A stretch of DNA of 63,407 nt, filler included. It is 15 parts of 15 records of this genome, joined end to end, with 100 filler letters (N's around TTAATTAATTAA, not from the genome) between each part and the next. Parts side by side here need not be neighbours in the genome. Positions count along the whole stretch, not along the records: positions 1 to 3,045 come from SRR7504441_92849; 14 more parts are not named here. One strand, 5' to 3'. Both the position numbers and the translations under genes were made by a program. A model generated the notes under the pieces. That model was not told the origin of the DNA. It ran no database searches and saw only the letters and a program-made list of their open reading frames with translations. Shown piece by piece: positions 1 through 63,407 of this stretch (positions within the stretch are counted from its first letter, which is position 1; the number at the start of each line of letters is the position of its first letter).

Positions 1-180
1 TAGCAGGTGGCTCAGCAGCGCGCGCCTGCGGGCGAGGCAGCGCTTGAACCCACAGATCCTGTTTGCGTCCTTCTCGGGCAGGTGCTCGGAGGCAAACTCG
101 TCCAAGCTGTCGTCCAGCTCGCACAAGCCGCCGGCCTCCAGTGTCCACAACTGACTCCTCTGCGCTGAATCCGCCGCCAT
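1..180 (-). CDS. Probable Sfp/AASDHPPT-type 4'-phosphopantetheinyl transferase, N-terminal fragment (3' truncated)
   Basis: The minus frame from ATG at 180 reads MAADSAQRSQLWTLEAGG...EHLPEKDANRICGFKRCLARRRALLSHLL, resembling the 'L..E..RI..F....R.R.L.S.LL' start of Sfp-type PPTases. Only 60 codons are visible. Confidence 0.45.
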   Translation of the reverse strand, partial: MAADSAQRSQLWTLEAGGLCELDDSLDEFASEHLPEKDANRICGFKRCLARRRALLSHLL

Positions 181-311
181 TGCACAGCAAGTACAGTAAT
201 AGCGAGGGTTTCTGAGCCACTAATTCAAAGCTGAGCAGGAGTGTTAATCGAATACTGGCCACAGATTCTGAGTGTCAGGCCCTTTGTGGTGTACAACAGC
301 CCAAAAACGCC

Positions 312-387
312 GTCCGGAATCCGCCAGCCCGGAATCCGCCTGATCATGTGCGGTCCGGAATCCGCCAAGCCCGGATCCGGCTGATCA
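312..387 (+). repeat. ~41-nt tandem duplication built from CCGGAATCCGCC units in a divergent intergenic region
   Basis: CCGGAATCCGCC at 314-325, 329-340 and 355-366, with a variant at 371-381. Confidence 0.8.
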
Positions 388-805
388 GAAAGTTGTCAGC
401 AGCGAGCAAAATCTAGCTAGAGGTTCAGCCGCCGATCGATACCGATCGCGACATTAGCGACATGAACCTTGGCTCACGGATCGATATCGATCGATATAAT
501 AATTTTATTATCGAGTCGGATGTAACTATCGACCATCGATTAATCATGATCTAATCAATCATGACGATCATGATTGATCAAGGCCCCCGCCCCTTGGTGG
601 ATCTGCACACGGCCGGACCATGCTGCCAGTGCGCAATAAGTGCGCAACTCTAGAATCATCTTCGACTCCACGACTCCATCGCTATCACCTTACGAGTACG
701 TCTACTGCAGCTAGTACCCGCGCCGCGTCTTCAGTTCCAGGCTGATTTGCTGCAGAAGCCCAACGGTCAACCGGCAAGCGAGTGAGTCATCACACACCAG
801 GACCG

Positions 806-2823
806 ATGGCACGCGACCCAGCATCAGCCGAGACCGAGCTCCGCGCACTGTTCGCGCAGATCGACCGGAACAACAACGGGCAGCTCGCGGTTGACGAGCT
901 CCTGCGGGTGGCCGCGCTCGGGGCCCGGCGCCTGCCGAGCGGCGTTGTGCGGGTAGGTATTCGGGGAGCACGCCGGGCAGTTTCTAAGCTTCTGTGACAA
1001 GGACGCCGACATGAGCCTCAGCTGCGACGAGTGGCTGGCCGGTATTCTCAAGGACACCGCCGAGATGCCCCAGGACGAGTTCGACGCCGGTTGGATCCAA
1101 CGGATGAAGGACTGCATCGCCGCAGCGGACGCAGCCCCTCCGGTGCCCGAGCCACGCAAGGTGCCCCGCCGCTGGAGGGCGGCCACCAGCCGCGGCAGGT
1201 GGTGGATTTGATCCACGAGCGCGTGGCGGCCGGTCGGGTGCCGTGCTACTCTTTTGAGTACTTCCCACCGCGGACCCCCGAGGGTGAGCGCCGAACCACC
1301 CGGGAAGCGGCCCGAACAGAGGGCAGGGATCAGCAACCTGTACGACAGGCTGAACCGGATGGCCAAGCTGGACCCGCTCTTCATGGACTTCACCTGGGGC
1401 GCGGGCGGGTGGGCGGCCATTCAGGCCAGGCCGACCAGTGAGGGCCAGATCGACATCCGACCTGACGCTCGAGCTTTCAACCAACTGTAAGCAACAGACA
1501 GGCAGCTGGCCAGCCCTGGGCCAGCTGCTAGCCGGCGCAGGCGTTGATGTGAACATGCACCTGACCTGTACAAACATGGAAAAAGAGAAAGTTGATTTGG
1601 GCTTGAACGGTTTGCTGACGCGTCTCGTTCCCTGTGTGAGTGTTCTGCAGGTGCCAAGGACGGCAAGATCCGAAACATCTGCGCGCTACGCGGGGACAAA
1701 GCAGAAGGGCAGGTGCAGGCTTGTGTATGGTTGCAGTGTCTCACGCTGGATGCGCAGGAGACATGGACAGCGGCTGAAGGCGGGTTTACCTGCGCCCTCG
1801 ATCTGATTAAATACATCCGGGAGCACCACGGCGACTACTTTGGCATCTCATGCGCTGGGTAATCTCAACGGTTTCTGCTGGGCATTGATGTTGCGGGTTT
1901 GGGCAGCTATCCGGAAGGCCACCCCGACAACATCAAGCCGGTCGCTGAGCTGGGCCGGGAGCTCACCGAGACTGAAGCGGTGTGTTGGTGGCGTTGGCAG
2001 TGACGGTTGAGCGCGGGGGGCGCAGGCGAGGCTTGTAGTCAACCCGGATGGGGAGCAGTTTGTCTGCAGCGATGAGAATATGCAGGTGGGTTCTGGTGCA
2101 AAGCTCGCTGCTAACGCCGCTATGTTCAGGTCGAGCTCGACTATCTCAAGGCTAAGGTCGTTATATATCACATTATTATTGCGCCGTGACATCATTGATG
2201 TCTCACAATGCATTGTGGCTGAGATTTTCTCTGCAGGTGGATGCTGGAGCCGAGGTGATTATTACGCAACTGTTCTACGATGTCGAAGTGTTCCTCACCT
2301 TTGTCAAGGTGCCGACGCGCCAGCCATCTCCGGTGTATAACCGGGCCGGTGCAGAACTGTCGCGCGATGGGGATCGAAGCGCCGATTCTCCCGGGGATCA
2401 TGCCAATTCAGGCCTTTGGAGGCTTCACCCGCATGACTGGGTGATTGACACATCTGGCTCCGGATGATTGCCAAACAGGTTCTGCCGGACTCGCGTGCCT
2501 GACGACGTGAGGAACGCAATGAATGCCATCTCCAGCGACAGTGACGAAGACAAGGTAAATAGGCGCTCCAGCCAACAAGTTGCGGTGAGCATTTGCTTGC
2601 ACAGGCTGCCGTCAAGGCATACGGAATCAATCTTTCGACAGAGATGTGCCAGAGGATCCTGGCAGAGTCCGACTGTAAGGCGCTGCACTTTTACACGCTC
2701 AATTTAGAAAAGTCTGTGCTTGCAATCATGAAAAATCTTGGCTTGCTGCCGGAGTCTGCCACGGCCGAGCACGGATCTCAAGAGAACGAGGATACCACCA
2801 AGGGCACTCGGATTGCGGCATAA
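806..2823 (+). CDS. MTHFR: Methylenetetrahydrofolate reductase (catalytic barrel only) with N-terminal EF-hand pair; ~14 small introns
   Basis: Spliced motifs [69 protein letters not shown] loops [12 protein letters not shown] and [12 protein letters not shown]. Introns include 908-956, 1161-1198, 1284-1326, 1409-1448, 1502-1540. Confidence 0.95.
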
Positions 2824-3045
2824 TTTCAGTTAGTGCTCATATTTATTTAGTAGTAGACTTTACGAGCTTCCGCATTAAAGAGTTAGATTGCAACGCACAC
2901 GCACCTTTGATCGGCCGCCTATGATTCGGTTTCAGCTGGCGCGCGATTCGTACGGCGTACATGACATTCAATGTATGTTATGTCAGGAACGCCTCGAAAT
3001 TCCAGGACTACGCCGCGCTATAAGTAGTTCGTACAGCTGATTGGT

Positions 3046-3145
3046 NNNNNNNNNNNNNNNNNNNNNNNNNNNNNNNNNNNNNNNNNNNNTTAATTAATTA
3101 ANNNNNNNNNNNNNNNNNNNNNNNNNNNNNNNNNNNNNNNNNNNN
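3046..3145. other. Artificial contig spacer (N-run + TTAATTAATTAA + N-run). Also at 6666-6765, 11721-11820, 15369-15468, 19844-19943, 24537-24636, 28094-28193, 31236-31335, 34884-34983, 39675-39774, 43156-43255, 48049-48148, 55507-55606, 60186-60285
   Basis: The same 100-nt linker with stops in all frames occurs 14 times, so adjacency across spacers is not biological. Confidence 0.99.
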
Positions 3146-3755
3146 GGAGAGGGGTTTCCGCAACTGTGAGCTCAGCCGCTACCATGAGCGTGTTGGCGCA
3201 GTGCTGGACCAGATTGATCCGCTTGGCCAGCTGCTTAGTCATGGACGGATGCTTCGCGAGCACGTCCGGCCATATCACCCTTGATACGACCAAACTAACC
3301 AGCACCGCGCTGGGCGCCGCTATCTGCCAGGCCAAGAAGGCCGCCTTGGGCAGCACGCCGAGCGCGCTGCACCCGAAATAGAAGCCGAGCAGCAACCAAC
3401 TCCACTTGGTAAAGAACATCAGCTGCCGAAACCCGCCGCTCGGCACCTCGCCCGCCCGAAGCTTGGAGCCGGCCGCGTAGTGGGTCCGCTCCACCATCGC
3501 CGCCCGCGGGGTCTCCGGATAGGCCAGTCCACTGATCGCACAGGCTTCGGCGACCAGGCAGACCAGCGCGAAGCAGCCGCGCATGGTGCGCACGCCCGAG
3601 TCGCTGGGGTAGCCCGCGCCATCCGGCGACCTGGGCCAGCCCGGCGGCTCCACCGGAGTGCCGAGCAAGCAGAGCACCGCGCAAAGCAGCATCGAGAGGA
3701 TGACAGCAGCCAGCGGCCACGGCGGCTCTGCGCGCGCCAGGAGCATCTCGTCCAT
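3146..3755 (-). CDS. Multi-pass membrane protein (rolling stone / FAR-17a-like), 3' truncated
   Basis: Several TM segments, with LMFFTKWSWLL and NLVQHCAN motifs reminiscent of the Thr/His pair of this group. Confidence 0.5.
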
Positions 3756-3786
3756 CCGGAATCAAACGGCAAAAATCTGGGCTAGA

Positions 3787-5663
3787 ATGAACGTGACCGA
3801 GTGTGTGGGAAGCACTGGCCGGCTGCAGGCGGGCAAGGGCAGAGGCAAGGGTCCATCCCCAGCCCGAGGCGTCGCCACACCGCCACAGCCCAACTGGCGC
3901 GAGCGGCGGGCGCTTGCCGAGCAGGCGAGCGCGCGTGCGGCTGCAGTCGAGGCTGCCCGGCGGGAGGAGTCGCGGGGTCGCGCGAGCGGCCGGCCCATCC
4001 GGCTGCTGCTGGTCCAGAAGGATTCGCTGCCGCCCGAGGAAGCGGCCGCGCTGCTTGACCGGGAGCTGACGGCTCGACCGGCCGAGCTGGTGCTGCTGCC
4101 CGAGAATTTTATCCCGAGCGGCCAGCTGCGGCCGAGTGACCCATCCCACCCGCACCACAGGGCGATTGGGGCGGTGCTGGCCCGGCACCAGGCGACCGGG
4201 TGCATCGGAACGGGGGACGCGGTGGTGGGCCCCGGGGTTAAGGCCAAGGAATCAGTACTGCTGGGCCCGAATGGGGCGGTGCTGGCCTGCTGGGACAAAA
4301 AGTGCGTGTGGGGCGGGGGGGCGTTCAGGATGCAGCCGGGGGACGGGATGGCGCTGGCGGATACGCCGCTTGGGCGGCTGGGAGGGGTGGTCTGTGCGGA
4401 TATCGAGCAGAGCGACACCCACCGGGCAGTGCTGGCTGACGGAGGCGCCAATTTCATACTCAACCCAGTGAGCATCCCCGGGCTCGGCCGGCATGGCTAC
4501 CAGCAGTCGGGGCGCGAGAGGATGTTTGCGCGATGGCAGGCCTCGGTCTGTGGGTTTGATCAATCGCAGGCCCGCCACGCCCAGACGTGCGGCGCGGTGC
4601 TCGTGCGATGCGACCAGGCGGATGAGCTCGAGTTCGGCAGGTTCATGGTGAGGCGCCCGGCGGTCCGGCCGTCCCAGCCGGCGCGGGCAGGCCAGCTCGT
4701 GTGTGGTAACGCCTTACCTGAGCGTGTATGCGCCCGCAGCTCGCGAGTGCGTGTTTGGGTGCACTGTAATGCCTCAGGACTGGTGGGCGGTCTGGCCTGG
4801 GCGCCGCTGGATGAGGGTGCAGGCGGCCATTCGGAGTAGCCCCGGCTGTGCGCAGCACCGACCAGCTGAATAGAGGTCCAGCTGGTGAGCAGGCCAGCTG
4901 AGGGCTGCTGGCTCAGGCAACCGGGTGGAGCAATGGGAGCTCAGCATGGGATCCCGGCAGGCCGGAGCCGTGACGGCCGTCTGCTATCTGCCAGCACCAG
5001 AATCGGCAAGCTGTGCCGCAGTGGTGGCCAGCTGGCGGGGTGGGCGCAGGCTTGGCGGTAGGTGGCAGCGTTCGAGGCGGGGGCGGTGCTCCTGTGGAAG
5101 GTGCACGACAACAGCTTCCGGCCCCCGACTGAGCTCAGACCGGCCGATGGGCGAGCTCTGGCCAACCTAGTCGCTCTCGGCCCGCTTGTCGGGGCCGCGC
5201 CGGCCGCCGGTGCTCCAGGTGCGGCCTGAAAGGGCCCGCCCACCATGGGTGGTGGCAGTGGCGTGGGACGCATTCTCTCAGAGCGCAGTGCCGTGCAGTG
5301 ACAGTCTGTTGGAGCTGCTGTCTGGCCCCAGCTCGCAGCCATCCGGTCAGCTGTCCGAGCATCTAACAGCCCGGCCCTCCGGCGAGAATGTGCGCGCTGC
5401 TGCTCCCGCGGGTTAGGCGGGTTGCAGGTGGAGATTGTGCAACGCGATTCGGGCCAGCTGATGTACACGCTTCATGGTGTGCACAACGGAGAGGTGCCTG
5501 CGGGTTGATCAGCTCAGCTCAGGGCGATGAGCTAGGTGCAAGCGGCGGCGGGTGGGGGCAATCACGTGGTCGCAGGCCTGCTGGCTCGCCGGCCGAGTTG
5601 AGTTGGGCTGGCAGGGTGCGCGAATGGCGCAGTGGTGATGTGGCACTTCACCCAGAACACTAA
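3787..5663 (+). CDS. Carbon-nitrogen hydrolase (nitrilase superfamily) with a WD40-like C-terminal region; intron-containing, 3' end approximate
   Basis: Glu-Lys-Cys triad motifs LVLLPEN, WDKK, GGVVCADIE. Downstream exons read GAVTAVCYLP, AAFEAGAVLLWKV and VVAVAWD. Confidence 0.7.
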
Positions 5664-5909
5664 CCCGGCTGAGAGCCTCGACAAGGTCTTCCTTGGGTGA
5701 TAGCTGATTCGATCGAATTAATATTATACCAAGTATTGAAAAACTTCGATCGTACCCTGGTGCCCTAGTGCACTCGTTGTGCACTGGTATAGCAACCTTT
5801 GCACCTGTGTATACTGGTGTATCGTATTAATACCTTTGATTCATGAATGTCGCGTACTCGTAGCGTCGACGGTAGTCAGTTTTATCATGATTACTACCGT
5901 ATACTTGAT

Positions 5910-6665
5910 TTACTTGACACCCGTGACACTTTCATTACGCATCCATCGGGACACCACGACATAGATCGGCAGACCAATGTTCCCGACCAAGAAAGCGGTC
6001 AGGTAGCCGACCGCGTGGGCGCCAAAGCTGAGGCAGCCGTTGGGCTGGTCGTCGGCCTTGAGCGCGATGCATATGGTGTGGTAGTTGAGGTTGAGCCAGC
6101 CCATAACCTGACCAAACGTGGTCTGGTTGTCGGTGGCCGGCAGGAAGCCGTTGTTGACCGCCCACAGAGTTAACGGGAGCAGGAAGAGGAAGACCGCGAA
6201 GGCGGGCGTGTCAGCAATGTGTGCGACGAGCACAACAGCCAGCGAGGAGCACCAGCCTGAGGCGTACAGCATAAATATGAAAGACTCCGGGACAAACAGA
6301 GTGCCCGGGAAGCAGATGCCCACGATGAAACACTCGACCGCCAGCACGGGAGTCATACCTATCATGCTCGGCGCCGCACACATCAGGGTCGGCCTTGAGA
6401 TCACACCGAGCTCGCGCTCGTACCGGCACTTCTGAAACTCCTCGCTCTGAGTAGCCAGTGTGGCGAACAATGTGCCGATTACCGCCCCGAACTGGAGGAA
6501 CATCATGTACGCCCCGACTGGAGCCGACTGGAACGAAAAGTAGATGAGGAGCGCTTGGTAGGAAGCGCCAAACATGCAATAGATGGCCAAGCCAGTCTTG
6601 AGCCACAGGATCATCGCCAGCGACCAGGGCAGGTACCCCGGGTTGGCGTTCGTGCCGTCCATCGT
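5910..6665 (-). CDS. ABCG-family transporter, ABC-2 transmembrane domain (5' truncated)
   Basis: QKCRYERELG (ER motif) followed by about six hydrophobic helices and a W...LN extracellular motif. Confidence 0.75.
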   Translation of the reverse strand, partial: TMDGTNANPGYLPWSLAMILWLKTGLAIYCMFGASYQALLIYFSFQSAPVGAYMMFLQFGAVIGTLFATLATQSEEFQKCRYERELGVISRPTLMCAAPSMIGMTPVLAVECFIVGICFPGTLFVPESFIFMLYASGWCSSLAVVLVAHIADTPAFAVFLFLLPLTLWAVNNGFLPATDNQTTFGQVMGWLNLNYHTICIALKADDQPNGCLSFGAHAVGYLTAFLVGNIGLPIYVVVSRWMRNESVTGVK

Positions 6666-7340
6666 NNNNNNNNNNNNNNNNNNNNNNNNNNNNNNNNNNN
6701 NNNNNNNNNTTAATTAATTAANNNNNNNNNNNNNNNNNNNNNNNNNNNNNNNNNNNNNNNNNNNNAGACCCCGTCGCCTCGGTCGCGTTCAGACGGCGGC
6801 AGTCCGGCCGACCGGCTCCAACTGACATGTCACCAATCAGTCAAAGCCCGTCAAGAGAGCCGCTTTCGGCCGCCGATGTTGCCGATGCGGTTGTCCAGAG
6901 TTAGCTCTTGAGGCCCAAGGCTGGATGCCCACACTGATATCTTGATGATGATATGTCCGTCCAGGGCTGTAGTTATCTAGGTTGCACACAGGAACGTCGA
7001 TGTAGATGGAATAGATAGACTCCTTCGATGATCATGTCATTGCAGATTAGAATAGTGAACATTCAAAATACTAGGTATAGTGCTTAAACATAACAAGCTA
7101 ACAATTGAGATTGAGGAATACCGTACACGTGTACATCGGTACGCAGTCGCTGTACACCCAGTGCTGGCTTGCGTGGTAGCTGTACCGTTGCCGTTGACGG
7201 CGAGATGATGTATTGGCCGGCTGTGCTTTCCGGAACCAAGCGAGTGTGCGCCGGAGCCACTGGTGTACCCTGCAACGTTCGCCGTCGTCGCACGCCAGCC
7301 TGCTCCCAGACCCACCCAGATTCGTAGCTTCCACACACAC

Positions 7341-10300
7341 ATGGGAAGGAAGGCGAAGAGGGCGCAGTCGAACAAGAGCGAGGGCGGGAAGGCGCGCCGG
7401 TTCCAGGTGACTGCCGTGGCCTTCTCAGTCACGCACTCCTGGGCTGCAGGTCGGTGACGAAGTGCTCTGTAAGATCGGGGGAGCTGGCGTGATCAATAAC
7501 TACGGACGGAAAGCCTGGGTGCGTGGGAGGGTGACCCGGGTCTTTCGGAAGGGTTCTCCGGCATATGAAATACTGCCTGGAGACAGCGATACCAATCCGG
7601 ATAGCCAGCCGACCACTGCGCCCTCAGATGAAGATCATGTTGTTCGGCGCTACAGCGAAGAGGTGGACGCACTGGAGTGTCGATATGGCCCAGACACCTT
7701 TGTGCTGTTTCGAGGCGGTGAAGACTCGTCCGATGCAGACTCGTCCGATGAGGGTTCGTCTGATGAAGGTTCGTCTGATGAAGACTCGTCTCGTCATTGG
7801 AATTCGGGGTTCATCCTTGAAACCTGGTGCTATGGAGGTAATGGCACATTATATCCTTATTTGTTAGACAACGGATGGTATGTTCCAGAGAACTTTGTGA
7901 CATGTTGCCCCTGTAATGGGAGCATTGAGGATCTGCCTCTGCGTACACGGCTGGAAAAAGCTGCGGCACACTGTTGCATAGAGCATCTCAGGGCTATAGC
8001 TTGCCAGAATGAGCTGGACGTTAGACTGCTGGCTCCAGAGAGCATGCTCGAGATTGCGGCTGCAGAGGGCAATGCTGCGGCACTCTGGTGGTTGCTGTTC
8101 GAGAAGGGCGTTGAAATACCGGGATTGGACTCAAAGGGGAAGAGTCTTATGCATCGTTTGGTCACGGGGAAAGATCCAGCACCTTTTTTGACAATGATCT
8201 GCACGGATTTTAAGTGTAAAGATTGGATTGCATACAACAATGTAACCTCCAGGCTACTTCTATCAACTGATCGGGGTAGCCAGACAGTGCTGCATGATAT
8301 TGCGGTGAAAGGGGATGAGAAGCTGATGGCAATTCTCACATCGCCCAAGATGATGGAAGTTGTTCGTAGAGTGCGGTCCAAACAAGATGGCCTGCGGCTT
8401 TACGAGTGCAAAGATAGCAATGGCCGGACTGCGGTAGACTGTGCAAGGATCTTAGGACATCTCAACTGCGAAAAGTTTCTGGAAGATCTTGCAGTGGGTG
8501 CCGTGCTACTAGATATGAAGGGTTCTAGTGTTTATGACAGAGATAAGAAGTTCTCTGTCGACCACTGGAAAGCAGAATGGGAAGCAATTGGGGTCTCAGA
8601 TATCGCGACACTTGTGCTCGCGCCTGACCAAGCAGCTCACCTGGAGGTGTTTTTGCACAAGGCTGTTCTAATTGGGCAGATTGAAATGGCAAAGTGGCTT
8701 GTAAATGAATGGAAGATCAATCCTGGCTGCACATGCACCATGTACAGGGATGAGCCTGAGAATCTAGGGTTGCTCGGCCGCATAGTTTTCAACAACCCAC
8801 ATCACATTAAACTGGAAGAGCACGACCGATGCCAGGGAGTTTTCCAGAGACGTTATCGTGATAAGCATCATGAAAGTGATAACGAGGAACACAAATACTT
8901 GCAACGGCAAGCGCGAAGAATTTACAACAAAATGATTGTAGGACAAGCGACTAGGTATCAGACTCAGGAGTGGGATGGTGTGAGTGACTTCGGAGAAGCC
9001 GCACGCAGAGCTTATAAAGCATGCTTGAACACAGACAGGGATTCAATGGTTGGTTACGACCTACAAAAGGAGCTTGAAGGAAGAATTGCCATCCTTGAGG
9101 ACTCGCCTGATCTTGAGGCCTTGCTGCAAATTTCAGAATGGCTCCTTACAATACTGCCTCAGCCTCGGCAATTGCCACCACTTCAGTACTTCATTTTGTA
9201 CAGGCACTGTGGATTGCTTGCATGGTTTGTTCAGCGTGGTCTTGTAGACCTGGATGCTCATGCTGCACCAGAATTGCTCGAGTATGCAAGATCTGTGGCA
9301 GAACAGTACGTCAATGATAACATGTGTACCAAGCAAGTGTTACTCATACTCAGTACCATATATGGAGACTTCCGGACTATGGAATGGCTCATCACCACGA
9401 TGGCTGCTGATCCGTGTCTACAATCAAATGGCTACAATCTGTTGCACATCGCAGCGAAGCATCAGGAACTAGAGGTGGCAGTGTGGTTGGTTCGAAATCA
9501 TTTGGTGCCGCTCACTGCTGTCAACAGCGCTGGTGAAGATGCAGCAATTATCGCAATGGCGCAGGGGTTTTTACTTTTAGGCGAATTTCTTATGGAGCAG
9601 GGCAGTCTTGGTGCTGAGGATGCAAATGGACACGATGTAGTATGGCATGCTTTGCAATCTGGGGAGGAAGATGTCGTGAAATGGGCTAAAAAACGGTCAA
9701 GAAAGAAAGAACAGCAGGCCCGGTTCCCAGCTTTTCTGCAAGACCTGACAAATCTAGGAGCACTCGTTTTTGGCGGCAAACTGGATAAGGCTTTACTGCA
9801 TATCGAAGAGACCGATTGCCTTGAGCACAGTAAGATCGAGACTGTCTTCGAGGAAGGCCCAGATTCATGGTACGAAGCACAAAGGCCGATCTTTGTTAAC
9901 GAGGGCTCACAAATTCGGTGTGTGTGGGATCCAGAGAAGCACCAATGCATGGGAGACATGCTGTTAAAAGTGGCACGTTCAGACCACATCGATCTATTCA
10001 GTACACTGCATCACCTTATAGGCCGAAAGTCTTATGGTGTTAACAGCTTATTTGGTCCCACTCACAGAAAGTCTTATGGTGTTAATCCACTCACAGAAGA
10101 GTGTGCCTTGGAAGCAGCGCAGTCGCGTCAGCATTCAATGAAGCAACATATACTAGAGGTACTGGCCCCAAGCATACAAGAAGACAAGGAGAGCAAAAGG
10201 ATCAGGGAAGAAAAGAATGCCAAGTGGCGAGCTCTGCAACCTTGGTTCGACAAGTTACGCGCCCTGGATCATAGCATGGAGTCTGGTGCTGATGTGCATG

Positions 10301-11720
10301 TCATCAAGGAGCAGCTGGATGCAGTCCTCCAGGCCCCAGCTGAAGTCTTTGACGTAAAGACACCCGAGGTTGACTGGATGTTGTGGTTTCAGCAGGACGG
10401 CATGCTTGCTGCACACAGACTAGAAAATGAGTATGCAATTAAGATAGTGCTTCCCCGGTCAAGCCAGATTGTGAAGTGGCTTCTTGAAACTGGGCGATGG
10501 AATGACCGTCAGTCGCTTACAACTGCGTTTGTTTCTGCAGCGGAGCAGGGGCTACTCGATGTGTTGCAGGTAATCTGGTACAAAGCCAATCCTCCAATTG
10601 GCGCAGAAGCCGCTATTAGTGCACTTGTACGGGTCTTCAAACATTACTTCGAAGCAAGCTGGGAGAGGGATCATAGCAGGTCCATATCAGTCGACATTTC
10701 ACTAGTGCAGTTCTTATTTGATGCTGTGCGAGACTCAGGCGGTGACGTCAATGCTTTCGTCAATGATGAGGATGGCGACGATACCGAAAATGTTCTTTCT
10801 GCAGTGCTGCGATGCTTGGATTGTGGGAGACGAAATCTACCGGCACCGGTGCCTATCGCTCAGTGGATTCTTGCGCAGCCTGACATCAATATCAATAGGC
10901 GAGATCCATCTGATGTCCACCTTGCAAGCATCATTCTGTATGGTCCGGGCAGATACAATGCCCTCAGCGACCTTACTCCTGAGGATGCTTTAGTACAGGC
11001 TGAATTGTTTCAAACGTTTGTTGCGCGAGGCATGGAATTGTCCTTGAACGATGTGTCGAAAACGACCTTCCATTTTCGGCACCTGTGTCAAGTGCCCATT
11101 GTACAATATCTCTCGGAGGTGATCGGATTAGATATACAGCCAGATAGCCAGGACGCCAAAAATAAGCTCAATTTGAGCATCTTTCGGGATCCCTGCTTCA
11201 TAACGATTCCAAGAGATGCCAAGGCGTTGGGACTGGCCTTGACGCAGTTGCAGCACGAACAGAATGCTCGATGGCAGCTGATTGATAAAGCTGGTAAGGC
11301 GATGGCAATCGAGGAGTTGAGACAACTCCATTCAGCTAGCCAAGCCATTCTGCGAAATCGGTTGGGAGCAAATCTCCTTCACATAGCTGCATTCAGTAAT
11401 CGTGTCGATGTTCTTGAATGGATGTGGTCGGAGCAACCCTTACTTTGTCGGGCTATGAGCATCCAACCAGACAATGAAGGACGCACAGCTTTGCAACTTG
11501 CTTCTGCTGCAGCAGCAGTTGAAACACAGAAGTGGTTGGAGAGGTTTGAAGGTCTTAAAAGGGGTGCTATTCTTGTTACAGCACGATATCGGCAACGCAA
11601 GGCCGTCATCGAGATAGGCCAGCGCCAGGCCGCCATCATCCTGCTGCAAGCTAGATGGCGAGGTCATAGCGTGCGTAATTTGCACTGGGGTGCTCTTTTG
11701 CAGCAGCTCGAGGCCAGACA
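7341..11720 (+). CDS. Large ankyrin-repeat protein with C-terminal IQ motifs (3' truncated)
   Basis: ATG 7341 plus intron 7407-7449 joins RFQ|VGDEVLCK to the 1436-aa ORF. ANK motifs (NLLHIAAK, GRTAVDCA, NLLHIAAFSN, GRTALQLA) and IQ-like LLQARWRGHSVR. Confidence 0.85.
7724..7790 (+). repeat. 15-bp coding tandem repeat (SSDxx x4)
   Basis: TCGTCYGATG units encode DSSDADSSDEGSSDEGSSDEDSS. Confidence 0.85.
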
Positions 11721-11847
11721 NNNNNNNNNNNNNNNNNNNNNNNNNNNNNNNNNNNNNNNNNNNNTTAATTAATTAANNNNNNNNNNNNNNNNNNNNNNNN
11801 NNNNNNNNNNNNNNNNNNNNGAGGAGAGGGCGGCAGCGCTGGCAGCC

Positions 11848-14800
11848 ATGGCACCTGGCACACGGGCGGAGACGCTGGCTGCAATGGGCCCCGAGGAGAG
11901 GGCGGCAGCGGGCGAGGCGGGAGAGGAGGCGGCCGGAGATCTTGAGAGTTGCTCGGAGCCTGGGCTGGTCGGGGCGCCGGACGGTTTGGTAATGGACCGA
12001 AAGGACCTGCGAGGGGCCCAGCTCGGGGGAGTGGACCTGACCGGGGCTAGCTTCAAGAGCGCAGACTGCCGCGAGACAAACTTTGCTCAGTCTAATCTGG
12101 TCCGGGCCAACTTCAGCGAAGCCAACCTGGAGCGGGCGGTGCTACGGTTCTGCGACCTAGGGCAGGTGGACATGACCGGCGCCAGGCTCAGCGGGGTCGA
12201 CCTCTACAGCGCAACCTACGACCGCGACACCTGGATTGAGAATGGCTGGTTTACAGGGTGCCGTGTTGGGGCGGTTGTTTGGACTGGGTCGGATTTGATG
12301 GGTATCGACCTGACCAACTGTGACTTGAAGGACTCCAAGCTGGACAGCTGCATGCTCGAGGAGGCCGCGCTCGGAGGATGCCTGCTAAACTCTGCTGATC
12401 TGCGCGGCTCGGTCCTCCGGTCAGCCAGCTTGCGAGCAGCTAATCTGCGAGACGCGCTCACTGCAGGTGCCGACTTTGAAGGCGCCGACATGCGGTACGC
12501 CAAGCTGGACCCTGAGAAGATGGCCAGGCATGGCAACTTCAGGAGGGTTCTCCTGGGCGATGCGCAGTGGAAGGGGATGGACTTGAGTGGTTGCGATTTG
12601 ACTGGAGTGATCATGGAGGGGGCGGTCCTGCAGAATTCCAACCTGGCAGGGGCGACGCTGTCCGAAGCCCAGCTGCACGATGTGAAGTTTGGGGGTAGCG
12701 ACCTGACCGGTGTCTCCCTGGAGGGTGCACAGTACGATATTATGGCTGTAATCGAGGCTAGCAGTCTACACGGAATCAATTTTGGGACAGGGGTTCAATG
12801 GTCATGCGTAGTTTTATCAGGTGTGAACCTCGATGGCATCACCCTCATCGACTCTGACCTGTCCGGAGCCGACCTGCAGGGGTGCTCATTTAGAGGAGTC
12901 ACGCTTCTGGGTTGTGATTTCTCCGGGGCCAACCTGACTGGTGCGGTGTTTGACGACGCTGACCTTCAGGGGAGCGTCTTGGACAGGGCAAGCATGCAAA
13001 ATTGCAAGGTTTCGCGCACCAATATGGCCGGCTGCTCGATGAAATTGAACCTGGATCGAGCTGTCTTTGACGATGTGACCTTGGTTGGTGTAGATTTCAG
13101 CGACCGCAGCCTTCGAATGGTCAAGTTTCTGAATAATTGTGATCTTCGAAACGCGAAATTTGATCGATGCGACCTGACCCAGGCAAACTTGAGTCAAACT
13201 GACATGCGAAATGCTTCGTTCCACGAAGCTGACCTCACACAAGCTTGCCTTCTGGGGTCACAGGTGGAGAACTGTGACTTTAGATGCACCGACTTCACCG
13301 GTGCGAGCGTTCATGACGTGGTGTTCAAGGGCTCAGACTTAAGTGGCGCTGTCTTGCACCCACTCAGGAAATTCCTCCTCGCGGCAAAGCTAGCTGGAGC
13401 TCAGCTTGGACCGGTCGAGTGGCGTGATTGCGAACTTTCCAACGTCGATTTCAGCGGAGTCAAATTCAACGGCGCCGATCTGAGCGGTTCTAGATTGCAC
13501 AGCTGCCGATTCAAAGAGGCCGAGCTAGTGCGGAGCTGTTTGCGTAGGGCAGACTTGACCCAGAGCACTATGCGCGGCACCCGATACCTCAATTGTGATC
13601 TTCGGGAAGCCGAGATTCCGTTGTGCTTTCTGCAAAATGTTTGTTTCGCTGGCTCAGATTTATCCGGCCTGTATTCGACTGGCACGTCAGTAGACGGAGC
13701 TGATTTCCGCTGCACGGTGCTGAATCGGGAACAGACTGTAGATTTCCTCGAGTTTGCAGCGGGCTGCCTTGTTCTCGACAGAATTCAGTTTGAAGGGATT
13801 GACTTCTCGGGAATGGTCTTGAAAGGGCTGAAGATCTCCGACTCATCCATGACTCGCTGCAAATTTCAAGGCAGTACACTCAAGAACTGCGTCCTGCGGA
13901 ACAACGAGTTCTGCTGCTGTGATTTCAGTGAGGCAGAGATTATACAATGCATTTTCGAGGGTTCGACGCTAACAGGTGCCTCGTTCGATGACGCCGATAT
14001 TTCCACCACCAGCTTCAAGGGATGCGTGATGTCAGGTATATCAACTTGCAGACTCATCTAAGCGCTTGTATGGCAGAGAAGCCGGCCACCACCATGCTTC
14101 GGGCTACCGTATCGGATGTGATCTTACCTCCTGAGCTTTACACAGCCGAATTTGTGAAGGAGAACGGCTGGCTCAAATATGGCTGTTTCCCAGGGTGAGT
14201 AATGCGGCTATTCTTGAGCATGAGAGGGCTAATAGGGTGGATTGGAGCGGCGCTGACTTGGCCAACCAAAATATGGAGGGCATCGTCTTGCGTGGCGCCG
14301 ACCTCTCGGGCGCAGTACTCGATGGCTCCAACCTGATAGTGCGCAGGCTTCATGCGTGGAGCTTATTTGGGGTGACAGGGCGCCAACCTGGAGAATTGTA
14401 ACCTCGAGAAGACGTCCATGAAGGACTGCAATCTGGTCAAAGTAGACATGCTAGGTGCCAAGACCACGTGGCTGAGAGTGGATCGTTCTGATTTAAGCCA
14501 TGCTGAATACGACCTCGAATCAATCCACCGCGGCTGGTTGACGGAGTGCAAGGTCGGGGCCGTCGACTGGTCATACCGAGATCTCTCTGGCGCCCAGCTA
14601 TCGCAGATTGATATATCGGGCGGTGTGCTGACTTGTAGCAATTTGACAGATGCTGTGCTGAACAACGTCACCACAGACGATACTGAGTTCTACGGCGCAA
14701 CCTTCAACGTGGAGGAGGCGTGCTCGATGAAGTGGTTCCGGAATGCCAAGGTGTCCAGTAAAGACTTCCCGGTGGATTGGTCTAATAAAGTCTTGCAAGA

Positions 14801-15368
14801 GTCCATGCTGGCCGGCTGCAGTCTCAAGTATGCCAACCTCAGCGGAGTGGACTTCACAGGATCTGATCTTAGCCGGTGCGACTTTACAGGCGCAAGCTTA
14901 CGAGACGCAAACCTGTCGAAATGCCGCTTCGATCATGCAATTTGTCGAGATTGTGACCTTGATGGCGTCATCTACGAAGACATGTCGTATGGTTTACACA
15001 TCCGGCCTCCAGGTGAAATTAATCTCTGGAAACTGGCGGCTGGGACACAATTACCAGCGCGGAGCCACTGGCCAATCGAATGGGAGCCTGATAAGCACGA
15101 AAAGCACATGGATAAACACTTGAAGGATATGAGCATCGAGGATGTCGAGAAGAGCTTCAAAACAACGATATTAGCCAAACTTAGGAAACGGAACCAAGAG
15201 CGCAAGCACCAGAGGGAAGAGGCTGCGTCTAAGCTTGCAGACAATCAGGCTAGCGCCGAGCTCGAGGCTGAATTCTCCGACGACAACGCTAATCATGATT
15301 ATGATGCGAGTATTACTAGGCGCCAAACAGAGTCCCCCGAGAAAGAGGAACCGCCCGCTAGACCGACT
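11848..15368 (+). CDS. Very long pentapeptide-repeat protein (3' truncated); introns near 14035-14380
   Basis: Continuous A(D/N)LXX-type repeats across ORFs 11848-14061, 14195-14401 and 14418-15368. Confidence 0.9.
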
Positions 15369-15468
15369 NNNNNNNNNNNNNNNNNNNNNNNNNNNNNNNN
15401 NNNNNNNNNNNNTTAATTAATTAANNNNNNNNNNNNNNNNNNNNNNNNNNNNNNNNNNNNNNNNNNNN

Positions 15469-18400
15469 ATTGAGCAGGAGAGATATGATCTGCGGGGCAT
15501 CTTCCTTGAAGGCGTGATGCAGCAAGCTCCATGAATTCTCTTCTTCCGACCGCTTAATGTGACTGACAGACTGTTGCAGCGGCCTGAGTTCCACAACGAT
15601 CTCACAAAGCGCAGCCACCTCCTGCATCCAACGCACCACAGAGTGGCACGCTGAGGAGACCTTTCGGCAGCGGTCCAAGAAAGCCGGGTCCAAAGCACTG
15701 CACTCTTCTTGGGCCTCTCGTTTACGGATAAACTTCAGCCTTCGCAGTGTCTCATCGGCCACCTCACTCCCTTGGCAGATTTGATGAACAATGCGGTCAT
15801 ATGGTTCAAAAAAGTGTGGCGACGAGGTCCATTTTTTAATTCCTGGCCAGCCTTCTCTGTAAACCTTTTGTCCGAAAATAACTGTTCTCACAGCCAGCAA
15901 GGACCTTGCCACCATCGCCGGTGGTGAGGAAAAACCTTTCATCTCGCTAAGGTCCTTCTTTCCGACGCATTGTATTACAGCTCTCGCAGCATTAGCACGG
16001 TTCTGCGCCTCCTCTGCCATTGTTTGGATCTTGTGTGTCAAATTGTCATAGTCCTGGCCTGAAATGTCCGCCTGCAACTCGCTTCCCTCCGGAAGACTAA
16101 TATCTTCGCCCGCAACCAACGAGATGAGTTCTTTGGCTGTATCAATCTTATCCCCTTTACAGGCCCGTATCAACGCGCGTCTAACCTTGTCTTTCTGAAA
16201 CTGTGCTTCTCCGCACAATGCCAGACACTCCCTGCTCCCTACATGATATGCCAGATCTACAGCAGTGTATCCATCTTCTTGGCGCTGCAGAGGATCTGCT
16301 GATCCTTTCTGCAGAAGAAGCCTCGCAACCCTAGTGCTTCCAGAAGTAACCGCCACATGTAGCGCCGTAACTACATCTCCAACAGCCGTCGCCCGGCTTC
16401 CTGGCTTGAAATTCGTTGAATATTTTCTATAGCCCTCAAAACTAGCAAACATGGACGTCGCGTCTGCCAATGGGTGCCTCCTGGTACGCCTTCGAAAACC
16501 AGTTAAGCAATTGATTTGCCAGCCTTCGCTCGGGTTGGGCCATTCAGTTTTGTGATCAGGGGTCTCCATTCGATAATACCAACCTTTATTCGTTCCCTCC
16601 AAGTCGGCGATCTGAACAGAATCTTCCACCTGCGAGTCCATCTTCCAATTGTCCAACTTGCGGAACGTGACTTGACCCAGTGAAGCCCCAGATGCCAAGA
16701 CGGCGTCTCGTTGGCTGCTATCTTCACGCTGGTAGGCAGAGTCTTCTTCAGCTAGATAGTACATTCTCTGGTAGGCAAAACCGGGCATATGGGTGCTGTT
16801 GATGGCTTCTTCGAGCCAAGCATTTATCTGCGGTTCGTAGGGGCGCCATTCTCCGTCTGTACCAGATGTAGACAGATCCACTGACCAAATCCAGACAGGT
16901 TCATGCAAAATCCTCTCTGCAGCAATCTCTAAGTCTTGCATTGCACAATAGTGAAGCGGGAAAAGAGAGAAAGCGCTCGCCACTTGTGCGGACCAGCCAG
17001 CATCCAGGAGTACGACAGCTATTTCTTCTGCTCCATGATACAAAGCCCAGTGCAATGGCGAGCCGCTGTTAGTTTGTTTGGAGGATAAAGAGTCAATGAA
17101 TTTGATATGTTGTCTGCTGCGATTTGGATTTGAATCCAATGTCAGCAAACGACAGATCAACTCTTTAGCCTCTGATAGTGGCCAGTTTGGCAACTCGACG
17201 CATACATTAAGAACTACATTATCCCTGATTTCATCATCTGTAGCGACTGCAGCTGGTGCACCGTGCTCTCGCAGTAACCCTGCCACATCCGCTCGGCCGT
17301 GGCGAATCGCAACTGTGAGTGGAGTCAGCTGAGGCCAGATATTCGATGCTAAAGACTCAGCGCTCGTAGACGCCCCATGTTTCAAGAGCACCTTTGCCGG
17401 CTCTGCCATCCCCGAGAACGCTGCATAATGCAGGAGTGTCCAGCTGTGCCCGTCGCGCATCTCTGGAGTTATAAATTGGCGCTCGAGCAGCCACTCGAGC
17501 AGGATGGGATCTGGATCGACCAGGCGACACCGCTCATGCGTGTGCCGCACGCTGTGGCTCAGATCCTTGCCGCCTGCAATTTCAGTGTTGGCCACGCCAC
17601 AGCAGCAGGTGGCAACGAATAACAGAAACGCGTGTGCAAGCCCTCGGGATCGCAGCTCTGGATTGTCCTCCTCGTCATCCGTTCCTTCAAAATCCGGATC
17701 CTTGTCCTCCTCGCCAGCCAGCAGGAGCTCGACAGCAGCATCCGCCCCAGCCCCCTGCGCGTTTCTGATCGCCCGATGGATCCGTCTCTTGTCAGTCGTC
17801 AGACCTAGCCCGAGCAGCTGCGCAAACAGCTCATCGTCCGGCTCGCCGCTCGCGGATGGATCATTGGGCAGGAAACCGCTGTGGGGCCAAGCCGACTTGT
17901 AGACATGAATGAACCTTTCGTCTAGCAGCTCTCCAAACGCGTCGCCTCCACCTGAGAAGCAATTATCGTAGAGGCAGCCGCCCAGCGGAAGCCAGCCGTG
18001 CTCGATCAGCACGTCTGCCACAGGCCAGGCGCCCGCTCCGACAAGAAACCCCCAGCCGAGCGCGAACTCGCCCCCGTTCAGGGCCAGACCAAAGTCTCGG
18101 ACCAAATCCAGAGCCCCGGCCTCCACTGGCGGCAGCGCGCTGGCCAGCTCAATCAACTGGCGCACACGCCCCGCTAGCCGGTCCATTGTTCCCTCCGGCA
18201 GCTTTCGTCGCTCGAACTGCCCCTCGGGCTGCGGCAGCACGGCGGGCTCAATCTGGGAGAATGCTTTGCGGATCTGCGAGAAGACCTCGTCCAACAGCAC
18301 GCGGATGAGGGCTTGGGCGCAGGCCGGGCTGATCTCGCCGGCAGAGTTGGTCTCCGCCACCTGCCAGGTGCCGATCAGCGGGCGCACGCCGACTAGCGCT

Positions 18401-18711
18401 CACCTGCAAGGCAGGCGCCTCGGTGAGGTGGCACTCGACGGTGGTCTCCTGTCGGCACTCGGTTCAGCCACCGCGCGGGCGGACTGACACCTGGCCCGTG
18501 CACAGCGCGGTGCACCGGAGCTGGAACGGCCCGCCCGCAGCGGCCGGCTGGGTGATCTGGTGCACCCGGACCAGCCCAGCCTCTCCTACGGCCAGGCAGC
18601 CCGGCGCCACTGGGCAGTCTGGCGCCCCGGAGCCCAGCGCCACTGCGGTAAGACAGTCACCACTCATCTGCCACGGTGCTCAAGCACTGCAATCCGCTCA
18701 TCGGCGGCCAT
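15469..18711 (-). CDS. UBA-ankyrin-WWE-ankyrin-dynein MTBD-like multidomain protein (3' truncated; start inferred)
   Basis: UBA-like FAQLLGLGL...AAVELLL. ANK (TLLHYAA, TPLTVAI, SPLHWAL, TALHVAV). WWE (WIW...GEWRPYEPQINAWLEEA...QINCLTGFRRRTRR). Dynein stalk-tip motif KKDLSEMKGFSSPPAMV...W...KVSSACHSVVRW. Confidence 0.8.
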
Positions 18712-19076
18712 GATGCTGCAATGATTTCCAACATGTAGATCTATACAGCTGTAGATTATTCGGGACTCCTGGCGCCGATGGTTGCACATGGCAAGTAATT
18801 AGTTGCCATAGGGGCCGGGGATCGGCGGTCCTTAGGCAACTGGTGGCACGGCGTGCCTATGGCAGCCCGGAGGCTCAGTGGCCCAGACCAGGCGTACCTT
18901 GATCAATATGGCATTTACTTGCCATGGCAGATCTCAGTTCTAAGTAGCTAAGTAGACTAAGTGTAGCCTAGGACGACTTAGTTACGTGTGATGTGTGGCA
19001 CTAGCTAATGCCCTCGACGTTAATACATGTCATCACGCAATGCCATGCAAGCTATAGCTACATGCAAGCGATGAAA

Positions 19077-19843
19077 TCACCACATCAGTCCTTCTGTGTG
19101 GAGACCATCCAACAGCGGCAACATCGTCTCCTCCAACCAACGTTTAAAAGAAGGCGTTGTGTCGATATATGCCTTGACCCGTGCCTTCATCTCAGCACCC
19201 ATTACGGAGGTCTCGTTGTAAATTGAGTCGCAGAACTGGACAATGTACCTCAAATCGCCAACAGTTGGCGTGTCAGTGCCAGCAAGGAACGGCTTGCCGT
19301 GCTTGTTCAGCTGACTCTCGCCCCAGTCACTGAAACACTTGAACATGTCAAAGCAGTTGGTAGCCAACTCCTCAGTCGGGCCTTCCCCCATGCAACCGAG
19401 GCAATAAAGCGAGTGCTGGGCTATTCCGGCATTCTTGAACCCAGTCTCGACCTGCGCCATGCACACATCGATCTCCCACATTGTCTCTGGGTCTGTCGAG
19501 TAGAAACCGAGCTGCGCCCCGACCTTGCGCAGGATCGCATTTGTCTCATAGTAGGTCTTGCCTTTCTCTTTCAACACTGGCAGTCCCCCACCAGATTGGG
19601 AGGTCGGGCTGAACTCGCCGGTCGCTTTCCGCCTGTTGTACTCCGAGTCTAGATCCGACAGTTGCGCCACCGCGAACACCTGCCGGCCCTCACCTCATCC
19701 GCCCAGCTCAACGCTCACCTCATCCGAGTAGTCCACCTTGGCCAGCCGGAAAAGCAGGCGGATCGGCTCGGCGCGGCCACCCACTCCCTCAAAGTATATC
19801 AGGTGAGGCTTGGCCTCGTCGGATTGCACCGGCCCCGCCCCCA
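19077..19843 (-). CDS. Glutathione S-transferase (sigma-like), 5' truncated
   Basis: IYFEGVGGRAEPIRLLF, GGLPVL, ETNAILRKVG, FLAGTDTPTVGDL. Confidence 0.9.
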
Positions 19844-20358
19844 NNNNNNNNNNNNNNNNNNNNNNNNNNNNNNNNNNNNNNNNNNNNTTAATTAATTAAN
19901 NNNNNNNNNNNNNNNNNNNNNNNNNNNNNNNNNNNNNNNNNNNGGGGGGGGGGGGGAGGGGGAGCCGCGGGCAGGGGGGAGAGCGCGCGGTGCCGGTCCG
20001 GTTTGAGATGAACTTGGAGCAGCTGAGCGCGCTGAATGAGAAGCTAGACGGGATCGACAAGCTGGTGCAAGAGATGACCGACCAGCCCGAGCCGTGAGAC
20101 CCTCCCGAATAGAGCCAGCTCGCGCCTCTTTCGCATTGCGTGTGTGCAACTAGACGTATTATAATGGGCTAGTTGCTTCAATTGATTCACCAATATAAAA
20201 GGCGCGACCAGTCGAGTACCGGTAACGGAACGAGTCGGTAACGGAACGACGTGCGACAACTAATGGATCTGTGAGATTCTGGCGGAGACCTAGAGCGGCT
20301 GGTGGCACGGAGCAGGCTCGACCAGTGCGTTAGGCTGCCCGGAGGCCGCACAGCAGTC

Positions 20359-23300
20359 ATGTCGGACGCCGCGGACGACCAGGAGATCGAGGCGCTGCGC
20401 CAGAGCTGGGAGCTAGCAGCCGTGCGGCACTTTTTCTGTGCCTTTGGCAAAACGTGAGCCTCTGCCCGGCCTAGGCTGCAATAGGCAGCGCGCGGGACTG
20501 GCCGACCGGGTGGGCTGACCGGGCCTGGTCGGGGTGCAGGCTGGGAGTCCGGGATCCCGAGTTCGACGAGCTTGAATCGCTGTGTTTGGACCCAACAGGC
20601 AATTCTGTACTGCTCTGCACCCTGGTGCAGGCCCTGCTGCCCGAGGAGATGCGGATAGAGCGGGTGAGCTGGCCCCAGCCTCATATAGCCACCCCGGGGC
20701 TGTGCCCCGGCCATGGAGGGCTGGGGGCGGCTGTAGCGCCTGGGCCGGCCGAAGGGGGCTGAGCGGCTGGTCTGGCAGTTTATTGGCGATCGGCGGGACT
20801 GGGCCAGCCTGGAGGTCAAGCTGGTGCACCGGCTGGACGACGCGATCCCGGACCTGCTCAGCGACAACCCGATGGTGCTGCCTGGCCCTGGGCGAGCCCT
20901 GACTGAAAGAGATGGGTGCGGCGCAGAGGGTGACCAGCCGCCAGCCTGCCGCAAAGCGGACCAAATGGGGCAATAAGCGGCGGGCTGTGCGCGAGCCAGA
21001 TGCTGCCGCCGGGGGCGAGCCGGATGCGGCTGGCGAGGGCCAGCAGTCCACGGATAAGCCAGTGGACACTGACGTGCGCCCAGCCGACATGATAGACTTT
21101 GCCGCGATCGCGCCCGAAGCCAGACTGCGGACGCTCCGTGTGCTGTGCGAGCTGTGCTGCGACGACTCGGACGCGGTGTGGGAGCACTGCACCGACCATG
21201 TGGACAAGGTGCCTGCGAGCCCAGTCGGCCGCTAAGTCCAGACGTTACAGGTGAGAATGCACTCTATCGGGATAGACGCGGCTAACCAAAACGTGTTCCG
21301 GGTCTCAGAGAACGACCTGCGCGTGTTCCGGTGCCTGGCCTGGCTGCAGCGCGCTGAGCGGCCCGCAGGGAGCAGCCGAGGCTGCCTGCGCGAGGCAGGA
21401 AGCAGCCGCCCACCCCCAAGTGGCAGACGCTGTGCACGACCCTTCCGGAATTGGAGGAGCTAGCCGACCGTTGGCGGAGCGCCAGGGGGCGGCACCAGAA
21501 GGAGAAGAAGCTGGCTCAGATTTTGGACCAAGCGCTCCCTAATTTGCAAGCCAAAGATAGGCAGAAGAAGAAAGCTAGCGAGATCGCGCTCATGCCGAGG
21601 CGGCGGAGCGATCGGGCGGTGCTGATGGAGCGGAAGCAGCTTGAGGGTGCGCGCCGGCTCGGGGCCGGGCTGAGCGCGTGCTGGCAGAGACTTTGGCGGA
21701 AGAGCGAAGACAGAGGGACGAGGAGGAGCGGTACATCGAGCGAGAGAAGAGGAGGGAGGAGGAGGCCAAGCAGCGCGAGAAGGAGCGGCTAGAGGCCGAG
21801 GCGGCGGCCGAGGCGGCCGATGCAGCTGCGGCCGAGGAGAGAGAGCGGGCGGCCCGGGCGGAGCGGTGCGCAGGCCTGTGGAGCAGTAGCTGAGCACGAT
21901 TACAGGTTTGATCGGATGCGAAGACGGGAGCTCGGGCTGCCGTCTGCATGGGAGCCTGCCCCGCCTCCGCCGAAGCCGCAGCCGCCCGCATCCCAGCCGC
22001 AGCCAGAGGAGCAGGAAGTCTTCCCAATGGTATATCGGTCAGCGAGGATGCAAGAGCATGAGGAGAGGTTGGCGGCCCAAGCGGCGGCAGAAGCGGCCGA
22101 GGCGAAGCGGCTGCAGCAGATACAGGAACGGGAGGCCTGGAAGCTGCGGCAGCAGCAGATGGCAGAGCGAATGGTGCACGAAAGGTGCCCAGGCATAGCT
22201 GGGCGGCTCTCAGTGCGGTGGCCAGGCAAGCCCAGAAGGAGGCGGAGGAGGAGGCTGCAAGGATAAGGGCGGAGCGGATGGAGCGGCGGCGGATGGGGCT
22301 GCCAGCTGAGCCTGTCCCGATGCCAAAGCCGGTAGTGGCGCTGAGAGAGGAGAGGGAGGCCCGCGCGCACGCAGTCGCTGCTCGCAAGCCGCGCGCACGC
22401 AGACACAAAGCGGAGCAGTTTGTGATGCCGGAACCTGACGATTCGATCCAGTGCCCGTGTGGCGTGCAGGTGGACCTCGGTCATCTGATGATAGCCTGCT
22501 CCGCGTGCGAGCTGTGGTGCCACGCCCGGTGTGTCGGATTCGAGACGGCTGACCAAGTGCCCGACGACTTCAGATGCAGAACGTGCAGACTAACAGGCCG
22601 GCAGCCAGCTCCTGGCTCCCAGCCCACCGACCCCTCGGATGGGCAAGAGAGCCGCGCGTCACGTAACCGGACTCCGTCGACCAAGCTGCTCTCGTACATT
22701 GAACAGTCTCAGGTGCGTGTGACAGATGGGCCGACGAGGGGTGTCAAGCGGAAGATCCGGGACGGAGGCCAAAGGCCGTACAAGAGGCCTCTGGCCATCC
22801 CGCCACAAATGCCAGTGGAGACGGACTTATGGCTCCAGTGTGACACATGCTTCCAGTGGCTGCGCGCACAACAGGTATGTACCGAGCCTTGCGCTGTGCC
22901 TGACCGGTGTGCAGTTGGGATTCTTCTCTGCAAGCCAGATACCGGAGGTTTACAGCTGTCCCAGCTGCGTCGCCACAGCCCAGAAGGATCAAGCGGACCA
23001 AGCGGCCATGTTCCAAGCCTCCAAAGACCACGTGTGGCAGAAGCTAGGCCGGTTTGAAAACAATTACGGCCCGGAGTGCCTGGACCGTTGTGCTTCGCTA
23101 GAGAGTGTGAATTCAAAGCGTGCCACGACGACAAGTGCACCTCTGGACAAAGCTGCAACGCTGGACAGCTCGCAGGCCCACAGCGCAATCTGCCAGCTTG
23201 AGGCACCCAAGGCCTATGCAGCCCCGGAGGGGGGCGTGCTCCCTGAGCCTCTAGAGGCGACTGCTGCAGCTGGGCAAGGCAGCATGGTGAGTCAGCTTGT

Positions 23301-24165
23301 GCCTCCAATGGAACCTGCCAGGCACGGGAGCGCATTCGCTGTTGCAGCTGTGCCAGAGCAGCCGGCAGCAGCATTACAGCCTCATCTAAGCAATGTCGAG
23401 CCAACCAGCCAAGGCGGCTTGGTAGCAAGCATAGGAGTGCAGTCGCAGCCACCTCCATCGCAGCCAGTGAGTGGCCAGGTGTGGAGCGAGCAAGTTGGTT
23501 CTCAGCAGCACCTATCGACAGGGCTGGTGGAGGCCCCAGAGGCGCTTGCCCCTCAACAGCCTGAGTCGACTGCTGCACTGATGGTGGATCCTCTGGCAGA
23601 GTCTCAGGCTGCAGCGATGTCGCAGCAGTCCTTAATCGTGTCCTCTCAACCCAGACTGGCGACACAACAGTCCTTAACAGTGACCTCTGCTGAAGAGATA
23701 GAGCATGTCGAGCCTGCCACCAGCATGCTACGCCCAGAGCCTGCTACACAGGCTGCTGGCTTGGCTCACCAACAGCCCGAAGCACAGCCCGAAGCACTGC
23801 CTCCTGCCATCGACGAGGCGCCAATCTTGCTGCAGCCAAACAGCGAGCCACAGGTAGCAGAGCAGACGGAACAAGGTGCACACAGCCAGCCGGAGCATCA
23901 CCAGCTTGTCGACAATCACGAATCAGTCGAAACTCATTTGCAGGCTACAGCTGCGCCTGAGCTCGCAACACAGCAAGAGCCCGTGTCGACAGGGCTCGAG
24001 CAGAATTGGCCACAGCCTCTTGATCCAGAGCCCGCTGCGGTCGTGATGCCAACAAGGCTACAGCCTACCGAGCAGCTACCGCTGGATAGCGAAGCTGCAA
24101 TGCAAGATGGTGCAGCTGATCCAGGTGCCCCAAAAGACGCATATGTATACGCCGCCTCTGGCTGA
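20359..24165 (+). CDS. DDT-like (RSF1/CECR2-type) chromatin protein with PHD finger(s); multi-intron
   Basis: N-terminal LRQSWELAAVRHFFCAFG, then RLRTLRVLCEL and SIGIDA. PHD CPCG...IACSACELWCHARCVG...FRCRTC at ~22450-22590 and a second partial PHD, followed by a long P/Q/E-rich tail. Confidence 0.75.
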
Positions 24166-24312
24166 ATGCGCGTGGCGGGGGCCGACACCGGAGCTACACC
24201 GGAGCTAGGAGCAAGCATATGAGTTAACTATGCGCAGCGCATGTGTCTATAATTTAAAGCATCACGGTCATTATTACATGTATTAAACACAATTATAACT
24301 TTTTTTTTTGAA

Positions 24313-24536
24313 ATGCCGGGGACCCCCGAGGGCAAGGGGGGCGGCAAGGGCACCAGAGATGAAGCGGTGTCGCGGCACCTGACCAAGATTCGCGTCGAGC
24401 GGGGCCCGCCGGTTGCTTGGAGGCTGCGGGTCGCGGGGCCGTTCGGCGAGTCACTGGACAGCGAGGTCCAGGCCCGGCAGGAGTGGATTGGGCAGATGGT
24501 CCAGACAGAGCTGGTGCGGCAGCGGTCGTGGTACGG
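24313..24536 (+). CDS. Hypothetical protein, 5' fragment
   Basis: ATG after an AT-rich/poly-T tract, open to the contig end with GC-rich codons. Confidence 0.4.
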
Positions 24537-24636
24537 NNNNNNNNNNNNNNNNNNNNNNNNNNNNNNNNNNNNNNNNNNNNTTAATTAATTAANNNNNNNN
24601 NNNNNNNNNNNNNNNNNNNNNNNNNNNNNNNNNNNN

Positions 24637-24871
24637 CCCCCCCCCCCCCTCCCCCGGGGACACACCTTGAGCGACTCGCGTACGAGCTTGGCTTGCTCAA
24701 CTAGGACCTGCCGTGATCGGGTGAGCCGGCTGCCAGGCAGGGGGTGGGGACCCAGTGGTCGCGGGTGGCTTGCTCGGTGGCCTGGCGCCGCTGGACCGGG
24801 TCGTCGTGGTTGTACTCGGCGTCCCCCACCGCCGGCACCCGATCGTACTCCCGGTGAGCTGCCTTGGGCAT
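24637..24871 (-). CDS. NDUFB10: Complex I subunit NDUFB10/PDSW-like (3' truncated)
   Basis: Spliced reading DDPVQRRQATEQATRDHW|VLVEQAKLVRESLK matches the D.P....E...R..W...E.AK..RE pattern of plant/protist B10. Confidence 0.75.
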
Positions 24872-24952
24872 TCTTCCCCACCAGCGCAACCTCAGCAACG
24901 GACTTAGACTCTACCGGAGCCGTTGGCGGGCTGCCCTACTCGACAGACAACC

Positions 24953-25971
24953 ATGCCTTCCTCCAAGATGAACGCGGTCCGCCCGGGCCGGGTGGCGGCC
25001 AGCTGAGCCGGTCGGCAGCGGATTGCGGCAGCCCAGGCGATCCCGATGCCGGGGATGGTCCGCCCGCCCGCCAACGTCAGCGGCGGGGCCGTGGCGCTCC
25101 CGGGGATGGTGAAAGGCGCCGGCAGACCGTCCGGAGGCGGCAGGCCACCCACCTCCAAGATCATCTTCGACAAGGCGCGGGCCGGGCTGCCGGGTTGGGC
25201 GAGCCAGGCCGGCAGTACGACAAGGACGGGAACGGGGCGATGGACAGTGAGGAATTCAAGTTCATGTGCATGGATCTCGGTGCTGCCGGCCGGCAACCGA
25301 AACCCAACGGAACGGCCAGGGCACCAGCTGAGCGAGGACGAGATGAAGTACGCGCTGCTCAAACTGGACACCACCGGCAGCGGCAAGGTGTCCTACGAGG
25401 ACTTTGTGGAGGTGCAGCGGCCGGCCGGCCGGGTGGAACTTCCGGGGCAGAAATTCTGGAGCGTGGATGACCGTTGGGACGGGCTGCGGCTGGAGGACGA
25501 CGAGCTGATGGAGCTGAGCTGCCTGCTCACCGAGTTCCAGGCGTTCGACGCTGACGACGACGGTGCGGCCGCTGGTGTCGAGTGTGAGCCCGGTGCAGGC
25601 ACTGTTGACAAAGAGGAGTTTACCACCATGTACGACTCTCTCCAAGCCGGCGGGGTGACCAAGGCGGCCGACACCGTGTTTGCCGAGATCGACCGGAACG
25701 GCGACGGCCACATTTGCTTCAACGAGTACGTGGATTGGCTGAAGCGATCTCAGGCGCCCGATCTCGTGCAGGCAGGGCGCGAGCTGGGGCCACAGGTGGA
25801 CCGGATCGCGCTGGCCAGTGCGGCGCACGCGGCGGCCACGGCGCGGCACAATCAGCTCACGGGCACCGGTGGGCTGCAGGCTGTGGGCGTGGGCTGAGTG
25901 GTGGGCCAGGCGTGGAGGTGAATGCGGATGCAGATGACCTGGCCGGGGAGGTGCAACAGGCCAAGCAGTGA
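24953..25971 (+). CDS. Calmodulin-like four-EF-hand protein; multi-intron, 3' end approximate
   Basis: EF loops DKDGNGAMDSEE, DTTGSGKVSYED, DADDDGTVDKEE and DRNGDGHICFNE after splicing. Confidence 0.85.
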
Positions 25972-26314
25972 GCGGCTGTCCGTTAGATGTGCCAGATGGG
26001 CCTGGTGAGCTCTAGATTGTAGGAGGCGAGCGCTAGTTTGTATAAATATGATTTGTCGGAGTTTGTTTGAACAAAAGCTTTGGACACCCATTACATGTAG
26101 CTACAAGAGGGTCGCGCGGGTATCTAGGCGGTGATGACGATACCATTGCATGCGAGGGACGATTCTAGCGCAGGTGCGCACTTTGCCTCCTTTAATTGTT
26201 CAGGTTACTGCGTACGTAGACGAATTAGTAATCACAGAAAGCTCAATCGATGACACAAGTTATCCTCAAAGCTCAGGCCCCGATTCTAAACAACCACGAG
26301 CGCCGGCTGCCGGC

Positions 26315-27507
26315 CTACAGCCTCATCCTTTCGGTGATGTCGTGGAGCCTCATCCCCCGCATCATTGCCACCTGCTCCGGCGACCGGATCTGCTGCAGCG
26401 CCTTCTCCATCGCAGCGCAGATCGACTGCCCCCCGGCTCAGCCCCCGGCCCGCCCGCAGCCCACCCAAGGGTTGGGGGTGCCGTGTGTCTTGATCATTAT
26501 GTCCGTTATTCCGGCCATACGGCAGAGCGCCCCGGCTGTCTTGTTCGCCCTCACGCCATGCCCGGCCGGCGCCGGCATTACAATCACCTGCACGCCATCG
26601 CGCCGGCCCCGCCAGCCCGGCCTGCCTTGGACGCCTGGGTTTTTGCCTCAACCTGCCGCATGCTCAGCACTCACACGGGGAGGCTCACCATGTGCCAAAC
26701 TGTCCGATCCTCGCATCTGTCTACAAACCACATATTCCTGCCCGACCGCTCGCCCCCCACCCCCCGGCCCAGTGCCTGCACGCCCTCCGGAACGCCCTCT
26801 TCCTGGCGTCGAAGTAGGAGGTGCCCTTGGCCGACGCGACCCCTAACAAGCCTTGCCCGTCCCCGACAGCCAACAGAACTGAGAACTTCTCCCGGCGGCC
26901 GCCCTTGGTCACCTGTCCGACGCTCCGGCCAGCCCCCAGCCGGTCCGCACTTTGCTCACGCGCCGCGCCATGATAGCTTCTGACATGATCTGGGCCCCCG
27001 CCACGAGCAACGGGTTCGAAACGTTCGGCGGCAGCTGGCCCCCAGTCTCAGGCCGAGCTGGCCGTCCAGGCGCGCCTCCACGTCAATCAGCAGCTCCTTG
27101 TCCTCGGCCGAGAGCCCCCGGATCAGTTCTGCCGCACGGCCTTAGCCCGGCGGCCAGGCGGCGGTCACCGCTCTTAACGTCAGACCGCTTGATGGCCCCG
27201 GGCTTTAGCGGCTTGCGCTGCAGGGTGAAGTCGCGCTCGACGTCGATGTCGTACGGGATCAGCTCGGGCGGGAAGTTGGGCGAGCGGATCTTCACTCCAT
27301 CGGCCGGGCGGGAAGGGGTCCGCTGCCCGGGGCTCATCGGCGGCCGGGCTAGCCCCGCACGGTGTTGGAAGCCTCTCCCCGGGAGGGCCGGGCCGGGCGG
27401 GCCGGCGGCTTGTTGGCCCCGTCCGAGCAGAGCGGGCGCGATGCCGGCACAGCCCACGCCGCTGGCCACCGGACCGGGCCCGCGGTCCTGGCCAGCGCTC
27501 GCAGCAT
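26315..27507 (-). CDS. MRPS5: Mitochondrial ribosomal protein uS5m; multi-intron
   Basis: VTKGGRREKFSVLLAVGDGQGLLGVASAK, SKVIVMPAPAGHG, AGITDIMIKTHG. Arg/Ala-rich presequence-like start MLRALAR. Confidence 0.88.
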
Positions 27508-28473
27508 CGCTTCCGTTGTGATGAATCGGGCTGCTCCAAGTGAGGACTCGCCGCTAAGAGCTAGCACCAAGTCCTCACCGAGCAAAGTATGCCAGCCTCG
27601 CAAGCGATTCGTGCCTTAATAAGCCAGTCCAACTACGGGCCGGCTCTCAGAGACTTCTCTGACGTCAGCCTGGAGCGGGCCTCTAGGTAGTGGCCGAGGA
27701 TGCGAGGGCTCCACCAGCCGAGATCTCAGCCGGAGCCGGCGGAGCCGGACGCTGACCGCGCGGTGCTTGCCGCGCGGCTCGGTGATCGCGCGGTGCTTGC
27801 CGGCCGAGCAAGTTGTGTGCGTCCCTCGAGGGCATCTCAGCGTGGGCTCGGCACTAAGTACGTATTCAGTAGCTCGGCATGGTGCGTGAGTTTTGATTGA
27901 GGTTAGTCTCTAAGTTTAAGATCAGCTTTATGCATAAGAGTATGAACCCCTTCTTTGTGGAAAGTCACGCTCGGTGTATAGGAGATTGCCTTGGTCATCC
28001 TTTTGTGATAGTAACCATTTCCTGTAGAGGTGTTGAACCTCTTGTGGGACACCTTGTTTCTCGCAGAATTTAGTCCATTTGAGTCTGTCACTGNNNNNNN
28101 NNNNNNNNNNNNNNNNNNNNNNNNNNNNNNNNNNNNNTTAATTAATTAANNNNNNNNNNNNNNNNNNNNNNNNNNNNNNNNNNNNNNNNNNNNACGGACA
28201 CTCCCCTTAGAATCGAGGGGAGCAGGCCTTACGAAGCATTTCATTATTTAGGGTAGGGAGCGGCCCTGGATGTTTATTTAATTGACCCTATCCATTTAGC
28301 CCCCCCCCCAGTACCCACTGGCAGTTCACTGGTACAGTACGATTGGTACTTGAAATATACTTGAAATACAAGTATATACTAAGTATATACAACTGTTACA
28401 TGTACATGTTACAGTATAGTCTATAGTTACAGTATAGATCTAGCGATAAGAGTTGTCGTACACACCAGCCCAG

Positions 28474-31070
28474 ATGATCTGTGCGGGTGGGTGCTCTCTT
28501 GAGCTGTCCCCGGCGGACCCGAGCTCCCCGCTGCATCAACAGCTACCTCCAGTGGCCTACACCCCCAACAGACCAGCCAGTACGCTCACCCGCTCGCCCT
28601 CCCGTCTGCCTGAGCAGGCTCCACCCCCCACAGCGCCTGGCCCACAGTGCGGTGTCCAGGTTATCTGCAGGCGGGGCTGGGCCCCGGGCGCGAGCGTCAC
28701 GGTCCCAGTCGGCCCGGGTGATACATTCACTGACCTGATTGGGGGGCTCATCGCACAAGGAGACGGGCAGGCTGGTGTGCGGGCAGCGGTGGCGTACCAA
28801 ATATTCGAATGGAGCAAGGCTCCAAGCCCAGCACCGCTCGTGGCGCTGATGGCGGGGCAGGAGGATGATGGGCCAGATGACTTTCCGATTGCGCACAGCA
28901 AGCCGGTCCGGCCGTGGCTGGCGCGCCGTGCAGGAGATTTTTGGATCAAATGCCGGCGGGAGGCTTCGGCGAAGGATGCGTTAGTGAGTCAAGGCGGACC
29001 GGCAGTGATCACACCGGTGGAGCGTGAGCTAGCCCGTCGGGTGGGTGAAATCCGGCTGGGGCTCTCGCTAGGCCAACCCATGCCTGGGTGCTCTGTGGTG
29101 ACCAATATGTGTACCGAGAGTGTGGAGAGAGAAAGGGCATGGAGCCTGCACCTGGGGGTGGGAGACCGGGTGCTTCAGCCCGTGGAGCCCGTCACAACCG
29201 ACGGAGTATCGCTCCAGCAGATCTCACCGGAGCTCGTCCAGGTCTCATAGTTTGCAGTTGGTGTTTGATCGCTTGGCAGGTAGCCATGGCGGAACAGCAT
29301 AGGGAAATGGGTCTCGACACACTCATGGTGCCCTTCACATGGCAGGGATTGAGCTCCTACAGGTGAGGCTACCGTGCGCAGTCGGTGACGAGGAGTGTTG
29401 GTGCTCTGAGCACCACAAGACAGAGCTCAAGGGCCTACCTGTGGGTTGCCCATTTGAATTGTCCTTGACTTGTCTGGCATTAGGTGCTGGGCTCGCGCGA
29501 CTGTCTAATTCGGACCATCATCCAAGACGTAGCAAAGTACCTCATGCTGGACCCGTTGGACTGCGGACTTAGATTCGCTGGCGTGGGCATGTGTAACGAC
29601 TTGCGATTAGACAGAACGCTTGCATCATTTGGGCGGGAGACTGCCGGTTTAGAGCTGCAGCTCGTGGTGAGCCAGCAGGCAGCCCTCCCGTGTGGCTAGC
29701 TATGAGCCCTGTGGGGCAGAAATGGGAAAGAGCTGCCGGTGTGAGGGTGTCAGTCCTGACTGCTCGGCTTACCGGCGGATGCAGGCAGCAGCAGCGCACA
29801 GTCTGCCGGGCTCCTTCTCAGAGGCCAGTCCGTCATCTTCCCAGTTCCGGCCGAGGTCTTTTTCCGAATCCCAGGTGTGTGCACTAGGCACCATCTGGGC
29901 TGTGCGAATGGACCCGGGCTGCCACTGGGCTGGTGGATGGCTGTGCGGCTGATCAAGGCCCTGATCACAGGTTCAGGAGCCCAAGGACTACTGGGTGTCG
30001 CTGTGCACAGACAGCGCCGAGCTGATGCAGCTATCGATCAGCGCGCATCAACTCACTGGAAGAGTGGTGCATGCATGCGCAGCCGGATGTGACTGCGGTC
30101 AGGTCTCCTCTCGGAGCAGCAGGCCGGAACAGGCCCTTGGCATATGTATGCTCGTGCTAAATTGCAGGCCGCAGGTTAGCAGTGCGACGAATTCAAACCT
30201 CCCTCACGCCCCGATGCTGGCCACCGCCCTGGATGTACGTGACGACGAGCGCAACTTCAGCAGGTGAGTAGCTTCAGCTCAGCCCGAGCTAGAGCTTGGT
30301 GTGCAGACTCATTTCGGATCTACGCACGGTGCACCCGATTGGCGGCGGCGACGAGCGAAAGTGGCCAGTATTAGCCTAATTGCGTACAAATCTGGACACA
30401 GGTTCATGCTTGTGTTTCGTAACGAAAGGCGGTGCAAGCACACGGTCAGCTGGGCGGGAGCAGGCAGCAGGCAAGGCCTTGGCAGGGTTTTCTGGCGGCG
30501 AGCCATCTGGACCGGGACGAGATCGTGTGGAAATTAATCCAGCTTCAGGGACAGGGGATCCACATGGAGTGGCCGTGTGTCAAGACAAACCGCCGTGGTC
30601 TAAGAAGCTCAGACCTGTGCTAAGTGTGGAGCAGGTCGGCGGCAGCAGCGAGTGCTTGGGGTGGATTCGAGCCACATTTATAACTATAAAGACCCGGAGC
30701 ATAGGACTGTGCTTGGGTTGTTTGGACTCAAGCGGTGCCACACTTTGCGCATGGCTGGGCTCACCAACAGACAGGCAAGTGGAGCGGCAGAGCTGGCCGT
30801 TGCTGGCGGTACAGGCCGTGGCTGTCGAAGCAGCTAATCCAGTGAGTCTGGGTTGGGTTGGGTGCTGAGCTTGGTCTCGACAAGGCAATGCTGGCCATCC
30901 ATTTCACGCCGGGTCTGGAGGGAGAGAATCCACTCCGGTGAACTTGGCGTGGGCCAAGTGCGGGCTAGCCCGGCACAGATACGAGGCAGCGGACACTGAG
31001 CAGTGTGAGGAGATTGTAGTCTGGGTCAACAAGGTGCCTGCCGTGGGAGTTGATTCATACTGTGAGTGAG
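28474..31070 (+). CDS. Hypothetical multi-exon protein, possibly with ubiquitin-like segments; 3' end approximate
   Basis: Successive open exons flanked by GT..AG. Weak Ubl-like text RTIIQDVAKYLMLDPLDCGLRFAG...DRTLASFG. Confidence 0.4.
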
Positions 31071-31550
31071 CCTGTACAGGCGTTGGATTGCTCCAAGATG
31101 CAGCATAAGTTGGCCTCACCCAAGATGCAACATAAGTTGGAATTTCAGCCAGCTCTTTTTATTTCTTAAGTAATAAAGCTGGGTTTCTTTTTATTTTGCA
31201 CCTTGCTTCGTTCGTTATATAAATCTATTCTTACTNNNNNNNNNNNNNNNNNNNNNNNNNNNNNNNNNNNNNNNNNNNNTTAATTAATTAANNNNNNNNN
31301 NNNNNNNNNNNNNNNNNNNNNNNNNNNNNNNNNNNGAGAGTTTATTTGATTCGTGCGGTGCACGTGCGTTCTCTCGTGCGGCAACGAACGAGCCCACGCC
31401 GGACCGTGTTTTTGAGTCTCAATCCCCTCTCATCTCCAATCGCCATTGCAAGCCGCTCCGTCGGGCGGGTTGAGTGAGCACGAGCGGGACAAGCGCCGAG
31501 TGGACCGGGGCGAGAGTAGGGCGTTCCAAGACGGTCAGCTTGCGATCAAC

Positions 31551-32477
31551 ATGACCACCAGCTTCATCCAGACCAACAACCCCTCCATGAACCCGCTTCC
31601 GGGCAGCCAAATCCCAGGGATGGGGTTCAGCTTCCCCCACATCCAGACCCAAAACCCCCAAAACTTCAACAACATCCCGACCGGGTTTCAGCACATCCCG
31701 GCTTGGCCGATGCCCCAGCAAGTGGTCCCGTGGGTCCAAGTGACCCCGCTCACCGGGCCTAACCTGTCTACCCTTCCAAACCCGTTTGCGGGACAAGCCC
31801 TCGCCAACCTGGAAGGGGACGCGAGCAAGGGCTATGGCCGGCGGGAGCGCGACCGCGAGATGCGCCGCCGACTCCGGGAAGAGGCCCCCGAGACCTACGC
31901 CGATCGGTTGGCTCAACGTCGCGAGCGGGAGAGGGAGGCTCGCCGGAAGGAGCGCGAGGACAAGGCCTCGACCCGGGAGGAGCGCCTGGCTCGCCGGCGG
32001 GTGCGCGAGAGGCAGGCCCGGGCCCGGGAAACCCCGGAGGCGCGGGCGGATCGGCTTACCAAGCGTCGCTCGGCAGAGTGGCAGAGGTTCATCAACCGGA
32101 TGACTCTGCTTCCAGAGGAGGAACGCGAGCAGGCGCTCAAATCGATGAAGATGGATGCCGAGACGGCTCGGAAGGAGATTGCGGCCTCGCCGGGAGTCGC
32201 GATGACTTCGGAGGTGCGCAAAATCATAGGTGGAGAGAACAATTGGCCGCCCAACTTGCCGGGCTTGATTCCGGGCAAGACCAAAGAGCCGCAGACTCTG
32301 TTCTCTGAGACTCTTTATCCTCCGTCCAAGAAGCTCAAGACCATGCAGGCGATGGCTGCTTCATCGGATGACCCGCCCGAGTCGGCAGTGGAGGACTTGG
32401 CAGGCGTACTCTGCCAGATGCAAAAGAACGCCCAATTGAAAGAAGAGAGCAACGGAGATTCCGGGCAGACCGAGTAA
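31551..32477 (+). CDS. STPR-like repeat (ETPE..A.RL) putative DNA-binding protein
   Basis: Three repeats EAPETYADRLAQRRER / ASTREERLARRR / ETPEARADRLTKRR, with a P/Q/N-rich N-terminus. Confidence 0.55.
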   Translation: MTTSFIQTNNPSMNPLPGSQIPGMGFSFPHIQTQNPQNFNNIPTGFQHIPAWPMPQQVVPWVQVTPLTGPNLSTLPNPFAGQALANLEGDASKGYGRRERDREMRRRLREEAPETYADRLAQRREREREARRKEREDKASTREERLARRRVRERQARARETPEARADRLTKRRSAEWQRFINRMTLLPEEEREQALKSMKMDAETARKEIAASPGVAMTSEVRKIIGGENNWPPNLPGLIPGKTKEPQTLFSETLYPPSKKLKTMQAMAASSDDPPESAVEDLAGVLCQMQKNAQLKEESNGDSGQTE

Positions 32478-32706
32478 GCGGTGTCCGAGGGAGCTTGTAC
32501 ATTAGCCAGGCTCAAGCCCATATTGCGCCGGATCGACCATCCCCGGCTGGAGAGATTTCAAGCCAAAAGAGGACACGTGGATGCACCGGTGATCGATCAA
32601 TAATCAGACATACATCATGTGTGAATAGCATTTAGGCAACGAGTACTTTAATACAATAAATTTACGTAAGTTTTACAGCATTTGTGCCTACACTGTGACA
32701 CCTTGC

Positions 32707-34803
32707 CTAGGAGGACTTGGCAGTCACCGTAAAATTATCAAAGTACGCGAGATGCCATCCGCTGCCTATGCCCACCATTCCGTGCGTGAATCTGCTCGTT
32801 TCGTCCACATAGCTGCCAACTAGCGTCCCGTCCACGGTGCCGGTCAGCACATTCCCGGCCACCTCCAGCTGCACAGTATGCCAGTTACCGACAAACGGAG
32901 CACTTGAGGTGGGCATGTCTCCAGAGATTGCGACTTGTATGGCTTCGCTCCAGCCCTGGCCTCGTTTGCCGCCCTGTGTGAGGAACCACTTGCCATTGGC
33001 GTCGATGATCAGGCAATAGCCCTGAGGCGGCTCGCCGTCCGGCCTAAAGCCCGAAATCCGGGCGCAGACTCTTGCAAACGAGCTGGAGATGTTAGACCCA
33101 GGTGAGGCAGCACCCGGGGCGAGCACCAGCACAGCCGACGAGACGGTGGTGTTGGTCCAGTTTTGCGAGTTGCCCAGCAGCGAGTATGGCTGGGAGTTGC
33201 CCCACCACCGGCCATCGATCGGGTGCTGGGGCACCGCCTGCTCAAGCACCATGCCCGGCTCACCTGTGGGCGACTTTGCTGCATTGAAACTGCCAGCCTC
33301 GTCAGCAAAGTACTTGACTGTCTGCTGATCTGTGTAAGAGTCGAAATTGTCAGACCACTGGTCGGGGAAGCTCTTGGACGGAGGGATGCTTAGGTCTGGC
33401 AGTGCGGCTCCTCTTTGCGTGTCCGCTGAGACTAGCGTGTAGACACAACCGGGAAGGAAACTCACAGTGACAGCTGATGGTGAGCCGACGACGACCACGT
33501 CCGGCAGTTGAGTGAAGAGCCCGCCCTCGCATGTACGGAACTGGCGCAGGGCATGCGGCACAAACGGTGGCTCGAGTCCTTCAAATGTTAAAACAGTCTG
33601 GTTTAGAGGTTGACTCAGTTCGGAGGTCTCCACCACTAGTGCAATCCAGCTCTCAGCTGCCTTCTGGCACCGGTAGGCGACGATACTCGACTTGTTTGCG
33701 GGGTCAAGCCAGCCTCCCCCGGCCACAGCGGCGTTCTCGATATATCTACAGCCCGGCTCAACAAACTGTGTGGTGTGCATCATCGCATACAGCGGTGGGT
33801 CAATGCTGTAATGCCCGCTCCAAGGCTCTCCGGCGCTGATCAGCCCATGGCCTAGCCCCGCCACGCTGCCTGCAACCGGCCGCGCGAAAGGCAGGATCGA
33901 ATACCATGCATAAACCAGATTCCAGACTACCATCGCGGTCTGGTTCTGAAGGACATAGTTCCGATTGATTGTCGAAGCTAGATTGAGCGCTCCTTCCCAA
34001 TCGTTCACGTAAGCCAGGTTCCAGCCTTCAGAGGTCCAGAGCGACTTGCCATACTGCTCATTGAGCGCTTGACAGCTCGCCGGCGCGGGTCCGGCCTGCG
34101 GAAACTTCCGGCCTTGGCCGGTCCACGCGCCGTGGACCGGGTAGTGACTGCCTAGCACGTCCACAGCAGCCCTAACTGTCACATTCTGCATCATCGCATC
34201 ACATATCGGCCAGCCGCCCTCATCGGTTGCCACGATCCGCACAGCGCCAAACCCAGCGCTGTCCATGGCCCGCCTGAGCTGTACGATCCAATCGGTGCTG
34301 GCACTGTGCTCGTTCCAGACGCCCATCATGTCCATATCCAGCCCGTGAACCCTCTGCGCGCCCTGCAGCCACTTGATGTGGTAATCGATATTGTCCTCGG
34401 AAAAATAGGACCCACCACCCACCCAGCCGGGCGCCCCCCAGCTCAGCGCAGACAGCTTGATATCGGGGTTGCGCTTCTTCGCCTCTTTCATAAGCCACCA
34501 CTCGTACCCTCGCTCGAAGTTCAGGTCGTCCCGGGTATGCATGTGGGAAGGCTCGGTCGCCTCGGTGGACTGGGCGTCCCCTCCGATCTCTACCTTGAGC
34601 AGCTGCAGCCGTCCGCTCACGAACAGCGCATCGAGCACTTGAGCCCGCTGGGGTTCTGGGTAGTCGTAAAGCAGTCTGGAGGTGCCTCCGCCGCCTGACA
34701 GCGCCCCCAGTCCCTCGAACTGGCGGCCCAGCTGCGCGAAGTCGATCCGAACCGCCAGTGCGACCCCGCAGCTGAGCAGCAGCCCCGCCAGCCTGTTCAT
34801 TGG
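32707..34803 (-). CDS. GALC: Galactosylceramidase-like glycoside hydrolase family 59, secreted, intronless
   Basis: GLGALSGGGGTSRLLYDYPEP, LKVEIGGDAQST, RGYEWWLMKEAKKRNP, GVWNE, LWTSE; N-terminal signal peptide. Confidence 0.95.
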   Translation of the reverse strand, partial: PMNRLAGLLLSCGVALAVRIDFAQLGRQFEGLGALSGGGGTSRLLYDYPEPQRAQVLDALFVSGRLQLLKVEIGGDAQSTEATEPSHMHTRDDLNFERGYEWWLMKEAKKRNPDIKLSALSWGAPGWVGGGSYFSEDNIDYHIKWLQGAQRVHGLDMDMMGVWNEHSASTDWIVQLRRAMDSAGFGAVRIVATDEGGWPICDAMMQNVTVRAAVDVLGSHYPVHGAWTGQGRKFPQAGPAPASCQALNEQYGKSLWTSEGWNLAYVNDWEGALNLASTINRNYVLQNQTAMVVWNLVYAWYSILPFARPVAGSVAGLGHGLISAGEPWSGHYSIDPPLYAMMHTTQFVEPGCRYIENAAVAGGGWLDPANKSSIVAYRCQKAAESWIALVVETSELSQPLNQTVLTFEGLEPPFVPHALRQFRTCEGGLFTQLPDVVVVGSPSAVTVSFLPGCVYTLVSADTQRGAALPDLSIPPSKSFPDQWSDNFDSYTDQQTVKYFADEAGSFNAAKSPTGEPGMVLEQAVPQHPIDGRWWGNSQPYSLLGNSQNWTNTTVSSAVLVLAPGAASPGSNISSSFARVCARISGFRPDGEPPQGYCLIIDANGKWFLTQGGKRGQGWSEAIQVAISGDMPTSSAPFVGNWHTVQLEVAGNVLTGTVDGTLVGSYVDETSRFTHGMVGIGSGWHLAYFDNFTVTAKSS

Positions 34804-34983
34804 CAGCATGAAAGTCCGTTGGTGGCTGTCCGCGGGCTGGATGGAGAGCGAAGGACTGGCGCGGGCCGGGCAGCCGCTGCTGGNNNNNNNNNNNNNNNNN
34901 NNNNNNNNNNNNNNNNNNNNNNNNNNNTTAATTAATTAANNNNNNNNNNNNNNNNNNNNNNNNNNNNNNNNNNNNNNNNNNNN

Positions 34984-35013
34984 CCAGTCGGACGGGCGGC
35001 CCCGAACGACGAG
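34984..35013 (+). repeat. 30-nt sequence CCAGTCGGACGGGCGGCCCCGAACGACGAG, identical to the reverse complement of 43126-43155
   Basis: Exact match at two different contig termini. Confidence 0.95.
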
Positions 35014-35340
35014 TCGGTCCCCATTGCGCTCGACAGCAACCCGCACGTCACCGATGGCACCCACGGCGCGCCGCCCCGAGCGCCGGCGGCTTGAGGCTTG
35101 GGCACAGATTTTGCGCAGCTTCTTCGGTGGATCTCGAGCAGCGTGCAGGCGGGACAGAGCCGGCAGGCTCGGTGCGGCCGGCCAGGTTGCCGTGCTGACC
35201 GGGGCGGGGCCAGCATGGAAAAGGAGACCACTCTTGGCGAGGCCCAGGGTGATGGCGGCAAGAGCTTTCACGAACAGGCCGAGCTGATGAAACAGGAGCT
35301 GAGCAAGCAGCAAGCCGAGGCCGATAAGGCCAGCAGCTGA
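34984..35340 (+). CDS. Hypothetical protein 3' fragment beginning with the shared PVGRAAPNDE 30-mer
   Basis: Open from the contig start. A probable GC-AG intron joins it to the ORF ending at 35340. Confidence 0.45.
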
Positions 35341-35619
35341 TCCTTCCGTAAGGTCTCGATCTGCGCCGGTTCCAAGTGGAGGAGCCAAACATGTACAATG
35401 TGAAGCCCACATAAAATGCTAGCAATAGCTAGCAGGATCTACGCGGAATATACACGGAAGGTGGGATAAATTGTATCATATCACGCTCTTGTAGATGGCC
35501 ACGAGGTCGCCGCATTCGTTGGTACGACGCGCACAACAGACCAATATACTCGTACGCATGTAGTGTTCGATCTTGACGTGTGCGACGTCAAATCGACCGC
35601 GATGAGTTATTCGGTTTAC

Positions 35620-36240
35620 TCAGCTCTCTTGCCCCATGGCATGCAGCTCCGTGTACATTCTCGCCACGGTATTAAACCCCAGTATGTCTCCGCTGCGCAC
35701 CAGATTGCCTGCAGGCCGGTCAGGCCGCCAGCTCGAACGGGGGCGTACCCGCGTCGCAGTTGAGCGGACTACTCGCCTCGGCGTTGCCCAGCAGCGTGAT
35801 GATCGCCCTACCCAGGCTCAGCCCGGCGCCTCGCACGCCACCCGCCTGCACACAGTGGACAGGGTCCAGCCTGGCGTCCAGTCGGTCTTCAGTATGTCCA
35901 GGCAGATTTCCCCAGTCTGCCCGGCGCTCGCCCACCGCGGCGGCCCGAGCGGGCAGACCCGGAAGTGGAAGTTCGGGTGGAATATCTTGGTCACGGCCTT
36001 GACGCTCGGGGCCACGTGCGGGTACTGGGGCGGCACCTCGATCCTGAGCTGGAACCGGCCGCCGTGGTACGGCGTGTCGGGCGGCCCACTGATGATCGCG
36101 GTCCACCTGTCGGTTGTGAGCTGGACCCGGCCAGAGGCCGACTTGTACAGAGAGCCCTCGTCCACGATCAGGGTAATCTCGTCGTCCTGCTCCTGGCTGA
36201 TCTGCGACAGCTCCCTCGACAGCCGCTTGCTCGCAGCCAT
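35620..36240 (-). CDS. PEX4: Ubiquitin-conjugating enzyme E2, peroxin-4 type; 4 introns
   Basis: GPPDTPYHGG, KIFHPNFHFR|TGEICLDILK, and C-terminal SSPLNCDAG|NLVRSGDILGFNTVARMYT characteristic of plant-type PEX4. Confidence 0.88.
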
Positions 36241-36253
36241 CGCAGGATTGCAG

Positions 36254-37126
36254 ATGGAGGCAATGTGCCAGCTCTCGCAGCCGAGTGCGGAGCGGCCGGC
36301 GGAGGGCAAGCTGCTGCACATGATCAGCCCAGGCGCCAGCTGCTCGGTCGATCTGGCCGGCTGCCTCTGCCCGGGCTGCACCGACCCCGGGCTCTCGTCC
36401 GAAGGCAAGCAGCAGTGCGCCGCGCTGAGCAGCCTCACCCCGCGGCTGGTGGTGTGCGCCCCGCTCGCCCGGGCCATCGGCACCGCCCAGCTCGGATTTG
36501 GGCATTGCCGCCCGCGGCTGGTGGTGATGAGCGAGCTCTTAGCCCCTGGCGAGACTCCCCGCTCGCGGGAGGCGCTGCAGGCGGAGTTCGAGATGGTGGA
36601 CGAATGGGCCGCGGCAGGGAACCACGCGCTCTGGCTGGCCAGTCAGCCGGAGCCGACCTGGCCCCGGCCGAGCGCCGACCTTGAACAGGCGGCTGCCCGG
36701 GCGTGCAGTGTTTTCGAGTGGCTTGGTACCCGGCCGGAGCGGGAGCTGGCGGTGGTTGCCTCCTCGGAATTCTGGCGGCACTGCCTGCGGTTCGGTTCGC
36801 CCTCAAAGTGGCCCAGGGTGCCGGCCACATCGCCAGGACATAGACGGCACCGGTCGGTAGTGGGCTTCGACTCCGTGGAGTTAGCCGAGAGCCTAGCACT
36901 CGAATTCGGAGAGGCAACTGTGCGCACAGTATGGGCAAGCTTTCAGAGCGTCTACTGCCCTCCGGACGGGCAGACCCTGAGCCCGGCGGAGCGGTTCCAC
37001 AGCCCGCCGACATCGGGCGAGCAGGACAGCGAGCCCGCCGAGAGGAGCCGGGCGAGTGGGGCGCCTGGCAAGTGGTTTGGAGGGGCAGCGACAGCTGAGC
37101 CTGACAAGTGTCCGGCTGGTACTTAG
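36254..37126 (+). CDS. Histidine phosphatase / phosphoglycerate mutase-fold protein, probably inactive
   Basis: DPGLSSEGKQQ, VVCAPLARAIGTA, WLGTRPERELAVVA. The RHG motif reads SPG. Confidence 0.7.
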   Translation: MEAMCQLSQPSAERPAEGKLLHMISPGASCSVDLAGCLCPGCTDPGLSSEGKQQCAALSSLTPRLVVCAPLARAIGTAQLGFGHCRPRLVVMSELLAPGETPRSREALQAEFEMVDEWAAAGNHALWLASQPEPTWPRPSADLEQAAARACSVFEWLGTRPERELAVVASSEFWRHCLRFGSPSKWPRVPATSPGHRRHRSVVGFDSVELAESLALEFGEATVRTVWASFQSVYCPPDGQTLSPAERFHSPPTSGEQDSEPAERSRASGAPGKWFGGAATAEPDKCPAGT

Positions 37127-37323
37127 TACTCGTAAGATCGTAATATATAGTGTACTGTATTGATTTCATTGAATGCTTCATAATTATTCTAATAATTGAA
37201 GAGTTCACGTAGGCACGAGCACACGACCGGGCATGCTGGAACACGTCGATGAGTTCCAACGCAACCACTACGTGTAATCCAAAATCAGCACTTCAACACG
37301 CACGCGGCACCGAGTGAGGCGCT

Positions 37324-38880
37324 TCACCGCCTCTTCTTGTCAGAGCCCTTCCGGCCGCGGCTCGCCTTGGGAGAGCTTGCCTTCTGGGCTTCGTCCTCGT
37401 TGTCCTCCTCGGGCTGCAAGTCCTCCTTTTTGCCAATCGAGTCACCGAGGAACTTCATCAGGTCCTGGCAGGTGCGCTTCTCGAGCTCTTTGTTGTAATA
37501 GTCCTGCTTTAGCCGTGTGCGCAGCCCATTCACTGTCCGGATGCACAGAGTGCCCTTCTTAAACCAGAGGTGCTCAGTCCAGTGGGAGACCTTCCGGCAC
37601 ACGTATACCTCCTTGATGTTGTTGAAGGCCATCAGTATTGAGGTGAGCACCACCACGTAGTATCGCGACAGATAGACACACCGCTCGTTCTTGTCAAAGT
37701 ATATCGCCTCAATAATCGCAGTCCCAAACAACAGCACGCCGCCCAGTGCAATCAACACCGCCACCGGCTGCTCGTGCTGCCTGAACACAACCATCTGAAC
37801 CGTCTCGGCGTTGGACCGGATCACGACAGAGCCCTTGGAGAATCCGAGACTCGCGTGGATCCCTACGGTCACAGCATCGCGGTCCTCCGCTGCAAACAGC
37901 TCGAGCCCTCGGAACGTCTCATTGTGCGCCGCGCTCAGCTCCTCATCTGCCGGCTGGTCGGTCTCCATCAGATCGATCAGGTTGCCCTGTCCGTCATCCA
38001 CCTGCCGAAAGCTCGCACGCGCCGACTGCCGGGCTACCTGGATCACACGTCGGATCCGCTCCCCTGTGAGCGCCCAGGTGTGCGCGTGCTCTTTGATCTG
38101 CCGCCAGCTCCAGCCCGCCGGCTGGCCCAGCCCACCCGCAGCTGCTCAGGTGAGAGTAGGGCAACTGGCTTTGTCCGGGCAAACGAGTACGGGAACAGGA
38201 GCGACTCCTGTGGCGCCGGTCAGCCCCGGGAGCGACCGGGGGGGCACATGGGCGGCGATGCAGGTGGTCTTGTTCCCCGAATCCTTGAGCAGCTCCTTCA
38301 GCTCGTCCTCGAACGAACAGGCGAACCCGTTGAACCCACGCACCTACCGCCCGGCTCGAACGGCCCGCCTGGTTTGGCGGCACATTCTCGGCCTCGTGGG
38401 CGCACAGGAAGCAGGCCCGCGTGTCGGCGGTGAAGGCGAACCGGCCGACTACCAGAATCATGAACAGCCCGAACATCTGCCGGGCCGGTTCGCCACCCGC
38501 CGGGCGGGCCGGCTCACAGGCCAGAAGAAGTTCATTTCGACCACGCAGTAGGCCGATTCCGTGGTGAGCCGGCGGGCGATGAACTGGGCCCGGGTGAGCC
38601 GGGCCGGCTGGAAGGGCCGGCGCCTCCTCGATCTTGCGATAGACAGGTCCTGTGAGGAATCCGTACACGAAGAGCCCGACGGCCAGTACGAGCAGCGGGG
38701 TGAAGTAGGTCTCGAGCGTGGTCTTGTCGATCAGGTCGAGCACCGCCCACGAGGCCCGGGCCACGGTGGGCTTCATCACCGTGTCGGCCAGCGTGATTTC
38801 CGTGCTGAACTGAGAGGCCAGGCCTGCAGCGCCGCGGTACTAATCAGAGATCGGCCGGGCGAGCCGGGTCTACCTGCCAT
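37324..38880 (-). CDS. Membrane protein with a C-terminal EROS/CYBC1-like region; multi-intron
   Basis: ATG GCA G|gtag...cag first exon. TM segments, then IEAIYFDKN...NIKEVYV...LCIRTVNG...CQDLMKFL. Confidence 0.5.
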
Positions 38881-38950
38881 GTTGTCCGGTGGATCGCGAT
38901 CGGAGCCAACAACTCGCGAGTTGTGGCCAACAGCACACTGCGCTGCAGTG

Positions 38951-39674
38951 ATGGGCCGGATCCTGACGGCCAGCGTCGGGCTCGGGAGGGGGGAGGAGTG
39001 GCAGCCCTTCCTGCCGCGCGACGAGGAGCAGACGCCGGTGCCTCCCGGCGCGGCCGCCGGCCAGCCGGACCCGGGCAGCTCCCGCCGCTGGAGCAGGAGC
39101 AGCTGAGCCTGCGCCCCGACGGCACGATACCGGAGCTGCCGGAGCTGCGCCGCCGGGTGTTCCTGCAGGCGGCCGCCAGCCCGTGGCTTTGGTTGAGCTT
39201 GTGCGGGCAGGGCGTGGCGCCCGCAGCCCGGCGGACGGTGTGGCCGCTAATCCTTGGCTGCTTCACGGGGCACGAGTCGTCCAACGAGCGGCAAGAGACC
39301 CGGCAGGGCGTGCAGTGCGCCCTGTGGCCGAGCATGCCTGCGGAGACGGTGGCAGGGCGATGCTCTCCTCACTGCTGGCCCGGGCGGATGGGCTGACCGC
39401 GGAGGAATCCGAGAGGATCGGATTCGAAAGGATTGCGATCGACATCCGTAAGGACGTGCGCCGGACTGACAGGAGCCTGCCGTACTTTGCGCAGGACGAA
39501 AGCCCGGCGCTGGGCAGCCTGGAGCGGATCCTGACGGCGCAGGCGCTGTGTAACCCTGTGGTCGGGTATTGCCAGGGAATGAGTGACTTGCTCTCGCCGT
39601 TACTTTGGGTGATGCGAGACGAGGCCGACGCCTACTGGATCTTCTCGGTGCTGATGCGCCGGATGGACCCGCTG
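38951..39674 (+). CDS. TBC-domain Rab GTPase-activating protein (TBC1D15/17/25-like), 3' truncated
   Basis: RRTVWPLILG, IRKDVRRTDR, GYCQGMSDLLSPL. Confidence 0.92.
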
Positions 39675-39774
39675 NNNNNNNNNNNNNNNNNNNNNNNNNN
39701 NNNNNNNNNNNNNNNNNNTTAATTAATTAANNNNNNNNNNNNNNNNNNNNNNNNNNNNNNNNNNNNNNNNNNNN

Positions 39775-40938
39775 GCCGCAGAGCCCCAAGAACGGTTTGC
39801 ATTACGGCTCGCGGAACCGGCGGTCGTCGGACAAGGCTGAGTCGAGCCCCTGCTGGTGCGGCCAGTCGGCGGGCCGAGCCGTCACCCGGGCGCAGGGCGG
39901 ACCCGCTCGGACTGATCGGCCTGGTGCTGCGGGCGGCGCTGGCTCTGACTCTGGGTATGTACCTGGGCGAGCATCTCGGGATCGGCAGATTCGAGAGCCA
40001 GCCCGCGCTGGGGTCTCAGCTGATCCTGGGCAGCTGCATCGTGGCCACGCTTGTGCTGCTGGAACAGGCCTCCCTGGTCGCGGTGGGGGCGATGGCTCGC
40101 CTGGGAGCCATCACCGAGCTCACCGGCTCGCTTACCAACCGCAAGGTCATTTCGCGGAGGCAGCTCGAGGGTCTGGCCATGCTCTTATTCGGGCTCGAAG
40201 GCATCCGGATCCAGACCAGCTATGGCTGGGGGTTCGCTGGGGTCCAGGGCCGGCCGTTCGGCTACTGCGCCCAGACCTACCGGCTGGTTACCATCCAGTT
40301 CGCCTATCAGTGTTGGAACACCATCACCAGCATCCGGTGTCCCTTCTCGGCCGCCCGGGCTGAGCTGGAGTCGGTGCAGAGACAGCGACGGTGCCGTGTT
40401 CGTGGGCCACCACATGGTCACGTCGACGCTTTGCTACCTGCTGCTCACTCCATTCATGATGGGCTTCGCCCCGTACTTCCTGGGGGTCAGTGAGATATCC
40501 ACCGCCCCGCTCTGCTTCTTGGCCATGTTCGACCAACAGTTCGGAGTTCCTGCGCTCGCTGAGAGATTCCCGACTGCCAAGACTCTGCTGGGACTGCTCT
40601 TTGTATCGCTGTTCCTAGCGTGCCGGGTCTTCGGCTGGCTCTATTTTAACGTGGCTTTCGAGGTCGAGATGCTTTCGTACTTCCCAGAGTTTGTCCAGCG
40701 CTGCTTCCCCCATGAGCTCGCTGCAAGCATTGTCCATATGGAGCACGCGAATGCAACAGCCATCGGACAAGTGGCGCCCGAAGGCTTCACCTTTTGGGGG
40801 ATCGAGGGAGATTTTCATCCGACGCTCGCGCTCATCCTGCTGCTCAACTTCGGGATGACCATCCTGCAATTCGTCTGGTTGGGTGAGATCATCACAACTG
40901 TAGCCAAAGAGTTTGGCCCCAAGAAGAAGCAAACATGA
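39775..40938 (+). CDS. TLC (TRAM/LAG1/CLN8) domain membrane protein, 5' truncated
   Basis: FVGHHMVT, GVSEISTAPL, FLACRV, LQFVWLGEII. Confidence 0.8.
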
Positions 40939-41190
40939 ACTAAGCTTAAGTCTTGACTTTACCAATGAACAATCAATCATTATGTACGAGTACACGTGCT
41001 GATATCTAGAATCTAGAGTGCCATTATCTAGAATCTAGAGTGTTGTGCATAATGAATACATTATGCTACAAAGTTACATGAAGTCTTGTAAATGCAAGGT
41101 AACTTGTTAATAATTATGTGGCCTTTTAGGGCTCCGACTTTCTAATATAGTAAATGTACTGTACAAGTGCCTATGTGCATCTGTAATTAC

Positions 41191-43155
41191 TCATAGATCA
41201 CACTGAGTCTCTTGAAGCAGACCCTCGATCGCCGAGTTGACCCTCGCCCGCACTTGCTCGATCCGAGAGTTATTTGTTGTGTAAGGATGAGCTGCCGACG
41301 CGTTGTGTGTCCAAGGGTCGAGTGGGTTTTGCCAAATCAAGGTGCGAACCTCCGCCAGCGCACTGTGCCCCTCGATTCCAGCTGCCGGCCTCCCGTTGCG
41401 GCTCGAGCATGCCGAGAGCCTCTGCAGCAAAAAGAGCGCCTCGGCGTCCTCGAGGCCTTCCCGGAACAACTCCCAACGGACCGAACTCGAGAGCGCAGCT
41501 CCGGCACCAAATGGCGATCGTGGTGTGCCGGCCCGAGGCGGGTAAAAGATGAAGCCGTAGCCAGGCCAGAAGCCACGCAACGGTTCCGACGGGTCCTCCC
41601 AGGGCGATTTCGAAAAGGCACCGCAGTTGTCGCAGTAAAAAGTGAGCGAACCGTGCACTCCCAGCCCTGCTGGCACCCCTGACCAATTGCCGGAGTTGGT
41701 GAGCCAAAGAAGCCACGCAAACAGCCTCATCCGCGCGCCAGCAGCGTCTAACACTGCCAGCTCATTGTTGTATACCTGAACTACAGGCACGCCTTGGATC
41801 TTGGATCGCGCGAGCAATTGGGCGACGCGGCTCGGCACGTCGGAATCTGTAAAATAGTTGGCTATGCTCCAAACGTCCACCATCGGGATGATGCTGTCCA
41901 GCGCGGTCTGATTCTGAACCCAGTATGGCCATGCCGCCGGGAAGCGAGTCTGCTCAATCAAGATACCGGGCGCCACCCTCTTGACCAAGGCTAGCAGGTT
42001 CTGGAGCGCAACAGCGGTGAAGTTGTGAGGGTAGAACGGCTCGTCCTTCACAGCCATTGAAAATCCAACCTTCTCGAGCCACCCGTTGTCCGATAGGTGG
42101 GTTGAGATTGCTGTGAGCACGGCGAGCAGGGTGTCCTCAAACGTCTTGTTGAATACGACATGCGGAGGGTCGTAAGTGGTGAGGCTTTGGTCAAACACAG
42201 TCAGCTCTACTTGGTCGCTGAATCTCCAGGTGCCGTTGGGCATGATGCACTTGTCCCAGTTGAGTGCCTGGCCGTGGAACTCGCTCTGTGGCGTAAACCC
42301 GCCAGTGAGAGTGAGAGAAGGCGCCCTGGCTCCAAGCAGAACTGGCACGGCAAGCCGCTTAATTGTTGAGCCGGGTCTGAGAACCAGCTCCACTGCGGCG
42401 TCGTACAGAGAGGTGTTGTGGAGAGTCACGGACGCCTTGTGGGTGGCGTTGGGGAGCCCGATTGTGCCCTCAAGTGCAGGGAAGGCCGATGGTAAGTAAG
42501 CGATTGCTGTCACCCTGTGCCCCAACATCTGGCTGTAGCCCGCATCCAGCACCTCACTGTACGAGTAATTCGAGAACAGGGCTGGGCGTTTCGTCTGGTC
42601 GTGCGCCCAGTCCGTCTGGTCCATGATCAACGGCACAGAGTCCGTTGTGAGCGTCCGTTGGCTCAGTGAGAAGTTGAGTACCTTGAGCTCAAAGTCTAGC
42701 TTTGCACCGCCACCGGCCCCCCAGCGCAGCACCATCCGGCCGCTGAACGTCCCAGCAACTGCCGCCTCGGGCACGGCCAAAGCCACCCAGAAGGCGGAGG
42801 TCCGGTTTGGAGGCAGCAGCGGCACCCCACCGACAGGGTCAATCTCCACCAGCGGGTCAGGGAACAAGCCGGTCCGATTCGCCGCATTGGTCGGGGCTCG
42901 CACCGGCACGTTGACCACCAGCCGCACGTGCGCCGTCGCGGCTGCGGGCCCCGGGCTGGCGCAGACGACCGACACATTCCTCAACGGGTTGGCCTGCGGG
43001 CGCACAGCGAGCTGGAAGAGCGCGTGCTCGCCGCGTGCGGCTGCGAGGAGCATCGGGGGCTGGTCGCGTAGGATGGGAGCGTCCGGGAAGACTTTCTCCA
43101 AGGCGGGCACGTGCCAGACGGCCGCCTCGTCGTTCGGGGCCGCCCGTCCGACTGG
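41191..43155 (-). CDS. GH123 / DUF4091-like glycoside hydrolase, intronless, 5' truncated
   Basis: EKVFPD...AARGE..FQL, PDPL, DEP, GYGFIFYP and SSVRWELFREGLEDAEALFLL; many N-glycosylation sequons. Confidence 0.75.
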   Translation of the reverse strand, partial: PVGRAAPNDEAAVWHVPALEKVFPDAPILRDQPPMLLAAARGEHALFQLAVRPQANPLRNVSVVCASPGPAAATAHVRLVVNVPVRAPTNAANRTGLFPDPLVEIDPVGGVPLLPPNRTSAFWVALAVPEAAVAGTFSGRMVLRWGAGGGAKLDFELKVLNFSLSQRTLTTDSVPLIMDQTDWAHDQTKRPALFSNYSYSEVLDAGYSQMLGHRVTAIAYLPSAFPALEGTIGLPNATHKASVTLHNTSLYDAAVELVLRPGSTIKRLAVPVLLGARAPSLTLTGGFTPQSEFHGQALNWDKCIMPNGTWRFSDQVELTVFDQSLTTYDPPHVVFNKTFEDTLLAVLTAISTHLSDNGWLEKVGFSMAVKDEPFYPHNFTAVALQNLLALVKRVAPGILIEQTRFPAAWPYWVQNQTALDSIIPMVDVWSIANYFTDSDVPSRVAQLLARSKIQGVPVVQVYNNELAVLDAAGARMRLFAWLLWLTNSGNWSGVPAGLGVHGSLTFYCDNCGAFSKSPWEDPSEPLRGFWPGYGFIFYPPRAGTPRSPFGAGAALSSSVRWELFREGLEDAEALFLLQRLSACSSRNGRPAAGIEGHSALAEVRTLIWQNPLDPWTHNASAAHPYTTNNSRIEQVRARVNSAIEGLLQETQCDL

Positions 43156-43255
43156 NNNNNNNNNNNNNNNNNNNNNNNNNNNNNNNNNNNNNNNNNNNNT
43201 TAATTAATTAANNNNNNNNNNNNNNNNNNNNNNNNNNNNNNNNNNNNNNNNNNNN

Positions 43256-45782
43256 ATGGACGTCGCGCTCAACAAGCCTTTGATTGTGACGTGTGGCACA
43301 GACCATACTGTGCGTGCGTGGAACTACCTCACAATGAGCTGCGAGCTGACCAAGTGCTTTCCCAACGACGACCTGCTCTCGCTCGCCTGCCACCCCGACG
43401 GCTTCCAGATCGCTGTCGGGTTCCGGGACAAACTCCGACTGCTCCAGCTCTCAATTGATGACATGAAGCAGATGAATGAATTTGGGCCCAAGGGCTGCCG
43501 ACAGTGTCGCTTCTCTGTGGGCGGGCACTTGCTGGCTGCAGTCAACGGGCCTAAAATCCAGATTTACGAGACGTTCGTGACACGCAACTCAAGCCCGCCG
43601 CCGGTGATGGTGTTGGATGGGCACTCGCACTTAGTGACCCACATATCATTCCAGCGTGGCGATCATTTCCTGGCCTCGTGTTCTATTGACGGGACTGTGT
43701 ACCAATGGGACCTGCAGTCGCGCACTAGAGCGGCTGAGCATGTAGAAAAGAGAGTCAAGTGCGAATGCGTGGTGTTTGCAGAGGCGGAGAATACCATGAT
43801 TGCATGTGGGAGCGCCAAGCCAGCCAACGACAAGGGGCGCAGTGGCAAGGCAAACTCGACTGCCATAGCTGGCGCGGGAAAGGCACAGGGTACAATCAGG
43901 GAGCTTTATACAGAGGCTCATGGGGAGAACCGGGGTGGGCTCAAGTCGGAGCTCAAGCTCAAGAGTGGGCTGGGGAACATGCCGCACAGCTTGTGCCTTA
44001 CGCGGAATGGGCGGCTGCTATTTGTGGGGATGGACAATGGTGCAGTGAGATGCTTCTCATATCCGCAGCAAGGGCCCAAGGCTGGCGAGTTTGACGAGTG
44101 CCAAGCACATGAAGGCCAAGTCTCACACCTCAGGGTGACAGTAAACGATTCCTACTTGGTGAGCACCTCTGATGATGGGACCATATTTGTATATGAGATC
44201 ATAATGATAGAGAACGGCATGAAGCTTCCGGTTAGAAAGCCGGCTGCTGACCAGTTCGTAGATCTATCGCTCATCTCGCAGTCGGCTGTGGATGAGCAAA
44301 AGTCAAGCCTGGACGATCTGGGAGAACAAATCAAGGAGCTTTCTACCTCTACCGAGTATAAGGTGCACATGACTGAGCAATACTATACTGATCTACTCAA
44401 GAAGCAACAAGCTGACCAGGATTCGCTGCGAGAGTCGGAGCAGCAGCGGTATGAGACCCTCAAGCGGATGAAGGAGAAGCAGGAACTCGAGGCAGCTGAG
44501 GCCATCCAGTCGATGGAGGAAGCGCACATGAAGGCCGCTGAGGAACTCGAAGCACTGTACGAACGCAAGTTGGCGATGCATGCTGCGCGATACGAAGAGA
44601 TGCGGGCGGCAAGGGATGATGTGCAGTGTCAATTCGAAGAAAAGATCGAGGTGATGCGGAGAGAACACGAGGTGACGCTTGGGCGACAGCAGTTTGCAGC
44701 GGAGACTGCGCTCTCTGAGCAAGCAAGTGCAATGGAGGAGTTGCAGTGTAGATACGAGCAGGACATGAAGCGCGGGGATGTCTTCCTCTCAGAGACTCAA
44801 GAGGTAGCAGAGATTGAGATATCCAAGATCATGGGCGAGGGTAAGAAGGCACTTGCAGCCCAAAAGTCAGAGAATTTGGACCTCAAGACTGAGACAGCGC
44901 TCTTGAAAAAGAATTTCGAAAAGTACATCAAGGAGCTGGAGGCTAGCAAGGAGGAGATCAAGCGTGGACACGAGAAGGCGCGTGAGCTGGAGGGCACAAT
45001 AGTGAAGCGCAACAAAGAGATAGAGAAGCTCAAGTCGGATGTGAAGGAGCGAGAGGAGCAAATTGCTGAGCGTGGTGGTTGAGAACGCGATGCTCATCCA
45101 GGAGATTAACAACTTGCGCCGGGACAAGAAGCACCTGACTCTCAAGCTGCAAGAGCTCGAGTCCAAGATGGCCTACCAAAACCAAAAGGAGAAGGCCTCC
45201 AAGCGTGGCGAATCACGAGGCTCGGTCCCCAAGATGACTGAGAGCGCCAAACCAGCCACTCGCCAGTCGGAGCAGTCTTCAGGCAGTGGCATCAGCCAGA
45301 ACTATCGCTCAGCAGGGCGGGCAACGCCCTTTGACGAGAGGAACAAGAAGCAGGTGCCAATGAAGGGCTCAACTAAGCAATGGGAGGAGTCCGCCTCAGA
45401 TAGGGCAAGGATGGCTGAGATGGCAATTCGATTGGATGAGAATAATCGTGAGATAGAGATGCAGAAGCTGGAAATCCGGCGGCTCAGGGAGCAGGTGCCC
45501 TCACGTGCTTTTATTCAGTCAGCTGACTGGTCTGTGCAGGTTCGGATGCTATTGCGTCGCGGCTCTGCAGCCGTCGCCGAAGTGGCTGCGGCAGTTGAGG
45601 AAGAGGATGCGGAGGAGAGAGGCCGCAACCGTGAGCTTGGGTCGGCGCAATTCGCGACGTCCCTGCCCGAGCTGCCAGACTCTCCAAAGAGTCCTCCATC
45701 AAACACGATGCCAAGCAAGCCTATAGCATCCACCCCCGGCTCGTCCCGACCGGTTTCGCGTGGCCTCACGGGGTTCTCATAA
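43256..45782 (+). CDS. CFAP57: Cilia/flagella-associated protein 57 (WDR65), 5' truncated, with apparent internal deletion/frameshift at ~45070
   Basis: MDVALNKPLIVTCGTDHTVRAWNY WD40 repeats, a long coiled coil, then ENAMLIQEINNLRR in another frame. Confidence 0.88.
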
Positions 45783-46076
45783 TGCGTTCTGAATAGTGTG
45801 AATGACACATCTGTCGTACGTAATGCTGTTTAAATTCCAAGGCCTCTATTTACACGGGTCCTAAGCGTCGCAACTCGGAAGCTAGCATTGACCGCATTGA
45901 CGCGGCGACGCCAGCCAGACGCCAGCTGCGCACGAGCCAGAATATTAACTGATCGTGTGATTAAGAATGGACGGTCCTGAGCGCACTCTCTTCGTTCTCT
46001 CAACCGCCACAAACCGCCAAGTGGCTGACTCATCTGCGCAGCACACGTGTCGCCGCGAGTGAGGGCGCGCACCGCG

Positions 46077-46574
46077 ATGATATCAAACCAGAGCAGCATG
46101 GAATGCGACGCACAATCCAGCGTCACGACGCCGGAAGCCCCCCCGGCCGGTAGCCGGCCAAGCGACGGGGCCTCGGGCGCGGGGGCGGCGATCAACGGGG
46201 AGGGAGTCAAGAAGGAGCAACAGGAGGCCTCAAGAAGATGCGCCGAGCGGTTTGTAGCGCGTTGGGCCAAGGCGGTGAACTTGCCAGTTGAGGAGGCCAA
46301 GCAGCTGATCTACCGGGTCCTGGATGGCGAGCCCGAGGCTAGACGAGAGCTGGACCGGCTCCGGGCCCAGGCGATGGGCAGTCCAGACCTCAAGGCCAAG
46401 AGCCAACCGGTGGAGCCGAGCTCCCCGACTAGTAGGGAGACGATGTTACCGATGGCCGCGCCGCTCAAGCGTAGACGGAACGGGTTGTCCGACCTGCCGG
46501 CAAGCACCAGGCGGCTAGAATTTGGGAACTTGGTACCTCAGAAGCGGAGCCGCCCGATGGAGGAGGAGCTGTGA
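46077..46574 (+). CDS. Hypothetical protein
   Basis: GC-rich ORF flanked by AT-richer intergenic DNA; no recognisable motif. Confidence 0.55.
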   Translation: MISNQSSMECDAQSSVTTPEAPPAGSRPSDGASGAGAAINGEGVKKEQQEASRRCAERFVARWAKAVNLPVEEAKQLIYRVLDGEPEARRELDRLRAQAMGSPDLKAKSQPVEPSSPTSRETMLPMAAPLKRRRNGLSDLPASTRRLEFGNLVPQKRSRPMEEEL

Positions 46575-46923
46575 TCATGAGCGCGAGCCGTGGCTCTTGC
46601 TGATCCTGGGAACAAGGCGTCGAGCAGCAGATGCGACCTGCTCGGCCAGTGCTCGGTATGCATGTTTTGGTCAATTGATTCACGGTTTCGACGGATGATC
46701 GTAAATTAAAAAGCTTTTAATCCATCGATGAATCATCAGGCATCACCTTCCGCTAGCGCACGCCAAGGGCCTTGAGCTCCGATGCTTTTGATTGCTTGTG
46801 GAATGTTCATCATGTAGTGCTCAAGCTTGCACGTGCAAGCACATTGCATCAGTTGATCAGTCAATGAGCGAAACGGACTCAGTCCATCCCCATCTCGCCC
46901 GGCGCCGAGAGTTGGGTGGCGTC

Positions 46924-48048
46924 ATGCCCACAAGGCCAGCCGCCGCTCGGCTGGTACTGCTAGTAGGCCTGCTGCTGGTCGGCCTGGCTAAGAGCCAACC
47001 GCCCACAAAGCCCAAGTTCCCCGCCCGATGGGGCGAGCCCCCGCGGATCCAGACCCGGGACCTGCGCCCGCTCCCTGGCGGCTACGGCGTTGGCAGCTCC
47101 ACCCTTGCCGGTCGCCTCCCCCGGCGCGCCCCGGCTGAGCCTTGGCTGGCAGCCTGGATCAAGAACAAGCTCGAGATCGACCAGGCCACCCAGCCGGCCG
47201 CCGACCAGCCGGCTCGCATCGGCGACGACACCCTTGCGGCCCGGCCGGGAGTCTCCCACCGGAAGCCCCGTCCGCCCGGGCTCGCACCTGTCCAGGCCCA
47301 GGCGACGAGGAGTGCGCGCAAGGCGCCATCCACTGGGGGCGTCGCTCCGGCCAGGGGGGGGCCTGCCGTGCGAACGGCTCGGGTGGCCGGGTCGGGCCAG
47401 TTCGGGGCCGCGGGCTGGAACGGGCGATACCGGGATCCGCGGCACCCGAAAGGGGACCGGACCGTCAAGTTCGCTCCGGACGGCACGGTGGTGCTCCGGG
47501 GCCGAGACAGGACGACCGAGCCGAGCTGGCGGGTGACGGGGATGCTGAGTGGGAACAGCAGCCTGCAGGTAGACTTCTCACCCAAGGGCGGGCCGAGAGC
47601 GCTGGGAGGCCAGCTGGTCAAAGACGGGATCAAGTGGGAAGACGGCAACCTGTGGCTCCGGCGGATCCCGGCCAGCGCGCCCAAGCGAGCCAAACAACGT
47701 CAGAACCCGCAGCTGAGTCCAGCCAACCAGACGGTGAGGTCAGTGAGTACTCGCCCGGCCGAGGAGCGGCCTGTTGAAGTCAAGGACCCGTCTACTGGCC
47801 TGGTGCACGAGCTGCCAATCAAAGCGCAGAAAAGCTTCCTGATGCACGGGCCGCACGTTGTGAGCAAGCCTCAGAACGAGACCCGGAGCTCGGCCGGCAA
47901 GCCTACTGAGGCTCGCACCGAGATGGCGGATAGTGACACACCTATCGAGGCTGAGGAGCTTGAGGCTGGCAATGCAAATTCCGAGAAGAACGAGGAGCCT
48001 GCGGCTGCTAGCGATACAAAGCAGGTTGAGGAGCTTGAGGCAGCCACT
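46924..48048 (+). CDS. Secreted protein with two conserved uncharacterised algal/protist modules (3' truncated)
   Basis: Signal peptide; FPARWGEPPRIQTRDLRPLPGGYGVGSSTLA|AWI module; GRYRDPRHP...VDFSPKGGP...GIKWEDGNLW module. Confidence 0.65.
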
Positions 48049-48327
48049 NNNNNNNNNNNNNNNNNNNNNNNNNNNNNNNNNNNNNNNNNNNNTTAATTAA
48101 TTAANNNNNNNNNNNNNNNNNNNNNNNNNNNNNNNNNNNNNNNNNNNNCCCGCAGGATCTGGTGCACCGTCTCCTCGCACAACTCGCTGATCAAGCCCGG
48201 CATGATTTTGTCCGAAAGCGGCGGGTCCGTTGCTGTGACTCCGGTGAGCGACCTGTGGGCGTGAGCGACGGCGATCTGTCCGCACGGAGAGGACCCGACC
48301 TGAGAGACGTGTGGACAGACGGCGATC

Positions 48328-51145
48328 ATGTCGGGCCGGCGGGTAGGCCGGCTGCTCTGGCGGGTGTGCGAGCCGGCTGGTCAGGGCTACGCGATAGACA
48401 AGCTGGGCAAGCTGGAGGCCGCCCTGCTGGCCAACGTCAAGACCGCCTGCCGACTCCGGGGCGAGTCGGCGGTCCAACCCCGGGGCGGCGCGCTCAACCA
48501 GCCGCCCGGCACCCACCCGGCGGTCGAGCCGGCGCAGTCGCGGCCCGAGACTGAGCAGGACGCAGCGAGGACCGAGCAGGCGGTGCAGGCGGCGAGGAGC
48601 CAGGCTGCAGCCGAGCTTGAGAGGGCGGTGCAAGCGGCCAGGAGCCAGGCGACAGCCGAGGCCGAGGCGGCCCGGGCGGAGGAGCGGGCCGAGCTGGAGC
48701 AGCTGCGCGGGTACGTGGCTGGACTGGAGCAGCAGGCTCGGGCGGACGAGCAGCAGGGCGAGCGGCAGCGGCAGGAGAAGCTGGAGCTGGCGAAGATGGC
48801 CGCTGGGTCGGACGGGCTGCAGGCGCGCGTGACCGATCTGGAGCAGCAGCTTGCCTCGATGGCGCGGCAGGCTGAGTTGGAGGCAGCCGAGCACCGGCGG
48901 GAGAGAGCGGCCTGGGAGGCAGCCACGCAGCCTGGCCAAGCTCACGGCTGGGCAGCGGGAGAAAGCTGGCAGGCAGCAGCAACCGGCTGTTGAGCTGGAG
49001 AGCCGGTTGGCGGAGGAGCTGGCAAAGCGGGCTGCGGCAGAGATGGAGGCGCGTCCCGGGCAGGCCGGTGTTGATGCTGGTGCAGGTGCGCGAGGCCGCC
49101 GAGCAGTTGGATGGATGGCGGGCCAAGGCACGGCAAGCGACCGACCCGCGCTGAGCGGGCGAGCAGGTGCTGGCGCACAAGGCCTCGCTGTCGGCGGCCA
49201 AGCAGATGATCCTGTCGCGCGGGTTTGGAGCTTGGGGGAACAGCGCTTCGCTCTCCGATGCATTCGAGCGCGACCAAGACGGGAACGCGGTGGTGAGCGG
49301 CCGGTGCGACTCCAAGCATCTCGAGTTTGACCGGCGGGTGGACGGAGCCCGGAGCGCGGCCGAGCTGGTCAAGCTGCTGGTGCAGCACGTGGACCAGGCG
49401 GTCAAGGAGTCAAGCGCGCAGCAGGCCAGCCGGATCCTCCAGCTAGAGAGCCAGCTAGAGAACAGCCAGGTCCGACTGGAGAGCTAACCCTGAGCCTGAG
49501 CCTAAAGTCAGGTCCAGCTGCAGAGCCAGCTGGAGGAGGTGGACGAGCTGCAGCGGCTGCAGGGCGAGAAGGTGACCAAGGCGTACAACCTGCTCCGTCG
49601 GCGGGTGCAGCGGTGGGTGCTCGAGCACAGGATGAAGCAACTAGTCCAGCGCAAGGGCGGGCTCCAGAAGGCGCTGGACAAGATGCGCACAGTCGACTCG
49701 GTGCTCACGGAGATCTACACTTACGAGCAGAAGTACGTGGAGGACCTTCGGGTGCTGCTCCAGGTTTACCTCCAGCCGATCGAGCTCTACCTGGCAGACT
49801 GGATCAAAGCCCAGGTGCTGCCCGGCTGTCTCCTGGGGGCGAGCAGCGGGGCAGGACGCCCAAACCCAGCGCCAGTGGCGGCTGCTCGCCCAGTTTCGGC
49901 AGGCGAGCACCGAGCTGCACAGCTTGCACTCGACCGAAGCGCATCGGCTCGGGCTGGCTATGGCCAAGGTGCTCGAGCGAGCCGCCCGAGCGAGCCCTTG
50001 GGGCAGGCGGAAGCCGGGCACTCGTTCCTGAACGAGGCGCTCCGGATGTACCGGGTGTATTTGCAGGAGGGAAATGGTTGGAAGGTGTCGCGGTACATGA
50101 ACCGGATGGTCCAAGTGCAGACGCTGGTCGGGCACCGGAGCAAGATGGACGTTGGGCTGCGGGACCTGATGTGGACCCAGCAGAAGACGCTCCCAAGGGG
50201 CGGGCTGACCATGCAGGCGTACATGATCTCGACCCTCCAGAGCATCACCTCGTACGCGATGCTGCTCGAGAGGCTGGCCAAGAACATGCCATCAACCCAC
50301 ATCCAGCGCCAAGACGCCCGGGACCTGCACAAGAGGTAAGCATAATGCTCATGCTCCGATCGACCAGTCTTGGCCAGGCTTGAGGAATGCAACAGACGGA
50401 TCGACAGCAGCAAGTCGGACTACGACAAGCTGGTGGCTTTGCAGAACAGGATCCCCGACTTCCCTATCAACCTGGCCAAGGAGAACCGGCAGCTGTTGCG
50501 GCAGGGCCGGCTGGACTCTGTGGTGGGCGGGACTGACGAGAACGTGCTGCAAGTCAACTGCCGGGTGGTGCTGGTGCTGCTGAGCGACATGTGCATCCTG
50601 TGCGACTTCCAGGCAATCCGATAGTATAGTATTGTATAGTATCGTCCGGCAGGCTGTGCGTCCGAAGAGGGATGACCGGTCGGGTGCAGGAGGTGCGGGT
50701 TCAGCAAATAGACTCGAAGCAAGCCAACAAAGCCCAGGCTGGACGCAGAAAGGTCAAGGAGCTGTATACGGTCAGGATGGTCTTGCCTGTCGAGCGGCTG
50801 GAAGCTTTTCCGGTCAAGACATCCAGGTTCCAGTTCATACTACATGCCCCCACAATCCAGCACAATTGGACCCTAGAAGCCTCCTCCAAGGACGAGCGCG
50901 ACAGCTGGGTCGATGCCATCCAAGCCGCCCTGCAGGAGCGCAATGCCGAGCGGGTCTCAGCAGTCCAGCGGCTGCAGGGCGCGGTCCGGTCGACTTACAC
51001 CCGCCGGGCGATCTCACAGTGCATGGAGAATGGCACCGATGCCTCGGAGTGGGCTAAGCTCTCAGAGGCTACCACTCCAGTCCCTGACGTCCAATCCGAT
51101 CAAGAATGGGCTAGACTCTCGGAGGCTACCACTCCAGTGCTATAG
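48328..51145 (+). CDS. Coiled-coil DH-PH Rho guanine-nucleotide exchange factor; multi-intron
   Basis: EIYTYEQKYVEDLRVLLQVYLQP and LQSITSYAMLLERLAKNMP (DH); LVLLSDMCILC and LEASSKDERDSWVDAIQ (PH). Confidence 0.85.
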
Positions 51146-51403
51146 TACGCCGTTATTCATGCAATCTGGAATAAACATGAATATTGTGTGCAGAATAGGC
51201 CATTTGTGAGACTCTGCAGTTCAGGCAAATGGCTAGACGGAGAGTGTCAGTCAGTCCCTCATAGAATGTTGCAAAGTAGTGGAACTAGGGGGAACCCGCA
51301 GAGGTCTCGCGGTGGGTCACTCGGCTGCGCGTTGAGTTATGTACACAAGACAAAAAAGTGTAGCTAGAGCACGGATCTAGTGATTGATACAATATTTAAT
51401 TGA

Positions 51404-52800
51404 TCAGCCTGCATCCAACACAACCGGTGCATAGCGAGTGTCGACTGCTTTGAGCTCGGGGTGTCGGATCACAACTTGGAACACCACCCTCTCGCCCTCG
51501 CACCCGTTCCTAACCTCGTGCTCAAACGAGTCGTCCAAGCTGAGCACCTCGCCCTCCGCCCAATGCCGCCAGCCATCACGCCGCCAGCGCTCGCCCCAGG
51601 CCGACGAGTATCGGGTCGAGTCTGCGGGCCACGGTTCGAGCACAGAGCTCCGGTTGGCTGGCTCGCCCACCCGGATGGCGGCGCAGTTGCCGGGCGGCAC
51701 GATCAGCCCGAGGTGTAGCTTGAGCACTCGGTTGGTGGCCCCAAAATGCGGCCGGATCCAGGCCCCTGGCCGTATGGCCGAGTATCCTGCCCTGAGGACA
51801 GGGAGCAGGTTGGCCGCGCGCATCCGCTCTAGCAGCCTGCACGCGCTCGGCGAGTGGCGCGAGCAGCTGCCCTCCTGCAGGCTGTTCCACTCGGCCGTGA
51901 TCTCGAACCTGTCCAGCGGTCGGCCCGGCCCCGGCCCTCCAGCACCGGCTCCAGCCCTGTCCGATGCAATCCTCGTCCCTCACCGCCCTGTGCTTCAGTT
52001 TGCCGTACTCGGCCCGCAGATCAGCCGCCCCCGACTTGAGCAGCACTGCCAGCCGCCCCAGCTGCCCCGAGCTCGCCCCCGGCCCAGCGCAGCCGGCGCC
52101 TTGCCCTCCAGCGCGGGCCACGGGTGGGCGGCCAGCTCGGGTGTGTACGAGTGCGGCATCTGGTCCGGCCGGGCCCACGGGCCGCGCTGGTTCAGCTGGC
52201 GGCTCAGCCGGCTCTCGGACTGTCCCATGCCCGGCTGCCCGCTGATCATCCAGCGCCTGAGCAGCTGCCGCTCCCGACTCAACTCGTCCAGTCCCCCCGC
52301 CGCCTGCCGGCTGGCACCCATCACTGCACCGCCCGCCAACCGGCGCACCGGGCGGCTTGTGTGTGCGCCCAGGCCGCTTTGTAGTCGGCCTGGCACTCGG
52401 CCACCACCGCCCGTTGGGCCGCCAGTACCGCCTTGGCCTCCTGCAGCAGGTGTGCCCCGAGCCGCCCGGCTGCCTCCGATAGCCACCTGCCCGGCCTGCG
52501 CGCGCTCGGGCCCGGCGCGCACCGCTCGGCCAGCGCGAACTGTCCGGCGCGTCGGGCGGCGGTGGCCAGGTGGGTGTAGCTGACCAGGTAGCTCAGGATG
52601 GGCGCCCCGGCCTGGGCCTGCAGCTCGAGCGCCCGCTGGTGCAGCTCCAGGCTCCGCTCGAACTGCTTGTGCCGCTCGGCCCGGCCAGCCGCCGCCCGGA
52701 GCGACTCGACGGTCGGGCCGCAACTGCCAGACGAGCAGGTCCGGTCCGGGGCCGCCCCAGCCGCCACAAGGGCCAGGCACACTCCGTACAGCGGCCACAT
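51404..52800 (-). CDS. Aspartyl/asparaginyl beta-hydroxylase family dioxygenase with TPR-like N-terminus and signal peptide
   Basis: YSAIRPGAWIRPHFG, LKLHLGLIVP, LDDSFEHEV. Confidence 0.9.
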
Positions 52801-53052
52801 CCCCGCCGTATGGGTGATCCGCCAGAGGCAATCGGGCACCCTGACCGGCCGGGCGTGACGGATCCCAAAAACAGGAGTGAGGCCCGTGGAGGGGTACTGC
52901 CGTGGACCAGGCCGCAAGCCGTCCGTGTGGCCGGATGGGCGCGCACCGTTCCGTCGGGCTTGGCAGTGCGTCGGCCGCCTGGGGCGCGGCGGGGCCGGTC
53001 CGGAGCCGCAGTGCGACCGAGTGACTGAGAGCGGTGAGACGGGTAGGAGGTG

Positions 53053-55506
53053 ATGGAGATGGAGCGCCCGACCAGCAGGACCGGGGCGGGCAAGGTGGGG
53101 CTCGCCCGCGAGACCAAGGACGTGAAGCAGCTGGCCGGCGAGAAGCTGGAGGCGGCCAAGCTGGGCGGACAGCCGGCCTCCGGATCCTTCTCCAAGGTGT
53201 TCAAAAACTCCAAGCTGCTAGCACAGCTGGAGGCGATCGAGGCCCAGACTGCGGCTGCCTCCAAAGCGGCCGAAGAGACTCCTGCTCCCCCGACGGCGGA
53301 CTTGCAGTCACTGTCGGAATGGCATTCGGTGTGGGACGACGTGCCGGTGTGGTCGCGCAGCTGGGAGTTTGAGGAGATCATGTCCATCAGCGAGGAAGAA
53401 ATCAAAGAGACCCTGTCTGGGGCCGGACCCGACTCGTTCGACACCTTTGAGATACTGCTGCAGGTCGACCGCGCCCCTGCTTGTGCTGATCATAAGGTCA
53501 TGTTGCAGGAAGATGCAGCATGGGAGCAAATGAATAACAGGGGCTCCAGCGCGAATCTCGTAGGATTGAGCGAGCCCACCAACGACAAGTCTCCTGCTTT
53601 AGATTCTCCGAGCCCTGGACTGCAGAGCTTCTCTTCTACTGTGCAAGCCAACTCTGCACTGCTCCCGTTACAGCTTGGTGAATCAGCGCTCATGGCGCAG
53701 CTGCAGAAGCTGCAGGGAGGGGTCAGGGGTTGGTATACTCGCCGAATCATTCGTAACCGACAGAGCAGTGACGGGGATGACTGGCTGCAAGAACTGAATA
53801 CACTTAATGACGAGAATTTGTACGAGTTTGAGAGTAACACTCACACAGAGAACTTGCATTTCCATGGGGGATCGTCAGCAAGTACCCTCAAGCGAGCCTC
53901 CAAACGAGCCTCAGTGTCTACGGATTATTCGGCAGAAGCCAATCGGAGCAGGAGCTGAGCTGCTCATGCTGACTGGAGTTGACGCTGATGGTGAGCCATT
54001 GGAGCTCCTTCTGCACTCTTTCACACGCATCATGGTGCTGCCAAACACCAGTGAGCCAAAGCAAAGGCTACTTGCACAGCTGCAGGAGTTCAAGGAGGCG
54101 TTTTTGATGTTCTGCGGACCCGACTAAGCATGGGATGGAGGTGCAGAGAGAACATGCAATGTTGGTAGTCGAGATTTTCCAGCTGACTGCAAACATCGAG
54201 ATGGATGCAGAGAAAACCTTGAAGAGACTTTCAAGCATGGAGACTCGCATATCTGAACAAGCTAAGGGCCCGAGCAAGACAAAGTTGTCGAACTCCAAGA
54301 GTGGATGGGGCAAAGTGAAAAAAGTCCTCAAGAAGGTTACTCGCATCAGTGCTGCTGCTCAACTTCTTGTCGACAACACAAAACCCGTAGATGCTGATGC
54401 TGTGGCAAGTATGTTTGTGTTGAAGTACAAAGAGCTGTTGAGATCTCTGCTGGATTCAATCCACATACTATGCACAAACACACGCCATGTGGAAGAACAC
54501 TTGTTGCTCATCATCCTGGGTGACAGTCTGGAGGGGCAAAGGTGCTGGCTGTAACGACGAGGCACTGGAACCAGTGACTCGCTCATCGGCACCCTGCTGG
54601 CGAAGTTTTATTGACCGATATAGCTGCTCCCTCCTCTGAGTAGCTAATTGCTTTTTGTATGCATTGTACTGCTTCTTATCTATAGCATCCAGGAGCCGCT
54701 TCTGTGTTGTACAGTACACTTCTACTTTAGACAGAGCCAACATGCTAGCATCATAGACCTCGTCAGCTGTCTCAGATAGCAAGCTATTGTCAATGATGTC
54801 ACCAGCGCCAATCAATGCCACTTCTACAGGAAGGCTGCACTCATAGCTTGAAACAGACCCAGTTGGCTCACCCAGTATGGACATTGCATCTTTCAAAGGC
54901 ACTGTTAGTTTGAGTTGTCCAGACTTGACTATATACACTGTGTCCTTAATTGGATCACCTCGCTTGACTAAATGTTCCTGAGGCTCGACTGTAATTTCTG
55001 TTGTCATCTGGGCAAGCTGCGCGAGTTCTCGTTTCGATGAGTTACTCCAACAGAAGCTGGATGCTTTGTGCTGAGTTTTCTGCAGGCCCAGTCCTCGTGA
55101 TGAGAGGAAGGAACGAGTGCTCAAACGGCCATTTCTTGACCCGGCGCTGCATGCTCCTGGAGTCAAGTGGGAGTCTCCGCTAGCGCAGAGGAAAAAGAGC
55201 GACATCATTCACGGCCGAAAGGACTGTGCTCGGCCAAGAAACTCGTTTGTTGGGCTGTTCCCTTCCATTCAAAAGCGAAACCAGCGCAACTCATTTCCCA
55301 CTGTAGCTACAGAGAAGGCTACGACTACCGCTCTTCAATCGCCGAGCAAAAGCTTTGTAGCTGAGAGAAGGGAAAGCTTTGCTATCCGTGCCATTCCACC
55401 TGCTGCTATCGATGCTGAGGAGTTTGCGAGCCCTCAGAAAATTGCCTCGCCAGAGTTGACGAGCCCTGCTAGTCCAGAATGCCGACAACCGCGAGACTCG
55501 GTAGAT
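53053..55506 (+). CDS. IQ-motif / cyclic-nucleotide-binding protein whose cNMP segment (54521-55086) is inverted in this assembly; 3' truncated
   Basis: Plus-strand exons include IQ-like LQGGVRGWYTRR. The flipped segment joins in frame (IILG|LQKTQHK). Confidence 0.6.
54521..55086 (-). other. Inverted segment encoding a cyclic-nucleotide-binding domain
   Basis: The minus frame reads LVKRGDPIKDTVYIVKSGQLKL...IGAGDII. The segment is bounded by CTGGG (54516-54520) and CCCAG (55087-55091). Confidence 0.7.
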
Positions 55507-55774
55507 NNNNNNNNNNNNNNNNNNNNNNNNNNNNNNNNNNNNNNNNNNNNTTAATTAATTAANNNNNNNNNNNNNNNNNNNNNNNNNNNNNNNNNNNNNN
55601 NNNNNNGAGGTATCGATGCGTTGCAGCATGCCGTTTCGCACGAGGCTATTAAGATCATTATGAGATCATTACGTACACACTTAAGCTTGTATAATTACAA
55701 TCATATCATCTACATGTACTAGTGACTCGTGCGGGTGAACTTATTAGACACATCAGACAGTTATCAGACAGTAA

Positions 55775-58700
55775 TCAGAGCGTAACTGTCTCGTCTCGAA
55801 GAACAGCCGCACCGCTTTCAGCATGTGAAAGGTCAACGTCTGCATTACCTAGCGGGTCACCACCGGCACCACTAGCCTTCTCCTCCAACACAGCCGCTTG
55901 TTCGAGGTAAAATCCGGTCGGCTTTGGTCTGGGCGTGCTGTCGGGGTTCGAACCAGGTACCAACGGCCGAGGGCTGTGCGGGCTTCGAACGTTTGCCATC
56001 AGGAGCAAAACTATCTGCGGTACACTCCAGATCAAAAATGCATGAAAGCCCCACTTCACACGGGATCGCTCTTGGCTAAATCGCTCCCAGTGTTCGAAAG
56101 GCACGTCCGTGAGAGTCATTAATTGGAGCGGGCCCTGGTAGCCCTCACAGCTCTGCTGAAGGAGGTTGGCAAAAGCAGTGCTGAGCTGGCCAGCATCATC
56201 TGGACTGGGCAGGCCTCGGTTTGCATTCGTTTGCCAGACCGTTTCGGCTAATTTGTATACAGTCCCAAAGGAAACAAGCTCGAGAGAGTCAATCTGAATC
56301 CTGAGCGCAGTCAAGAGTGTTGAGAGCTTGCAAGCTCGACGAGCTTTGAAAACCGCTTGAATCTTGAGAGCCGCCCAGGTTTCAATGTCTCCTCCGTAGG
56401 CCTCAATTTGATGGCGACACTTGTGGGTAAGCACGCGAACGCCCGATATGTCCCTCATCGCTGGAGCATAAAGCAGGGCCGCCACCAGGCCGAGCTTCTT
56501 TAGAAAGAACCTCTTTCTATCATCCTTCAACCCGGCAAGCTGCCGGTGAAATATGAGTTCACACAGCCCGTGAATGGTCACAGCCTTGCTGCTCGCCTCT
56601 TGAAAGATAGTGATAATCAGACCCACAAAAAGCTCAGTGAAGAGCATTGCTACTATGACCTCGTACGAAACAAAGATCCACAACGATGCTTGGTTTGTTG
56701 CGCTTACTGCAGCCTGCATCATAACAACCGAATCTGCTCCAATGAACACCGAGAAGAAGGTGAACATTGAATTGCCAAGAGTATTGAAGCTGGTAGCGCT
56801 ACCGGCAAGCTGCACATATTCGCCATTCGCTAGTATTCTCCACGAAATGTAAGAGAACAAGTACAGAACAACCAAAAAGCAACTGGCATAGATGCGAAAG
56901 GATCGGAAGCCATGGGACACGTGGTACAGTAGACGAATGAAACCTGGATGTGTAAAAAAGATTCGCCAAAGGGCCGCTGACATAACAGCTTGAAGCACAT
57001 TCCCATGGTCTTTGCCCCACGACGTCCAATAAACTATAGCTGCTCCGAGGCTCAAACAGACCAGTGCAAGTTGGCACGTGTTGCTCATCGACGAATAGGG
57101 ATGAAGATTGTCGCGGATGAAATTCAACAGTCCGCCCACTGAGTGGATACGAAGACCAATTTCCAAAGGATACAGGAAACACAGGGAGGCCGATACTGTG
57201 AAGATAATGCCATCATCAATCAAGTTGCTCGCATACACAGCCAGCACAAATCCATGGGCGAGAAACACAACTCCCATGATATTGTCCATGGTCTGCCACA
57301 TGAGAAGCCCGAGAATTCTTCGCTCGCACTCCTTTGCATCCAAGCATTCATCTAGCGATTGGCGTGCGTTAGCAAGCATGAACTCGACAGCCGCAAGACG
57401 CCCAGGCGACTGGTGCTTATCCGCGAGCACCTCTGCTCGCAGGATCTCCCATCTGGCTGTGACGACTCTCCACCCCAATAGGCTGTCTGCCTGAATCATC
57501 AGGAGAACAGAGGAAACTCGGAAGATGAGTTCGAATTCTTGGCAGTCAATGTCGCCGCTACCTGGCCCGGGGATCAGGGCGCCCAAGCGCGGGGGGGGGG
57601 GGCACCATCTTCATCAAGAACCTCAAAGAGGGTTTGCGCGAGGACCGCCTCAAAGTTTGGCTTCCGGTCTCGGCTTCGACTGAGTGCAAAGACATCTCCT
57701 GTGCGCAAACTCTTGCTGCGGGGTACAAAAGACGCCGAATCGAGTGTAGGATCTCTAGTTCTTCTCAAGTACCAGAAAACCAGCTCTACAAATTCGGAAC
57801 GTTTCATGCGGCCCTGGCCTGGAAACTCGTTCTCTTCCAGGTTCCAGGTCCATAAGACAAAGGAGCAGCAGAGCGAGGCATCCTGCCTTCTCTTTTCCAC
57901 CTCTGAAATCTCACCCATCCGCGTCTCGAACGTCATTTGGAACACTCCGAGTATCATTGATCGGAAGATCAGTCCTAGTACAGACGTGACCACGAAGAAC
58001 GCCACACTTGAGCTGTATTGTAAAACGATAGGATTGACAACATCCTCCCAATTATGGACATTTGTAAGAAGGTTCAGCATAGTCAGAAAAGTATCCAGAA
58101 AGTGATCTGCACCGGCGCCAATCGCTGGTGTATACTCATATCGACCGTGAAAAAGTAACAGCATGATGATGGCTGTCAATGCAAGCACGACACAGAATAG
58201 AAGCAGCACATACGTCGAGGACGCAATCGCCCAGAAGAAAAGTTCGAGAGCCACGTGCAATTCTGGAATCGTAGCCAGATAAACAAACGCCTTGAGTGCT
58301 CCACTGATATTGTGCAATTCTGGAATCGCAAAGCAGATCCACCAAAGAGCACATGCGGCGCCCATGACGCGTGTACGCTTACGCGTTCCGCTGTATGCAG
58401 CGTGCTCTGAAACGATCCGTAGCATAATGTGTATCGATGTTACGACGCCAAAGCAGATTTGCATCTCAAAGCGGATCTCCGATGGCATGACCTCTACCAG
58501 CATGAACATCAGCACTACCTTCCGCATGATTGACCTGTTGAGCGGACTAGCCCAGACCTTGAACACCCACGTCTGCCACTGTGCAAATCCGAATTTGCCT
58601 TCAATTATTGCCGTGTCAAAGACTGGCTTCCTATCTGCTGTCTCGACCAAATAACCAACGGCAAGACTTCTGAGCTTGTGCCTGAGACAAGTGGATTCCT

Positions 58701-60185
58701 CTTTAGAGAGATCAGCAAATACTCTTTTGACTACGCTGACCAGACGCGTGTATGTCACCGCCTCTAATGTTTCATGACTACATCGGAGTGGATCTGATGT
58801 CTCAGCAACAGGCGACCATATGGAAAGCATCGTACACCTCGACCCCGAGTCTGTCTTAGAACAGGGGGTGTTGCCATTGTGCAGCTGGCGTTTGTCATTG
58901 CATTCTCGATTGCACAGCTCCGGTGTGGATGAGACTGTGGTAGTAACTTCGTCGAACTTCTGAGAACTAAGAGGATTCATGGCAATAGTTACTCTCTCTG
59001 ACATTTCCAAGTGTCTAGAGGTCTTAGCCTCGTCCAAATCGGTCCACATTTCGTCTCGCTTCGTTGGCATGTCACCAGGTCGGTCGTGTTGCGAATGTGC
59101 TACTAGCGGTAGGAGTACGGCGTACCGCCTTTGCACTTCTTTGAAGCCTCTGAACAGGGCGCTGATCAAAGCAACCAATACCAGGAGGGTGGTGAAGACC
59201 GCGCTGCTTCCCTCGTAGTACGTTGAATAGTACGCAGTTCTTGGCACAACCTCGAGAATACTCCACTCGCTTCTCGCCACCGTGACCTCTTCGGAGATAT
59301 ACGGGCTTTCTATTCCAGCTGAAGAGACGAGACTGACCATTTCGCTTCCCTTCATCTCCAACGTACCCTGAGATGCAACCATACCGCCATTCTCTTGAAA
59401 TAGGTCACTGGCTCTTGCGGCCGCCTGGGTGCCTAAAGTTGTAACATTCGCTAATTGTTGGACTCCAATGGAATTATTAAACACGTAGCCACCACCTGTC
59501 GATGCAAGGACCTCCCCTAGATTTTGCAGAATCAGAATGTCCGATCCCTCTGGGAGGCGACCTGATAGTGCAGCCAGTAAAGCGTTGTCAAAATGGAAAC
59601 TCCCAGTGATGCATAGCACCCCATCAATTGCAGTGCTGCCTACACGTTCATACGCCCGCATGACGCTACTCTGGAGCGTTTTGTTCCAGAGATAGCCGGC
59701 CGACACCGACGGCCTCGATCCGCTTTCCTTACCCGATTTATACCAAGGTCTGGACCTACTGTCGTAAGCTTGATCTCGCGCGACTTCCTTGTTGACATCT
59801 CGCACGGGCAATTCACCGGAGCGGTCGACTTGGTAGTACACCAGGTCTCCGTTTGTCAAATCTGACCGTACCGACACTAATGTCTCATCTGGGAGCCCAA
59901 AGAGCTCAGCCGCTGATGCAGCGCCGATCAAATTCCTGCAGTAAAAGCAACAGTCACTATACCACAGGCCAGTCGTAGAAGTCACCCGTTATCTTCGAAT
60001 CCCACAAACAACTCCTTTATGAATCCATGCCTGTTTGCGATGTCAAAAAGTGCTATGAAATGAGAGTCCAGTGCAACGTCATCTGCCTGTGCTCCTGAGC
60101 TCAAGTTGATCGTGCCCGCTTTGACAAAGTTCGCCGTCACATTGTTGCACTGCACAAAGGACTGGAACCGGTATGTTAAGACGAG
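55775..60185 (-). CDS. dCache-domain / two-pore cation channel (TPC-like) fusion with EF-hand linker and IQ motif (5' truncated)
   Basis: LFVGFEDNG and YDSRSRPWYK (Cache), then a TM helix. Pore 1 FLDTFLTMLNLLTNVHNWEDV; EF DEDG|SGDIDCQEF across intron 57562-57605; pore 2 FNTLGNSMFTFFSVFIG; IQ AALKIQAVFKARR. Confidence 0.85.
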
Positions 60186-60287
60186 NNNNNNNNNNNNNNN
60201 NNNNNNNNNNNNNNNNNNNNNNNNNNNNNTTAATTAATTAANNNNNNNNNNNNNNNNNNNNNNNNNNNNNNNNNNNNNNNNNNNNCT

Positions 60288-63200
60288 CCAAGAGCAGGCA
60301 CCCCTCTTTCATCTGGACAAGGGCCGCCATCTCCAAATCCGAAGCCGGGAGAGCGCGACATGTCGGAAGCCTGCAGAAAGCTGCCGCTGGATGACCTCCA
60401 GCTAGGCGAGCTGTCCGAGTTGCTCAATGGCCCAGCCGATCGTGATCCGGTCGATCCACCTGGCCCGTCACAGGTCCAGCCGAATGCAATGTGGATGAAC
60501 CCACGCTTGGGAATCAAGAGGGAGTGGCGCGCATGTGGACTGAATCCCGGATCGGGCGGCCACCAGTGCGCCGCTGGGACGGAAATCCTAGCCCCGCGCA
60601 CACTGGATGACGCCTGGGAAGGCTGTGCGCATCTGGCGCCCATGTCTGCGCCAGGGGCAAGTGGGAACTCGCTGTTTGCCCAGCCCTTAAATGCCGCGAA
60701 CGCTCAGTACTCTGCTGATGCAGACCCCCAGGCGCACATGCTAGCCATGTGCTCAGATGGAATGGCCACCATTTTCATCACCCCAGCACTAGCTCGGCTC
60801 ATGAGACACATTGCTGATGGGGATGAGCAGAGTGCCGACGCCGCTCTGGCCGCGCACTTCCGGGACACAATGCCACGCTTGGCATGTACCCCAGCGCCCG
60901 TGGATACGAGCCTTGTCCATGGACAATATGTCGTCAAGCTCTCTTTCCGAGCGATGAGTCCCCCCAAGTGCAGTTGGGTGTGCACACCCAGCAGTGTCCA
61001 GCATAACGACCAGTCACTGGGACTCAACCCAGCTACAAGGATTGCTGTTGCCACTACAGAGCGCAACAGCTGTCCACGATCTACCAGAGTGCAGGCGCTT
61101 TGGAGAGAGTATGGGAGTAAAAAGATTAGTAAGGCGAGAACTGATCACAGCGGCACCTCAACGAAGTGGGTTTATTGGAAGTGTCGGATGCACGGCTGCC
61201 CCGCCCGCATTGCAACGAGAATGGTTCGTGATACCAAAGAAATCAAGGAAGTGCGGGCGATATGTCCGCACCATAAGCACACGCCAGCACTCTGGGACGC
61301 ATTGCCAGACAGCAGTACTCAGGTGGACTCGGGGCCTGGAAACCGATCACAAGGCCCTCCGATCAGTAGACTCCCAGATCACGAGGAGCCGCGCGCCGAC
61401 ACCGTTACCAAGAAGCTGGAGGGAACTGATACACCTGACGCGTGTGGTGCCGAGGCCTGCGTCGACAAGCGCACAGTGCCCAGTGGGCTGATCAATAACT
61501 CTCTGCCAGAGCTGCCTGGACATGTAGACATCCCACTGCCGTCCGCACCGGAGCTGGCATTCCTGGAGCCTGCTGCCGGTCAAGCGGGAGCGGGGCCGCC
61601 TGACCAGAAGCCGGAACACGAGCTCGAGAATCTCGTCACCGAGCCGCCAATCGAGTTTCCGGTCAGTTTCCTTCAAACCCACTTTTCGAGGCACTGGCCC
61701 GAACAACAAACGCAAAGAGACCTGAACCGCACCGAGTTGTCACCCGCCTCCTCAGTGCCAACCGCTGTGTCAACAAGCGAGTCTGGAACGGCGGTGCGTG
61801 CTGGCGTGGCAGAGACCAAGAAGAGTCCAGGCAAGATGAACCTGGCAGAGCTCCGGCAGCTCCGCGACTACCATGCTTCGATCAACAGCTTTGCTGAGGC
61901 GGATGAGCTGCAGAAGAGAATCTGCAGTCTGGACCCAGAGGATGCAGAGTGTCCCGACTCGCCGATCTCCAGGCTGATCGGCCAGTGTGAGGAAGCTGTG
62001 AGCCAGATAGAGCTCCAAGACCTGTCAGACGGCCCGTGCACGGAAACCCTTGATGGTGGCCAATACACGTTCTGCTTTGAAGATTCGCCAGCGCCGGACC
62101 CGCACCTGCAGCCGCAAGAGTTCCCACCCCATGCCGTGCTGCTGCTCTCTGACCTCCATGTCGACAGCCACTCGCACGGCAGCACGTCCAACATGGAGTT
62201 GGCACTGGCACTGCTCGACGACGGTCAAGACCACTCGACCCACACGCTGCTGCTGCTCGGGGATGTGTGCAACATCAATGCCTCGCAGCTCGCAGCGTGC
62301 CAAGCGGCGGACTTTGCCCTGCCCGAGCAGTTTGAGCAGATCTTGCGCACCGCGGTGGCCCAGTTTGCCCGGGTGGTCTTTGTGGCTGGCAACCACGAGC
62401 TCGGGTCCCTGGCAGCCACCTGCCACGCCGACGAGCCGCCCCAGTTCGACTTTGTCCGGGCACTCGAGGTGCTGTACGACAAGTGCCAATCGCTCGGAGT
62501 GATCACCCAGACGGTCGAGATTGAGGGAAATGTGCGGATCGTGCCCATGCAGAGCTGGTTTGAGCGCGACTTTGGAGGCAGCAAGCCGAGCCAGACGTGC
62601 ACCGACGTGACCACTGCCATGCTGGCGCTCAACCCTGCCGACCTGGCGCTCACCGCTGCGGCACCCAGCGCTGTGATCACCTGCTCCCACTTTCTGCCGC
62701 GCACCATGCTGTTTGATTCGTCCAAGCTTGCCAAGAGTGGGAGCAAGAAATCATACAGCAGCCTGATGCGGTTCATGGGGACCACCCGACTGGACCAGCA
62801 GATCCAGCAGCTGGGCTCGACGGTCCACTGCTACGGGCACTCGCACCAGAACCTTGACTTGATGGTGGAGGGTGTGCGCTATGTGCAGAATTGCGTGGGC
62901 ATGCCCCAGGAGCGCAAAGCGAGGGCGGACGGGTTCGGGCTCAAGCAAGTGTGGCCTCCTGAGGTGGATCCAGGGGAAGCCTCGCCAAGCCCACCAGCCC
63001 CCGGATGCCTTGCCAAGCCCGAAAACCCGGCGCGCACTGGACCGCAGTCTGACCGGGCGCCGGGGTCTCTGATGGGTCCAGACCAGGCCCAAAGCATGGA
63101 TGGCTACAGCGCCCCTCCGGCCTCCTCCAGTGAGGAACCAAAGCCGAGCTTTCAGGTGCGCTCTGTGCCTGGAAACCGATCACAAGACAGTGGGACTCCG

Positions 63201-63407
63201 ACCAGCGGGCTCCGCGATCACGAGGAGCAGCGCACTGACGCAGTTATCAAGAAGCTGGATGGAAACGATACACCTGAGGGTTGTGATACCAAAGCCCCCG
63301 TTGACAAGCGCACAGTGCCCAGTGGGTTGATCAATAACTCACTGCAAGAGCTGCCTCAAGGAGCAGGCATCCTGTCATCATCTGCACGAGAGCTACCATG
63401 TCCAGCT
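60288..63407 (+). CDS. WRKY-type zinc finger + calcineurin-like metallophosphoesterase protein (open at both ends; absent from ORF track)
   Basis: Hand translation gives ~1040 codons with no stop. WREYGSK...YWKCRMHGCPAR...HKH at 61101-61280; SDLH, GDV, GNHE, SHFLP and YGHSH at ~62148-62850. Confidence 0.85.
61318..63357 (+). repeat. Diverged ~200-bp coding direct repeats (~61318-61520 and ~63150-63357) flanking the phosphoesterase domain
   Basis: Both copies encode Q.....GNRSQ...DHEE...KKL.G.DTP..C.....VDKRTVPSGLINNSL.ELP. Confidence 0.9.

Follow-up and report, generated by a model that had tools for sequence, protein, structure and literature searches.

An EF-hand module spliced in frame to a short MTHFR recurs on unrelated enzymes of marine eukaryotes

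Results

Gene structure and transcript evidence

The window, that is the whole stretch of 63,407 nucleotides analysed here, consists of 15 small contigs joined by N-linkers, and the gene under study lies on the first of them (positions 1-3045); the contigs beyond 3045 are separate pieces and were not used for taxonomy. The gene (806..2823, + strand) has 15 exons and 14 introns of 38-80 nt and encodes 456 aa, which comprise an EF-hand module, a linker and a short MTHFR of the eukaryotic type. The module, a portable unit of about 94 aa (806..1136, +), is formed by exon 1 (806-907) and by exon 2 from 957 onwards, in the order helix, EF loop 1, helix, EF loop 2, helix and extra C-terminal helix. 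Loop 1 (residues 20-31; 863..898, +) was recognised by its loop pattern and by a Pfam EF-hand_6 match on exon 1 (E 3e-5, under the curated cut-off). Loop 2 (residues 48-59; 996..1031, +) follows 28 residues after loop 1 in exon 2, which alone has no Pfam match. Both fit the canonical EF-hand loop pattern used for scoring; an earlier sequence-only reading of this DNA had already noted two EF-hand loops. The extra helix (residues 73-93; 1071..1133, +) carries the conserved F76, W80, R83 and M84. Behind an Ala/Pro-rich linker, intron 2 marks the border between module and enzyme; the MTHFR catalytic barrel occupies exons 3-15 (1199..2703, +), and a 39-aa tail with the stop codon (2704..2823, +), ending in a conserved 14-residue motif, completes the frame. 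No second copy of the module was found in the window.

Twenty public sequencing runs share part of the stretch, none of them holding half of its words or more, and the RNA evidence comes from the four RNA runs among them that match best, all marine metatranscriptomes. RNA contigs in X1 and X4 (two studies) cross intron 1, which lies within the module (908..956, +; 49 nt, GT..AG, phase 0), and X1 record 2 crosses intron 2 (1161..1198, +; 38 nt, GT..AG, phase 0). In this record the pieces 1019-1158, 1197-1282 and 1326-1407 are contiguous, with no other letters and no differences, leaving 140 nt on one side of 1161-1198 and 86 nt on the other. Because X1 record 2 runs from 140 nt of exon 2 into exon 3 and then exon 4, a single spliced RNA carries both the EF part and the MTHFR part. 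The sequence-only reading had predicted that these two introns join the EF loops in frame to the barrel and had pointed to the junction at 1161-1198 as the place to look; the RNA bears this out. X2 record 5 probably bridges the same intron, with 50 unlisted letters that match a depth of 1.28 in the bin 1092-1173. Keeping either of the two introns unspliced leads to an early stop.

Among the matches listed, at least 10 of the 14 introns are bridged by RNA. The segment 1502-1540, supported by an RNA loose end with 10 of 11 letters matching, is probably a GC..AG intron, all others being GT..AG; a placement of this intron 5 at 1487-1540 was disfavoured by the gene model and by comparison with P0005, a second protein of the same architecture described below. 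The introns 1409-1448, 1610-1650 and 1713-1757 were placed by frame and homology to P0005 only, and the transcript was pieced together from several RNA contigs, none of which covers the whole gene.

The 3' end was resolved by X1 record 4, which spans 2603-2897 and terminates in a loose end of 21 A's at 2897, where the genomic DNA behind is not A-rich (5/30). This defines a 3' UTR at 2824..2897 (+) with the poly(A) site 74 nt past the stop codon, which leaves no space for a SAM-domain exon, and the SAM-domain sequences of two relatives gave no tblastn match in the window. The C-terminal SAM-binding domain is thus absent, as the sequence-only reading had claimed. That reading was also right about the short tail behind the motif LHFYTLN, but its estimate of about 35 aa falls short, the stop lying 39 aa after the motif. 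The cis fusion of an EF-hand module with MTHFR is confirmed as real; separate EF and MTHFR genes, as well as a hidden SAM exon, are ruled out by the RNA.

In the upstream region, an ATG at position 180 on the - strand opens a frame of 60 aa that runs off the contig end (window 1-180), pointing away from the MTHFR gene. A bidirectional promoter may occupy the 625 nt that separate the two; direct repeats (2 x 38 nt, 309-346 and 350-387) and palindrome-rich inverted repeats (433-493 and 538-579) lie in this intergenic region. On the next, separate contig, a frame at 3781-4650 encodes a carbon-nitrogen hydrolase domain (PF00795, E 1e-7).

The MTHFR part and its short relatives

PF02219 was matched on all four barrel exons scanned, on one of them weakly (E 0.039). 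Searched against the PDB, eukaryotic MTHFRs were the best matches (E 4e-74 to 1e-68), and the best bacterial-type entry of about 300 residues reached E 4e-45. The protein shares the eukaryotic-type barrel and the catalytic motifs with the solved eukaryotic enzymes (PDB 8uy2, 8qa4, 6fcx). By motif, not by structure, we located S120, E122, T153, D214, Q317 and H412 as named in the accessible text of PMC9900621, which describes a Ser-His-Glu(-Thr) active-site set and a pterin-anchoring Asp and Gln in MTHFR; H182 was marked in the barrel as well. The enzyme looks active, and it would be expected to catalyse the reaction and to be SAM-insensitive.

In contrast to eukaryotic MTHFR, the window protein is devoid of the linker and of the regulatory domain (PF21895), and it has instead the 39-aa tail, the N-terminal EF module and a barrel insert of about 32 residues after YPEGHP (about 1920-2085), at which the alignment with 8uy2 falls into two stretches. 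This insert is absent in solved MTHFRs; it is apparently common to the short protist enzymes (trimmed lengths of about 330 versus about 300).

The same architecture, EF-hand plus PF02219, was found in one further protein, P0005 (459 aa). It is 59% identical to the window protein in the module and 76% in the enzyme part; PF02219 matches it with E 8e-101, and PF21895 is absent in P0005 and present in the control P0154. A single-sequence fold of full-length P0005 was tried as a source of module-barrel contacts and was unusable (pLDDT 37).

Is the missing regulatory domain particular to the fused enzymes? We took as relatives the best 120 of 7925 matches to the enzyme part of P0005. PF21895 occurs in two of these 120, 98 are at most 420 aa long and a single one, P0005, has an EF-like loop ahead of the barrel, counts which are not a frequency for eukaryotes because sequences from the clade of the query rank highest. 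Monosiga, Emiliania, Ectocarpus, Cafeteria, Cymbomonas and Chrysotila are among the named sources of short forms, with lengths of 332 aa in Monosiga brevicollis, 355 aa in Emiliania huxleyi and 370 aa in Cymbomonas tetramitiformis. These short protist MTHFRs, including those of Ectocarpus and Cafeteria, consist of the same barrel only and, unlike the window protein, have no EF module; three for which identity was measured are 52-61% identical to the window enzyme, and four unnamed, unfused relatives reach 69-75%. The closest paralogues have the same short tail without the EF module. A related form of the C-terminal 14-residue motif occurs in the last 45 residues of 21 of the best 120 relatives, Cymbomonas included.

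Other unusual architectures were seen among the short protist MTHFRs. Four of the best 120 are fused to NDK, and there are fusions with PF05221/PF00670, domains that we take to be adenosylhomocysteinase, as well as tandem double barrels of about 700 aa (the set P0102, P0103, P0105, P0143, P0109 and P0068-P0074 covers all unusual forms). The MTHFR of Leishmania is reportedly a studied example of a short, SAM-insensitive enzyme. According to the accessible text of PMC5995969 and PMC13001107, the regulatory domain is a feature of eukaryotic MTHFR orthologues. The view of the sequence-only reading that it is typical of eukaryotes is right in this sense for animals, fungi and plants, but it does not extend to the protist enzyme group found here. 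The window enzyme belongs to a short type that is common among protists, and the wide occurrence of SAM-domain-free MTHFRs in this search runs counter to the textbook picture of the eukaryotic enzyme.

In an MTHFR tree of 18 rows, the window gene falls into a six-member clade (100/100) in which two EF-fused and four unfused enzymes are interleaved: the fused P0005 groups with the unfused P0071, P0342 and P0075 (100/99), and the fourth unfused enzyme branches beside the window enzyme. No member of this clade carries a taxon name. A tree of 38 rows gave a similar result, and grouping the two EF-MTHFRs as one clade could not be rejected (p 0.089). The loss of the SAM domain predates the fusion and occurred independently. 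Whether the two fusions had one origin or two, the module joined an enzyme already without SAM domain and was gained or lost more than once.

Anatomy of the module

A profile of the 11-row module alignment A1 scored 154.7 bits on the window module over positions 1-94. An AF2 model of the P0005 module, computed with an 11-row alignment, has a mean pLDDT of 84.6 and helices at 5-19, 29-46, 57-67 and 73-93, and predicts that the module folds as a domain of its own, an EF pair plus an extra conserved helix. In 37 sequences, F16, D20, E31, L32, F36, D48, E59, F76 and W80 are invariant, and R83 and M84 are conserved in at least 90%. Of 49 modules, 31 have two canonical loops, and in 12 loop 1 departs from the pattern, including that of Telonema subtile. 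In the subtype of this sequence, loop 1 is longer by two inserted residues, and loop 2 is mostly retained. The loop sequences suggest that Ca2+ is bound by both EF loops of the window module.

Pfam matches of A1 were to EF-hand families in 10 of 11 rows and to SPARC_Ca_bdg in 9 of 11. In contrast to calmodulin-like and SPARC-type pairs, the loops of the module are 28 residues apart and are followed by the extra helix; those of calmodulin are about 36 residues apart. The 60 PDB sequence matches listed, of 191, span only the EF pair, and none of them passes profile position 66. Foldseek with the module returned nothing at E 0.001 or better, and the best VIA match, a doublet-microtubule protein (Z 8.2, rmsd 2.5, 82 aligned, 10% identity), is within the range of common arrangements. 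The fold matches are all of EF-hand type and are middling or generic, and the ESM Atlas gave generic EF-hand clusters for the module and no usable match for P0005. Dockerin_1 (PF00404) matched none of the 11 rows of A1 at E up to 1, no dockerin entry is among the Foldseek and VIA matches listed, and the RIIa clan with Dpy-30 is not among the 12 Pfam families matched by A1. A prediction of a module homodimer with Ca2+ scored 0.00, in a run made without alignment and without folded controls, and speaks neither for nor against such a dimer.

The module family and its partners

Is the module a common element of other proteins? A search with exon 2 found two proteins among 36 candidates, in which the same N-terminal segment precedes DJ-1/PfpI and ADK-family domains. 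A second search found 17 proteins among 301 candidates, with the module N-terminal in all 17 and eight partner families covered: MTHFR, DJ-1/PfpI, ADK, aldo-keto reductase (AKR), Kelch, galactokinase-like, class I aldolase and NDK-like. When 1.84 billion representatives were searched with a profile, at least 150 matched, so the family is larger than the part seen here. Among the 147 new representatives listed, 41 have a near-complete module at 60 bits or more. In 35 of these the module begins in the first 50 residues, and in none of the 41 is it present twice; most other matches are generic multi-EF-hand proteins aligned over the loops only. This search added AhpC-TSA, PfkB, GST, DUF924, APH, FYVE and phosphagen kinase as partners. 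In total, at least 15 partner families beyond MTHFR have Pfam support at or near the cut-off, with GHMP/galactokinase-like among the supported ones, NDK at a borderline score and ABM just under the cut-off; the scores of deiodinase-like and ubiquitin-like partners are weaker and below the cut-offs. Finer partner labels, such as adenosine kinase or UMP-CMP kinase, are provisional. Near stand-alone modules with acidic Ala/Glu/Pro tails also occur (P0210, P0217, P0228).

Seven NDK-like members (P0047, P0049, P0050, P0052-P0054, P0057) begin with MGICNS in place of the EF module; in the two compared, enzyme identity is 76-82%. The MGICNS start resembles what we take to be a myristoylation/palmitoylation (dual-acylation) signal.

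The module-bearing members are all marine eukaryotic sequences, most of them from metatranscriptome collections. A taxon name was attached to one of 30 members looked up, Telonema subtile (EukProt, cultured-cell), with the module on DUF924; this module is of another subtype, and the window module lies outside its supported clade. The Kelch fusion cluster has 12 members from JGI, Logan, ENA and MERC. A pattern scan of metagenomes yielded at least three loci from 597 pattern matches, of which one matches weakly outside the module and looks bacterial, while the other two are module genes on records no larger than a transcript. These two are the relatives found as DNA, and the window is the only place where the fusion is seen in genomic DNA. 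Pattern scans that reach close relatives only gave 0 of 99 in viral contigs and 1 of 592 in prokaryotic genomes; the latter is a chance match at the end of an ORF, presumably of a DNA ligase, and not a true relative. A literature search, which covered neither most subscription journals nor any supplements, found no description of the fusion or of the module. Within the literature covered, the promiscuous EF-hand module of about 94 aa, a probable tag, is thus undescribed.

The module tree comprises 49 rows and 94 columns and has many open forks. Left out were 9 of 44 rows from the profile search (partial or low-scoring) and 5 of 17 from the second search (near duplicates or truncated; P0067 for P0017). 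The tree follows module subtype, not partner: one clade (100/100) contains modules of aldolase, NDK, AKR and peroxiredoxin fusions, and NDK modules occur in three separate parts of the tree. For four groups picked after the tree was seen, AU tests rejected a single clade, namely NDK (p about 1e-99), DJ-1 (2e-5), AKR (0.001) and Kelch (0.02). Module identity is 75-99% in seven pairs with different partners (99% for P0010 versus P0012) and 40-54% in seven pairs with the same partner, although same-partner modules can be close, as in three NDKs (88-92%). Two modules compared as DNA are identical at 236 of 270 nt with 14 synonymous codon changes. They are distinct genes, so that for this pair, at least, a common trans-spliced exon is not the source. 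Some of the metatranscriptome proteins are mosaic, as seen when P0011 is compared with P0052 (73% over the first 45 NDK residues, 96% overall), and particular module-partner pairs may therefore be assembly chimeras. The module may have spread by exon shuffling or gene conversion; exon shuffling would fit the phase-0 intron that borders the module, a feature observed in the window gene only.

Discussion

Here, we observed directly a cis fusion with its splicing and its 3' end, the recurrence of the fused module on unrelated partners and its lability on MTHFR. Our best explanation, held with middling confidence, is that the module serves as a portable Ca2+-binding docking or localisation tag for a shared, putative receptor. 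A shared address is likelier than an MTHFR-specific Ca2+ switch because the module caps many unrelated soluble enzymes. Indeed, an address is the best reading of a module that is interchangeable among folds, is joined by a variable Ala/Pro linker, exists in near stand-alone forms, is optional on MTHFR and alternates with an acylation-like start.

On this reading, a short MTHFR of an old protist type acquired the tag of about 94 aa, which a lineage of marine protists, Telonema among them, would place, one copy per protein and mostly N-terminal, on unrelated soluble enzymes. Ca2+ in the two EF loops would open or stabilise a conserved hydrophobic surface (F16, F36, F43, F76, W80), and this surface would dock on one shared receptor or structure, such that glycolytic, phosphotransfer, redox-detox and one-carbon enzymes could gather in the same place, possibly only when Ca2+ rises. 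The MGICNS start in the NDK-like family may be another address in the same slot. We infer the docking, the receptor and the site from the sequences.

Could the module instead act in cis, with Ca2+ turning the attached enzyme up or down and one-carbon flux following Ca2+, not SAM? The two canonical loops in the window gene and in P0005, the occurrence of the fusion in a pair of sequences with 76% identity in the enzyme part and the missing SAM domain are in line with such a regulator. The module was, however, found on TIM barrels, P-loop, GHMP and PfkB kinases, thioredoxin folds and a beta-propeller, which argues against a fold-specific allosteric domain since such a domain is not expected on unrelated folds. 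Nearly stand-alone modules and a variable Ala/Pro linker likewise speak against it, as does the general loss of the SAM domain in relatives, the closest of which have no module. On the same grounds, the proposal of the sequence-only reading that Ca2+ control replaced SAM feedback is poorly supported, and we regard regulation in cis as unlikely.

A tag that needs no separate receptor, in which modules bind each other with Ca2+ and gather the enzymes into mixed oligomers or a condensate, is similarly doubtful. Mutual binding would favour the observed clustering by subtype and not by partner; one module copy per protein agrees with it, and the near stand-alone acidic versions could be scaffolds or competitors. 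Moreover, eukaryotic MTHFR dimerises, in the accessible text of PMC13001107, only via the regulatory domain that is missing here. Against this stand the lack of tandem copies in all 41 near-complete matches and the many short MTHFRs without module, which indicate that assembly of the enzyme does not need it.

We give little weight, too, to the possibility that the module is a passenger. In this case two exons with a favourable start context or a strong promoter would spread by shuffling and conversion, and would persist because they buffer Ca2+ or aid solubility, without directing the partner. Selection for a bulk property of this kind is hard to reconcile with aromatics outside the loops, including those in the extra helix, that are invariant across modules only 40-55% alike, or with partners skewed to soluble housekeeping enzymes, unlike those of a random passenger (an impression, made without background comparison), even though the phase-0 intron at the module border, the gain or loss of the module on MTHFR and NDK, the 99% identical modules of P0010 and P0012 on different partners and the distinct genes behind the two DNA-compared copies would all suit a mobile exon pair. 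Finally, it is very improbable that the wider family is for the most part made up of metatranscriptome chimeras built on a small number of genuine EF-hand genes, as the mosaic NDK-like sequences and the predominance of metatranscriptome collections might suggest, because the window fusion is in genomic DNA with matching RNA, the module is joined to DUF924 in the cultured-cell Telonema subtile entry, clusters of mixed origin show several of the fusions repeatedly (such as the 12-member Kelch cluster) and modules 40-54% alike on the same partner families are too divergent for shared assembly words.

A docking tag of the kind we favour has a counterpart in dockerin (PF00404), a small two-loop Ca2+-binding docking module appended to many unrelated cellulosomal enzymes. 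The module described here, too, has two loops, putatively binds Ca2+ and sits on many unrelated enzymes. In contrast to dockerin, it is eukaryotic and mostly N-terminal, has a full entering helix and the extra C-terminal helix, and is without a known cohesin-like partner. The module-bearing enzymes look cytosolic since they start directly with the module. An intracellular cellulosome-like system, in which a shuffled tag would dock dozens of housekeeping enzymes of glycolysis, phosphotransfer, redox detoxification and the folate/methionine cycle on one scaffold (for instance the flagellum or a contractile cortical cytoskeleton) when Ca2+ rises, goes one step further, and we put it forward only tentatively.

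Two known eukaryotic systems resemble parts of the proposed docking. In the accessible text of PMC3494852, RIIa/Dpy-30 domains and AKAP helices form a pair in which a small domain tethers effectors, including an NDK, to a shared flagellar scaffold; the module has another fold, and RIIa/Dpy-30 has no Ca2+ loops. In Toxoplasma, glycolytic enzymes relocate to the pellicle on a Ca2+-requiring signal (PMC2563030), a precedent for moving soluble energy enzymes to a cortical site. The abstract of that study names no shared fused module, whereas here each gene encodes a candidate tag of its own. In telonemids, the cortical cytoskeleton is elaborate and includes fibres that are presumed to contract (PMC8924772). 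A cytoskeleton of this type is a possible docking site, which is a conjecture, and the window gene is only possibly of telonemid origin.

It has long been debated, mostly on the basis of weak, transient contacts, how soluble enzymes of eukaryotic cells are brought together where they are needed. A shared fused tag makes this question testable, since it lists the member enzymes, can be fitted to GFP and can serve as bait for the receptor. It would be a rare intracellular parallel in eukaryotes to dockerin tagging, in a little-studied branch of the eukaryotes. If the more tentative cellulosome-like version were true, the tag would define a metabolon that is hard-wired in the genes and gated by Ca2+, and the sequence alone would tell which enzymes belong to it. 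The module might also be of use as a small Ca2+-dependent recruitment module in cell engineering. An enrichment of EF-hands in marine protists is described in a SAG preprint (10.64898/2026.04.17.719054).
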